A stretch of 62,429 bases of DNA, counting the filler, from Asterionella formosa (lineage: Eukaryota), in assembly GCA_002256025.1 (NCBI GenBank). It is 19 parts of 19 records of this genome, joined end to end, with 100 filler letters (N's around TTAATTAATTAA, not from the genome) between each part and the next. Parts side by side here need not be neighbours in the genome. Positions count along the whole stretch, not along the records: positions 24,507 to 26,288 come from NKIB01001203.1; 18 more parts are not named here. One strand, given 5' to 3'. The notes beneath the pieces are model-generated. The model saw only the letters and a list, made by a program, of their open reading frames with translations, was not told the origin of the DNA and made no database searches. Positions 1-62,429 of the stretch are shown one piece after another. How positions within the stretch are numbered: position 1 is the stretch's first letter; every line of letters begins with the position of its first letter. The translations under genes and the position numbers were made by a program.

Positions 1-165
1 TGTTGTTATTTATGTTTTAGGCTATGGAGAAAGCAGTGGTGAAATTGGTTTGCTCATAATTTCTGGCAATCAAAAAAGGGTCTTTGTCACCATCTATGCC
101 TCAAAGTAGAATTAGTTGTGATGGCTGTATACATTGGTCTGGTACAGGAAACCGGGCTTTACGTT
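1..165 (+). repeat. Dispersed repeat fragment, homologous to 13699-13867
   Basis: tgttgttatttatgttttaggcta-tggagaaagcagtggtgaaattggtttgctc aligns with tgttgctatttacgttttagacta[+12]cggagaaaacggtggtgcagttggtttgctc; similarity continues through ggctgtRtacattg. Confidence 0.8.
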
Positions 166-401
166 TCATGAATATGACTTTGATCCCCCTACTGCTACCA
201 GCAGGTTTGAGTTGCAACATTCAAATGATCATGTCTTTGCCCTTTGGAACCATATTGATTGGTGCATTCACCTATGCCAGTTTTGAAGAACTTCGTTGAT
301 TGTTTAATAATAGATTATCAAGTTCTTATCTACCCTTCTAAGATCAACCTCCTTGTTGGTTGAATGTGGCTGGCCTAAATCCACTCATTAATTCCATAGC
401 T

Positions 402-594
402 GGGGAATGATTTAGTTGGTTAGCACACCTTCCAAGGTTGCGAATTCGATTCCTGCATTCTCCACCTTTCTTTCTCATGTAGTCCCTAGAGATTCAGGGT
501 GAGTGGCTGATGGAGCGAAAGATAGGTCCGTTGTACCATGTAGACAAATAAACCATTACCAATCGTACCATGATTTTATTTGGGCCCGAGTGCA
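402..594 (+). mobile_element. tRNA-headed SINE-like element, copy 1
   Basis: GGGGAAT...TTCGATTCCTGC-ATTCTCC-A head with A/B-box-like motifs; about 190 nt colinear with 45714-45907; flanks unrelated. Confidence 0.7.
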
Positions 595-1309
595 GAGAAG
601 TGGAAGTTGGGTTTGCTATGATCAAAATTTTCGTGATGGTCACAGAGTTGTTACATCACCTTGTGGTACTAGTAATGCACCTCAACAAAGGGAACTCGGA
701 GTACTGGTTCACCAAACACCAAAATGTTGCTATGAATTCCTTGCACCAGGAGAGGGAATCGAGAATTCTTGGGGTTGTAGCGCCAAGTTTTTCTACCATT
801 TGGATAATCTGGGGAGGAAAAGGAGAAAGAGACTTCAGGTCTGTGGTGCAAAACAGCATGTCAAGGGAGAAAGTGTTAACAGCAAAAATGATAAGACATT
901 AGGTGAGTAAGACAATGAATATGTTGTGGGTATTTCAATATTTGGAAAGATGTTGATGAATGACAAGATGATAAGATGGAAGCTGATGTTGACACAACAG
1001 TTGAAGCCAGCCCCATCAGTGTTGAGAAGCTGTTCACATGATTCTAAACACACCATGACTTTGCCATTGATTTTGACAAAACTTTCTACAAGGCAACATA
1101 TGTCTATGATCTGCCTGACATAGCAAATGCCAATGCATAAAAGAAAGAAGCAACATAATCAATGAACTTCAATGACAACAACAGATATGGGATGGTTAAT
1201 ATTCCAGAAAACCAAGGCTGGTTATGCCAGGAATGGTTAGGAGAGCTCCCCCAGGAATAGAGTACCCGGTACTTTTAAAGTGCTTAAGAAATAAGGTTGC
1301 GACCACTAC

Positions 1310-1410
1310 TACCAGCAAGTTGTGGTAATTTTGCTGAATCTAAAAGGTGTTGCTCTCTTTATCCGATATTAAATTGTTAGGTTCAGCAAAATTACGGCAA
1401 CTTGCAGGTA
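1310..1410. mobile_element. Palindromic MITE-like element (about 100 bp)
   Basis: About 30-bp imperfect inverted repeats gcaagttgtggtaattttgctgaatctaa / ttaggttcagcaaaattacggcaacttgc; a related copy lies at 58598-58674. Confidence 0.7.
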
Positions 1411-1787
1411 CTACTACCGGTAACTAATAATGATTGATGTTAGATACCTATAGGAGGGAAACGAGTGGAGGGCAACAAATATTGCATTTATTTTGTGTCC
1501 AGCCACCTCAAAATTCTCAACTCTGAATTATTATATGCAAAAGAATATCTATACAAAGGCCTACGTACCCTACTACATTGAAGATTCACGTTGCTTGTAA
1601 CCAACCATATGGACCCAGTCGTTCGCACGGTCCCAGACGTGCACTTTGCAACAACAAGAGTGTGCAATCCACGCATGCGGTATTTCATTCTTGGGTCGTC
1701 GCTCATGCATCCTCTGGATTTCGCCATGGACAGAGCATATAATAGGCCGATTTATGTCCTGGTATGCATGAGCAACACCTGATACCG

Positions 1788-1887
1788 NNNNNNNNNNNNN
1801 NNNNNNNNNNNNNNNNNNNNNNNNNNNNNNNTTAATTAATTAANNNNNNNNNNNNNNNNNNNNNNNNNNNNNNNNNNNNNNNNNNNN
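1788..1887. other. Artificial contig linker N44-TTAATTAATTAA-N44 (first of 18)
   Basis: Identical 100-nt linkers start at 1788, 3675, 5562, 7449, 9335, 11221, 13107, 14992, 16877, 18760, 20643, 22525, 24407, 26289, 28171, 30051, 58675 and 60555. The 12-mer has stops in all six frames. Confidence 0.99.
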
Positions 1888-2069
1888 TGCATTGAAACTG
1901 TAGCCGAATATGCACATAGGCCATGACGATTCGCTCGTGTTCGCTGTCTAAAGCAGGGTCCCAGGTATCGTCCTGCAATTGCACCCGGTGTGTCCCCTGC
2001 GCGAGCTCGGAGTCCACATTTTAATCGTGTTTCCTAGTCCCGAAAAGGCTGGTAGGATGCTGATCATTT

Positions 2070-3674
2070 TTAGGGGTTTGGCAAATGAGGAGAACTCATG
2101 AAAAATCGATGTAGCTTTTGCATAGTGGATCGTGTTGGATCCGCCTTTTCACGGTACTGTTGAATCAAGTGCAGGGCTATCCGGATGGTCTCCTTCGTGG
2201 CAAGGCTCACTTCATCAGCAAGTCCCATCATCGAATGGTACCAATCTAGGACGATTGTGCCACCTTGTCGATCTAGTAATGTGTCCACCAAACGAGTGGT
2301 CAGTCCAGAATAGTGGTATAGTGTATCATCGTCGTCAAATGTTACATTGGTTTGGCTGTCCAACAGACCCTCCAAGGAAAGACGGCCAAGGTCCTTTCTA
2401 CATTGGAGAGGATAATGTAATTCACATGACAACATCATGACTGCCATGGCGATGGCAACAGATCGATCCTTGCCTTGTGCACAGTGAATCAAGACGCGAC
2501 GCTTGCTTTGTAAGTGTGACAGGCAAAAGATTATGGCAACTGGCATCCATCGTTCCAATTCTGTTTTGTCTCGTTTGCCCTCCTTCACTGGTAATTGAAG
2601 GTACCACTTTCCTTCGGGTAATGGGAGATTGTCTGTAAAGTCGGGATATTCCATGTCGGTAACATTGACAATGGCATCAAACGTTTTCCAGCACTGTGGA
2701 GGTCGTCCAGCCCGTCTCGTTCCAATGTAAATGCCAGTCTCTTCTCCAATGGCATCAAAATCACCTTGCAAGTCCGTGACAGTATCGTTGTTAGTATTAT
2801 TTGCTTCCATTAAAGCGTCAGCAGCCACAATCCGATCAATAGTAGCTTCGACCTCTTCATCGATTAATGGTTCCATCAAAATTTCATTCATGTTCTCCCA
2901 AAACAATCGAGGAATTAATTTTCTGCCCCACAGTTCATGATCATCCGCAGCACCAGGTGTATACCAAAAAGTGCCTTTCCAGCACCGATCAGGATGGTAT
3001 TCAGAACAATTCATACAAATGATGCTATAATAGGCTGACGATGATCCGTCGTACAATATCTCCCGACGGTGTGGGGTGATCCAAAATGGTCGTAATGGGC
3101 GCTTCAGTATTGTCACAAGCCATACTGGATCCACAATGGCGTGACTCTTATATAACAGATCCACTCGATCGTCTAAAATGTTGACCATGGCACTATGTTC
3201 GTCTGACGAAATGACCCAAGGAGTGTACAATGCCACATCCCACGGCTCACCGGTATCCAAATTACTGGAGAGTCCCATGTCATGACGAAATCGAACAACG
3301 ATTCGATTCAAAACAGCACACCAAATAGGTATCGTTCGTGAAAAGCTATCTGGCATTTCTTTCGATTTACTAGCATCCAATAAAAGGAGAGACCCCTCAG
3401 AACATTCGTCAGCAAGTTTTTGAATTAGATCCAGATTAAGTCGTTTGAGTGAAAAGTTCCAGACATGACCATCTGTGCTTTTAAAGTAGCAAGTGGAGGT
3501 TGTTGGAGATGGAGTATACCACGTCCCACATCGTTCATTACAAACCACAGGTAGCGCTGGATACAACGCAATGGTAGGTAGAACGACATTGTAATAATCA
3601 TATCGAATGGATAACAGTCGATGGCAAGCCCTGTTGGCTTGTTTGATAATTTTCTTTCGTTCCTCCCGATTCAG
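2070..3674 (-). CDS. RIT1: Initiator tRNA A64-2'-O-ribosylphosphate transferase (Rit1), 5'-partial
   Basis: Rit1 motifs NERCGTWY, CYFKSTDGH..WNFSLKRLNL, PDSFSRTIPIWCAVLNR and GAADDHELW; C-terminal DUSP-like HCAQGKDRS. The frame stays open to the contig end (..HRLLSIRYD..). Confidence 0.92.
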   Translation of the reverse strand: MNREERKKIIKQANRACHRLLSIRYDYYNVVLPTIALYPALPVVCNERCGTWYTPSPTTSTCYFKSTDGHVWNFSLKRLNLDLIQKLADECSEGSLLLLDASKSKEMPDSFSRTIPIWCAVLNRIVVRFRHDMGLSSNLDTGEPWDVALYTPWVISSDEHSAMVNILDDRVDLLYKSHAIVDPVWLVTILKRPLRPFWITPHRREILYDGSSSAYYSIICMNCSEYHPDRCWKGTFWYTPGAADDHELWGRKLIPRLFWENMNEILMEPLIDEEVEATIDRIVAADALMEANNTNNDTVTDLQGDFDAIGEETGIYIGTRRAGRPPQCWKTFDAIVNVTDMEYPDFTDNLPLPEGKWYLQLPVKEGKRDKTELERWMPVAIIFCLSHLQSKRRVLIHCAQGKDRSVAIAMAVMMLSCELHYPLQCRKDLGRLSLEGLLDSQTNVTFDDDDTLYHYSGLTTRLVDTLLDRQGGTIVLDWYHSMMGLADEVSLATKETIRIALHLIQQYREKADPTRSTMQKLHRFFMSSPHLPNP

Positions 3675-4631
3675 NNNNNNNNNNNNNNNNNNNNNNNNNN
3701 NNNNNNNNNNNNNNNNNNTTAATTAATTAANNNNNNNNNNNNNNNNNNNNNNNNNNNNNNNNNNNNNNNNNNNNGCAAGTGTGTATGAAAGATATCAGTG
3801 TGAATGTTTTTGTAAATGTATTGTCTGCACCAATTGAACTGAACAAAACTACTGAATGAAGAACAAAAACTACCAAAATTACCAAAACAACAAAAACAAC
3901 AACATGAAATTCTATCAAGTTCGGTTTGCTCGCTGTGAAATGTTTCCTTAGAAGACACACTCGATCGTTCAAGTAACAACTGGTTTGGGACCCAGTAACC
4001 CCTACGGAGGTACGCCCTCGAGTTCAATTGTCTTCTTCTGGTCTCATCTCACAACAGGTAGACCGTTCTAACAAACCAAATGAGGCGGCGAATTACAACA
4101 ATTTATTATTATAGAGCTAAAGTCTTATGAAGCTTTTCTTTTCGTGGATGACTATTTTGTATTATAGCAGGAGGCATAACCTTTTTTTCGGTTATGATAT
4201 GACAATAACTTTGTCTTATAGAAGCTATAGAACGATTGGAGTTATTTCATTTCATTTCATTTTATCGGTATCGGTATCGGTAGTCTTGAACGAGAGCATC
4301 ATCATTGGGTTTTAGGGTTTTAGACAACGAATAAAGTGAACAACACTTGTTGCGATTCAAGACCTTAGCGACCGTAACTGATTTAAAAACTGGGCACCAA
4401 CAGGCTTAGTGGCAGGCAACAGGCAACAGTTTCTCACCCGCCGTACCGTGATCTCCCAGGGAACCAACGTATAAATTAAATGTTTTCAATAAGAGGGAAA
4501 AATCCCCGAAGGCTCTTTTCCAACCAGACATGAGTTTGTTTATGTCAACGTAATCTCCAGAGTTCAATGAATCGAGCATGCTTGCCACACCGGACCAGGC
4601 GTACAAGTATCGAATAGGCTTTTGATCGGGT

Positions 4632-4722
4632 AGAAAAGAAAAGAAATCAGATGAAATCAGATGAGATCAGATGAGATGAAATGAGATCAAATCAGATGAA
4701 ATGAGACCAAATCAGATCAGAT
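4632..4722. repeat. Pentanucleotide microsatellite (AGAAA/ATCAG/ATGAG/ATGAA)
   Basis: Visible 5-nt periodic tract. Confidence 0.9.
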
Positions 4723-5468
4723 CTGATCTCACGAAATAATCATCTCGTAATTAAAATCAAAAATCATCCAATGTTCCAACTTTGAATTACATATTTGTTG
4801 AACAGTTGTTGATAGGAGGCACAGTCCTTGGACACTTCGCTACCCGATGATGGAAATATAATGGAACCATTTTGATGCAGACAATGGACAGTGGATTGTG
4901 TGGACACAAAATATCGAGAACTCTCATGGAAGCTTTTTTGCAGAGCTGATGTGACCGCGGGTGACCGCACGCTCGCGTATTCGACTTTGGTATACTACCA
5001 GGTACCGGTAGCATCAGAGCAGCTTCTGTCAAGTCGACAGGACAAGGAGGAGGAGTTAGCGCAGCAATTTGAGTGAATCGAAGAATTCATGGAAGGATTC
5101 AGACTTGTCATTGTATCGTGCATCGAGCATCGAGCATCGAGCATCTTTTGCTGGTTCAATTTGTCACACCCCGCCGCCATCAAAAGCGCCCTGTGGCTGT
5201 GGATTTTATGCGCAATTTCAAGTGCGAATGTTGTGCAAAAAAGAGTTAAGAGCGAATTCAGGGGAATTCGTCCCTTGACGACCAACAACTTACCGGTACT
5301 CCGAGTCCACCATTGTCTGCTGCTGGTACCTGGTACCTGGTACTGCAGCTGCTGCTGCTGCAGCTGCTGGGTTGGCTGACCGGGGAAGGACGGTTTTACC
5401 TACAGGTACGCAACCGGTATTCGGGCTACCAGGTACCAGGTACTTTACTGGGACCAGGTACCAGGTAC

Positions 5469-5561
5469 AGAACACCATATGTTCAGGACTGTTGCTACTG
5501 CAGTGGGACAGTAAATCATCATAGTTTTAGGATCGTATGATCGAAAAACTAAAAACAAATA
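5469..5561 (+). repeat. One unit of the 92-bp tandem repeat (truncated by contig end)
   Basis: gaacaccatatgttcaggactgttgctactgcagtgggacagtaaatcatcatagttttaggatcgtatgatcg, also at 15857-16250 (-) and 23670-23987 (+). Confidence 0.9.
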
Positions 5562-5661
5562 NNNNNNNNNNNNNNNNNNNNNNNNNNNNNNNNNNNNNNN
5601 NNNNNTTAATTAATTAANNNNNNNNNNNNNNNNNNNNNNNNNNNNNNNNNNNNNNNNNNNN

Positions 5662-5897
5662 CGTACGTAGACGAAATTTCGAAAAGTCAAATGAATTATT
5701 TGAAACATCAACTAATTCAGTCTCGCGTTCAAAATTCATTGTGAAAACTTCACATGAAACAGTTAAAACTTCACATGAAACCGTTAAAAGTAATCTTTTT
5801 TACGTGAAGAGTGGCATTAATGCATGTGAAGTACCACATAATTAACACTCATACGTAGACGAAATTTCGAAAAGTGGCGTATTTCGCGGCTTAGATG
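5662..5897 (-). mobile_element. CATCTA-ended AT-rich element (A), inserted in copia integrase
   Basis: Near-identical in reverse to 29742-29980; terminus CATCTAAGCCGCG; internal repeat with 188-bp period. Confidence 0.85.
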
Positions 5898-7448
5898 TGA
5901 GAGAATTTCAAGGAGCTGCTGGAGAGCAGCTTTGTGGGTTGCAGTGAGTGGTGCAACGGGAGACCGAGTGGTGGGATGTAACAAGGCATAGGCAATGTCC
6001 TGCAAACTGGTTGTGATGAGGTCAGTGGATGAATTACAGGGTAAGTGGACTTTGGTTGGAAACCACGAGACAGTATCGCAGATTCTGATTGAACGTGTGT
6101 CCCACATCCAGATGCGGTAGCAGCGATAGGAATCCACAGCAGGGCCGACATACCAACCATCGAGAGCATGCGGAGCCCATGTGGTGCGGTGTTGGGGCTT
6201 GGCATGAACAAGGACCCGACAACCGGGTGGAGCAAGGGGGACACGGTTGTAATCATAGGTTCCATTGACCTGTGCCCAAGCAGACAGTTTGGGGTTGATG
6301 CGTGAGCCACGGAGGAGGTTAAGAGTAAGTTCGGCTTGAACTAGTAGTTGGTCCCACAAGTGGAGAGGAAAGTGTTTGTCGACACTGCATAGACCGGCAA
6401 TGAAATGATTTTGAAAGGTGCGAATTGCACGTTCAGCGGCATTGCGACGATGGACAGCCGGCGGGACCAACTGAAAGTCAATAGCTTCGGCGTCCAAGAA
6501 GTCTTTGAGGAGGGTAGAACACTCATTGTCAAGGCGTTGAAGTTTGGGACGTAGGCCAGCTTTGCACAAACGTTGATGTAATGCTTTATATGCTGCAAGG
6601 AGGCAGGAAGCGGTTCGGTTATGGAAGGGCTGAACGAAAATGTAGTTGCTGTCATAATCATATAAAATCATAATGTAGTTGTTTCCAGTGCTGGAGGGGA
6701 GTATGAATTTTCCGGTTTGATCAGTGTAAATTTGGCCTGTGGGTGCAATAATGGACGCAAAACACATATGGGTAGGGGTTGCAAGACACTCAGGGTGGAA
6801 ATCAGCATCACCCAGCACATTGGTAGTAGGAATGGATGCAAGTTCAGGCTCAATAATAGTTGGGGGCACACGTGTGGATCGTACGTTTTGACGTGTTTGA
6901 TCGAGGTGGCCTTTGATGGTTGCGATGGAATGAGGGGGATGTTTGCGTAGTGTAGCTAAGGTCAGACCTGGAAAATTGGCAAGATACCCATGGAGTAATG
7001 CGCTTTCCAAAGTGGAGAGAACAGGAGAAAAGAGGGCCGCATGGGCAAAAGCAACAAGTGCTGGTGCATTGGGACTGCCAATGGCGGCAGCAGCGTAGTG
7101 GGTAGGGGTAGGCAATGGTGGATCAATTGAGGTGGTGGTGACATGCCATAATCGAGTGGTGGTGGAGCGATGGCCCTGAAGGATGCAATGACCATCGGAT
7201 AAGACAGACATGTGTAGTTTGGTGAAGAGTACCTCGTAGCCAGAATCACATAGTTGTCCAATGCTCAATAAAGAGCAATTGTGTAGACCAGGGACAATGT
7301 GTACATGACGAGCAGCAGGTAAGAGCATAGGTAAAGATAATTCGGCCTCATGTGTAGATTTAACATGGTTGCCGTTAGGAAGTTGAATGGTGATAGGGTT
7401 GGTGGTAGGTCGTTTGTTGATGACAGGTAAATCAACAGTGGCGTAATT
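5898..7448 (-). mobile_element. Ty1/copia (CoDi-like) pol fragment: protease C-terminal part and integrase
   Basis: SLLSIGQLCDSG; integrase core IYTDQTGKF..YDYDSNYI..RLDNE..HRRNAAERAIRTF; GWYVGPAVDSYRCY. Interrupted at 5897. Confidence 0.93.
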
Positions 7449-9139
7449 NNNNNNNNNNNNNNNNNNNNNNNNNNNNNNNNNNNNNNNNNNNNTTAATTAA
7501 TTAANNNNNNNNNNNNNNNNNNNNNNNNNNNNNNNNNNNNNNNNNNNNTGGGAGGCAGTGCAACCCAAGTATATAGTTCCAAAAGCAAACTGGCAGCTCA
7601 GACTTCCCTCCTTCACCTGCTGTTGGTGTCCCATCAGTCACACCTTCCTCTCCTTACTGCTGCTGCATACCGAAGTACCGAGTACCAGGTACCAGGTACC
7701 AGTACCGGTACATGAATGAGGATGGGGTTTAATTTGTGTAAACGACCGGTACCAGGTACCAGGTACAGTGTATATTCCTACGATGATCGTGCGTACAGTT
7801 ATGGTTTAATTAAACCAAAAAATTAAACCCCCAGTTAAACCGGGTTTAATTTTTCTACTGGCAAATACTGTTGTAACACGGTGCTTCCACTAGTATTTTC
7901 AGATCAATACCGTGCCAGTATTAACATGACCCAGTAGACACATACCAGAGGCCTACGGGAAAATACAACTTGGGTTTAATTTTACCAATTACGGTACGGT
8001 ATACAATTACCTGTGTGTTGGACAGGGAAGATCCGGTTATCGAGATATTTAGCTATCTCTTTTGTAAAGTAAAAAAGCGCTTTCCCGGACCTTCCCAGTA
8101 AAGCAATTGGGAACATATTTTTTACATTAAGAGCAGGAAGGCCTGTGAAAGTAAACCGGTAGTATAACAGTATACCGGTATTGTCATTTCATTTTCCATA
8201 TACTGTACCTAAAAACTGTTCTAAAATTTGGCCATTATGCTGGCTTAGCTTGCCAGTCCGGAATCTACGTAAGAAAACCAGCGTGAGGAAAGGAGTACGA
8301 AAGCTTTTTAACATAAGCAGCATCACCAGCCTCTGCATACTAGGTGTATTAGACTGCAGCGGAGGACATGGATGACTAGTTACTACCTGTGGTACCAAGT
8401 GCTGCCTACCAGTAGCTAGCATTAGTCTACTCAATGTGAAATAGAATAAAGTCTTGTTCAATCAAATAGAAGGATACGTGCTTACCTGGTACGCCTTTTC
8501 ATAGAGTTTCTTTTCATGTAACAATTCAGAGTAAATACTTGTGATGTGCAATTGATGCAATATTTGTTACATAATGTTGCCCTCCACCTATTTCCAGGTA
8601 TATTCCTATATGTAGAGAACTTATAACATAGATGGAATCTTTGTCTACTTTTTCCCTTTGGTTGATACTCATATCAGAATGCCATCACCTTTTTCTTCTT
8701 GCCTCTAGAAATCTCGACCTCATTTGGTTGCAAACATTTGTTTGGAAACATCTTATTTAATTAACTTATCAAAAGATTGCTTAGTATCAAACTATGTGTT
8801 ATTGCCAGCCCATAAGACTACTTTTCATGAAGATATTCCCTGAATTGATTGACCATCAACCAAGCACTATGTATGGCAGAGTCAGCCATGACAGATATTG
8901 ATTCCATGATTTAATGAAAAGTTCTTAAAGCCTTTGGGGAATCACTTTTGCACAAGAAACAACAGAGATCTTGAGCAACATGGTGAGCTGATCAAAGCAA
9001 ACAAAATGGCATGATGTTCCTCACTACCAGACAGCCAATCTAGTTAGGCTGTATACTACTATATTTATTATTTTGATGTAACTAGCCATACTAGTCTGAT
9101 GACATTAGTCTAGTGCATATAGACATCATCAGACATCTA

Positions 9140-9334
9140 CATCTAAGCCGCGTATTACGTGAAGTGACCATCACATAAATAAGCCTAGTTGATTTTGAAT
9201 GCATCACATGAATTAGTTGAATACATCAAAATACGTAGTTGAATATATCTATATATTATCTGAATACATCACGTTAAATATTTGATCAAAGTATCATGCA
9301 TGCATTCCTGATCATCACTATATTATGTGATCAC
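9140..9334 (+). mobile_element. CATCTA-ended AT-rich element (C), truncated by contig end
   Basis: Starts CATCTAAGCCGCG like elements A and D; body only weakly similar. Confidence 0.55.
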
Positions 9335-9434
9335 NNNNNNNNNNNNNNNNNNNNNNNNNNNNNNNNNNNNNNNNNNNNTTAATTAATTAANNNNNNNNNN
9401 NNNNNNNNNNNNNNNNNNNNNNNNNNNNNNNNNN

Positions 9435-10990
9435 TCTGCTCTGCAATGAATCTTCCACTTACCTTTGGATTTTGGTCTACGCAAGGTAACTTTGGTGCAG
9501 TAGAGGAACTGGTAGGAAACGCTGAAGTTACTGCAACCGCTCTTGCAATGAAAGAGGCGTGTCAGGAGGAAATATATCTGACACTCAATGTGCATGAACG
9601 AGGAGACTGGGCTGACAAAGGACGTGATTTTCAGTGGTGGAACAGTCTGACTGGTACGGATCGCTTGCCTGTACTGAATAGGCCTCGACTCACTGTTAGT
9701 TACGATATGGGCTGGCAGCAGCGGTCCAGTGGGAATAAGTACAACTCTGTGAGTGGACATGATTTTTGTATTGGCAGCTACACGAAAAAGATACTAGACT
9801 ACAGAGTGAAATCGAAGGTCTGTAATGTGTGCAACAGGGCTATACGGTACAAGAAACCAATCAAGGAACATGTTTGTCCCAAGAATCATGTAACTGGTAG
9901 TTCGAAAGCAATGGAACCAGATGCTGGTGTAGAAATGATGATTGATGCAGTAATGAAAAACAAAGTTATCTACTCTGCAATCATCTGTGATGATGATTCT
10001 ACTATTTGAGCTGTTTCTAAGTGGTCCTATAAGGAGATATTGAAACTTCAGCCATCCTTCCAATGGCCAAGAACATTGAAAGGATCAAAAAAATCGGACA
10101 AAGGATCCCTTCCACTGACTGTACCTGAACCTACATTTCTGTCTGACCCATCCCACAGAGTACGGATCCTTCTCCGCCCAGCTTTTATGAAATCCAATGG
10201 CCGAGTCTCCCTCGAGCGTCCCTCAAAAGCAGATTGTCTCCGGTTGAAAATTTCTATGGCGCTTGGATTTAAAAAAACCGGAACCTTTCTCTGGCCGAAT
10301 TTAGTATTTCCTCCAAGGCACCAATCAACCATTTATTTGGCTGCCACAATTACTGCTCTGAGACATGGTGCCCTGTAAAAGCAGGAAAAATGGTTAGTAA
10401 CGGAAAATATCATGACAAGGAAAAGGAAAAAGATTTTTACAAATGGTTAATGCTGCATGTTGCAACGAAAGTCGAAGGCGAAAAGCTACTATCATTGCAT
10501 CATCCCTTTGACACGCAGATTAATGAGGCAATGAACAATGCAGTGTTGCGACGATGTCCAAAAAACCAAGGTGTTTGCGGGATCTGGAGGCCTTCAATAT
10601 CGAGTGGCTTCGATTGTTGGGCAACACACACAAGGAGCAACACAATACACAAGGAATGTATACAAGCAATGTGGAATGCAGATGTCAGCACTGCAAGAAT
10701 CCTTCTGGAGACAAAAAGAAAAGCGACGAAGTGACGATGGAGCCTATAAAGCACAATTCAAATGAAAGAGGAAACGAAGCAAAAGAATACATGCAGCACG
10801 ATTCGAAACAGTCAAACAGGAAAGGCAAGATAACAAATCAGGTAAGACTTACTGTTCTGTTGTTGCGCTCAGAAGGGAATATCAGGAAACAAGAAGGAAA
10901 GGAACAAATGTCTGCAATCATTGTGGCCGCAATGATCATCAAAGAAAAAGCAGCGCACTCTGTCCATTCAATGTACCGGCAGGCAAAGTG
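9435..10990 (+). pseudogene. Kolobok/Mutator-like DDE transposase pseudogene
   Basis: VSYDMGWQQR..SVSG..IG..TKKILDYRVKSKVCNVC..HVCPKNH..SSKAME..ICDDDS, SDPSHRVR, TQINEAMNN..RCPK; internal TGA at 10007-10009 and frameshifts. Confidence 0.8.
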
Positions 10991-11320
10991 CCTGATCACA
11001 CTGGTATGCGTATGATCAATGATGATCAGCTACCTACTACTGTGGATATTGTACCGGCCAACAACCAAGAAAATATTACATGTGCATCCAGTATGGCCAG
11101 CTTGGGTTTGCAAGACCGCGCAAACCAGGCCAATCAATTGTCGGTAAGTAATTGAACTTGACCAATCAAAATATTTATAGTGAAGCGTGCACTTACAATG
11201 GAATTTTTTGTACAGGCGATNNNNNNNNNNNNNNNNNNNNNNNNNNNNNNNNNNNNNNNNNNNNTTAATTAATTAANNNNNNNNNNNNNNNNNNNNNNNN
11301 NNNNNNNNNNNNNNNNNNNN

Positions 11321-12185
11321 CCTTTCCTTCTTTTTCTATATTTTACTTGCTCGACTTATTGCTGTAGACTATTTGTAGCTGCTCCGAAACGGAGAAGGCC
11401 ATTGAGGCACATCTCAATTTTGACTCACTACGGCGACATGCAAGGTTAAAATATGCAACAGCTGTTTCTTAACGAAATAACGGATTCAATTCCTTATTGT
11501 CAGCTACTCAGCATCCTTTCCTTCTTTTTCTATATTGTACTTGCTAGAGTTATCGCTGTAGACTATTTGTAGCTGCTCCGAAACGGAGAAGGCCATTGCG
11601 GCACATCTCAATTTTGACTCACTACGGCGACATGCGATGCTAAACGATGCTCAACGAGTACCAACGGTGCTTTATTTCTAATCTGGCAGGCTATTGTAAT
11701 CTCTACAATCAACAATGACTAAACAATGTGTCTACAACATCAACTACTACTACTACGTGTGCTGAATTCTACAGTGTGAATCTTCCTCTTGCATGTGTTA
11801 TTCTTTGCCAGTTCAGATCAAAGTGATATGTCAGAGCGGAAGAAATTATAAGTGTATCGGAATTGGCGACTCTTTCGTTCATTATATGGTGAAAGCAGCA
11901 TAATATTGCGGCGGAGCAGCATCATTTCGCTTTTATACTGTTGCGATGGCTAGTTAGTCAACATATATTGTCACGAACACACATAATTATTGGTGTGATC
12001 ACATAATTATTCGATAAGTGAAATAAATTTTTGTTTAACCCGAATAAATTAGGGAAAAAGTAGCATAATGTTTCAAAAAAGTAACATAATATTTTAGAAA
12101 AGTAACATAATATTTTAAAAAAGTAGCATAAATACGTCACTTAAGGCATAAATTCGAAAAAGTGCCGTAAACGGCGTCTTAGATG
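11321..12185 (-). mobile_element. CATCTA-ended element (B), inserted in a copia LTR; far end not seen
   Basis: Terminus CATCTAAGACGCC at 12185; the uninterrupted LTR (24507-24610) shows the insertion point after cagtacta. Contains 21-bp tandem repeats (12055-12130) and a 194-bp-period duplication (11321-11635). Confidence 0.7.
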
Positions 12186-12492
12186 TAGTACTGTGTTAAT
12201 CGAATACAGTTGATGAAATTGATAGCAACGAAGAAGTTGTCAAACTTAAACTGTCACTTTACTAACTGGATTGTTTCGAGATAATGGTCTCGAAACACTC
12301 TTATTACTCACATTGCATTTTAACATTTTTTCCTGACCTCTGATTGCTTTTCCTTGCGTTGTGCCTTTTACCACGTCAGCCCAGGTAAATCTTGGTAGCG
12401 GCTGTACGGTTTTAACTGTAGTACTGTACTCTCTCGTGTCTACTATACCCTTCACTTCTGTCCTGTGGCAGTCAGCTCGCATTTTTCCAACA
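12186..12492 (-). repeat. Copia 3' LTR, interrupted at 12185
   Basis: PPT-like aaggagcg (12493-12500, minus) followed by TGTTGG; 12186-12244 matches 24507-24565 at 58/59 nt. Confidence 0.8.
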
Positions 12493-13106
12493 CGCTCCTT
12501 GGCTGTTGCCAGGGAACTGGCAGTCAGGGTATCGACGTGCGCAGCTCCTTGAAGCACATTTCGGAATGTTCTGAACAGGTTTCCTTGCAGTGGTTTCGCA
12601 AAAAAATCCCCCAACATTTCCAACGTTGGACAATGGCGAATGGTGATTCCTTCATCTACCGATCGATCCTTAATCCAGAAATAGCGGATGTTGATATGCC
12701 GAGACTTTGGCCCTGCCGAAATTCGTCCGTTCTTCTCGAGGTTAATTGCGCTCTCGTTGTCTTGTTCGAAGAAACTTTCTTGAATCTTGTATCCCTGTGC
12801 TTCAAGAAACATTTTTACCCACAGCGTGTTTGGGAGATAATCGCTGGCACCCACAAATTCAGCCTCCGTCGAACTCTTTGTGTTCAATTTCTGCTTGGTC
12901 GACTTGCATATGATGCCTCCAGTTCCAAAAGACATCACGCCACCGGTGTGACTCTTCATGTCAGGGTGCACAGCAAAGGCCGCATCCACCCACGACCTCA
13001 TCTTGCACATGTCGTCGGCTCCAATGGTGTATTCCACATCCATACTTCCATTTATGTATTCCAACACCCGTCGTAGCTTTTTCTGATCTTGTTTGGTGCT
13101 TTTTGA
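12246..13106 (-). mobile_element. Copia RNase H (pol C-terminus); ORF runs into the 3' LTR
   Basis: WVDAAFAVHPDMKSHTGG, KQKLNTKSSTEAEFVG, EQDNESAI, SRHINIRYFWIKD, MLGDFFAKPLQG. Confidence 0.95.
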
Positions 13107-13698
13107 NNNNNNNNNNNNNNNNNNNNNNNNNNNNNNNNNNNNNNNNNNNNTTAATTAATTAANNNNNNNNNNNNNNNNNNNNNNNNNNNNNNNNNNNNNN
13201 NNNNNNCACATGTATTGGATATTAAAATCTGTACCGGTACACCGGTTCTAGTTTCATCCTGTCTTCCATGATCGTCATGGACCGAGATAATGCACTAAAC
13301 TAACGGTACACTGGTATCAGGGTACCTGGTACCGTACCTGAACTCTGGTTCTTCTGTACCTGGTACCAGGTACCGTACTGATTTTTAGATATCGTTTAAA
13401 CACGGACAATGAGCACACATGTTGGCGTACTCCTGATTTATAGCGGTATGTGTTTTGGCGTTGGGCAGAATAATGTCTACATACAGCAATGTTGATATAG
13501 TATCAACGCTTAAAAATCATTTTTGTTTGTTTAAAATGGAATTCTATCAATCTGGCGCCGATTCCTATTTAATTCAAATATTCATATGGACACTCGAATC
13601 ATGGGAATTCATAGAAGGAAACTCCCTGTTCCACGCCGTTTTTACAACCCTAGCGATATATTCTCCAAACTAGGGTAAAGCCGGGGCCCCAGCCCTAA

Positions 13699-13867
13699 TG
13701 TTGCTATTTACGTTTTAGACTACAGTACCAGGTACGGAGAAAACGGTGGTGCAGTTGGTTTGCTCGCAGTGTTGGATTATCAAGAAAGGTCCAATGTCTT
13801 GTACTCCCCTCTAAGTAAAATCAGTCGTGGCTGTGTACATTGAGGGGCACGAAACATCAGGTTTTAC
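13699..13867 (+). repeat. Dispersed repeat fragment, homologous to 1-165
   Basis: Aligns with the window start; carries extra CAGTACCAGGTA after the TA at 13721-13722. Confidence 0.8.
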
Positions 13868-14074
13868 GGTACCTGGTACTGGTAACATCGTGTTCCGGCC
13901 GGTTTGACTGAATGAATTACCGGTTGGAGTTTGCATGTAGAATTCAACGATCATGGGCAGGACTACCGGCACTTGAAGAATTCCGGTAACACGACCAAAA
14001 AGAAGAAGGTGTGTCATCACATCATCACAGGTGCCATGAAACAAAACAACCAAATCAGCGAGAACAAAGCAAAC

Positions 14075-14991
14075 ATGGCGACACTCAGTGCTTCATACGC
14101 CCATACCAATATTCAGCATGATGGTCAAGTTGTGAATGAGCATGGCAAACGAGAAGAGTACCATAAGAATGGATTCTGTCCTAATCATCCAGAAATTCAG
14201 CTTCGCGAAAAGAAAAGGTTTGGTGGAGTTTGGAAGACGTTGCTGTCGAGCTGCCCTACGTGCGATCATTATCGTAGGAATACCCAAGGGCCTACTGCTC
14301 CAACGATTCCAATGCCTCAGCAGCCTCCTTCGCCAGCAACACAATCTCAGCCTTCAACCCAAGTTCCAACCACTTCAATTTCGTCTCCCATTGCTGACAT
14401 TCAAGAAGAAGGTCTCATGGGGCTTTCGAACTTGGCTTTGCATGACAACAACAACAATGTGACAAAGAACGCTAAAACAGGAGGGCCTATTGTCCCTGCA
14501 GGAGTTCCTACTTTCCCTTCAAGTTTGTCTCGGATTTCTGCGACTGTTTCAGCAACTGTTTCAAAGATGCAAATGAATGAGCAGGATGCTGATATTCAAG
14601 TTGATGGTCTCAAGGAGCTTGGGAACTTGGCTGTGGATGATGAAAACAACCAGGAGACAATTGCTCAGTTAGGAGGTATTGCTAGGATTGTGTCTGCGAT
14701 GAAGGATCATCCAAAGAATGCTAATGTCCAAAAATATGGTTGTGCAGCACTTCAGAAGTTGGCTGAGAATGTCAACAACCCAGAGGCAATTGCTGACGCA
14801 AAAGGCATCACTCCAATTCTGTCTGCAATGAAGGATCATCCATCCAATGCTAATGTACAACACTATGGTTGTGGAGCACTTGAGAAGTTGGCAGAGAATG
14901 ACAACAACAAGGTTTTGATTGCTGATGAAGGAGGCATTGCTAGGATTGTGTTTGCGATGAGGAGTTATCCAAACAATGCTAATGTCCAAGA
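14075..14991 (+). CDS. Armadillo-repeat protein with N-terminal CxxH...CxxC motif, 3'-partial
   Basis: At least three 43-aa ARM repeats (GGIARIVSAMKDHPKNANVQKYGCAALQKLA); GFCPNHPEIQLR..CPTC; P/S/T-rich linker. Start could also be the ATG at 14036. Confidence 0.85.
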
Positions 14992-15458
14992 NNNNNNNNN
15001 NNNNNNNNNNNNNNNNNNNNNNNNNNNNNNNNNNNTTAATTAATTAANNNNNNNNNNNNNNNNNNNNNNNNNNNNNNNNNNNNNNNNNNNNGGGAACGAG
15101 CTTGCCATACTGAGGAGCTGAACAGAAGATATGCTGCTGCAAGAGAAGAAAATGTTCATCTACCTTATGAACATTACCTTACTACGGGTAGTAGTGTTCG
15201 GAGAAATATGATGCAGTTTGAAGGAGAAATGGAAGAGATCTAACCGTAACACATATACCTAGCTGTTAGTAAATGATAACTAATTTCGTATCTATGAAAC
15301 AATGCATTTGCAGAGGATGTTATTTCTATATATCTCCAACGTCTGCGCGTCCTGCCAATATCTACTCATTACCTCAATCGTTTCGACTGGTGGCATCGAG
15401 TAAAACATTTGCGAGAACGAATGGATCGATGGGATATTGATCACAAACAGGAAGAAAC

Positions 15459-15812
15459 ATTCATGACAACCATGTCAGATCCGTTCCATTGCAAATCTTC
15501 CTTCAATAGGTCAAACTCGTCATCCTTGAGCATTTGCCTTCCAGTGGCATAGTAGGACTGAAGCGCGTCCAGAAAGATACGCTCCTTTTCGGCTACTGTG
15601 AGACGAATGAGTTCCCCACTTTCCGGATCGACGACACAGTATTCCTCATCAGGAATGCATTCTTCTTCCTGCAAGTTAGTCTCAAAGAATCGTCCAGACT
15701 TGGCGTCGTAAGCGATTTCTCTCGTTCCGCTCGTGATGGTGATCTTTTCGTCGCTTCCTTCTTTGGCCATTAAAAGTGGACCAGCAACACGACCAGCTGT
15801 TGTCGTTGTCTT
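15459..15812 (-). pseudogene. PGRL1: PGR5-like protein 1 fragment (isolated exon or captured fragment)
   Basis: EKERIFLDALQSYY..GRQMLKDDEFDLLKEDLQWNGSDMVVMN matches the PGRL1 helical repeat. In-frame TAA upstream, no signal peptide, no recognisable continuation downstream. Confidence 0.7.
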
Positions 15813-15856
15813 CCTTAAAGTTCGATGATCTTAAATTCATTTACCGGTACCGGTAC

Positions 15857-16876
15857 TGTCCCGCTGTAGTAGCAGCAGTCATAGACATATGGTGTTCTAT
15901 TTATACAATCCTAAAACTATGATGATTTACTATGGTGTTCTATTGCTTGCTTATTACTCTGACTACCGGTACCGCTTTTCAGTTTCACGATCATACAATC
16001 CTAAAACTATGATGATTTACTGTCCCACTGTAATTGCAACATTCATGAGCATATGGTGTTCTATTTATGTTTAGTTTTACGATCAAACGATCCTAAAACT
16101 ATGATGATTTACTGTCCCAATGTAATTGCAACAGTCATGAACATATGGTGTTCTTTTGGTTTTTAGTTTTATGATCATACGATCCTAAAACTATGATGAT
16201 TTACTGTCCCACTGCAGTAGCAGCAGTCCTGAACATATGGTGTTCTGTTGCTAGTTTACTACTCCGACTACCCCCAGTATATCACTTACTACCTGCTACT
16301 GGTACTCTGTATATATATATGATATATTGTTATTGTCATATGATGTACCGGTACACATGAAGAGCTCCCGACCAAAAAAGGGGCTTAAACAATTTGCTAC
16401 CAAAACCCTGGCGGCTTTTTAACGGTCTAAATAATTAGATTCAACGGACGTAGAAAATATCGATGCAAACAAATTTCAGAAACAATTCCGGTACACGTAG
16501 TCGTGGAAAACAATGGAAATATAGTGCATTGAATATTTTCGAATTATGTATATGCGAGTATGATCATCTCAACCATATCAGATGTTCCATATCGAGAGCG
16601 CGTTTGAATTTTATAAATCTATAACACTTAATATATATATATATATATATATATATTTAAAAATTTTATTTCTATATGCATGGCATATATATTTTTGAAA
16701 TTGTTCTTTCATGTTAACAAACAATGCCTGCTGCTTCATGAAAAGATACGTCGTAGTAAAGCACATTAAAAGAAAAGAAAATTTTCGCAATACATAACGA
16801 AAAACATTGTGACTTCGACACATTGCGCATTCGAAGGATGGAGAATGTTTAAGGTAATGAAGCCATCAATGTGGTA
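15857..16876 (-). repeat. About 1-kb dispersed repeat ending in a 92-bp tandem array
   Basis: Reverse-complement homolog of 23052-23990. Confidence 0.9.
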
Positions 16877-16976
16877 NNNNNNNNNNNNNNNNNNNNNNNN
16901 NNNNNNNNNNNNNNNNNNNNTTAATTAATTAANNNNNNNNNNNNNNNNNNNNNNNNNNNNNNNNNNNNNNNNNNNN

Positions 16977-17832
16977 GCACCTCACACAAGCAAAGAGAGA
17001 CTTACTCACCAAGAAGGCTTTGTACCATCTTCCATTTGCAATTGAGAAGACAGATGTAGTTGGAATTGTTGCACATGCTTGGGAAAAAAGTTTTGCGAGA
17101 TTATGCACAAACAAAAAAGCGGTAGCAGAGCGAGGCTGGGGACCTTTGAACTATAATTGCTTGTTGAATCCTGAAATACAGCTGACGAAATTTGGTGTTG
17201 TCCCATTGAATTGAATCTCACACAGCAACAGAACCTCTATTACACCTGACCAGCTCAACCTGCAAGAAGGACTTTCAGGAACTCTTACAAATCAAATTGT
17301 TGAATACATAAACAGAGAAGATGTGCGAAATGGTAATGATGCAGCAGAACATGCCAGGAAAAGAAAGCAAACAGCACAAGCAGCAATCGACACACACAAA
17401 CGAATGACCGCAGGACTGCACTTTGCTGTTGGAAACACTTGTCTAGGACCACCGCTTTTTGAGCATGTGCTGGAAATCAAACACCGGCATGAAATCCAGG
17501 AACAAAACAAGAAGCAGACATTGAATCAACGGTTTTTTGAAATGTCACAGAAGGTACAGGCCATCAGAGAGACTGGAAAGGAAGCTGGAAGCTACAACGT
17601 AGCTGAAATGAAAACAGTGGTGACATGGTACAAGCGCAACGGCGATGCGCCGCTTCCAATGACCAGACAGAACTCGTTGGCAAGATATTTGGAAAGTTGT
17701 TGCCGTGGAGAAAAGGATTCTCCATATCCAATTCGGCCTCTTGATGTTGTGCTTGTGGGAGGGCAGGAGCTTAGTAGGGATGAGGGCGATATTGCAGTGG
17801 TGTTGATAGGCGCAAGCATTTCATGTGGCTGA
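16977..17832 (+). pseudogene. Pogo/Tc5 (DDE_1)-like transposase C-terminal remnant
   Basis: IVAHAWEKSFAR..NKKAVAERGWGPLNYNCLL; internal stop at 17212-17214; near-identical to 61668-62429. Confidence 0.6.
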
Positions 17833-20142
17833 ATGCATTTGCGTGTGATAGTGATATAAATACTGGATGCGAAAATTCTTAAAGATAATTTTGCGAAAAC
17901 CAAACGGGGTAATCCGTGATCATAATGGTATATAAAATTATATACAATTATAGATAAAAATTTAAGTACTGCTGTGACCCATTACCGTCAAATTTTGTCC
18001 ACCTAAAAGGGTTCGTATCTCAGTACCTCGACCTTCAATGAGAATACCGACAGATCCACAATCTGCTGACTCCTTTGGTTAACAAGACCTGGAAGTTTGA
18101 TTCTCGCAAGGCATGGAAAAGGTGTAGTCGAACTAATCAAACGAATAGGAGAACTCAGTGGGTCACAGCAGTTCTTTACTGGTACCATGGTAGTCGTGTG
18201 CGTGATATGAAAGGGTACACCTTTCATTAGGGTTGACGTGGTATACATACACAGTGTGTATTGTGTAAATCTCTTTTTTGAGGGTAAACAAGTACCGGTA
18301 TACAGGACTTATACCATCTAATATGCCGGTATGAATAACATTATAATGTTTAACATTCTTACATGGCCATCACTCTGGTAAGTACAACACAGTGCACTTC
18401 TACATATTGATTTCAAAAGACAAACAACCGGTACTAAGAGCATCGCCACCGCATCGACCAAATACCAAGCCAATTGAAGTTGCGGGTCATTACACGTCAT
18501 GATGCGTTGTGTTGGTCGAAAAAGCAAAAATATTTTAGCCACCGCATCGACCAAGACCAAATATGCTTTGGTCTTGATCGAGGATGACCCCCTTATCGAC
18601 CAAATATCAGGTGTTTGGTCGATTAGACTCCGACCGTAGCCAAATAAAAGGAGTATTTCTATTGGTTTAGATTGTGGCAAGCGCCGGCAACATAACGTCA
18701 ACTGTTTAATTGATCCACAAACGCTTACAATACACATTTACCTTACTCTCTTGATGTAGNNNNNNNNNNNNNNNNNNNNNNNNNNNNNNNNNNNNNNNNN
18801 NNNTTAATTAATTAANNNNNNNNNNNNNNNNNNNNNNNNNNNNNNNNNNNNNNNNNNNNTGCCATGCCACTCATCAAAGCCATTAAGTTGAAGGCTAATC
18901 ATTAGGAACAAAATAGCATCAAGGTGAAGGACCATGCTTGTAACAAAACATATTGTGAAGAGGGAATGATGCAATGATGAGTCTACTGGTCTGTTATCTA
19001 AATATCTTCATTAGTCAACAGTCGATAGATATGTAACATGTATACCTACTGTACATGTTAAGTATAAAATAGATACTGATATACTATCATCATTGGTAGC
19101 TACTCCCTCTGGGCGAAAATTGTTGCAGCCATTTGCAGCAAGTCAAGTGCCGAGCAGCTCATTTTAGGATGGATTCCATAGAAACATACCATTTTACTAG
19201 GTGAGGATTGGTTTACTCGAAAAAATGCATTTTTCATGTGTTAGTACATTCACCTGAGCACTGTAAACAAACTCTGAATTACTAATTAGATTATTAGCAT
19301 CTAAATAAATTGTTTTGAGACCAATTTTTACGTACATATATTGCAAATCATACTTTTGTTGCTCCAAACATTATGTTCAATTTTTGTATTGACAAATATT
19401 GTATGTAGGAGTATTTTACAAGCATTTTCATGTATTCGAGGTTTCTTTCACCAGTATCAACGCCGCATAATACTATTACCTGGTATGTATTTCTACATTG
19501 TTACCGTCATTCTGGATTTCATGCTAAAATCTGCGATTTTACCTATGCCGAAAAATTCGATGTGCACAATATTGCCCCTAATTTTGCTTAAACTAACCAA
19601 GCGGCAAGACAATCATAGCTAGAGGGGGAAATTGTTGTGCCGGGAAACGCACACCCAATCCAATCATACAGGGACAGTACAAACTGCCGTTACAATACCG
19701 ATTTATGTAAGAAAATTTACTGCCCGTGCATAGAGTTGCATAACATGCATGCGCTTTACTGTGGGCGGGAAAATTCTGATTAACGTCTGTTTCGCTCACG
19801 AATGATGTTTGCATCGAGAATTAGAGAAAAAAATGGTTAAGCTCGTCGTTGAGGAATGGTACATATGTACTGGCCATGTGCGTCAAATTTTGGTCGACAA
19901 CATCCGGGGTACTACTCTTTTCATGTGTAACGTGCGTTGGCACCACTTTTGAGCTCAGTATTTCAATTTCAAACGTAGCGAGTAAGCCAACAAGAAAGCC
20001 AACGCAGTTCGCTTGTTGCTTGATGACCCATGTTTTTCACACATTCAAATTTAGAGGCAATTGAACCATAGCGGCAGCTAGACACCCCACCCCCTCCACC
20101 CCTTATCATTCTTGAGGTGGCCGCTGCGTGCACCCAAGCGCC

Positions 20143-20642
20143 ATGGACGGTCATGTTGACCGAGCAGCAGCCTTTAATATGACCTCAATGGGACTTGAAA
20201 GAGATTGGAGACGGCACGGGAAAGCGCGACGTGATGCCCTCCTGGAACAAGACGAGATAGAAGGGGGCACAATGTTTTCAATCAACAGGAGGCTTCCAGT
20301 TTCTTCCTATTTTGATGTTGCTGAAAAGGTGAGTTTGAACAGATATCTGGTTGCTGATTCGTTGCCCTCCTAACATTCTGATGTGGGAAAATCACAGGTA
20401 CTATCTCAGTTCCGAGCAATGTACGAGAGTCGCAGTAACATTGAAGAACTTTTCGTCATGGGGCACCGATTAATTATTTTCCTGTCAAAAGCGCTACCGA
20501 ATCACCCGGAATTCCGGTCAAAGGCTCCACTCATTGTCACTAAGAGAACGAAAAGTCGTCATGACCTGCATTGGATCAAGAGACGATTGGATATTGTTGC
20601 ACTTAGAATCGACGAAGAACAGCTCAATCGGTTTATCCTTGA
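20143..20642 (+). CDS. USP8-dimerisation/AMSH N-terminal-like domain protein; join(20143..20328,20398..>20642)
   Basis: SYFDVAEK|VLSQF..NIEELFVMGHRL..LPNHPEF; GT-AG intron 20329-20397 with CTAAC branch site keeps the frame. Confidence 0.75.
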
Positions 20643-22624
20643 NNNNNNNNNNNNNNNNNNNNNNNNNNNNNNNNNNNNNNNNNNNNTTAATTAATTAANN
20701 NNNNNNNNNNNNNNNNNNNNNNNNNNNNNNNNNNNNNNNNNNGTTTGTTGCTCATGGCCTTAATCATGGGTCTTCCATTCTCATTGACTAGCTATTGGCG
20801 ACCACGTTTGTTTGCTGCAGAATTAGAGCCGCAACATCACTAATCAGAAAGTAGCTTCATTTCATTCAGGATATAGTAGCATCACATGAACCTTGAATAG
20901 CAGGGGGTTCGAAATAACAATTGTAACTTTGCTTAATAACATTGTACTATCCCATTGTTTTAAGAAATCTCTTTATCGGCAACATCAGCAGAGGCAATAT
21001 ATAGGACAGCCTAGCCCCATTGCCACACATATACTTTCCACAAAGTGACCGCTATATTTATATAGTAGCTGATATATATGTAGTGTAGCTTGTCTCACAC
21101 ATATGTTCTCGCCACTCCAAAGAAGTGTAAAATATTTATGAGGGTACCAGGACCTTTATTCAATCAATAGCTGATTCCAATGTTGTACAGCAACAATGGT
21201 TGTCGAAATGAGCGACCCAATGATGTTATTAAACTTCTCCGTTATGGGGGCGTTTCAAATGATCCCTGTATTTTTACTAATATTGTTGTTGCTGGTATTG
21301 ATACAGAAGAAAAGAGTAACAAGCTTCTGTGCACCATTACGGCCACATTTGAGAAGCATCGCCAAAATTGGGAAACTTTTTTCCTGATGAGCCGATGGAA
21401 TTTGTCATACCTGTCATTCCAAATAAAGATCACCAACGTCGTGTATTCTCCGTTTATGCATTGACACAGGCGAGTGAAAACGAAATAGTTGATGCCAGTT
21501 CATCTTATCCCAATACCATTCCGAGAAGTAAAGATCGTGTTGCTTGTATGCCCTTCTTGGTAGATCTTGTTTCTACTTCCTCAGAGCGTCTTATTGAGCC
21601 TATCAAATCTGATAGACTTGATATGAAATCTCCCCCTTCCAAACAAAGCAAAGCAAAGCAAAGCAAAATGTAAATTAAAGGCAACTCCAGACATGGTTGC
21701 CAATCCGGAAGAAGCAGTCCATGACTTTTCACCAAAGAGTTCCGAAATCGTTGGAGTGATTGGGAAAGTAAATTTAAAAAACAGGTCGAGGAGGAAAGTG
21801 ATTTGTCTCATTAATCTAGTAAGGAGTTGGAAATATTGAAACAGGACATGGTCGCCAGTCTGGATGTAATTCATGATTACTTACCAAAGATTTCCGAAAC
21901 TGTTGCAAACCCTGAGACAGTAATTGAGCAGGTCAAGGAGATAAATGATTTATCCTTAACAGCAGGATAAATCATTATTGAAATTATTTGATGAAGGAAT
22001 TCATAAATATTTATGCGGAAGAGCGAGGAGAAGTGAAGAAACACATCAATTACTTGTATCGAAAAAATTGATAAAGGGAAAGGTAGCAGCTGCTGTTTCG
22101 GGATATGGCGACGAATTGGAATGTTTCAACGATCACCTTTATAGTGTTTCACCCTCTTTTTCTTTGTGGAAATTTGTGGAAAGCATGTCCTGCCCATTCT
22201 GCGTGAATTGCCAAGTATTTGATTCACCTTTCCGGTTCCCACTTCCGTTGGGTCCAGAGTCACATAAACTTTACTACAATACATACTCTCGCTCCCCCTC
22301 AGATGTACGTCAATATTGAAGGAATGAGTATTCCCTTAAATTTTCAGAGAAGCAGTACAGGGACAATCGTAATGAACTGGACAATTGTGCATGTTGTTGG
22401 GATATTGAAATTGTGACAGACATTGTGAAGGTCATTGTTCATGAACTGCATCCCTCAAACATTCATGAAATTGTTGAATCTCAAGACAGAAATGACTGGA
22501 ATACTGAACGTCCTTATTTATCTANNNNNNNNNNNNNNNNNNNNNNNNNNNNNNNNNNNNNNNNNNNNTTAATTAATTAANNNNNNNNNNNNNNNNNNNN
22601 NNNNNNNNNNNNNNNNNNNNNNNN

Positions 22625-23990
22625 ATTTGTTAGCTAGTAGTCATGTTACATTGAAACAACGACACGCAATTCCATCGTATCCTCTTGCTTCACTTACCAC
22701 AAATCAATGCAACTGAGGATGCATAAGTCTGTAATAGTAACTTGTCAGTAAGCCAAATTCTTGAATAAGTAAGTTTCGGGTATCCAATGTTGTCAAATAA
22801 AACTTACCGGTTCAGTTTTGTCATCTTAACTTTGAGAGTAGGTAAACATTTTGTCAGCTTTGTTCCAACAGAAGTGAATAGTTCCAACGAGCGACAAGAG
22901 CACTTACGCAATTTGGTTTTGTTTTACATTGGTGCTCCCCAACAAGCGAAACGAGCTGTTTAATCAACTGAGAAAAAAGGAAATGTGGCTGCGTTTAGTT
23001 AACAATTTGTTGTTGTGCTGCCTGTCTCCCAACGATTGTCATCCAAGTAGCTACCACATTGATGGCTTCATTACCTTAAACATTCTCCATCCTTCGAATG
23101 CGCAATGTGTCGAAGCCACAATGTTTTTCGTTATGTATTGCGTAAACTTTCTTTTCTTGTCATGTGCTTTACTAGGACGTATCTTTTCATGAAGCAGCAG
23201 GCATTGTTTGTTAACATGACAGAACGATTTCAAAAATATTTATGCCATGTATATAGTAATAAATTTTGTAAATATATATATATATTAAGCGTTGGACATT
23301 TATAAAATTCAAAGGCGTTCTCGATATGGAACATCTGATATGGTTGAGATGGCCATACTCGCATTTACATGATTCGAAAATACTCAATGCACTATATGTC
23401 CATTGTTTTCCACGACTACGTGTACCGGTATTATCTTTGAAATTTGTTTGCATCGATATTTTCTACGTCCGTTGAAACTAATTATTTAGACCGTTCAATT
23501 GCCGCAAGGGTTTTGGTAGCAAATTGTTTAAGCCCCTTTTTTGGTTGGGAGCTCTTCATGTGTACCGGTACATCATACGACAATAACAATGTATCATATT
23601 TATATACAGGGTACCAGTAGCAGGTAGTAACTGATATACTGGGGGTAGTCGGAGTAGTAAACTAGCAACAGAACAGCATATCTTCAGGACTGTTGCTACT
23701 GCAGTGGGACAGTAAATCATCATACTAGTTTTAGGATCGTATGATCGTAAAACTAAAAACCAATAGAACGCGAAATGTCTATGACTGCTGCTATTGCAGC
23801 GGGACAGTAAATCATCATAATTTTAGGATTGTATGATCGTAAAACTAAAAACCAATGGAATACCATATATTCAGGACTGTTGCTACTACCGTGGGAAAAT
23901 AAATCATCATAGTTCTAGGATTGTATGATCGTAAAACTAAAAACCAATAGTCGGAGTAATAAGCGAGCAACAGAACACCATATGTTCTGG
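22625..23990 (+). repeat. Non-coding dispersed repeat with terminal 92-bp tandem array (about 3.4 units)
   Basis: 22626-22741 matches 26179-26288; 23052-23990 matches 15857-16876 in reverse. Confidence 0.88.
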
Positions 23991-24506
23991 TATACCTACC
24001 CGGTAGTTATCATAATATTGCTTTTATAAATTTAACTGGCGCGATAATTAGCCAGGCTGACGAGTTACTACCGGTACCAGGTAGTACGTCTACCGGTACA
24101 TCTTTTATCAGCACCTTTAAGTAGCACCTACGGTTATGGTGGTACTATGTTTTTCCTATTATTTTCTGTCGCAGCTTTGTAGAGAGGCTGTGAAAGTCAA
24201 AGCGCTGCCCCCCGCCCGCCCTCTATTATACCGGAAAAATTTGGTACATCACCCATTATCGTGCGTTGCAACGGAACGCGACAGGGTGGCTGTGGTTATG
24301 GAGCAGGGGGTAGAACGCCACAACATGACGAAGTCCCAAGGATCATGAATGGGAAGAAAACTTTGCTGCATTCTGGTGGTACCATTGGACTTGGGAAACA
24401 GCGAGGNNNNNNNNNNNNNNNNNNNNNNNNNNNNNNNNNNNNNNNNNNNNTTAATTAATTAANNNNNNNNNNNNNNNNNNNNNNNNNNNNNNNNNNNNNN
24501 NNNNNN

Positions 24507-24610
24507 TTTGACAACTTCCTCGTTGCTATCAATTTCATCAACTGTATTCGATTAACACAGTACTAGGTTCAAGGCCTACGATACGGTCGAATACGGTAGT
24601 TGTTACAACA
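24507..24610 (+). repeat. Copia 5' LTR, 3' part ending ..TACAACA
   Basis: Overlaps the LTR at 12186-12244; the CAACA end is the inverse of the TGTTG start; gag lies downstream. An alternative CAACA end is at 24673. Confidence 0.7.
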
Positions 24611-24624
24611 TTGTTTCGAGATAA
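24611..24624 (+). promoter_or_regulatory. Putative self-priming primer-binding site TTGTTTCGAGATAA
   Basis: Directly after the LTR end; no TGG; perfect complement of LTR sense sequence TTATCTCGAAACAA (12284-12271, minus). Confidence 0.6.
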
Positions 24625-24763
24625 AATAAAACAAAAGGAACAGCCATTCACATGGAAGGCTGGAGTTTCAACATTTTAATCTAATCAAGTTTTTTGAACA
24701 CTTTATAGATTCGAGTAGCGCAGCTGAAGGCCGCAGCCACCAATCAAGGAACCAACGAACCCC

Positions 24764-25511
24764 ATGAGCGCCACCCCAGACGCAACGACAAGCGGCAGCT
24801 TAGCGAGTGGACGCGGCAGCACCGGTGGGAGAGGGCGAAGGGACAACCGTCCGCGCGGGAGCCGTGGTGGCCGGGCAAAGACACAAGCAACAAGCAACAG
24901 CTTTGGCATTTTTAAGGGCAGCACAGAGGGCATGAACGGAAACGTATTTGAACGCTATGAAGAACAAAGTGACAGACGCCAGTACGCCAAAACGTTAGAA
25001 GTTCTAGACGGATATGTGAGGAAAACACTGAAGTACTCTGAAGACCTTGCCCCTTTGTTTGCCGACACCATGGCGGTTCCCATGGTAGACATGCCAGATG
25101 ACCTAGATGACGATGCAGGACTGACCATGAAAATGATTTTCGCAGAAGAAGTAAAAACGTATGTCAAGCGCAATCATACCCTGAAGAGCAACCTAGCAAC
25201 AGTGTATGCGGTGATTTGGGGCCAGTGTAGTGATGAAATGAAGGCAAAGGTCAAAACGCACGATGACTACAAGGACAAGACTGCCAACAACGATTGTTTT
25301 TGGCTTCTAAAACAGATCAAGTCGATTACTCTACAGTTCGATCAGAGCAGGAATGGTTTCATTGCACTTTTGGACGCCCAGACCAGTTTCCTCAATTGTC
25401 GTCAGTTACAAGGACAGTCCGCAGAAGACTACGTCGAGTGTTTGCGAGGATGGGCTGAGACCATTGAGTACCATGGCGGCACCGTGGCAGCAAATTACAA
25501 ACTGGTACCCT
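24764..25511 (+). mobile_element. Copia (CoDi-like) gag, truncated by an AT-rich insertion
   Basis: RG-rich N-terminus, FKGSTEGMNGNVF, VYAVIWGQCSDEMKAKV, DCFWLLKQIK; abrupt switch to AT-rich DNA near 25512. Confidence 0.85.
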
Positions 25512-26288
25512 TGTCTGCAAATAAAAAATATCATGAAAATATGATCAAGGGTATCGTATGCTAGCTAAGTGGCACAGGATTTTCGTATATATGATAATTT
25601 TTTGATCAAAAATATGATCAAAGTATCTTGTATCTATGATGATTTATTAATATGTTACCAACCTTGAAGTATAATGATAATAAGAACATTATCATCACAC
25701 AATGTATATAAACTGATCAACAACATTTCCCATCAATATCATAAATCTTCTCATATTATTTTCACTTCTCGTGATCGCCCGATGTAAATTATAACTACAA
25801 CGTATCCTAAAACCAGCTCAACTCTATGCTATCATGTGAATTGTTTCATCGTAAATCTATGCTAAACATGATCATAATTCTAATCACAAGCATTGTTCAA
25901 AATAGATTAAAATGGATCATAATTTAACTATCAAGTTAAGCAATGCTATCTATTAATCTACATGCCAGCAACCCAATGTTTCTCTCTCTACTCGGCTCAA
26001 TGTATATTGATCCTGTCTCGCCCTTTCCTTCCTCTATTCTGAATCTTGCGCCATGCAGTGCTTAATGTCTCGCATTTGTCCCTGCAATTAGTGACACTCT
26101 GAACTCACCGACTATTCCGTTGTTTGATTGGTTTTATTGTCCTATGCATGCAGTTACAGTTACAATGAGAAGGAATGGTTTGTTAGCTAGTCATGTTACA
26201 TTGACACAATAACACGCAATTCCATCGTATCCTCTTGCTTCACTTACCACAAATCAATGCAACTGATGCATAAGTCTGTAATAGTAAC
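25512..26288 (+). repeat. AT-rich non-coding insertion; continues as the repeat at 22625-23990
   Basis: Compositional break; last 110 nt match the start of the contig at 22625. Confidence 0.7.
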
Positions 26289-27019
26289 NNNNNNNNNNNN
26301 NNNNNNNNNNNNNNNNNNNNNNNNNNNNNNNNTTAATTAATTAANNNNNNNNNNNNNNNNNNNNNNNNNNNNNNNNNNNNNNNNNNNNTCTAGTGCACAC
26401 ATTGCCAATGCAGCACGCCGGTTATCATCTTGCACTTTGCGCTTAGCAGTATTTGTCACTGCTCTTTGAGAGAAACAACGGCTTCTAGTTCCCGTTGTCA
26501 TTGTAGAATAATCAGAATGTTAGAATGGTAATAAGATTGAATTAAAACAGAGCAACTATATATTTTAGAGCATCATAAAAAGCACTCTCAAACTTGCTTC
26601 CGAGACATCATATCTGATCTTCACGTAGAAAACATACTAAAAAATAAATTTTTGAAGAATAACTGAATATAACGTAGGAAAATAGCACCAAAAATGTGAC
26701 AACAATGGCGCAAAATGGACTTCTTACCGGCGCAACCCATGAATCTTGTTCCCCAACAGTCCAATCAACGATATTATCGATGAGCAATCATCCGATTCGT
26801 CAGTATCCAACAGATCGGATGATGAATTTCGAGACTTTTTGAGATCAATTGAATTGGGAACAGTGATTTTGGCACCACTGCGACGAAGTAGGTATGATGT
26901 CACAACATGAATTCCACAAGAAGAAGAGTCGTCCAACAACCAACCACATCCGTTTGAAGACCAGTTGCTACTGGAGTCATCAAGGAACACATTTTGCTTC
27001 AAATGAGGCATGATGGTAA

Positions 27020-28170
27020 ATGATTTACTGTGTCAAAGCTGTATTTCCGCTCTCACATTTTAGAAAGCCTTACCTTAATTATGATGATTGCCTCAAGTCC
27101 ATGGTATGGAAAATGGGCAAAGCGTTTGGTGTCAGAGGGTCGATAGGAATGTGCGATTTGACATTCAATAAGGTGACAGTTGGTTTGATGGACGGATCAC
27201 AAACTGTCGTGCTACGACATCCAAGTGAAGTCGAAAAAATAATGCCCTGACGTTGCAAAATACTGAGCGGAAGTACCAAGGTCTACAGGAACGAACTATG
27301 ATCGAGGATACAGGCAACCCTACATGAATAGTGAAATTAATACATCACTACCGGGATAACCTCTGTTCGCCCGAGATGGTAATTAGCAACCAACCGTTTC
27401 TTCGGCGACGCGCTCCTGAGAAGGAACTCAAGGTATGTAAATTATGTGTGTAATCCCTTGTACACACCGGTGATTCATTATACCTGGTGCCAAATTTGTA
27501 CTGGTGATTTGTTGTGCATACTATGGACTAACTCATGTGCGTCTTTTTCTACATGGCTCCTCGTATATCTATCACTAAGAACCGACGCAAGCTAGGGCTA
27601 ACATACGAGGCAGGACACAAGAAGGGAGACTGTTTTGGTAAAGGCTATGCTACAAGACTATGTGTCGACCTAGCAACAGCTGCAGGCATGGATAATGCTG
27701 CTCGTTGCACTGCCCATGGGAGGAGGAAGAGTATGATCTCTTCCCTTGTCAACTCTTGTGTTTCCTTACCTACAAAAATAATTCTCGACAAATCCAGGCA
27801 TGGATCAGCTGAAATCAATGCCAGATACCAGCTGCCATCAAAGGAAATGCAGCATCAAGCAAGGCTAGCAGTTTTTGAAAAATTTGAAGACAATGAGGAC
27901 CAGCATAAAACTCCCGAGAAATATTCTTCCGACCTTGCAGTTGTTCCTCCTGATGTCAAGAAATCGGATGCAATTTCCATTCCCAATGACGATCCTATTG
28001 TTGATTGTAAAGTTGTTTTGTTGCCCTCCTCTACCAACCCAAATCCTCATGCTCATCCTCCAGGAGCTCCCATCCACTACTACTCCCACCATCTGCTTCA
28101 AACTCCTCAACACATATACAGTTCTGGTCCGCCGCCTCCTGCACAACATGCAATCTACCATCCCGGCCCC
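27020..28170 (+). pseudogene. Crypton-like tyrosine recombinase pseudogene with intron 27433-27579
   Basis: Catalytic-like GVRG, TAHGRR (HxxR) and SRHGS..ARYQ; GTATGT..AG intron joins FLRRRAPEKELK|NRRKLG in frame; stops upstream of the intron (e.g. 27248-27250). Confidence 0.75.
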
Positions 28171-28270
28171 NNNNNNNNNNNNNNNNNNNNNNNNNNNNNN
28201 NNNNNNNNNNNNNNTTAATTAATTAANNNNNNNNNNNNNNNNNNNNNNNNNNNNNNNNNNNNNNNNNNNN

Positions 28271-28609
28271 ACAACATGATATGGTGACCGTTCCATGGTG
28301 TTTGTTATTGTTTCCAGACAGAGATATGGATATTATCTAGTTCTATACTCTTTCCCAAGTAATTGGTCTGTTCCACAACATGGAAAGGTGTTACAGTTGT
28401 AACCTAATTGAATTTCCAGTACTAGTGGAAACAGTCACTATAAATATGTGTGTTTTGCTACAACATGATATGGTGACCGTTCCATGGTGTTTGTTATTGT
28501 TTCCAGACAGAGATATGGATATTATCTAGTTCTATACTCTTTCCCAAGTAATTGGTCTGTTCCACAACATGGAAAGGTGTTACAGTTGTAACCTAATTGA
28601 ATTTCCAGT
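28271..28609. repeat. Tandem duplication, 189-bp period
   Basis: acaacatgatatggtgacc at 28271 and 28460; copies appear identical. Confidence 0.95.
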
Positions 28610-28614
28610 ATTTC

Positions 28615-29741
28615 GCCTACACACTAGTACACGGTGATGATTGTTACCACTACTTATTTGTCAATAACTTCATCAATATTGGAGCAATCCATACCTCAGA
28701 AACACTCAACTCATTGGAAGATAGTACCGAATAGATGGTATTCCGTTGATATACAATGGATCAATGCTACTCATCATTTACATGTCACAGCCCGGATTTT
28801 TTCACCTACACCCTACACGGGCGGTGATGATTTTTACCACTACTTATTTGTCAATATCTTCATCAATATTGAAGCAATCCATACCTAAGAAACACTCAAC
28901 TCATTGGAAGATAGTACCGACTAAGATCCAAGTAGCAGAACACACACAATCAGGGCAGGTCCCATGGTTACACACAGATAAAACACAACTGAGAAACCAA
29001 GAAAACAAATCACAAAAGATAACAAAGCAATTCACAACAAAACTCAGAAAAGCGCAAGACAACCAGCCAAAGGTTACAATCAAAGATACAGGCAACAACA
29101 AGAAATCCAGACATAGAGTCTCAAATCACATGGGGAGACAAACCCATAGCCATAGAGGACAGAACCCTCAGACTCTAATTCCAAAACATCAAGGGGCTAC
29201 ATCTCCAAAGGAAAAAAGTATTGTTCAACAAATATACCGGTAGATCAGTAAAAATTGTCAATAGTCCTGTGCCAGTGAAAGTATTGTTCAACAAATATAG
29301 ATCAGTAAATATTGTCAAGAGTCCAATCTTGCCTACATATTTTATCTAACCCTAGTAGCATTCTGTGGATAACACATATGGACCACTATTATGTCATCAG
29401 TACTTAGAAATCTTGAGGAACTGATCCATTGAATGCATCTAGATAATTGAGACTTGTCAAGAGTCCAATCTCTGTGGGAAGTGTGCCATTGAAAGTATTG
29501 TCAGACATCATTTACATGTCACAGCCCGGATTTTTTCACCTACACCCTACACGGTGATGATTGTTACCACTGCTGATTTGTCAATAACTTCATCAATATT
29601 GGAGAAATCAATACCTAAGAACCACTCATCTCATTGGAAGATAGTACCGAATAAGATGGTATTCCGTTGATTCATAATGGATCAATGCTTCTAATCATTT
29701 ACATGTCACAGCCAGGATTTTTTCACCTACACCCTACACGG
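28615..29741. repeat. Interrupted array of 187-190-bp units
   Basis: tacttatttgtcaata at 28651 and 28841; tcatttacatgtcacagcc at 29508 and 29695. Confidence 0.9.
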
Positions 29742-30050
29742 CATCTAAGACGCGAAATACGCCACTTTTCGAAATTTCGTCTACGTATGAGGGTTAATAA
29801 TGTGGTACTTCACATGCAATTATGCCACTCTTCACGTAAAAAAGATTACTTTTAACGGTTTCATGTGAAGTTTTAACTGCTTCATGTGAGTTTTCACAAT
29901 GACTTTTGAACGCGAGACTGAATTAGTTGATGTTTCAAATAATTCATTTGACTTTTCGAAATTTCGTTTACGTACGAGTGTTAATTATGTGGTACTTCAC
30001 ATGCATTAATGCCACTCTTCACGTAAAAAGGTTACTTTTAACGGTTTCAT
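29742..30050 (+). mobile_element. CATCTA-ended element (D), inserted in the 190-bp array
   Basis: Host unit ccctacacgg is followed by CATCTAAGACGCG instead of tgatga; internal 187-bp period (29764/29951). Confidence 0.88.
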
Positions 30051-30150
30051 NNNNNNNNNNNNNNNNNNNNNNNNNNNNNNNNNNNNNNNNNNNNTTAATT
30101 AATTAANNNNNNNNNNNNNNNNNNNNNNNNNNNNNNNNNNNNNNNNNNNN

Positions 30151-30382
30151 AAAAATTATGTGGGTTTCTAAAATAATTATGGAAGTTGTCGAAACTATTT
30201 TAGTTCACTCCGTCCATATATATTGTATGATGCATCATATTTTTTTGTGATGTCATACCCTTAAATTATGTACGTAGTAGCTAAATTCGTCATATTGGGC
30301 CACCCAAATAATTAATTTGGGTGATCATATTTGACTAGCGTTTTTTTTGTGGCGGCTGTACCAGTAATCAGCGTTGTAGATG
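30151..30382 (-). mobile_element. AT-rich element with CATCTAC terminus (E), abutting copia RT
   Basis: Ends GCGTTGTAGATG (compare GCGTCTTAGATG in B and D) at the switch to RT-like sequence. Confidence 0.5.
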
Positions 30383-31315
30383 CTGCAGACAATAACCACA
30401 TCAAAGCCCTTGACACCATCTTGTGTCCTACCACAGGCTGAACATCTGGCACTGGAAACAAGTTATTCTCGATATCGGGGAGCCATTGGTGAACTCATAT
30501 GGGCCATGATTACCTGTCATCTTGAACTCAGTTTCCTGTTGTTAAATTGAGTCAATTCTCCAACCACCCTGCTGCCCTTCACTAGTATCAAGCTGTCAAA
30601 TGTGTCTTCAACTATCTTGCTGGCACTCTGGACCATGGTCTCACATACTGGCACCCTTCATCTCATCCTGAACTCCCTAGCATCTCTCCCCCTTCTCGGC
30701 TTGCCAACCCAGCTGATCAACAGCTTCATCATGATGTCTCTGAGGCCAGTGAACGCTATTCCCCTTTTTCTGTTTTTGGCTATGTTGACTCTGATTGTTG
30801 GGCTACTGACATATGGCACCAATGATCAATCTCTGGCATTGTTTTTAAACTTACTGGTGCTGCCATTTCCTGCAAATGCCGTGTACAACCCACTATTTCA
30901 TTGAGTTCCACTGAAGCCGAATTTTTGGCTGCTAGTAATGCTGGAAAAATGGCCCTGTACCTCCAATCCATCCTTGATGAACTCCATGTTCCCCAGACAT
31001 TTGCTACCCTCCTCCACAAAGATAATTGCGGTGCCTTGCTTATGGACCATGCTGGTCAACCCACTAAGCAATCTCATCATATTGATATATGACATTAGTA
31101 TGCTCTCACTGACTGGGTTGAGCGCGATCTGGTTGCTCTTGAAGGTGTTGCATCTGGTCTCAATGCAGCAGATGCCATCACCAAACAAACTGGTGGAATT
31201 CTTTTTGCCTGGCATCTTGACAACATCACTGGGCATCTCGCCCCACTGTATGTTTCATCTGTCACACTTGCTTCTTCCCTCAAACCTGCCCTTCTTTGAG
31301 CGGGGGGGGGGGGGG
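30383..31315 (+). pseudogene. Degraded copia RT/RNase H followed by poly-G PPT
   Basis: YRGAIGELIWAMITC, GYVDSD..WATD..SISG, SSTEAEFLAASNAGK, HHIDI, NAADAITK; many stops and frameshifts; G-run at 31302-31316. Confidence 0.9.
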
Positions 31316-32773
31316 TTGGTGCTGTGGTACACAATCTGTGATTTATGGTCAGTGTGGTTTACACCTGAACCGTCTGTCCTACCTACCTACAGTAGAATAA
31401 TATATCACGTAGTCATAATTTTGCTTTTCATCTTTTGATATTGCATTCACACTGGATAATAAATGCGGTGACAATAGCGGTGGGAGCCGAACAAGGACAA
31501 GAGTGAAGGCACCTGCCTCGACAGAAGTAACAGGTACCCCTGGTACCAAGTACGACGTGGTACGAAACAACCTCCCAAACCGTGTTAATGCGGAGTATCC
31601 CTCTATTGGGTGGTTACTTCGTCCTGGTATGGTCACACGCTGGTTCGAGTATTTTTTAAGTCTAAATTCAACTGGCACGACTGGAGCTACGTTGTATTGG
31701 TAGTTACAGCAAAAATGAAATGGACGCGTCACAAGGTCACAGCTAGACCAATCAGGATCTGGTACCAGGTACCAGGGGTAAAAATGTGAAGAAGACGATG
31801 ATTGAACGTAATCATAGTACTGGTGCTGGTACCAGGATACCTGGTACGGTACCTGGCACCTGCTACCGGTATCGTTGGAGTTGTCCTGCGAATATTTAAG
31901 TCTAAATTTACCTACGTATCATATTTATTAGTATAGTATGGAGGGGGAAAATATGCTGTGCCCTTGATACTAACTGAATAAAATTAAAGGTTACAGCATA
32001 CCGTAGTCCATGGTATGGATCATGTTACCAGGTAGTCTACCAGGTACCGGTACCCAGTATAGAAGTGGGCAGGACAGGTACCTGGTACCAGGTACCGACA
32101 ACGAAGCAACGAGACATAGAGCGAAGATGTTTCATGTACAGGTACCTGGTTACCTGGTACCTGGTGCCAGTAATACCAGGTAGACGCTAATAAACCGGCA
32201 TTGCTCCATTCCTTCCCTGTAAAGTCTAGTACTGGGTAACTTTCTTCGATACAACAGCATACCGGTAGAATCGTACATACGCTTTTGGTAAATTGCTGAC
32301 ATCATCAAATTGGATACATAGAGAGATGCTGACATCATTGTAGGCACGAGCGAACCACTTCGAGCACAAGGAAAACAGATTTTCTATTTCACTTTTTGAT
32401 TACCGGGTACGACACTGTGAACAACTGCCTCATAAAACAAAATCATCAACACTCGCAGATCTAAACCAACAGATAATCGTCTGGAACACAATGTAAGTGC
32501 AATTCTATATCTCAGGAGGATATCAGAAAAGTGCAATATCTGCAGCGTGACAAGGCGCTCTGGTTCGCATGTCCGAAAACAGGAGGTGTCAAGGAATGTC
32601 GATTTTCAGATGCTTGACACTGGGCTTCGCATTTTCCTTTCATCGTCCGGTGATGCGTCAAATTTCAATCTTTGGGTTGGATTGCCCTAATTAATTAGCC
32701 TGTTTGACTCTTCGAAATATCTCACACTGTTGATGCTAAAACACGCCACAATCACGATCTTTCAGCAAAGAAG

Positions 32774-34105
32774 ATGCAGGCAAATTTGATGCCAGTTATG
32801 GAAACAGGCCAAGTGCGGAAACGCAATGTCTTGGACGTACTTCAAACTCTCAAGCAGCAGAATTTCAGCAGTATCGCCAAGAAGGTCCTTGTTCGGGTCG
32901 ACTTCAATGTTCCAATGTCACCCGACGGCGAAATCACCGATGACTCGCGTATTCGTGGTGCTCTCCCTACCATCAACGCCATTCTCCATGCGAACTGTAA
33001 CGCTGTTCTCGTCTCCCATATGGGACGCCCAGATCTCGTGCAAAAGGGGGAAGATAACGAAGAAACTAGAGCACAACGTGCCAATCTTTCTCTGCGCCCT
33101 GTCGCGGCTCGACTGGCCACTCTTCTTCACAAAGATGTCATTTTTGGCGAAGACTGCATAGGAGTCAAGGCCGACATTGCCATTAGCAAACTACCACCAT
33201 CCGGAGGAGGCGTTCTTCTACTTGAAAACCTTCGTTTCTACAAGGACGAGGAGAAAAATAAGAGCAGCTTTGCCCAGTTATTGGCATCCCACGGTGATGC
33301 CTATGTGAATGATGCATTTGGGACTTGCCATCGAGCACACGCCAGTGTCAGTGGCGTTCCTGCCCTCATGGACCCTACGTTGTGTGGAGTTGGCTGCCTT
33401 GTCGCATCTGAGATTGCATTTCTGGATTTTTCTTCGCTGCAAGAAGGAGATAAAGTTGCTGCCATCATTGGTGGTTCCAAGGTCTCCACGAAGCTTCCAG
33501 TAATCCAGGGGCTCTTGAAGCAGGTTAACACGCTAGTCCTTGGCGGTGGACTTGCCTTCACTTTCTTAAAGGCTCAAGGTATCAATATTGGTGACAGTCT
33601 CGTTGAAGAGAGCATGGTGGGTACCGCCATGGACCTTCTCAAGCAAGCTGAAGAAATTGGCACAAAGATTGTGCTTCCTGTTGACGCTGTTTGTTCCCAG
33701 GGATTTCCAAAGGGGCCCATGAAGCTGGAAGACACTAAGACTTTCGACTTGGTTCCCGGTGGAGGAATCGACGATGGCTGGATGGGTCTTGATGTTGGCC
33801 CGAAGACCGTTGCATTGTTGAATGAATCGCTGTCTGGATCTGCCAAGTTAGTTTTCAACGGACCCATGGGTGTGTTTGAGATTAAACCATTCGACATTGG
33901 AACTGAAGGACTCGTCAATGTACTTATCGACCTTACCAAAGCTGGCTGCGTGACAGTTGTCGGTGGAGGCGATAGTGTTGCTGCATTGGAACTTTTCGGA
34001 AAGACAAAAGAAGTAAGCTACGTGTCCACTGGAGGAGGAGCGACATTGGAATTATTGGCTGGTGATGTCCTCCCTGGAGTTGCTGCCATTGCTGATTTTG
34101 AGTAA
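32774..34105 (+). CDS. PGK: Phosphoglycerate kinase, probably cytosolic
   Basis: VRVDFNVP, SHMGRP, LLENLRF, VNDAFGTCHRAHAS, GGSKVSTK, NGPMGVFE, GGGDS, STGGGA; no targeting presequence; possible 5'UTR intron 32493-32765. Confidence 0.98.
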   Translation: MQANLMPVMETGQVRKRNVLDVLQTLKQQNFSSIAKKVLVRVDFNVPMSPDGEITDDSRIRGALPTINAILHANCNAVLVSHMGRPDLVQKGEDNEETRAQRANLSLRPVAARLATLLHKDVIFGEDCIGVKADIAISKLPPSGGGVLLLENLRFYKDEEKNKSSFAQLLASHGDAYVNDAFGTCHRAHASVSGVPALMDPTLCGVGCLVASEIAFLDFSSLQEGDKVAAIIGGSKVSTKLPVIQGLLKQVNTLVLGGGLAFTFLKAQGINIGDSLVEESMVGTAMDLLKQAEEIGTKIVLPVDAVCSQGFPKGPMKLEDTKTFDLVPGGGIDDGWMGLDVGPKTVALLNESLSGSAKLVFNGPMGVFEIKPFDIGTEGLVNVLIDLTKAGCVTVVGGGDSVAALELFGKTKEVSYVSTGGGATLELLAGDVLPGVAAIADFE

Positions 34106-34169
34106 ATCAAGCAATTTCCTTGACAATAAATACAGTATTATAGGAACTTAGGGTATTAAAAGTCTTAAT

Positions 34170-37100
34170 TCAAATGTTAAAATGATCTGCCAACACACGC
34201 AAAATTCTCGTCGTTATTTCTTTTCCTCCGTCGGATTTGTTCAGCATTAGCGCGACAGCAAGACCAGATGGCCGGTGGAAGAAACCGATCGAGCCCCCGA
34301 TGCCAGCATGACCGAACCCTGATGGTGTATCTACTTTGTCCTGATCAAATCGAATGAGCTGATAGCCAAAACCAAGCATTGTTCTGTCATTGTCACTATC
34401 ATTGGTAATTGAAGTCGCCCCCTGCAATACATTTACGACACCATCAACTGATGTTACAGAGGTTACCATTTTGAGCGTTTCAGGCTTCAAAATTTCACCA
34501 ATGCCGAGGTCATGGTAGAAACTTGCTAGACCCATTGCTGAGAACCTACCACCAGCGGCGGGAACATTAGCATTTGTAGCAATATCACAGTTCCATACCC
34601 TCGAATCCAACAGAAACTCCTTTCCTTTGAAAGACTGAAAGAGCTCTTTGAAGACAAAGTCCTCTGCAGCACTATGCAGTTTCTCTTCTCCCATTGTCTC
34701 AGCTTCTCGCCGACGTTGCAACAGCTGGCTCACTTTGATATCCGCCGTGACTGTTTGGGCGAGAGGTAAACCTCCTGATCCTCCACAAGGGCGGAATCCA
34801 AACTTAAGAGTTTCTATTGATATTTTGGGTAGTAGAACAGCATTGTACACCTCTTCAAAGGTAACCCTCTCTCTGTTGTGCTTCCGAGCATACGCTCCAC
34901 ACAATGTTCCAGCGACAAGCCACCCGAAACTCATGAAATGATACTCAGCTTTTTCGCCTGGCTTTCGTGTTGGCAAGATAGTCTCTTCTGGCGCATCTTT
35001 ATTGTATTCGAAAGCTGCAACAGACTCTTCACAGGATGCCATGCTCTTGATTGTCATCTTGGCTGGCAAAGCTGCCCAAAGCCCAGATTTGTGAGTGAGA
35101 ATATCCTCGAGTGTCACTTGTCGCTTCCAACTCCACCTCTCGAGCAGGCTATCTCGTTCTAGCGGCAGAGAGTCCTCCAGCTCTGCTGGAGGGAAATCCG
35201 TTGGACAAAAGCTCGGCCATGCTCGCTTAGAGACAGGCTCATTGTACGAAATGTACCCCTCCTCAACCATAATGTGTGCCATTGTCGCGGCAATAGCTTT
35301 CGTGCACGAGTAACCCAAGATTAATGCATCATGTCTCATTGGAACATGCTTCTTCAGGCCTCCAAGGTCACCACCAACGACGCTAGCAAGAGTTTTTCCT
35401 TCTCTGTCAAGAACACAGATTTGTGCCCCGGAGATCATATTCTCCTTGTGCAATTGTTGAATAATTCTATCCAGCTTTGCATTAAGTGAAAGGTCATTGA
35501 TAGTCGGCAAAATAGGGATAGGCTGGTTTACCATGTACTGCTGCGACAACCGAAGACCTTGCTCCGCATACGGTTTCAGCAAATCTAAATAGGCCATTTC
35601 AACTCCAAATCGAGACCCCAGTCCATGAAGTAGCTCATTGACGCGAACAAAAAAGAAGAATTCACCTGGATAGGCCTTGCTATCCATGGGCACTTTCTCA
35701 CCCTTCTTTCTTGCCTTTACGCGAGCTTTGTCTGCTTTAATGTAATTCTTGATCCGCTTTCGACTCTTCTCTCGAGGCGCCATGTCACGAAGGAAGAATC
35801 GCATGCCTTCCAGATCCTCTGCAACGTTTTCTCGCTTCATCTTGAGACCAATGGTCTTGAAAGCATCGAGTAGCAATCCATAATCAAACGTAGCTGCTGC
35901 ATAAGCCATTTGGCAAAAGGCAATCCGCTTCTGCTCTGGCAACCGTTTTGCTAACCCCCAATCCAAAAGAACAACAGTAAATCCTTCCGTACTAGAACAA
36001 GTTGTCCCACGTCGAATAAAAATATTTCCTATGTATAGAAAGAAAAGAAACTTAGACATAAATTCATTCACAGATACGACCGACATCATTTATAAGACAT
36101 TGGGTGAAATTTCAAAGCACTCGATTCACGTACCTGGGTGAGGGTCGCCATTGAAAATGTCTGTAATATACATCATATGAGCAAAGGACTGCGCGACAGC
36201 ATCCATGACAGCGTCCCTAGACAAGTCCCATTCTTTCAGTTGTGAAAAATTGTCGACTCGTGTTCCTTCGCAAAAACTCATTGTCAATACATTAGCATCA
36301 CAAAGCTGCGTGACAGGGACAGGAATTTCTACCTGAAATGGTACCCCATTTGGCTCGGTCTTGTTGGAGTGAGTATGCATCACAACACCCTTGGGTGTGA
36401 ACGAGTCAATCGCCAACTTGGCGCTTCTAAGATTCTTGGCTTCAGTGACAAAGTTCAACTCCTTGCGAGCTTCTGTGGCCCACTCTCGCATGAGAATTTC
36501 AAAGAATTCATACTCTGGGTCCATCCAAGCAACTATGCGAGCAATGACTTTGAGAGACCAAAAATCATCCGTCATGAGAGTGCGAGCATGAGGGTGCTGT
36601 ACTTTAACCACCACTTTTTCCCCTGTGGACTTGACGCGGGCGGTGTGGACTTGACCGATTGATGCACTGGCAAGCGGTGTGGGGTCAATATCGACAAGTT
36701 CACGAAGCAATTTTGGCGACAGCATCCGCTTGACGTCGTCCCAAGAGGTTGCTGGCGCTTCATCCTGCAACTTCTTCAATTCTCGAACATATGATTCTGG
36801 CATAAAGTCGGCTCGGGAACTCAGGTACTGTGCTGATTTGGTCCAAAGTCCCTTCAGCCGAAGGATGGACACGTAAAGAAAGCGCGCCGAAATGTCATAA
36901 TTTGCATTCCAAATGGCATCTTCCGACATGTCTTCACCAAACTTGGCGACATCGTCTCTAGCATCAGTGACAAACATGTGCTCTCTCCATCGGCAGAGTT
37001 TCATGCGAGCAATGACAATGAATGCCACAGCGAAGACTTCGAAGCGACGGTGCACTGATCCATATGTCATACGATTATAAGCATATGGAACAAAAGTGAA

Positions 37101-37454
37101 GAGATATTTAAGAAAAGTCCAAGAAATGGAGTGAAATACGAGGCGGATTGCTGGAACTTTTATAAGAGCTGGAAGATACTTGTCCAGAAGTATTGGAATA
37201 CTGGCCATGACCCACCATAGAAATTTCCAATAGTAGTACATCGAAACGGCGGAGGAGACAATGGCAATGGCTCTTGCGGCAATATCAAGTTGCTGCACAG
37301 CTACCAAAATGTTCTGGGCTTCGAGGCAGGCGCATCTGTCTGACAACGTTTTGTTTTCCTTTTCTAATCTTTCTATTCGATCGTTGGCGCTTTCCTCCTC
37401 ATCCCGTGTCCAACCAGTCCGGTCTCCTTGCGGCAGCGACTCCTGATTTCCCAT
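34170..37454 (-). CDS. ABC1/UbiB atypical kinase fused to serine beta-lactamase-like domain; join(36134..37454,34170..36028)
   Basis: PLASASIGQVH, VVVKVQHP, GDPHPG|NIF across intron 36029-36133, LLDWGL; SCTK (SxxK), EYH, FGHAGIGGS; starts MGNQES. Confidence 0.92.
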
Positions 37455-38273
37455 GTTGTTCAAACTGTGCGACTGGTCGTTACAACGAACACACTAGCAA
37501 CCCACAGTTGAAAACCAATCCTGCTTGGAACAAGAATTCTGAAAGAAGGATTGAGCAATATTGCTTTCGCTTGTCCACCAATGAAGCTTGTGAATTTTTA
37601 TTGTTGAGCACAATCCTTGTCAATTCGGAATGCTATGCACCAAGACTCAAATACGCCGATGTATGTTGTTCGAGTAGGCTCCTGCTGCTGGATCGCTTAA
37701 TTTATCTCAGCGGATGCAAATCGAAATAACTGAATGATGCAAGAAGAGTGACGATGACGACGAGGCATGAGGAGGGAGGAACAGTGTGGAACAATAATAA
37801 TACCTGACAAAAACAAAAAAGGCAAAGCAAGAAACAAAAATCGACTCAGAACGGAAAGGAAAGATGAGTACCGGTAAATGCCACGCCTTATTCAGACTTA
37901 CACTCTAAATGGGAGTACCGTACCGGTAATAGACTCTAGACTCCTGGTAAAATAGTTACTTTATACCGGTACACGTATTCATACCGGAATACGCCTTCAA
38001 CAAAAACCGCGGTCGTGTCGGAATCGTGGTAACTAGCTGTACAGGTAGACTACGATACTCCCTTAAGTGCTTGGATGATGTTCTGCATCAAGTACTCATG
38101 AACGAAGCCCCGATTTCATCTACATCATTGACAAGGATAACCTCTTCTTCAACCTGATAAATGGTACCCGTACTAGAATATAGCCTGCAACATTACATTT
38201 CATGTGCAGGCAAGATTTCTATTTTGTTTTGATGGCGGAAATGAGTTGGGTCAACAATGGCATATAAAATGGA

Positions 38274-39101
38274 TCAACAGCTCTTAATCAACTGAAATAG
38301 GAGTATGGCTGCACCAGCCTCTTGCATCTCTTGAATAGCTTTATTTCTTATGCATGGCAAATCACTTGGTCGTATCAGTTGTTTGAGAGCTAGGCCCAGT
38401 GACATTGCATGCCCTACGATATAGTCTTCCAACTGCTCCGAGGTCGCCACTTTGCCATGTCCTGGCAGGGATGCTCGAGCGACATGAGATAGAACAAAGT
38501 GGCCATTAGGTGAAAGGTATTGACACACACTCATGAGTATCGCGTCTAGAGCGACAATGTCGTAAAGCACATCCGCTGCAAGAATAGTGTCGACTTTTCC
38601 ACACAAAATGTTGGACTCCTTTCCCCAATCCAATTTGGCAATGCTCCATCTTGTATCACTTGGATCTAAATTGTGCTGGCAATTCTTCAGACAAAGATCC
38701 AACACTGCTGTGTCATTATCTGTCAATAAGACCTTTCGACATCCCAAATGTTCATGGAGGAGGAGGACAATACTACCAAGACCTGTTCCGCAACCAAGCT
38801 CAAGGATCGAATTGTTCTGAAAGGCTGTCAGCAGCTGCATTGACCCGCTTCTCAACGCTTCGACAAAAAACTGGACACCCATCCAAACGCGATGCCCGGT
38901 GGCATCATGGGAACCATCTGATAGATTCATCATGTCGAGCGGCGATAGAGTTGATACACAAGCGATCGTCAGAGGTGGCGCGTGGTCAGACCATAGTATG
39001 TTAATTAATTCATGATCAATAAACCCATTGGTGTCCACTGTCGACCAGTCGTCTATATATTCCTTTGGAACCACCGCGTTGTTCATGGTAAAGCCAGACA
39101 T
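38274..39101 (-). CDS. Protein lysine methyltransferase (Methyltransf_16/METTL21-like)
   Basis: DATGHRVW, ILELGCGTG, LLTD, LDWG, ILAADVLY; start codon uncertain. Confidence 0.9.
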   Translation of the reverse strand: MSGFTMNNAVVPKEYIDDWSTVDTNGFIDHELINILWSDHAPPLTIACVSTLSPLDMMNLSDGSHDATGHRVWMGVQFFVEALRSGSMQLLTAFQNNSILELGCGTGLGSIVLLLHEHLGCRKVLLTDNDTAVLDLCLKNCQHNLDPSDTRWSIAKLDWGKESNILCGKVDTILAADVLYDIVALDAILMSVCQYLSPNGHFVLSHVARASLPGHGKVATSEQLEDYIVGHAMSLGLALKQLIRPSDLPCIRNKAIQEMQEAGAAILLFQLIKSC

Positions 39102-39952
39102 TGCTGTGAAGATTGCAGTGATGCGTAAACGTAGGTAATACTTCTCATCATGCACGACTTCGAAAATTATGAACAGTATGATGTGGAGTACCTGGTACCG
39201 GTACCAGTACCAGTACTAAGATTTATGATATTGTTTTAAATAGCTTTTATGCAGTTTGTGAAATGAAACACAACAACATGGCGATGCAAGTACCGTTACC
39301 AGTACCAGGTACTGCAAATTTAATTTAATATATTGGATTAAAAAAACCTGACATTTATTTTCGATACAATTACCGGAACTTGCTGGTACCAGGTACCGGT
39401 AATATAAAGAGTTGAATACATACTGGCATGTATCGTTAGAGTCCACACGATATTGTATACATATTCCCTTTATGTACCATACTGGTACATAAGGTAGAGA
39501 AGCAATGACGTATCTGGTACCAGGCACCAGGTACAGTACCTAGGTACATACTTGTCGGAGTACATTCATGCATATCGAGGGTCGTGGTTGTCACTGGTAA
39601 GAACATATCGGTAACTGGTACCAGGTACCAGGAACGTAAATACATACCAGTAAATGCACCATGCATTCGTTCTCACCCGGATGTTGAACCATATCTGCAC
39701 GACTGCCTAGTAAACTACCGATATGATACTAACGATACCTGATGGGGAGTACCAGTGCCGGTAGAACCATTGCTTTTCATACACGCACCGGTATATCATA
39801 TCGGTAGTATATTTATAACCGGTAAATATGTTTCGTGTTGCTTTTCTGGAAACAAGCAATAAGCAGTTTGCATACTTCAACACTAACTATACGCGACATC
39901 CAATTAGAAACAATTTTTGCATCCTCCTCATATATTGACAGTAACAATCATC

Positions 39953-41083
39953 ATGGGGAAGATATCAACGGTGTTGCTGCTCTGTATTACAGCCTTCATA
40001 TCCAATGCCCTCGTGACACAGATAGTTACAGAAAGAATACTCCCACCATCAGCATATGACACTATATTGAATGGAAAGATTGCTGTTGTTCCCAATTTTA
40101 TCTCAAACGATCGAATCGCTGATCTCCGACAAGATGCCATGGCTTTGCATAGGGACGAAAAGTTTAGTACAGATGCACTAGCAAGTTATGGGACCTCTGG
40201 GAAATTCGATCCTACTAAAGATAGGGCCGTCTTGAAATTGAATCAATGGAAGGATACAACTTTGGGAAGTTGGGAAACCCGCAAGAACTTTGGGCATACA
40301 ATGGCGCAGTTGAGGACTGATTTAGCATATCACTTGGGTCGACCCAAGTTGGCCACGGGTATTTCCACTTTGAAGTATGGTGATGGATCCACAGAAATTT
40401 CGTATACTCGGTTTGGTCCTGGGGCTTTTCTCAAACGTCACGTGGATGAGCATCATGAGGAACTCAAGGGTCGAGACGGATGGGCCAAACCAACTCGGCG
40501 ATCTGTGAGCTGGTTGATATACTTGAACGAAGATTGGAAGAAAAGTAATGGGGGACAATTGAGGTGTTTTGAAAGGACATCACTTCCCAGTCATTCGGTC
40601 GGAGCGAGACCGAATGGAGACTTGCAAATTGGTTGGTTACGAGCATCTCCAAGCGATCCCATTGAGAGACCGGTCTTTTTGGATAGTCGACGCCACGATG
40701 GTAATTGTGCCATGTATCTTGATGATACAGGCAGTTGTCAGAGACAGTATATTACAAAGGATTTTTTTGCACATCCAATTTTGTACATGGCTGGGGGTGA
40801 GAGTTTGACCAAGAAGCTGTTGGTGGATCGAAAGGACTTGGCAGATCGCTTTCACCTTATCGAACCACCCAAGAGTCTAGTGGGAGACATGTTAGCTTTA
40901 TCGGATCCAAGTGATGAAATTTTAGAGGAAATCGATCCCCTCGGAGGAACCCTTGTCCTCTTCGATTCCGTGGCGTTGCCTCATGAAGTGCTGGCAACCA
41001 ACAACCGCGAACGTTGGGCATCATCTGGGTGGATGCACGAAGATCAGCAGCCCGGTCCAGAAGTATCACAAAAGCCGACGTAG
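39953..41083 (+). CDS. 2OG-Fe(II) oxygenase (prolyl-hydroxylase-like) with signal peptide
   Basis: FLKRHVD, SWLIYLNEDW..GGQLR, GTLVLFDS..PHEV..RWASSGW; hydrophobic N-terminus. Confidence 0.9.
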   Translation: MGKISTVLLLCITAFISNALVTQIVTERILPPSAYDTILNGKIAVVPNFISNDRIADLRQDAMALHRDEKFSTDALASYGTSGKFDPTKDRAVLKLNQWKDTTLGSWETRKNFGHTMAQLRTDLAYHLGRPKLATGISTLKYGDGSTEISYTRFGPGAFLKRHVDEHHEELKGRDGWAKPTRRSVSWLIYLNEDWKKSNGGQLRCFERTSLPSHSVGARPNGDLQIGWLRASPSDPIERPVFLDSRRHDGNCAMYLDDTGSCQRQYITKDFFAHPILYMAGGESLTKKLLVDRKDLADRFHLIEPPKSLVGDMLALSDPSDEILEEIDPLGGTLVLFDSVALPHEVLATNNRERWASSGWMHEDQQPGPEVSQKPT

Positions 41084-42238
41084 CGGTTTGTTTCGATTCA
41101 TTGATAACATAAGTACAAAGTAGTGATCTAATTGGCAGCCTATTGCATCTGCGTGTTCCCAGTTATTTTGCAATGTTGCAAGCTCCAAATAAGCACACCA
41201 CTAGAGCTCCCATAAGATTCTAAGCATAAGTTTCATTGTCAACAACACATGACTTTGTTTTCCCAAGCTCTAGTGTTATCCCAATCTAAACAATTCGCAT
41301 GAAGGATTAGCAACCCCAACAAGCTCTGATATTTCTACTGCTACAAGCCAGGAGTGTAAATTTGGCTAGCTCTATTATGGCAGTAACTGTGAATGCTCTG
41401 CTTTCTCGAGCTTAATTAATATTAAATCTTGACTAACTGCATACAGTAAGTAAGGAACCAAGTGCAAATACCTGTAGTGCTAAATTTAAAACAGACTTGC
41501 CTATTACCGGTACCAGTACCCTGGTACTGGTAGTATGAATCGCGATTTGATATGAGTAAAATAGTGGTCTACCGGTACGAGATAGTCTACCGGTAGTGGT
41601 CAGTAGGAAAAGAAATGGAAGAAGCTTACAACGACTACTGAGTACGGTATGAAGCACTAAAGTTGAATCTTGTTTTGTGATGCAAAAAAATTATGCTACC
41701 CCGGCGAACTTGTTTCATTATATACTAAATAATATATAACAATACCAAAGAGTATACATATGTCTTAGACTCCTGACCACCGCTACTTCTTACTATCGCG
41801 AGCGAACTCCATGCACACCGTCTTACATACGACTGTATGCATCAGCACGGGTACCTGGTGGTAGTAACTTGTACCGGTACATAAAAAATGCAACAATTGC
41901 TTCATGGCTGTGACGTGGTAGAAAACCAGGTTGTTTTGGCTGCCTCGTCGGCGTCATGTTTTGCTGACCACAGTCGCTCGTCCGCGCAAAGAATTATGTA
42001 CACTGGTATTCGCTCACCGTGAAGTGATCGCCTGATGATGTTGGTATCTGGCTCATCCTTCATACCAGGGGTCTCGCAGAGGGCTAATGATGCACGTCAT
42101 GATTGTGACTCTTTGTTGTTAAATTGTTTGAATGCTGCCCCTCGCATGCAGAAATAGGCTCATACATTTCATATCAACATCGAGTTCTAAAGCTGATTGC
42201 ATTGTGTTAAAGTCACCTTTCTACGGAAACACTAGCAA

Positions 42239-43402
42239 ATGATGAAGATTTCAATCTGTGCCCTGACTCTCCTCCTTGCTGCATCTGCCAACGCCTTCAT
42301 GGCTCCTTCCAGTCGAGGCATCAGTTTTGCAAGAATGGGACCTCTTAAAATGGCAGAGTCGTCCGATGATAAAATTGCTGCCCTTCGCGCCGCAGCTGCC
42401 CGTGCCCGTGAAGAAGCCAGTAAGCTAGAAGATGCACTTGGCCGTTCAGGTAGTAACAGTGCGGCCGCAGTGGCTGCCAAAAAGAGCACGGCAAAGGCTT
42501 CCCTGTCAGCCGAACAAATCGCTTCGCTTACTTCTTCCATTACCTTTTCCGGTGATGCTGTCGCGCAAGCAACTCAATTAGATGAGCTGGTCTCCAGCGG
42601 TGATTTCACTCTTTGGAAATCGGCTACCAAGGACAACAACCTGCGAGTATTTCCAGTTACTCTTAAATTCTTGGAAGATCGTACTTCCGGGAAAGTAAAT
42701 GGCGACGCCTTGGGCCTTTCAGGAGAACTCGAAGTCGGTCTCGACGACTTCAAGTACGCCACACTCGGAATCACACTCGGATGCTCGGTCTTGGGAATCG
42801 CTTCTCTTGCCTTGTTGCCTGAGAACATTGGAGCGACCTTTTGCTACTTCTTTGCTTTGATTCCTGTTCTCTTCCTCGGTTTGGGATCTACCGCTCCTGG
42901 TCTGATTGCGAATGTCATTGCCAGGACGAAGGGAACTGCAGATGATCAAGACCAACGTCTCGAGAGAATTTGCCGTCACGAAGCCGGTCACTTTATGGCC
43001 GGCTATCTTTGCGGTCTCCCTGTCAAGGGCTATTCAATCCTGGACGAGGGCATCCCTTGCGTCGAATTTCATTCGTCTCCTCAAGGCGATGCGAGCGCCC
43101 GTGAGTTGTCACAAGAAGAAATCGCGGTACTCTCTGTCGTGGCCATGTCGGGTTCGGTCGCAGAAGTTCTCAAGTTTCAGAACGCAAAGGGAGGAGAAAG
43201 TGATTTGATTGAATTGCAAGGACTATTTCGACGTTCCAAGGAGTTTGTTGGGGCACAAAAGCAGCAAGACTTGACTCGTTGGGGTGCGTTAACAGCCTTT
43301 CAGTTATTGAACAAGAATTTGGAGAAGTACGAAGTTCTGGTCGATGCTTTCAAGTCAAAAAGAACTGTATCAGAATGTATTGCTTTGTTGGAGTCTAGAT
43401 AA
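42239..43402 (+). CDS. Plastid-targeted peptidase M41-like membrane protein without AAA domain
   Basis: Bipartite presequence ASANA-FMAP; two hydrophobic segments; RHEAGHFMAGYL (HExxH); MSGSVAE, GGESD. Confidence 0.85.
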   Translation: MMKISICALTLLLAASANAFMAPSSRGISFARMGPLKMAESSDDKIAALRAAAARAREEASKLEDALGRSGSNSAAAVAAKKSTAKASLSAEQIASLTSSITFSGDAVAQATQLDELVSSGDFTLWKSATKDNNLRVFPVTLKFLEDRTSGKVNGDALGLSGELEVGLDDFKYATLGITLGCSVLGIASLALLPENIGATFCYFFALIPVLFLGLGSTAPGLIANVIARTKGTADDQDQRLERICRHEAGHFMAGYLCGLPVKGYSILDEGIPCVEFHSSPQGDASARELSQEEIAVLSVVAMSGSVAEVLKFQNAKGGESDLIELQGLFRRSKEFVGAQKQQDLTRWGALTAFQLLNKNLEKYEVLVDAFKSKRTVSECIALLESR

Positions 43403-43590
43403 TGATAACGAAGAATTAAATCAAATACCTGTATGTATTAGTTTCACAGTCATTCTATGAAAATTGGCAGACTTTATCGATTTCCTAAGGAAATTTTATT
43501 AACTATTCCGTGCGCGCAGAAAAGATTCCTGAAGTTATATGAACACGTGGCTTTTGCTCCATCGCACACCACTCTATCACATTTCATTCT

Positions 43591-44766
43591 CTACAAGTCA
43601 TTCAGCTCCTTCAAGACCTTTTTGCAGGACTGCGCCCTAAGCTTCAAAATTTCCGCGCATGACTCTTCCGCATTAACCACAATGGAAACTTGCTGCCCTT
43701 CATCTTGATCGAACATGGCGTAGATGACATCCTTCAATTCCGCCGCCGATCCCGTCCAAAGTTCGCCGTCGAGGTGCGTCACAACATCTCCCTTTTGCAC
43801 ACCTAACCTTCCGGCTGGCCCGCGGACGGCACTAACCTTCACCCGAGGTTTAGGATTTTCCACAACCTTGGTATTTTTTGCTTGCGACAAAATATTAGTC
43901 ATACCAGGCGTTGGTTTGGATAGATGAGCCCTTGAAAAGGCGTCTGAAATGCTCCCATCCCAAACGTCATCTTCAAAACTTAAAGCCTTTGCTGTTCTCC
44001 TTGACCACACGTCGAGCATGAAAAACTTGGGCATTCTTGCGGGTAACGGATGGAGCTTGCGATACTTTGCCAACCTTTCCAATTGCTTGCGTTCGTCGTC
44101 CCAAGTCAGGTTAACTGAAGAGGACTTTTGTGTGGGCGTCACACCTTTCAATGTGAGTTGAAAAATGCCATGCAGAATTTGAGCAGCTTGAGCCAGCTTG
44201 GGTACTTCTCCTGATGTAAGTAGGAGAGTGACATATTCTTGCTCCGCAGGTGACATGGCGAACTCGAGACCTTGAAAGAGGGTTGTGTCGACCAAGACAA
44301 TCTCTCCTTGGACTCCTCTACCTGTTTTGGGCATAGTTAAATCCAAAGCCTCGAGTGCACTTTCGCCTCGATCTTTCTGGAATTTTTGTAATCTCAATTG
44401 TGCGTGTTCAATATCCTTTGCGTAAACTTGCAAAAATTCATGCTTGAGTCTTAATTGCGTTGAATTAAGTTCCGAGTCGGACATGTGCCGATACTTTTCC
44501 GACGCCTTCGCCCTGCGCAGCAGAAGCGAATCTTCAATCGTATCCTTTAAGAAGCCTCGGCATTGCGGGCACTGTAGTTTCACTTTGACAGCCCTATTTC
44601 CATCCGATGCCTCTTGATAGTCATCCTTGGAGGAGTCAACCAAGTGTTCGACGCAAGAGGCACAGAAGTTATACCCGCATTTTGATGGACAGAGAATTGG
44701 ATACAAATTGTCGGCTTCCGTCATTCCATCCATACAAATAGGGCAATCAGTGTAACCACCCATCAT
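43591..44766 (-). CDS. RING-finger protein with C-terminal PDZ-like domain
   Basis: CPIC..CPSKCGYNFCASC..CPQCR; VSAVRGPAGRLGVQKGDVVTHLDGE. Confidence 0.8.
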   Translation of the reverse strand: MMGGYTDCPICMDGMTEADNLYPILCPSKCGYNFCASCVEHLVDSSKDDYQEASDGNRAVKVKLQCPQCRGFLKDTIEDSLLLRRAKASEKYRHMSDSELNSTQLRLKHEFLQVYAKDIEHAQLRLQKFQKDRGESALEALDLTMPKTGRGVQGEIVLVDTTLFQGLEFAMSPAEQEYVTLLLTSGEVPKLAQAAQILHGIFQLTLKGVTPTQKSSSVNLTWDDERKQLERLAKYRKLHPLPARMPKFFMLDVWSRRTAKALSFEDDVWDGSISDAFSRAHLSKPTPGMTNILSQAKNTKVVENPKPRVKVSAVRGPAGRLGVQKGDVVTHLDGELWTGSAAELKDVIYAMFDQDEGQQVSIVVNAEESCAEILKLRAQSCKKVLKELNDL

Positions 44767-45713
44767 GATGTAGATTATGTTCGGTCTCAACAAGAGCGGG
44801 TCAATGATGGAGAAACGAACGTCGGTGCAACTCAGTTTTCAATTCTGTTTTTGTCCGCATGCATATATCAAGAAAGTGGACAAAGGAGGTCGTATTCATA
44901 TGATACGTATAACGTCGTTGAAACGCATACCACCACAGTGAAAGCCATAGTACATTACCTACCGTCCGTTGAACAATACAGACATACACAGATACCGGTA
45001 GGTATGATACTCGATGCAAAATATTTAATGAACGTAGACCCCTACTGCCGGTATTTTACTGGAAATTCCAGGAAGTACCATTTTTTCAAAAACTGAATGG
45101 AAAAATCCAGTAAAATCATAAAATTTTAAAGCAATGACCCTGGCGAAAATTTATGTGAAACTTCACCTGAAAGCCAGAAGAAGTAACCTTGCTTCCCAAA
45201 ATACATAGAGGCATCAATTTATGTGAAGAGCTAAATTGTTCAGACCAGATAGCTAGCTACAAGGCTTGTTAGATGTTGTGATAGACAATGGACAAGCCTG
45301 CCAAGCAGTTTTGGAGGTTTTGTGCAGCAGAGTTCAGCTTGAATAAGTTATTGTGCTGCTTTACAGGTTGAATAATGAATTGAACTGTATGATCATGTCC
45401 TACGTTTGGCCTGCCTGTCTTGCCAAGTTTTACCACAGTAACACCAGAAGTGCTCTAGCTACTATTGCAAAACAAGTATTTTAAGATTATCATAAATATT
45501 CCATGCAGTTCATCATAAGAACATCTCCCAACAGCACGTCATACAAGTTGTTTCAAAATCAAAAAATGGTTAGGGAGAAACTATTTCTTACATTCACACC
45601 AAACAAAGGATGGCACTGCTGTCACTAACCAACAAGCTGAGCCTAGTCTATACAGGTATGTGCATTGACAAGGCAACAGAATTGATGCCTTGAATTATTG
45701 AGGAACAATTACA

Positions 45714-45907
45714 GGGGAATGGTTTAGTGGTTAGCACACCCTATGGGGTGGCAGGTTCGATTCCTGCATTCTCCACCTGTCTTTTTCATGTATTGCCTAG
45801 GGTTCCAGGGGGTGCGGCTGAAGAAAGCAAAGACAGATCCTGTTGTACCATATGGATGAACAAAACCGGTGTTAATTGTTTCCATTGAGAATGTGGGCAC
45901 GAGTGCA
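45714..45907 (+). mobile_element. tRNA-headed SINE-like element, copy 2 (better-preserved head)
   Basis: Acceptor GGGGAAT/ATTCTCC plus A; A-box TGGTTTAGTGG; T-arm GCAGG-TTCGATT-CCTGC; homologous to 402-594. Confidence 0.75.
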
Positions 45908-46317
45908 ATTATTGGATAGCTTTAACATACTATAAAATTTAATTTCAATTTATTGAGGCATAATTCATGCAAAATTGTGCAGCATAACTCTCTATAAACC
46001 TTGTCAGACTTTTCTGAGGGGTTGCAACCTTGGTTGGCTGCATTGCAAAGAGTGGCCATGAATCTTCAATCAAAAGGAATGGTGAGTGCATCAAAAATAA
46101 GCATCACTTTCATTGGGTGGATAGAGTCACTGTGAACCTTCCTTGAAAAACTTGAAATGAGCTCTTATGCAACCATTGAATCTCATTTCAAACTGCCCAT
46201 GTGCTTGTGTGTTGGGCATTCACATCAAGGCAACCATGGCCGGGTTGGCATACATTCATCCTGTGGCGAGAAATTGATGATTCCATTGTTGCTTGGATGT
46301 ATTTTAGGTACCTGGTA

Positions 46318-47053
46318 CCAGTTAAAAACTGTAAGCCACCGTTATTTTACTCCATCTTCCGACTGAAAATATTTAAGTAATTCATCAATCGAAACCTGAT
46401 GCAAGTACGAAGAGTATGTTCGACGATGCACTCTACTCAACAAATAAGTAATCAGTTTCGATTCAGTGTATAAAGCCATGAAGATCTAATTTTTCAAGGT
46501 CATTAAGATTGTTGCATAGCGGCGGCTTACAGTGCATATTTTTCTATCCATACATGACTACCATATATTTTCCCCCCGAACCGTGACTATTTTTACTCCG
46601 TTTATACTACAGAAATTCTTTTCGAATTACTTACCTGTTAGGCGCGATACAATATGCTTTTTGCGCTTGCATCATCACCAAATGTTTCTGACGCATAGTG
46701 TATTCGAAAGCATGATGACCTCGTACACCTAATTAATTATACTAAAATAATTCTATCGGAAGAACATTATCATTCTTGTATATATGCCCGTACACGTATA
46801 GAAAAGGCGATGCCAGCTCAATAGAGTAAACGTGAAAATATACATCTTTCGCAAATTCGCGTCGACAGCAACCTTTGGGCCGTAACAAGTATTTAACAAC
46901 TTACACAAACCGACAATACAAGTACGGAAGTATTTACTCGCTGTATAAATCTGAACAACTCCTTCGTGACAACAATTAACGTTTCTTGCAAAGTAAGTTC
47001 AAACCGTGCGTTTACTCCGTTTAGCGGTGACTTACGGTACAGTTTTTAACTGG
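46318..47053. mobile_element. Tc1/mariner-type non-autonomous element, about 740 bp, flanked by TA
   Basis: TA|CCAGTTAAAAACTGTAAGCCACCG ... CGGTGACTTA[CGGTA]CAGTTTTTAACTGG|TA inverted termini. Confidence 0.85.
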
Positions 47054-47644
47054 TACGGTATATAAATATTCATATCCAAAGTTTGTACATACCTACCTGT
47101 ATACGTACTACAATTATTTGGATCTATCGACATTTTCCTGGACCATAGAGCAATGTGTAGGGTCTACTGAAAACTAGGCATTGACTGAACCAGCTTATGA
47201 ATCCAGCGCGCCATAAAATAAACGAGGAGAAGAATCTTGAATGTAGCCAGTAGGCAGTACATAGGCAGTATGTACCGGTGCTGTGTATAAATGGGTTTGG
47301 CAGGCCATGCGCGCCCATCTTCAATTCCTGTCGTCGTCATCATCACCGATAAATAATAGTAATAATACCTGTACATTGCCTGTGTACATAGTACACATTC
47401 ATTACAAAAATAACGGAACATACCTGTACCGGTGTATGAAAACAGTTTCTTTCAGAGCTTCTCGTCATTTGTTATGCTCATGTCGCTCAACCAAATTCAT
47501 CCTCACGCATCAATTGTGACGAGGAAGTGAGGTTTATCTGCCAATCCAGTTCCATCTCAATTTTGATGTGACAAGGGTACCATACCGGTAGTAGAATCCT
47601 TTTGGTTCACATTGGCTACAGTATCAATAGGAAAACAACTTTCC

Positions 47645-48802
47645 ATGTTTGCCGTATCGACTGATTCTGTCTCGTGCACGGCACCACTTCGTTCCAGTTG
47701 CCGCTGGCCCCTCGCCATTGCTGTCACAATCTTCATTTTTTTGGCAAAGGCGGATATGAATTGGGGGATCAATCTGAAATTCACGGACAAGCATTCCAAT
47801 AAAACGATGTCTAGTCTGCCAACAATTGACGATGGCACTAAAACAGGGATGCCCGTTGTAGAAGGAACACTGCAGATGGAGGTCTATGATGAGCACGAGG
47901 AACAGCATCGTGTGGCGCCTTCAAATTGGGTAGATTCGCATCTTTCCATGGAAGAAACCATCATTATTGTTCTATCTACCCGTTATCACTTTGAAACGAG
48001 AGCTGTGATTCGAGACACCTGGGCTAACCAGAAAACCAATGTATACTTTGTCATTGGCGACGAATGCCCGTACCCTCCTAATCAAAGGCTGAACAAATAT
48101 TCTTGTGAACTAGAACCCAACCAAGTGCATGAATTCAATGTCACGTACACAAAACAGCTTAAATTAGAAAGCAGGATGATTTCTGAAGAACAGCAAACTT
48201 TTCGAGACTTGATCTGGACCCCAAAGCCAGACAGCTATCGGGAGTTACCAAATAAGGTCAAGGAAGCATATTCATGGATTATCTCCAATATGCCTACTGC
48301 AAAATGGATTGTAAAAACTGATGAAGACATGTATGTCCGGGTCGATAGGATGGGAGAATATCTGCAAACCAAAGATGCAGCAAAGTACATGGTTGTCGGT
48401 AAAATTCTAACAAAATCCAAGCCACGTAAGTTTGGGAAATGGAAAGAGTCAAATTATTTCAATACATACTATCCCAGTTTTCCCCAGGGATCAAATGGGC
48501 ATGCAGTTTCTAGACCTGTGGCAGAATATATTGCAATAAATAAGGAAACTCTGGTTGATTATCAGGGAGAAGATGTATCTATTGGCATTTGGTTGGATGA
48601 ATCCCCGTACAAGGCAAAGCTGCAGTGGGTGGAGTCGTCGCAATTCGCTATTCTAAAGTCTCCCAGTGGGAAAGTTCGATCATGCAGAGACAATGATTTT
48701 GTTGTCATTGGCCATAAGATGAGTCCTAGTGCAATTAAATTGTGTTATACACATGATGTGAAGGCATTGCCCAGAGAGGGCAAGAAGCTACATTCTCCGT
48801 AA
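47645..48802 (+). CDS. GT31 beta-1,3-galactosyltransferase family protein
   Basis: N-terminal TM; RAVIRDTW, VYFVIG, KTDEDMYV, EDVSIGIW; start approximate. Confidence 0.88.
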   Translation: MFAVSTDSVSCTAPLRSSCRWPLAIAVTIFIFLAKADMNWGINLKFTDKHSNKTMSSLPTIDDGTKTGMPVVEGTLQMEVYDEHEEQHRVAPSNWVDSHLSMEETIIIVLSTRYHFETRAVIRDTWANQKTNVYFVIGDECPYPPNQRLNKYSCELEPNQVHEFNVTYTKQLKLESRMISEEQQTFRDLIWTPKPDSYRELPNKVKEAYSWIISNMPTAKWIVKTDEDMYVRVDRMGEYLQTKDAAKYMVVGKILTKSKPRKFGKWKESNYFNTYYPSFPQGSNGHAVSRPVAEYIAINKETLVDYQGEDVSIGIWLDESPYKAKLQWVESSQFAILKSPSGKVRSCRDNDFVVIGHKMSPSAIKLCYTHDVKALPREGKKLHSP

Positions 48803-49936
48803 ACTATAGAAAAGTATTTTCCACTAAATTGGTTGAAGTACTAGAGTATTAAACATGTTCAAAAAATGATTAGTTGCTCCATATTTGTCTGTCACCTTCC
48901 AGCAGCTGCCAATCCAGTGGCACAAATTGTTATTGTTATTGCTGGTTCAGAAGGTCAGGCATGTATTGATGAGATTAGTGCTGATCTTGGTCAAGGTGGT
49001 GGTGTACTAGATGAGGCGGTACCAGTGAAACCAGCATACAGAGCACAATTTGATGACTGTAACTGGTCAGCAGAGGAATGAGGTACTCCCTCTGTTCAGC
49101 TTTAGCTGCAACCACATTTAAGGTCACTGCCTCTCATGAAGTGCAGGCTCCAATATTTCTCCGTCTAGAAGCCCCACCTATTTAATAATTATTCCCGTTC
49201 GAATGTTGGATGTAATATATCTTCTAAGTAGTCAAGAATAAGGAATTAGGTGAACCTGACCTAGAATTGCGCCTCAATTGGAATGTTTGCTCTGGAACCC
49301 CAGTGCATGAACTGATCATTCACAAGAACTGTTTTCAATGAACCTTTGGTGTAGCATGGACTTCCCACCAAGCATGATGAAACTTTCATCCAAACCCTGA
49401 GAGTAGCAATTTAATGGACCTCCACTCACATATGTACTATTACCACTACAGCAGCTACTACTATTCACATTTGACCACATTCAGTCATTTGATGATGACT
49501 GGCTGACACAGGACCAATGAATCTTTAATTCTGAAATTTTAAGCCAGGTTGATAGTACCTGGTACCTGTTGAGTACCTGGTACTGGTAGTCTGTTTGGTT
49601 CCTGGCAGCATAGTAGGAGTACCAGATAACTTGTCAACAATCAACATGTAAATGAATACTGGTATTGGTAGACTTCTGCTAACAGCACCAGTATATTCCG
49701 TCGACTGCCAAGTCTCCAGCCAGTATGTATACCGGTATTAATGGCACTAATAGATACATTAATTTACCCGGTTGCTGTCGTTTCTATGTACCGGTACCGG
49801 TAGGCAGGTAGCATTAAGGTTCACGGAAGCCACCAATTTTCCTATGTACTGTAAGTGTGTCTGTATGATGTCTCATGACTTCTCTAAAGCTACCGGTACA
49901 CCGCATAAAGACAATGCTGTCAACAATCAATCGACA

Positions 49937-50857
49937 ATGATGTTCTCGCGCCTTGCTACGACGCTTCACGCTCCCATCCATTTCCCAGAGCATGCAAGAC
50001 TACTCTCAACGAAGTTAATAAGGCTGAATAAACGCATGTCTGAGCTAAACTTGGCTAGTCGCAGAGAAGCAGACCGTCTAATTATGGCTGGACAAGTCAT
50101 GGTCCAAGGGCAGCCTGCTGTCCTTGGCCAAAATATTGATCCCAAAGAAATTGACATTCATATCGCGTCGACGTCGAAACGAGAAGATAAAACACCTTTT
50201 GCAATTGTCTTGAATAAGCCCATGGGATACGTTTCTTCCCAACCAGAAGATGGACACATTCCAGCAACGAGGCTCCTGACACGGGCCAATCAATTCGCGA
50301 AACGATCATTTGAGTTTGATTTTCAGAATCACCACAGTGCTCCCTCAGGATCTGATCCTACCTTATCAAACTTCGTAGCAGGTGGTAGATTGGATTTGGA
50401 CAGTCGTGGATTGCTGATCTTTAGCAGAAGCGGCGTGATTCGACGGCGATTGGTTTCCGATGACGGCAAATTAGAGAAGGAATATTTGGTGCAACTCGAA
50501 CAAGCTGTACAACCTACCAGGCGCGAAATGGAAGCCGGATTTTTGAAACTTCCACTCCCTACTTTGGATTTAACTCAATTACACCGTGGTGGGGCGCTAT
50601 TATCAGGGGACGACAAACCGTTGCGACCGATTAAGGCCCGATGGGAAGAACCCGGTATCACACTTCGTATGGTGTTGCGCGAGGGGCGGAAGCATCAGAT
50701 TAGGCGCATGTGTCGGGAGTTATTAGGTTGGCATGTGATAGACTTGTTGCGGATACGGGTGGGACCAATCAAGTTGCACCAACTGCCAGAGGGAAAGTGG
50801 AGACCATTGAATGAAAATGAGATTGAAATTATATTGAATGGGGCTGAAAGGGAATAA
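49937..50857 (+). CDS. RsuA/RluB/RluF-family pseudouridine synthase with S4 domain, possibly mitochondrial
   Basis: RLNKRMSELNLASRREADRLI, LNKPMGYVS, GRLD, EKEYLV, EGRKHQIRRM, LLRIRVG; MMFSRLATTL presequence. Confidence 0.93.
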   Translation: MMFSRLATTLHAPIHFPEHARLLSTKLIRLNKRMSELNLASRREADRLIMAGQVMVQGQPAVLGQNIDPKEIDIHIASTSKREDKTPFAIVLNKPMGYVSSQPEDGHIPATRLLTRANQFAKRSFEFDFQNHHSAPSGSDPTLSNFVAGGRLDLDSRGLLIFSRSGVIRRRLVSDDGKLEKEYLVQLEQAVQPTRREMEAGFLKLPLPTLDLTQLHRGGALLSGDDKPLRPIKARWEEPGITLRMVLREGRKHQIRRMCRELLGWHVIDLLRIRVGPIKLHQLPEGKWRPLNENEIEIILNGAERE

Positions 50858-51114
50858 CATAATTGCTAATGTTTAATCTAAACTCCGGGATGTTTCAAAG
50901 GGCGAGTGCTTAAACAATTTCAAATGAATTGGCTACCGGTATTTGACTTTATGGGATGGATGGTTCCATGAAGGAGCTTGAAAAATAATAGTTAGCTGGG
51001 AAAGGCGGCTTGTACTAGAAGGAAAAAACAGAAATATTTCTCAACTACCAGACCTTCCACAGGTAATGAATGATCTGTACTTCTTTTGGATCATACCTAA
51101 GTGGCTGAATGATT

Positions 51115-51183
51115 GGTAAAAAATTGCGGGAATTGAACCACACAACTTCAAAGGCAACATGCCCAACCAACTCATTGCCCTAG
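51115..51183 (-). repeat. Possible third, highly diverged tRNA-like head
   Basis: Minus strand GGGCAATGAGTTGGTTGGGCA...GTGGTTCAATTCCCGC (A/B-box-like). Confidence 0.35.
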
Positions 51184-52033
51184 ACTTCCATATATAGTGA
51201 CGACACTCAGCCAAAATCAAGGATTACTGTTTCATATTGCCTACCAGTATTTACCTATCATCAACTTTCCGGTTGTTCCGCGAGCATGATAGTCAGTATG
51301 GAGCTGGTATCTATTCCGGGAAATGTTGTCATTAAAAAGTAACTCTTTGTTTTCATTTGAACGTTCAGAACAGATTTCTATTGGTTCCCGAAAGGTACGA
51401 TACCTGCTGGCGGCCTGGGGGGGGGGGGTATTGTATATATACATAGGTAGCATAGGTGGGTTTAGGACCGTATTCGTGTAAATACCGGTACATGGTAGAG
51501 TAATTGTTACCTGGTACCGTTGTCGTCCGTAGTTTACATACAGCAAATGCGAAGCACACACAGCCATTGCGTCCGTTGTTTTAGGCCTCAAGGAAGACAG
51601 TGGAACTTTCATGTATTTAGTAGTCTACGTATGTATTAGACATTCATAAAATAGTATTATACATACGTATGCATTAGTAGAATGCACAGAATATCCAGTC
51701 CTCAGCAGGATGATAGAATCGAATGCAGGTCGTATTTAGTCTACCGATAGTATGGTACCGAGTACAAATGGAGAATGCACATACCTATGTATAGAACAGC
51801 TGCCTTCGAAAAGTGACGAACTATGTAACCACAGCAAAGAATGCATGCCTGCGCTCCAACTCACTCCTCTCATGGAAGCATGAGCAAACTTTTGTGAACA
51901 CACTTTGAACTCTGTTGAGATAACACAACTGATCCTGACTTAATTTTATGTACTCATTGTAAGCAACCAAAAGGAGCACAGACTGAGCCTCAGATCATCT
52001 TTTCGATAACTTCACTTTGCACTGATTTACATA

Positions 52034-53107
52034 ATGGATAACTTCACGACAGAAACCGAGGAGTCGTCGTTGAGCTCCCATAAGTCAAACAGCAGACATG
52101 CAAAGCAGGAAAAATTAGTGATAGATGTGGCAGAGATGGAGTTACCGAGGTCAAGAAGGAGAAGACTTGATACCTTTCCTTGGAGACTTCACTCACTTCT
52201 CGACAATTGTGATGACAGTAGATTCCCCCAACAGCACCATATTTCATGGCAACCACACGGACGATGCTTTACGATTAAAGACACTTTGGCATTTGAGCGA
52301 AACATTATGCCTGTAATCTTCAACCAGACTAAATCATCATCGTTTCAACGACAACTCAACATCTATGGCTTTCATCGAATATCACATGGACTTGACAAGG
52401 GAGGGTACTGGCATGAATATTTCTTGCGCGGCAAACCAGAGCTTTTGGAAAAGGTAGAACGAATAAAGATTAAAGGAACCAAGGTCCGAGCCGCAACAAA
52501 TCCAGATTCTGAGCCAAACTTCTACATGATGACCACAATGCCCCCAGTTTCAGCAAATTCGTCGATCATAGCAGCCCCCTCTGAACTTTTGAGCAATGAT
52601 ACATCCAATTCTATGAAACCGATGACGATGAATGCCATTGGACCAATAACGGAAGGAGCTTTCCATCATGCACCCTTATGCAAGGTAACCCTGACACTGC
52701 CACACCAGAAGGCTGCACTTAGTGATTTCGCATGTATGCATCATGTCGGATACACTGTCAATGATATATTCAACCCACTTGAGGAACCTGAATCTGACAT
52801 CGACCACAAGGAACTGTTATGCAAGCCGTTGATTGAAATTGAAGCGTATTCCGAAATGTCTGACTCGGATAGCTCGTCTATTGGTAGAGGTTACAATTTG
52901 GAAAGTCAAGAAAAGGTCATCTGTGGAAGTCCCAGGGTGCATAGCAACAGTTTGTGGAATGGGAACAGGAACTCAGCTGACCCCATTTGCCTTCCCCATT
53001 TGATTTCTGGACGATCTAGCCCATTGAAAGCTCCAATCATGTCTTTTCCGATTCGAGAAAACGATGCTTGGGGACATCTCTTTGATGAAATGTACCCGAA
53101 TAAATAG
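52034..53107 (+). CDS. Heat shock factor (HSF-type DNA-binding domain)
   Basis: FPWRLH..ISWQPHGRCF..F..SSFQRQLNIYGF..GYWHEYFLRG. Confidence 0.95.
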   Translation: MDNFTTETEESSLSSHKSNSRHAKQEKLVIDVAEMELPRSRRRRLDTFPWRLHSLLDNCDDSRFPQQHHISWQPHGRCFTIKDTLAFERNIMPVIFNQTKSSSFQRQLNIYGFHRISHGLDKGGYWHEYFLRGKPELLEKVERIKIKGTKVRAATNPDSEPNFYMMTTMPPVSANSSIIAAPSELLSNDTSNSMKPMTMNAIGPITEGAFHHAPLCKVTLTLPHQKAALSDFACMHHVGYTVNDIFNPLEEPESDIDHKELLCKPLIEIEAYSEMSDSDSSSIGRGYNLESQEKVICGSPRVHSNSLWNGNRNSADPICLPHLISGRSSPLKAPIMSFPIRENDAWGHLFDEMYPNK

Positions 53108-53605
53108 TCTACAGCTGAGACGGTGCTTATACATGTTGTTGCCTAGAAACCTCCACTTTTGCTATACTATCCAAATTAAATTTCCTCTACATGAATCAAA
53201 TAGAGCCCTTTACTTGTTTCTATGGAGTCACCTTTTCCAATTATGTTTCTGTCTGAGATTTGTGTAACATTGTAGGTGTTTTGATTATCTGCGAATCCAT
53301 GCATGCATTGTATCTAATGTGTGTACTACTGGTAGCATCGTATGGTTTCAAGTTCTATGTACCAGGTAAATCGGTAAAATATTGCAATCAGGGCTGTAAA
53401 TGCGTCGAGCAGATAGTGTCAGCGTTAAAGCCCTAGCCGAGAAATTCCCCACAAGTTTCTTGGTCAGAAGGCAATGAGGAGGAATGAAGTTCGAACATTC
53501 CCAGGATACGCACAGCTGCATGCACAACAAGTAGATCGACAATCGCGAATAGATAAACGATAGCTTCATCATTTCTGCCCAGAACGCACCGCCTTGAGCA
53601 AAATA

Positions 53606-54604
53606 TTAATGATCAATAGTCTGAATTATTGAAGTTGGTCGTAGCAATACTTTCAGCAAGTCCCTAATATTGCTGGTTCCATCTTCGAAGTCCTGAACAT
53701 TTTCAATTTGGAGCATGTATTCTATGCCATCGATTATTGTCCGTTCTTTCCTACTGGCTTCACGAAATGCATCTGACCCTCCACCAACGCCGAAATAGTA
53801 GCGCTTTGTAGCCACCAGGCCAACCCCTGTGACTGGCACCAAATGTTTGGCCAACAAAATGGCTGTATCTCGGGCAGATTCGGCCGTATATGTGGTTTCA
53901 GCTGCCAAAATTAAATCAAAGCGTCCATCTGGCGGCAAGGAAGAGATACCATGATTGCTTTCAAGAAGCTGTCTAGACATGTCCATCCAATCTCCGTGGC
54001 CGAGAATCGCGTGCTTAGAAATGAAACTTGTTGGAAATGTACCATCGTCAGCTCGAGAATTCAAAACAATGTTGGAGGCTGTGACGCCATTGATCACAAA
54101 ATCATTGTAATCTGTAACGAGAACAACAGATGAAATGTTATTCTTCGCAGCCTCCCTAAGAATAAGGCACGTAGGCAAGGCTTGGCCACACCCTAATTCG
54201 AGACAAAATTTTGGCATCAACAAGTCCGAATGCTTCACCAAGAAGTTGCAAAGATCTATGGAGCATTCCCACACTTTTAGACCGCCTTCGTAAATACCAG
54301 GCACAATATCGGTCCGTTGTGACTCAGCGCCTTGGAAGGAATCATGGAATTTTCCTTGTAAGTTTCGACACTTTTTGAGAGGTACTATCCCTAGATGATG
54401 CTCACCGAACTGCAAAATATCATAATCAAGTGCAGCTGCTTGATTTGCTCGTTCCAGCCAACACGGATCATCACAGAAAACAAACTTCTTCAAAGGGATC
54501 TTTCGCCCTTCTGTCATTGTAGGCGACTTCCTGGTGGGTTCTTGCTTCTGTTCATGTGGTAATGTTGGTTCGTCGGCAAGAAAGTCAAACCGAAATAACG
54601 ACAT
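53606..54604 (-). CDS. METTL18: Histidine protein methyltransferase (METTL18/Hpm1-like)
   Basis: DIVPGIYEGGLKVWECSIDL, LELGCG, TDYN, FDLILAAETTY, ATKRYYFGVGGG. Confidence 0.9.
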   Translation of the reverse strand: MSLFRFDFLADEPTLPHEQKQEPTRKSPTMTEGRKIPLKKFVFCDDPCWLERANQAAALDYDILQFGEHHLGIVPLKKCRNLQGKFHDSFQGAESQRTDIVPGIYEGGLKVWECSIDLCNFLVKHSDLLMPKFCLELGCGQALPTCLILREAAKNNISSVVLVTDYNDFVINGVTASNIVLNSRADDGTFPTSFISKHAILGHGDWMDMSRQLLESNHGISSLPPDGRFDLILAAETTYTAESARDTAILLAKHLVPVTGVGLVATKRYYFGVGGGSDAFREASRKERTIIDGIEYMLQIENVQDFEDGTSNIRDLLKVLLRPTSIIQTIDH

Positions 54605-55193
54605 GATTTATCGCTGTGAACGTTAACTAACTTACAACCTACTTCCACCACGTCTTCCACTCCATTGTTTGTATTTATGCAAGGACGCAATCAATCAATT
54701 ATATCATTGTCGTGATGGCTGCGATGATGAAGTATCCCTGGTGTGGTTATAACTGTAACCAATGAACATCAAGTACACAAATGCAGGTACCTGGTACCTG
54801 GTACCAAGGGTATAATACCTGCCGGCAGGTCTACTGTATTTGTGAACATGTATTATACTGTAGTACACATACCGGGTACCTGGTAGTATGCATAGCGGAA
54901 TGCTTTTGTCTGTGCCTGCATCAAAGCTACAGTGGTATCAGAAGGCTAGCTACGATAGTAAAATGATTTTTCATATATATTTTTTATTTACATTGGGACA
55001 GCGTAGACCACCTACCGGTACTAAATACCACTGTATGACTCCGAGTACCGGTAGGGACTTACCGGCATACCTATGGCTTTATGTAGGAGTAGATTCTACG
55101 GAGTAGAACCAGTGGGTATGTCTCCGAGCTGCTGTGATTATAACTATGGGTAATGTGCGTGGTCCCGCCCTGGGTAAAATGTTCCGTGCCACC

Positions 55194-55799
55194 ATGACCG
55201 CTCCCTCCCTCTCGTTATCTCAGCAACAGCTTCTGGATCAACTTCAAACAACTCTCGCCACAGGACTCAGCAGAGACGAAGCTGCAAAACGACGGGAACG
55301 AGATGGCTTATTCAACGTGATAGACCCACCGTTGAAATGCCCTGCATGGGTTTGTTGCTTGCTGCCTTGCATCAAGTCCATTCCTTCCATGAAGGCCTTT
55401 CGAGAGGTACAGCCCGAGGATGCCGAAGTTCTTAGAGATAGCAGGTGGACGCGGTATGATGCAGCTGGTTTGGTCGTTGGTGATATTGTGCAATTAGACG
55501 AAGGTGATGTCGTACCAGCGGATTGTGTTTTGTTGACTCTTGCCGACCATGAAATGTTGGTTGACTTGAGAAATATTACAGGAGAAGAGAGAGCGAGAAG
55601 CATTTCGAGCCTGAACAACACGGCTCCATCAGTGAAACTATATTATGGGGGACAGGTTCTACAAGGGTCTGGAACATGTGTTGTTACGGCAATCGGATCG
55701 TCGACGTTGCTAGCGAAGATAATTCGGGAAAGAAAATTTCCTCCGAAAGAGAATATCTTAGAAGGAGAGGAAGAGGTGCACGGGATTGATCTGGTATAG
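55194..55799 (+). CDS. Stand-alone P-type ATPase N-terminal plus actuator (A) domain protein
   Basis: GLSRDEAAKRRERDG, AEVLRD, LVVGDIV..GDVVPADCVL, VD..ITGEE, G.VLQG.G..VVTAIG..T..AKI, then stop; GCCACC before the ATG. Confidence 0.8.
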   Translation: MTAPSLSLSQQQLLDQLQTTLATGLSRDEAAKRRERDGLFNVIDPPLKCPAWVCCLLPCIKSIPSMKAFREVQPEDAEVLRDSRWTRYDAAGLVVGDIVQLDEGDVVPADCVLLTLADHEMLVDLRNITGEERARSISSLNNTAPSVKLYYGGQVLQGSGTCVVTAIGSSTLLAKIIRERKFPPKENILEGEEEVHGIDLV

Positions 55800-55928
55800 T
55801 TTGAACATAGAAATCCAAGACGTGCTCTGTTTACAATGGAATAAAACAAATTATCACCAATGAGAAATACAAAATAGGAATATCTACAAGCGCATTTCAC
55901 AGATTAAATTACCTCAGTTGAAGTCTCT

Positions 55929-56620
55929 TTATAGCCAGTTGGGGAAGGGAGGACAAAATGAAGATGGAGGAGCCATAGGGGCAGATAGTACAGTTTGTGT
56001 GGTATAAAGAGCGTCACTTGCATCGTCGCTATAGTGTGGCATGCCCCCTGGCAAGATTTTTCCCAACTTGTATACCCAAATGGGAAGCAAGATGATTGTA
56101 TTCAATGAGGATATAATCAATGCCATAATGGTAAAAGCTCTCCATTCTTCCAATCTCAAGATATCGCAAGTAAAGTCAACAAAAGACAAAAAAGCAATCA
56201 CCAAACCAAGAAGTGGCCATTTCTTTCCAAGTATTCGCCTGTGGTCAGGCGTGGTTCCAATGGAGTAAAATAACCGAATCAAATGCCAAAGAGAGCCATC
56301 CATTCGAATTCATCAACCCATAAAACAAGATCTGCGGATAGCAGTTGAATATGAACGCCAAAGTGGATTCAAATATTAGTGGTCGCAATATAAGCAACAA
56401 TTCTAAAAATAATTCCATTGAACAATCAGCAACCCTGGGAAACCAAATAGGTCACTTCCAAAAAAGCTCGCCAGTCTATCCCATCAGATCCCGCAGAAGT
56501 ATTTACAAGTAATAAATGTTTTGTCACGCTATGAACTTTTCCAGGCTTTTTGCCTATTCCAAGCAAGCGTTTCAGTGAAAACAAAACAATCATTTTTCAC
56601 TGAGGATAACACACCAGCAA
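55929..56620 (-). pseudogene. Degraded membrane-protein gene of unknown family
   Basis: 124-aa ORF with two hydrophobic segments; protein-like but stop-interrupted sequence upstream. Confidence 0.35.
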
Positions 56621-56819
56621 CAAATGCTGGATGCCAGGATAGAACTTCACAAACTATTTCATGTGCAAAATGTAATTTGGGGGTTAGGTTTTAATCGATA
56701 GCCTACATCATCAGAATATGGCTTGATCCACGGGCGATGATGGTTTGGACGATTCTTAGACATAGTTGAATAATTGAAGGAAAACGAGGATTAATAATCC
56801 TCCTTTTGTCACATCTGTG

Positions 56820-57359
56820 CTACGACTCCTTCCCGCTTGAACGATTCGAGTCCATCCCAAAAACATCTTCCAAGGCCTTTTCCACTGAGCTCGCCAATAC
56901 ATTGACGGCTACACACCCCACAATGGTATCCAGCACAGTGCCTTTATAGTACAATTGAATAGTTGGGATTGAAGCAATCCCGGAAGCGGACGCCACCTCC
57001 GGCAAATCATCCGTACACAATTCCACAACATCTATTTGCGACTTGAACCGCTGCAGCACTTCTTTAACAACAGGAATAGACAATCGACATGGACCACACC
57101 ATGGGGCAGTGAAGAAGACCATTATTGGTTTGGCAGCCTTGGGGGAAAGGACAGTGTTACCAAATTCTTCGTCGGTCAGGATAAGTTTACCCCCAGATTT
57201 CCCCACGGCGTGAATTGCAGAATGTTGTTGTCGAAAACAGAATGTTGGAACAAAAGCTGTGACAGGTACGAACAAGAAGGAGCTGATACTGCTACATAGG
57301 AGTAGCAAAGCTGCAGGCTTTTGCCCAAGAAAGAATCTTCTTGTAGCTCGAAGTATCAT
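56820..57359 (-). CDS. Plastid-targeted thioredoxin
   Basis: FTAPWCGPCR, IASIPT; signal-like segment ending VTA-FVP. Confidence 0.9.
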   Translation of the reverse strand: MILRATRRFFLGQKPAALLLLCSSISSFLFVPVTAFVPTFCFRQQHSAIHAVGKSGGKLILTDEEFGNTVLSPKAAKPIMVFFTAPWCGPCRLSIPVVKEVLQRFKSQIDVVELCTDDLPEVASASGIASIPTIQLYYKGTVLDTIVGCVAVNVLASSVEKALEDVFGMDSNRSSGKES

Positions 57360-57423
57360 GTGTGCCGAAGCAGCTGAGAAAACTGGCGTTCGATCTATGC
57401 TCCATGACAACTTTTCAAACTCA

Positions 57424-58192
57424 AGCTTGCCTCTAAATACCTTTCGTAAACCTCTCACTTCAAGTCCTTGCCCATGCTGAGCCTGATCACGAAAAGCTTC
57501 CGTGACGGGTTCAACAGGAAATCCTTCGTCGAATGTAATTTCGTTTTTGTCAGAAGATCCAAGAGCTGCGGCATGTCCCGGGAACCAGTAACTCGTAGTG
57601 AAAAGAAAATAATAAGAAATCGGCTGACCATAATCTGATCGGGTCGTACGATTGCAGAACCAGGTCACTATGCCCCAGAAAAGAATGCCAAAGGAGAGCG
57701 GTCGAAGGGAGGCAAGGAAAGTAAAACCAGACGTGTTTTCACTTTTCGAAAAGGTGCTACTGTTGACTCCAATACCTGCATCTTCAAGTCCACCAATCAA
57801 ACCAACTAAAGTAGCAGTAGGTGCTTTGGTACACAATGATGCGATGGACATGCAGAACACAACAACGGCCAACATGGCGAATGCCCAGAAAACCCAGAAA
57901 AAGCTGGGGGATGAATTGGAGTACAGGGCCACTTGCCAATTGCAGCCTTGGCTTTCCAATCCTGTGATAGCCCATGCGTTAGAATTGAATGTGATTGTCT
58001 GGGCGAAGCATTGACGTTTACCTTGAATGGCAGTCACGTAATCGTTGCACCTGAACGTAATGATGGCGTCGTCGTCATTTGGAGGGTAGCTTGGAGGAAC
58101 GACTTCGGGGAAATAACTTGGATTGTCTAGCAAGCTGACCTCGACAGCGACCATGACAAGAATAAAGAGAATAGGGGAAATAATCTCAGCAA
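57424..58192 (-). pseudogene. Internally deleted ABCA-transporter remnant
   Basis: EIISPILFILVMV, TM-like FWVFWAFAMLAVVVF, DYGQP..YFLFTTSYW, VEPV..GLEVRGLRKVF; far shorter than an ABCA N-terminal half; no Walker A. Confidence 0.65.
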
Positions 58193-58597
58193 TCTAAGGC
58201 ACGTTGAGGAAAGTCGCAGGTGTGAGGCGAGCGTGTGAGTGAACGGTCAGGCAAATGCGGGGATTTGATGAGTCCTGACGAGCGGCTGATTTACTGGTAT
58301 CATCGACAGAATTTCCAACGTGGTAGGCTAGTGGTAGGTCTACCAATAGTCCCCTGACGTCATGATGCTGTTCTGCTTCCCACGTACAAATATTCCTCGC
58401 GCCCGGCACCCAAGGATCTAAATGGGGGGGTTCCAAGGCGCAACTGGTATCAAACCCTGTACCGGTAGACGGGACCTGTAGAATAGATTGCATCATCGTG
58501 TCTACCGATACGGTTGCCGGTAAGATAAAATTATTACAGCCCAATCAATGGGGGTGTACAACAGCAACTCAAAAATTACGACCATGGTACCAACAAG

Positions 58598-58674
58598 GCA
58601 GTTGCGGTAATTTGCTCAACTAAAGATATAGCTTTCTTTATCGTGGATTAAATTGTCTATTCAAGCAAAATGAG
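58598..58674. mobile_element. Diverged copy of the MITE at 1310-1410
   Basis: gcagttgcggtaatttgctcaactaaa..tctttatc..ttaaattgt aligns with 1315-1378. Confidence 0.6.
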
Positions 58675-58774
58675 NNNNNNNNNNNNNNNNNNNNNNNNNN
58701 NNNNNNNNNNNNNNNNNNTTAATTAATTAANNNNNNNNNNNNNNNNNNNNNNNNNNNNNNNNNNNNNNNNNNNN

Positions 58775-60554
58775 TTTTGGATCGCGTATCCGTGCATGTT
58801 CATTATCTTGTCCGTGACATTTTTAGTTAGGACATCTGCAGGATTCTTTTCCGTATTGACGTAGTCAACCTTAATCGTTCCGTTTTCGACTTGTTCTCGT
58901 ACATAGTGGTATCTTACATCGATGTGTTTTGTACGTGCCCCGACCTGATGATTTTTCGTTAAATAAATCGCGCCGGTATTGTCCTCACCCATTAGGCTAG
59001 GCATCACGATAGTGGTTATTTCTCCCAGTAGATTCGTTCCGAAGACAGTTTCCTTTGAGCCGTTACTGAATGAGTGCGACATATTCAAACTCGGTGCTTG
59101 ATTGCGTTACGATATCCTGTCCTTTTGATATCCAGTGAGTTAGGGCGCACCCTTCGATCGTGCCTAAATAACCGCTGACACTCTTTCGTGTACCGGTATC
59201 AGGATTAGAGGCGAAGGGGCTATCCACGACATCTTGAATACGTAGCTCGTTGGGAGCACGTAGTTTCAATCTGCATGCAATGTCCCCATGTAGACACAAA
59301 TACCCGAGTAGGCGTTCCAATGCTTGCCAGTGCGTTTCGCCTGGGTTGTCGAGGTGCTGTGACAATTCACGACATGCGTTGGCGCATACTGGCGATATTT
59401 TCTTCACGAAGTAAAGTATCTTTCCAACGAGGGAGCGATATTCCTTATTCTTGATCGTCTCTCCTCGGTTCTTACTTAGGACCGTTCCCGGGAATCCCGG
59501 CGTTGAGGCTTTCTTTGGTTCCTTTCCAAATATAGTCGTGTAGTCATTAATCATATCTTTGACAAAGTCCTCCATTTCGGACTGTAGATAGCTTCCTTTC
59601 TCGTCTTCGCCCCATTCGTACCATACTCCTAGATGCTTGCGTGGCTGGCCAAGCTCTTTAAAGTTGAAGTATTGTTTCAGTGCCAACTTGAACTTGTTGA
59701 CGTCGGCTTGGGTGCCGGTTACTGCAAGGTCATCGACGTAGGTGCATAGCAGTAGGGTAAGGATGCCTTCTCGTTTTTCGTAGAACACGCAGGGGTCAAC
59801 ACGGCTTTGCTTGAGTCCCATATCAAGTAGGCAGTCTCGGAGTTTCTTGAACCATTGCCGTGCAGCTTGTACCTTGCCGTACATTGCCTTATCCAGTCGG
59901 ATGCAGTTGTCAGTCATAGTCGTTTCATTTTCGTAGTGGAAGTCAGCGATTCCATCTGGCCATTCTATGTAGATTTCTTCGTCGAGGTCGGCTTCGAGGA
60001 ATGCCCCTTCGATGTCCACAATTTCATATACAAAATCTTTCCTGTGTAGGGTAATTGTAAACACTATACGTAGGCCAGTATCCGTAACAACAGGTGCGAA
60101 TGAATCTGTGAAGTCGACACCTGGTATCTGCACATAGCCATTTACCACAATACGGCCCTTGTAGTGCGTAGTGTTGTCGTGCTCGTTCTTTTTTTTTAAT
60201 ACCCATTTTGCTCCAAGTGGCTTTCGTCCATTTAGATTCTTACGGGGATGTAGTTTCCACACTTTGCGGGAGTAGAAGTTTTCAATTTCTGCTTTGATTG
60301 CCTTGGTCCATTTGTCTTTTTCGTTACTTAATAGTGCCTGCTTGTAGCTCTTGGGTTCCAGTGGGTCAGAAGCTAGGCTCGTTGAGTGTGCTTCCTCACT
60401 AGGTTGGTGCTCTTCAATGGTATCTTCGATGGTGTCATCATCCAATATTAGCGTGCGTGCTGCGGATGATTGCTGACGTGTGCCTGCACGAGTAGGAGTA
60501 GGTGAGGTCACAAAGCCTGTAGATAGCCTATTCATTTCTCGATCGAGCTTTGTA
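58775..60554 (-). mobile_element. Ty1/copia RT and RNase H, frameshifted
   Basis: EPKSYKQAL, KWVLKKK, YKGRIVVNGYVQIPGVDF, YVDD, QSSTEFEYVAL, EDNTGAI, TKHIDVRYH, NPADVLTK; frameshift near 59063. Confidence 0.95.
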
Positions 60555-60786
60555 NNNNNNNNNNNNNNNNNNNNNNNNNNNNNNNNNNNNNNNNNNNNTT
60601 AATTAATTAANNNNNNNNNNNNNNNNNNNNNNNNNNNNNNNNNNNNNNNNNNNNTCCTTATCCCTGTCACTTGATAGTGCCTAAGTAACTTGAGCATCAT
60701 AAACTGGCGCCCTATCACCCATACGCTTGAAAGGAAATGAGTACATACCAGTATACAATTTTCAGCTCATAATATGCATCCAATTT

Positions 60787-62429
60787 ATGGCAAAAAAGAA
60801 ATCGACTGTGCCTTCCGGCAAGGCGGCTCAGTCTATTAGCAGCACAAACAAAGCGAGGATGATTGAACATTGTGAACATTGCCTATTGAACATTTCTGCA
60901 AATATGGAAGTGTTGAAAGCGAAAAATAATGGAAAACTACCATATGGCGCAATTTCTTGTTCTGTGCACGATGTACAAGAACTTGTCCCATGGGAGACTA
61001 CACAGAAAGTGAAATACTTTCTAAGGAAAATAAGGTTATCTGGTGGCACCAGTAGCTACCAGAACGGACAAACAGCCTGAGGAGGATGAGCAAGAGGATT
61101 AACAAGAAAGCGAAATATCTATGCTGACAATGGAAGGTGTAGAAAATTACAGCTATAGCAGAAAAAATCATCATCATTCTTCCATTACTACTATGATTAT
61201 GTCTACAAGTTCTAGTTTGCCTCCTGCCAGGCAGCACTACTACTGCATCAACTGAAAGCAGCAGCAGCACCATTTCTGTCACTGCAACCCTGCCCTATGG
61301 TGGTCATCCAAAGAAAAAGTGAAAGAATGTATTTCCAATTCGGCAGCAGAATATATGGTGAGAGAAGAGGAAAAAGAAAAAGGAGGAGAATCACGAGTGA
61401 AGAGAAATACACTTACCTGTATAATACTGAGAGAAAAGGAGGCAATTGGTATTCTTCCTGCTGTCAATATTAATTTCGAAACAGTTAGAACATGTGCAAA
61501 AAGAAAAAACCATCAAGGAACAAACACAGAATGCCTCTCACCTATGCTTGAAGTGGAACTTTACATTGTGGAGCTCATTGATCAGTTGAGTAAAATGCGT
61601 TCGCCCATCATATGCCGAGAGTCGCCCATCACATGCCGAGAGGGACTGCAACTTGCAAATTCACTTCTTGGGAAAAAAGTTTTGCGAGATTACGCACAAA
61701 CAAAAAAGCGGTAGCAGAGCGAGGCTGGGGACCTTTGAACTATAATTGCTTGTTGAATCCTGAAATACAGCTGACGAAATTTGGTGTTGTCCCATTGAAT
61801 TGAATCTCACACAGCAACAGAACCTCTATTACACCTGACCAGCTCAACCTGCAAGAAGGACTTTCAGGAACTCTTACAAATCAAATTGTTGAATACATAA
61901 ACAGAGAAGATGTGCGAAATGGTAATGATGCAGCAGAACATGCAAGGAAAAGAAATCAAACAGCACAAGCAGCAATCGACACACACAAATGAATGACCAC
62001 AGGACTGCACTTTGCTGTTGGAAACACTTGTCTAGGACCACCGCTTTTTGAGCATATGCTGGAAATCAAACACCGGCATGAAATCCAGGAACAAAACAAG
62101 AAGCAGAAATTGAATCAACGGTTTTTTGAATTGTCACAGAAGGTACAGGCCATCAGAGAGACTGGAAAGGAAGCTGGAAGCTACAACGTAGCTGAACTGA
62201 AAACAGTGGTGACATGGTACAAGCGCAACGGCGATGCGCCGCTTCCAATAACCAGACAGAACTTGTTGGCAAGATATTTGGAGACTTGTTGCCGTGGAGA
62301 AAAGGATTCTCCATATCCAATTCGGCCTCTTGATGTTGTGCTTGTGGGAGGGCAGGAGCTTAGTAGGGATGAGGGCGATATTGCAGTGGTGTTGATAGGC
62401 GCAAGCATTTCATGTGGCTGAATGCATTT
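60787..62429 (+). pseudogene. Internally deleted pogo/Tc5-like transposase
   Basis: HTH-like SPMLEVELYIV..SPITCREGLQLANSL joined directly at about 61668 to the C-terminal WEKSFAR segment seen at 17079; extra TGA at 61990. Confidence 0.6.

Follow-up and report, generated by a model that had tools for sequence, protein, structure and literature searches.

Covarying complementarity between primer-binding site and LTR points to Tf1-like self-priming in diatom Copia retrotransposons

Two fragments in the window, by which we mean the whole 62,429-nt stretch of Asterionella formosa DNA that was analysed, are the ends of a diatom Ty1/copia LTR retrotransposon, and the best-supported reading of this element is that it primes its own reverse transcription in the manner of Tf1, which we consider likely. 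Its 5' LTR is followed directly by a primer-binding site (PBS) that is perfectly complementary to a segment inside the same LTR, the two arms pair in the predicted RNA fold, and seven further families each carry a pair of their own at the same place. In the mechanism we propose, transcription would start at or next to TTATCTCG.., at LTR position 209, where an initiator-like CA is followed by TT; the RNA would then loop back across two U5 stem-loops so that its first 14-15 nt pair with the site directly after the LTR. The element's RNase H would cut the RNA after this duplex, and the freed 3' end, abutting U5, would be extended, which would begin minus-strand DNA synthesis. Self-priming is also the best reading for a clade of diatom Copia elements to which the window family belongs.

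Positions 1-30150 and 58675-62429 of the window were put together artificially from unplaced contigs of ~1.78 kb, arranged from longest to shortest with 44 N, TTAATTAATTAA and another 44 N between them, so that adjoining pieces are not genome neighbours and the two element halves must be treated as separate fragments rather than as one locus. One fragment lies at the very start of contig 24507-26288 and holds the 5' LTR end and the start of gag; the other, on the minus strand of contig 11321-13106, holds the end of a Copia pol with its RNase H motif. A preceding sequence-only reading of the window had stitched the LTR together across these two contigs. The overlap on which it relied is real, with 58 of 59 nt identical between 12186-12244 and 24507-24565, and all the coordinates it gave proved correct when we re-read the sequence.

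The window contains other repeats and mobile-element fragments. A 92-nt tandem repeat family, itself within a larger repeat, occurs at 5470-5561, 15854-16253 and 23671-23949, and again at 748-2149 of a metagenome contig, L004, in which a Copia 3' LTR adjoins a copy of the larger repeat. The same repeat is uninterrupted at window positions 22625-24213, which therefore serve as an empty-site comparison for the L004 insertion. Further mobile-element fragments lie at 9437-10006 (+), 5820-7448 (-), 59066-60553 (-) and 30826-31092 (+), their types being a Mutator-like transposase, a Copia integrase C-terminus (SH3-like), a distant Copia RT (RVT_2) with 23% identity to the window family, and a Copia-type RNase H recognised by eye. 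A host gene, Rit1, encoding initiator-tRNA phosphoribosyl transferase (Pfam Rit1_C, E = 5e-63), lies at 2073-3674 (-), and a link between it and the Copia element is not evident.

Additional copies of the element were sought by scanning metagenome contigs with a 29-nt LTR pattern, which returned five contigs (L001-L005), and these read continuously through the LTR that had been stitched from two contigs. Four of them (L001, L002, L003 and L005) run unbroken through the LTR into TTGTTTCGAGATAA and gag, and L004 reads ..GTTGTTACAACA (..TACAACA) followed by unrelated flank DNA. The reverse complement of L003 is a full-length copy of the kind that the sequence-only reading had called for in order to fix the LTR ends, with flank, 5' LTR, 14-mer, ORF and 3' LTR in that order, the 3' LTR ending ..AACAACA and being followed by GGT. 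Its LTR pair aligns over 353 nt, and the LTR is 352 nt long, TGTTG...CAACA (TGTTGA...TACAACA in the 5' LTR of L003). The LTR end at 24610, as first proposed, is thus fixed by two independent LTR-to-flank junctions at ..CAACA, one in L004 and one at the 3' LTR of L003, and by contigs of two DNA runs, X2 and X4, that break exactly at the LTR end base. These runs belong to a set of four public runs whose contigs we aligned on L003; being assembled contigs, they do not show transcript starts or ends. They have loose ends at both LTR borders and an LTR depth ~8 and ~3 times that of the interior, and one RNA-library contig spans U3-R-U5 and, as an assembled contig, is uninformative on the start. With the complement at LTR positions 209-223, the presumed U3 is ~208 nt and R plus U5 144 nt long. 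A search for a target-site duplication gave no match for L003 or L017, a relative described below. Two other delimitations of the LTR were considered and are wrong: an end at 24565, where the window contigs stop matching, reflects the truncation of the copy in contig 11321-13106 at LTR position 307, and a 185-nt LTR starting at TGTTAAAATG after GGTCAGGAAAAAA is at odds with the L003 LTR pair, which reaches 352 nt.

The public runs also indicate variation within the family. At plus-strand positions 160 (the start of the U3 palindrome described below) and 122 of L003, contigs of X2 (DNA) and X15 (an RNA library) differ upstream while keeping the palindrome, R and U5, which implies a subfamily with another U3, and other public-run contigs diverge at LTR position 234. 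Run X1 places 20,885 contigs on the single 5.8-kb element of L003, which implies very many copies or variants of the window family in that sample. The element part of the contig is present in many freshwater and estuary runs, RNA libraries included.

In its intact form the element is ~5.7 kb long, with 352-nt LTRs and a single gag-pol ORF of 1710 aa; in L003 the first ATG of these 1710 codons is codon 13. The assignment to Copia, already made from the sequence alone, is borne out by an RVT_2 reverse transcriptase (Pfam, E = 9e-19, residues 1140-1374 of the L003 polyprotein), a gag zinc knuckle (Pfam zf-CCHC, residues 375-390), an integrase fold upstream of the RT, and a Copia-type RNase H tail, which is present in the window's own pol fragment. 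Pfam, PDB sequence and PDB profile searches found no integrase in the polyprotein; an AlphaFold model of residues 590-900 (pLDDT 79) matches the integrases of RSV, HIV and PFV (Foldseek, E = 2e-8), and since this fold lies upstream of the RT, the element has the Copia order gag-IN-RT-RH. Pfam gave no match to an aspartic protease between gag and IN, where a candidate protease motif recognised by eye, LLDSQST, is invariant in the polyprotein alignment. By tblastn, residues 1-262 of the L003 frame match window positions 24728-25513 at 97% identity; contig 24507-26288 diverges from L003 beyond ~25512, and its ORF stops at 25564. At the other end, the pol ORF extends ~245 nt into the 3' LTR (window 12246-12492, minus strand), as it does in relatives. 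The sequence GGAG(T/C)G directly followed by TGTTGG, at the junction of PPT and LTR start, is conserved across families; it is also coding (..EERVG..) and is therefore under double constraint. Relatives with a species name come from diatoms, namely Fragilaria crotonensis (up to 76% identity), Epithemia and Nitzschia, and the neighbours of the element in a protein atlas are Bacillariophyta, while no relatives were found among viral contigs. The features of the window copy are collected in Table 1.

Table 1. Features of the Copia element fragments, in coordinates of the window.
Feature	Position	Strand	Basis or remark
3' part of the 5' LTR (positions 249-352 of 352; presumed R/U5)	24507..24610	+	alignment with full-length copies; contig begins inside the LTR
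U5 stem-loop: 13-bp stem with three G-U pairs, plus inner hairpin	24541..24597	+	MFE and centroid folds
Primer-binding site (3' arm), ATTGTTTCGAGATAA; first base is the last LTR base	24610..24624	+	paired in the MFE fold; invariant in 5/5 copies carrying the PBS
Untranslated leader, PBS to gag ATG	24625..24763	+	
N-terminal gag coding region	24764..25512	+	tblastn, blastn
3' LTR, positions 1-307 of 352	12186..12492	-	cut off after ..ACAGTACTA, unrelated sequence beyond
Presumed self-primer (5' arm), TTATCTCGAAACAAT, LTR positions 209-223	12270..12284	-	invariant in 7/7 copies; would be the first R bases
Palindrome TGTTTCGAGA-CCATTA-TCTCGAAACA, presumed U3/R border	12272..12297	-	
Initiator-like CCATT	12283..12287	-	matches CAHW; predicted +1 is the first self-primer base
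Polypurine-tract-like CCAAGGAGCG, directly before the LTR start	12493..12502	-	
C-terminal pol (RNase H and tail; L003 residues 1425-1710, 96% identity)	12249..13106	-	

The core of the sequence-only reading was that TTGTTTCGAGATAA, at 24611-24624, directly follows ..TACAACA ending at 24610, that the same LTR family contains its exact complement (minus strand, 12284-12271), and that no TGG-type PBS follows the LTR. All three statements hold (the same 14-mer stands on the plus strand at 12271-12284), and the polarity is that of a primer with its 3' end against U5, the end of U5 being by definition the position of the primer 3' end. Counting the last LTR base, the A at 24610, the complementarity extends to 15 nt. 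Within the window TTGTTTCGAGATAA has two exact matches and, when up to two mismatches are allowed, three, where shuffled sequence yields 0.60 on average; in 20,000 shufflings of the LTR that preserved its dinucleotides, complementarity anchored at the LTR end never reached 14 nt, the maximum being 13. Both arms are unchanged in the aligned copies that carry them (Table 1), and other LTR columns vary. The comparison of public-run contigs, in which neither arm contains any of the variant places listed (40 of 147), is no basis for invariance.

The RNA segment that begins at TTATC and ends with the PBS is predicted to fold at -50.3 kcal/mol (MFE; z = -5.95) with all 15 arm pairs formed, and extending it by the whole leader leaves the duplex intact. 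In this predicted fold the 15-bp duplex of 5' end and PBS encloses two stem-loops, of which one is the stem that had been noted between the arms, ACTGTATTCGATT (24541-24553) with GGTCGAATACGGT (24585-24597), present as described with 13 bp, three G-U pairs among them, and part of the MFE structure. Two changes in this U5 stem in the diverged 3' LTR of L003 are pair-breaking rather than compensatory. A further element of the window family, found in 1/8 lineages, is the palindrome at the presumed U3/R border, whose upstream arm repeats PBS bases 2-11 and makes a 10-bp hairpin with the primer sequence. If the RNA is made to start 40-45 nt further upstream, the palindrome captures the primer sequence in the predicted fold and the PBS is left unpaired. 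As a speculation, this U3 copy of the PBS could stop U3-containing RNAs, such as read-through transcripts or the 3' copy of R, from priming.

Whether PBS and LTR complement vary together across families, a check that the sequence-only reading had itself suggested, could be examined in more distant elements. A polyprotein profile search yielded 22 Copia-bearing relatives (L006-L027), in contigs, among them ones of 321 kb and 163 kb, that are filed under bacterial or archaeal metagenome bins and are evidently mis-binned eukaryotic contigs. Their identity to the window family is 30-59% in the best tblastn segment. Seven of the 22 (L006, L009, L010, L011, L017, L022 and L023) have both LTR and leader and were testable; together with the window family these make up eight lineages, among which amino-acid identity in RT/RNase H is 39-58% (L017 being outside the matrix). 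Twelve loci (L008, L012-L016, L019, L020 and L024-L027) lack the leader and so fall outside the test. Two more, L007 and L021, have the ..TTTCAACA end and a leader, with no complement in the only 89-92 nt of LTR present, and the 5' end of L018 is not recognisable.

In every testable relative (7/7) the coding strand has two perfectly complementary inverted arms of 14-17 nt, the upstream one inside the LTR and the downstream one starting at or right after the final A of the conserved LTR end ..CAACA. The PBS sequences of the eight lineages are all different and none begins with TGG; the LTR complement lies 56-149 nt upstream of the PBS, and in each lineage 0/3000 shuffles reached the observed pair length. 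Covariation was counted by a script anchored on the LTR end, MAFFT having left the upstream arms of the eight families out of register. With the last LTR base taken as position 0, all eight lineages have Watson-Crick pairs throughout +1 to +14 (112/112 cells), with two to four pair types per position, whereas position 0 itself pairs in 5/8 and positions from +15 onwards in at most 3/8. The MFE fold of the interval forms every arm pair in 8/8 lineages, with z between -3.4 and -6.4. The inference of self-priming drawn from the window thereby gains strong and independent in silico support from seven further families, each with a different pair at the same place, and this covariation is the decisive evidence.

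The LTR ends on which the count is anchored differ in how they were fixed. That of L017 is fixed by the element's own LTR pair, inside the 321-kb contig, and that of L009, ..CAAGA, is putative. In L011 the 3' LTR copy can be matched up to a point 18 nt ahead of the arm, so that either the 3' copy is truncated or the LTR ends earlier there. Other inverted pairs of at least 12 nt at a spacing of 60-300 nt were confined, in 127 kb, to two clusters of long inverted repeats. Perfect inverted-repeat clusters with arms of 20-61 nt, MITE-like and unrelated to the Copia element, lie at 19601-19876 of L017 and 4620-4908 of L018. A separate peculiarity of L009 is that an additional ~880 nt (3818-4700) separate the end of pol from the start of the LTR, possibly a further ORF.

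Self-priming predicts that the complementarity should border the first base of the transcript, for which a diatom initiator, TCAH(+1)W, has been proposed (PMC4686930); its authors report the motif in 67.9% of 80-nt upstream regions (PMC4686930), and it is a weak motif. In 7/8 lineages a TCAHW is so placed that its +1 coincides with the first or second upstream-arm base, and in three of those seven it is unique within the LTR. The window family lacks a full TCAHW and has CCATT, a match to CAHW, in the same register. Across all eight lineages the complementarity ends at the initiator-like +1 or one or two bases upstream of it, so that it borders the predicted first transcript base, as self-priming predicts. 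On this indirect evidence transcription would start at or next to TTATCTCG.

The same observations bear on the alternatives. The duplex could be real and selected and yet have its primer in trans, supplied by a second genomic RNA in the particle, through its 5' end, or by a short RNA cut from LTR transcripts, or it could act mainly in packaging, cyclisation or translation control. Covariation shows a pairing requirement without telling cis from trans, and the palindrome of the window family could yield a short hairpin RNA; we nevertheless regard these possibilities as unlikely, given that the downstream arm abuts the LTR end, where the 3' end of a primer must lie, in all lineages, that the cis fold is the MFE structure in every one of them at the z values given above, and that the complementarity stops at, or within two bases upstream of, the initiator-like +1 throughout.

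Priming by a host tRNA or an internal tRNA fragment, with the LTR complement incidental or a tRNA mimic, has in its favour that most Copia elements use tRNA-Met or half-tRNA primers (PMC6317226). For the diatom elements this reading is close to refuted, and we allow it very little probability: TGG is absent after the LTR, Rfam gives no tRNA-like match, and the PBS differs in every one of the eight families, finding its match each time in that family's own LTR, so that no single tRNA fits. ARAGORN, applied to the window, found 0 tRNA genes there. By the rules of tRNA structure, the 15-mer would fit neither a T arm, lacking G53 and psi55, nor an anticodon arm. That the complementarity arose by chance, or through misassembly or stitching of repeats, might be suspected because the window copy is split over two short contigs and because several metagenome contigs are circularly permuted or cross from one copy into another. 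With no shuffle in 20,000 reaching 14 nt, and with the same architecture in independent records that include an element with both LTRs in the 321-kb contig, we consider such an origin practically excluded, and self-priming in cis remains the reading that we prefer.

Among gypsy elements, self-priming is established for Tf1, and it has also been put forward for Tj1 and the Tf1/sushi group; in these elements the LTR complement is taken to be the mRNA 5' end and no tRNA primer is used (PMC4600332). The diatom element resembles Tf1 and Tf2 of S. pombe, Tj1 of S. japonicus and Tf1/sushi elements in having a PBS directly after the 5' LTR that is complementary to the same LTR (PMC4600332), and it is like Tf1 in the predicted U5 stem-loops between the two arms. 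It differs from Tf1, a gypsy element, in being a Copia element with the order gag-IN-RT-RH, and, unlike in Tf1, where the mechanism has been shown experimentally, its start site and RNase H cut are predictions. The duplex measures 14-17 bp in the diatom families and 11 bp in Tf1, and we know of no Tf1 counterpart to the U3 copy of the PBS found in the window family.

The sequence-only reading had contrasted Tf1 with Copia elements as normally tRNA-primed, which is right for most Copia but takes no account of the plant Copia lineage TAR, including Houba and Osr-1, for which self-priming has already been predicted (PMC6317226); Copia self-priming as such is therefore not new. Like TAR, the diatom element belongs to the Copia superfamily, and its PBS is expected to pair with RNA of the element itself, a prediction in both cases; unlike TAR, whose hosts are land plants, the window family has a diatom host. 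With fungal GalEa Copia elements it shares the absence of a tRNA-type PBS. In GalEa the final A of the LTR is part of a conserved stretch that occupies the place of a PBS, and a local hairpin just after the LTR, the Conserved Hairpin Site, has been described, for which the authors report finding no complement in U5 or R (PMC5445492); in the diatom elements, by contrast, the partner lies inside the LTR, 56-149 nt upstream. The CoDi elements are likewise hosted by diatoms, as the names of the window family's relatives are diatom names, and their reported LTR lengths of 153-844 nt (Maumus et al. 2009, PMC2806351) include the 352 nt of the window family. The main text of that paper mentions neither tRNA nor priming nor a primer-binding site, and our full-text literature search, which for PMC2806351 covered the main text, returned no proposal of self-priming for diatom elements; an earlier proposal for CoDi, which the sequence-only reading had allowed for, was thus not found.

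The diatom elements accordingly appear as a new member, and probably as a whole new clade, of an already known priming mechanism. A bolder version, which we put forward tentatively and think rather improbable, is that self-priming is ancestral and general in a large diatom Copia clade, independent of Tf1/sushi gypsy elements and of plant TAR, and that the window family has added a U3-decoy checkpoint, whereby the decoy hairpin would leave only RNAs begun at the correct initiator able to prime.

In practical terms, the PBS/R pair, a GGAGYG directly followed by TGTTGG at the LTR start and the ..CAACA end together provide a precise signature for annotating such elements, whose PBS may be missed by LTR finders that rely on tRNAs, and the predicted first transcript base is a direct target for 5' end mapping. 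Copia elements are reported to be the dominant, stress-activated transposons of diatom genomes (PMC2806351). If the diatom clade falls on the other main Copia branch (PMC5445492), the trait arose twice or is ancient. If a self-primed clade exists outside land plants, fungi and vertebrates, priming without tRNA would prove to be widespread in Copia, with a bearing on a suggested scenario in which a hypothetical precursor of LTR retrotransposons primed itself and the use of tRNA primers is a rather late acquisition (PMC3601003).
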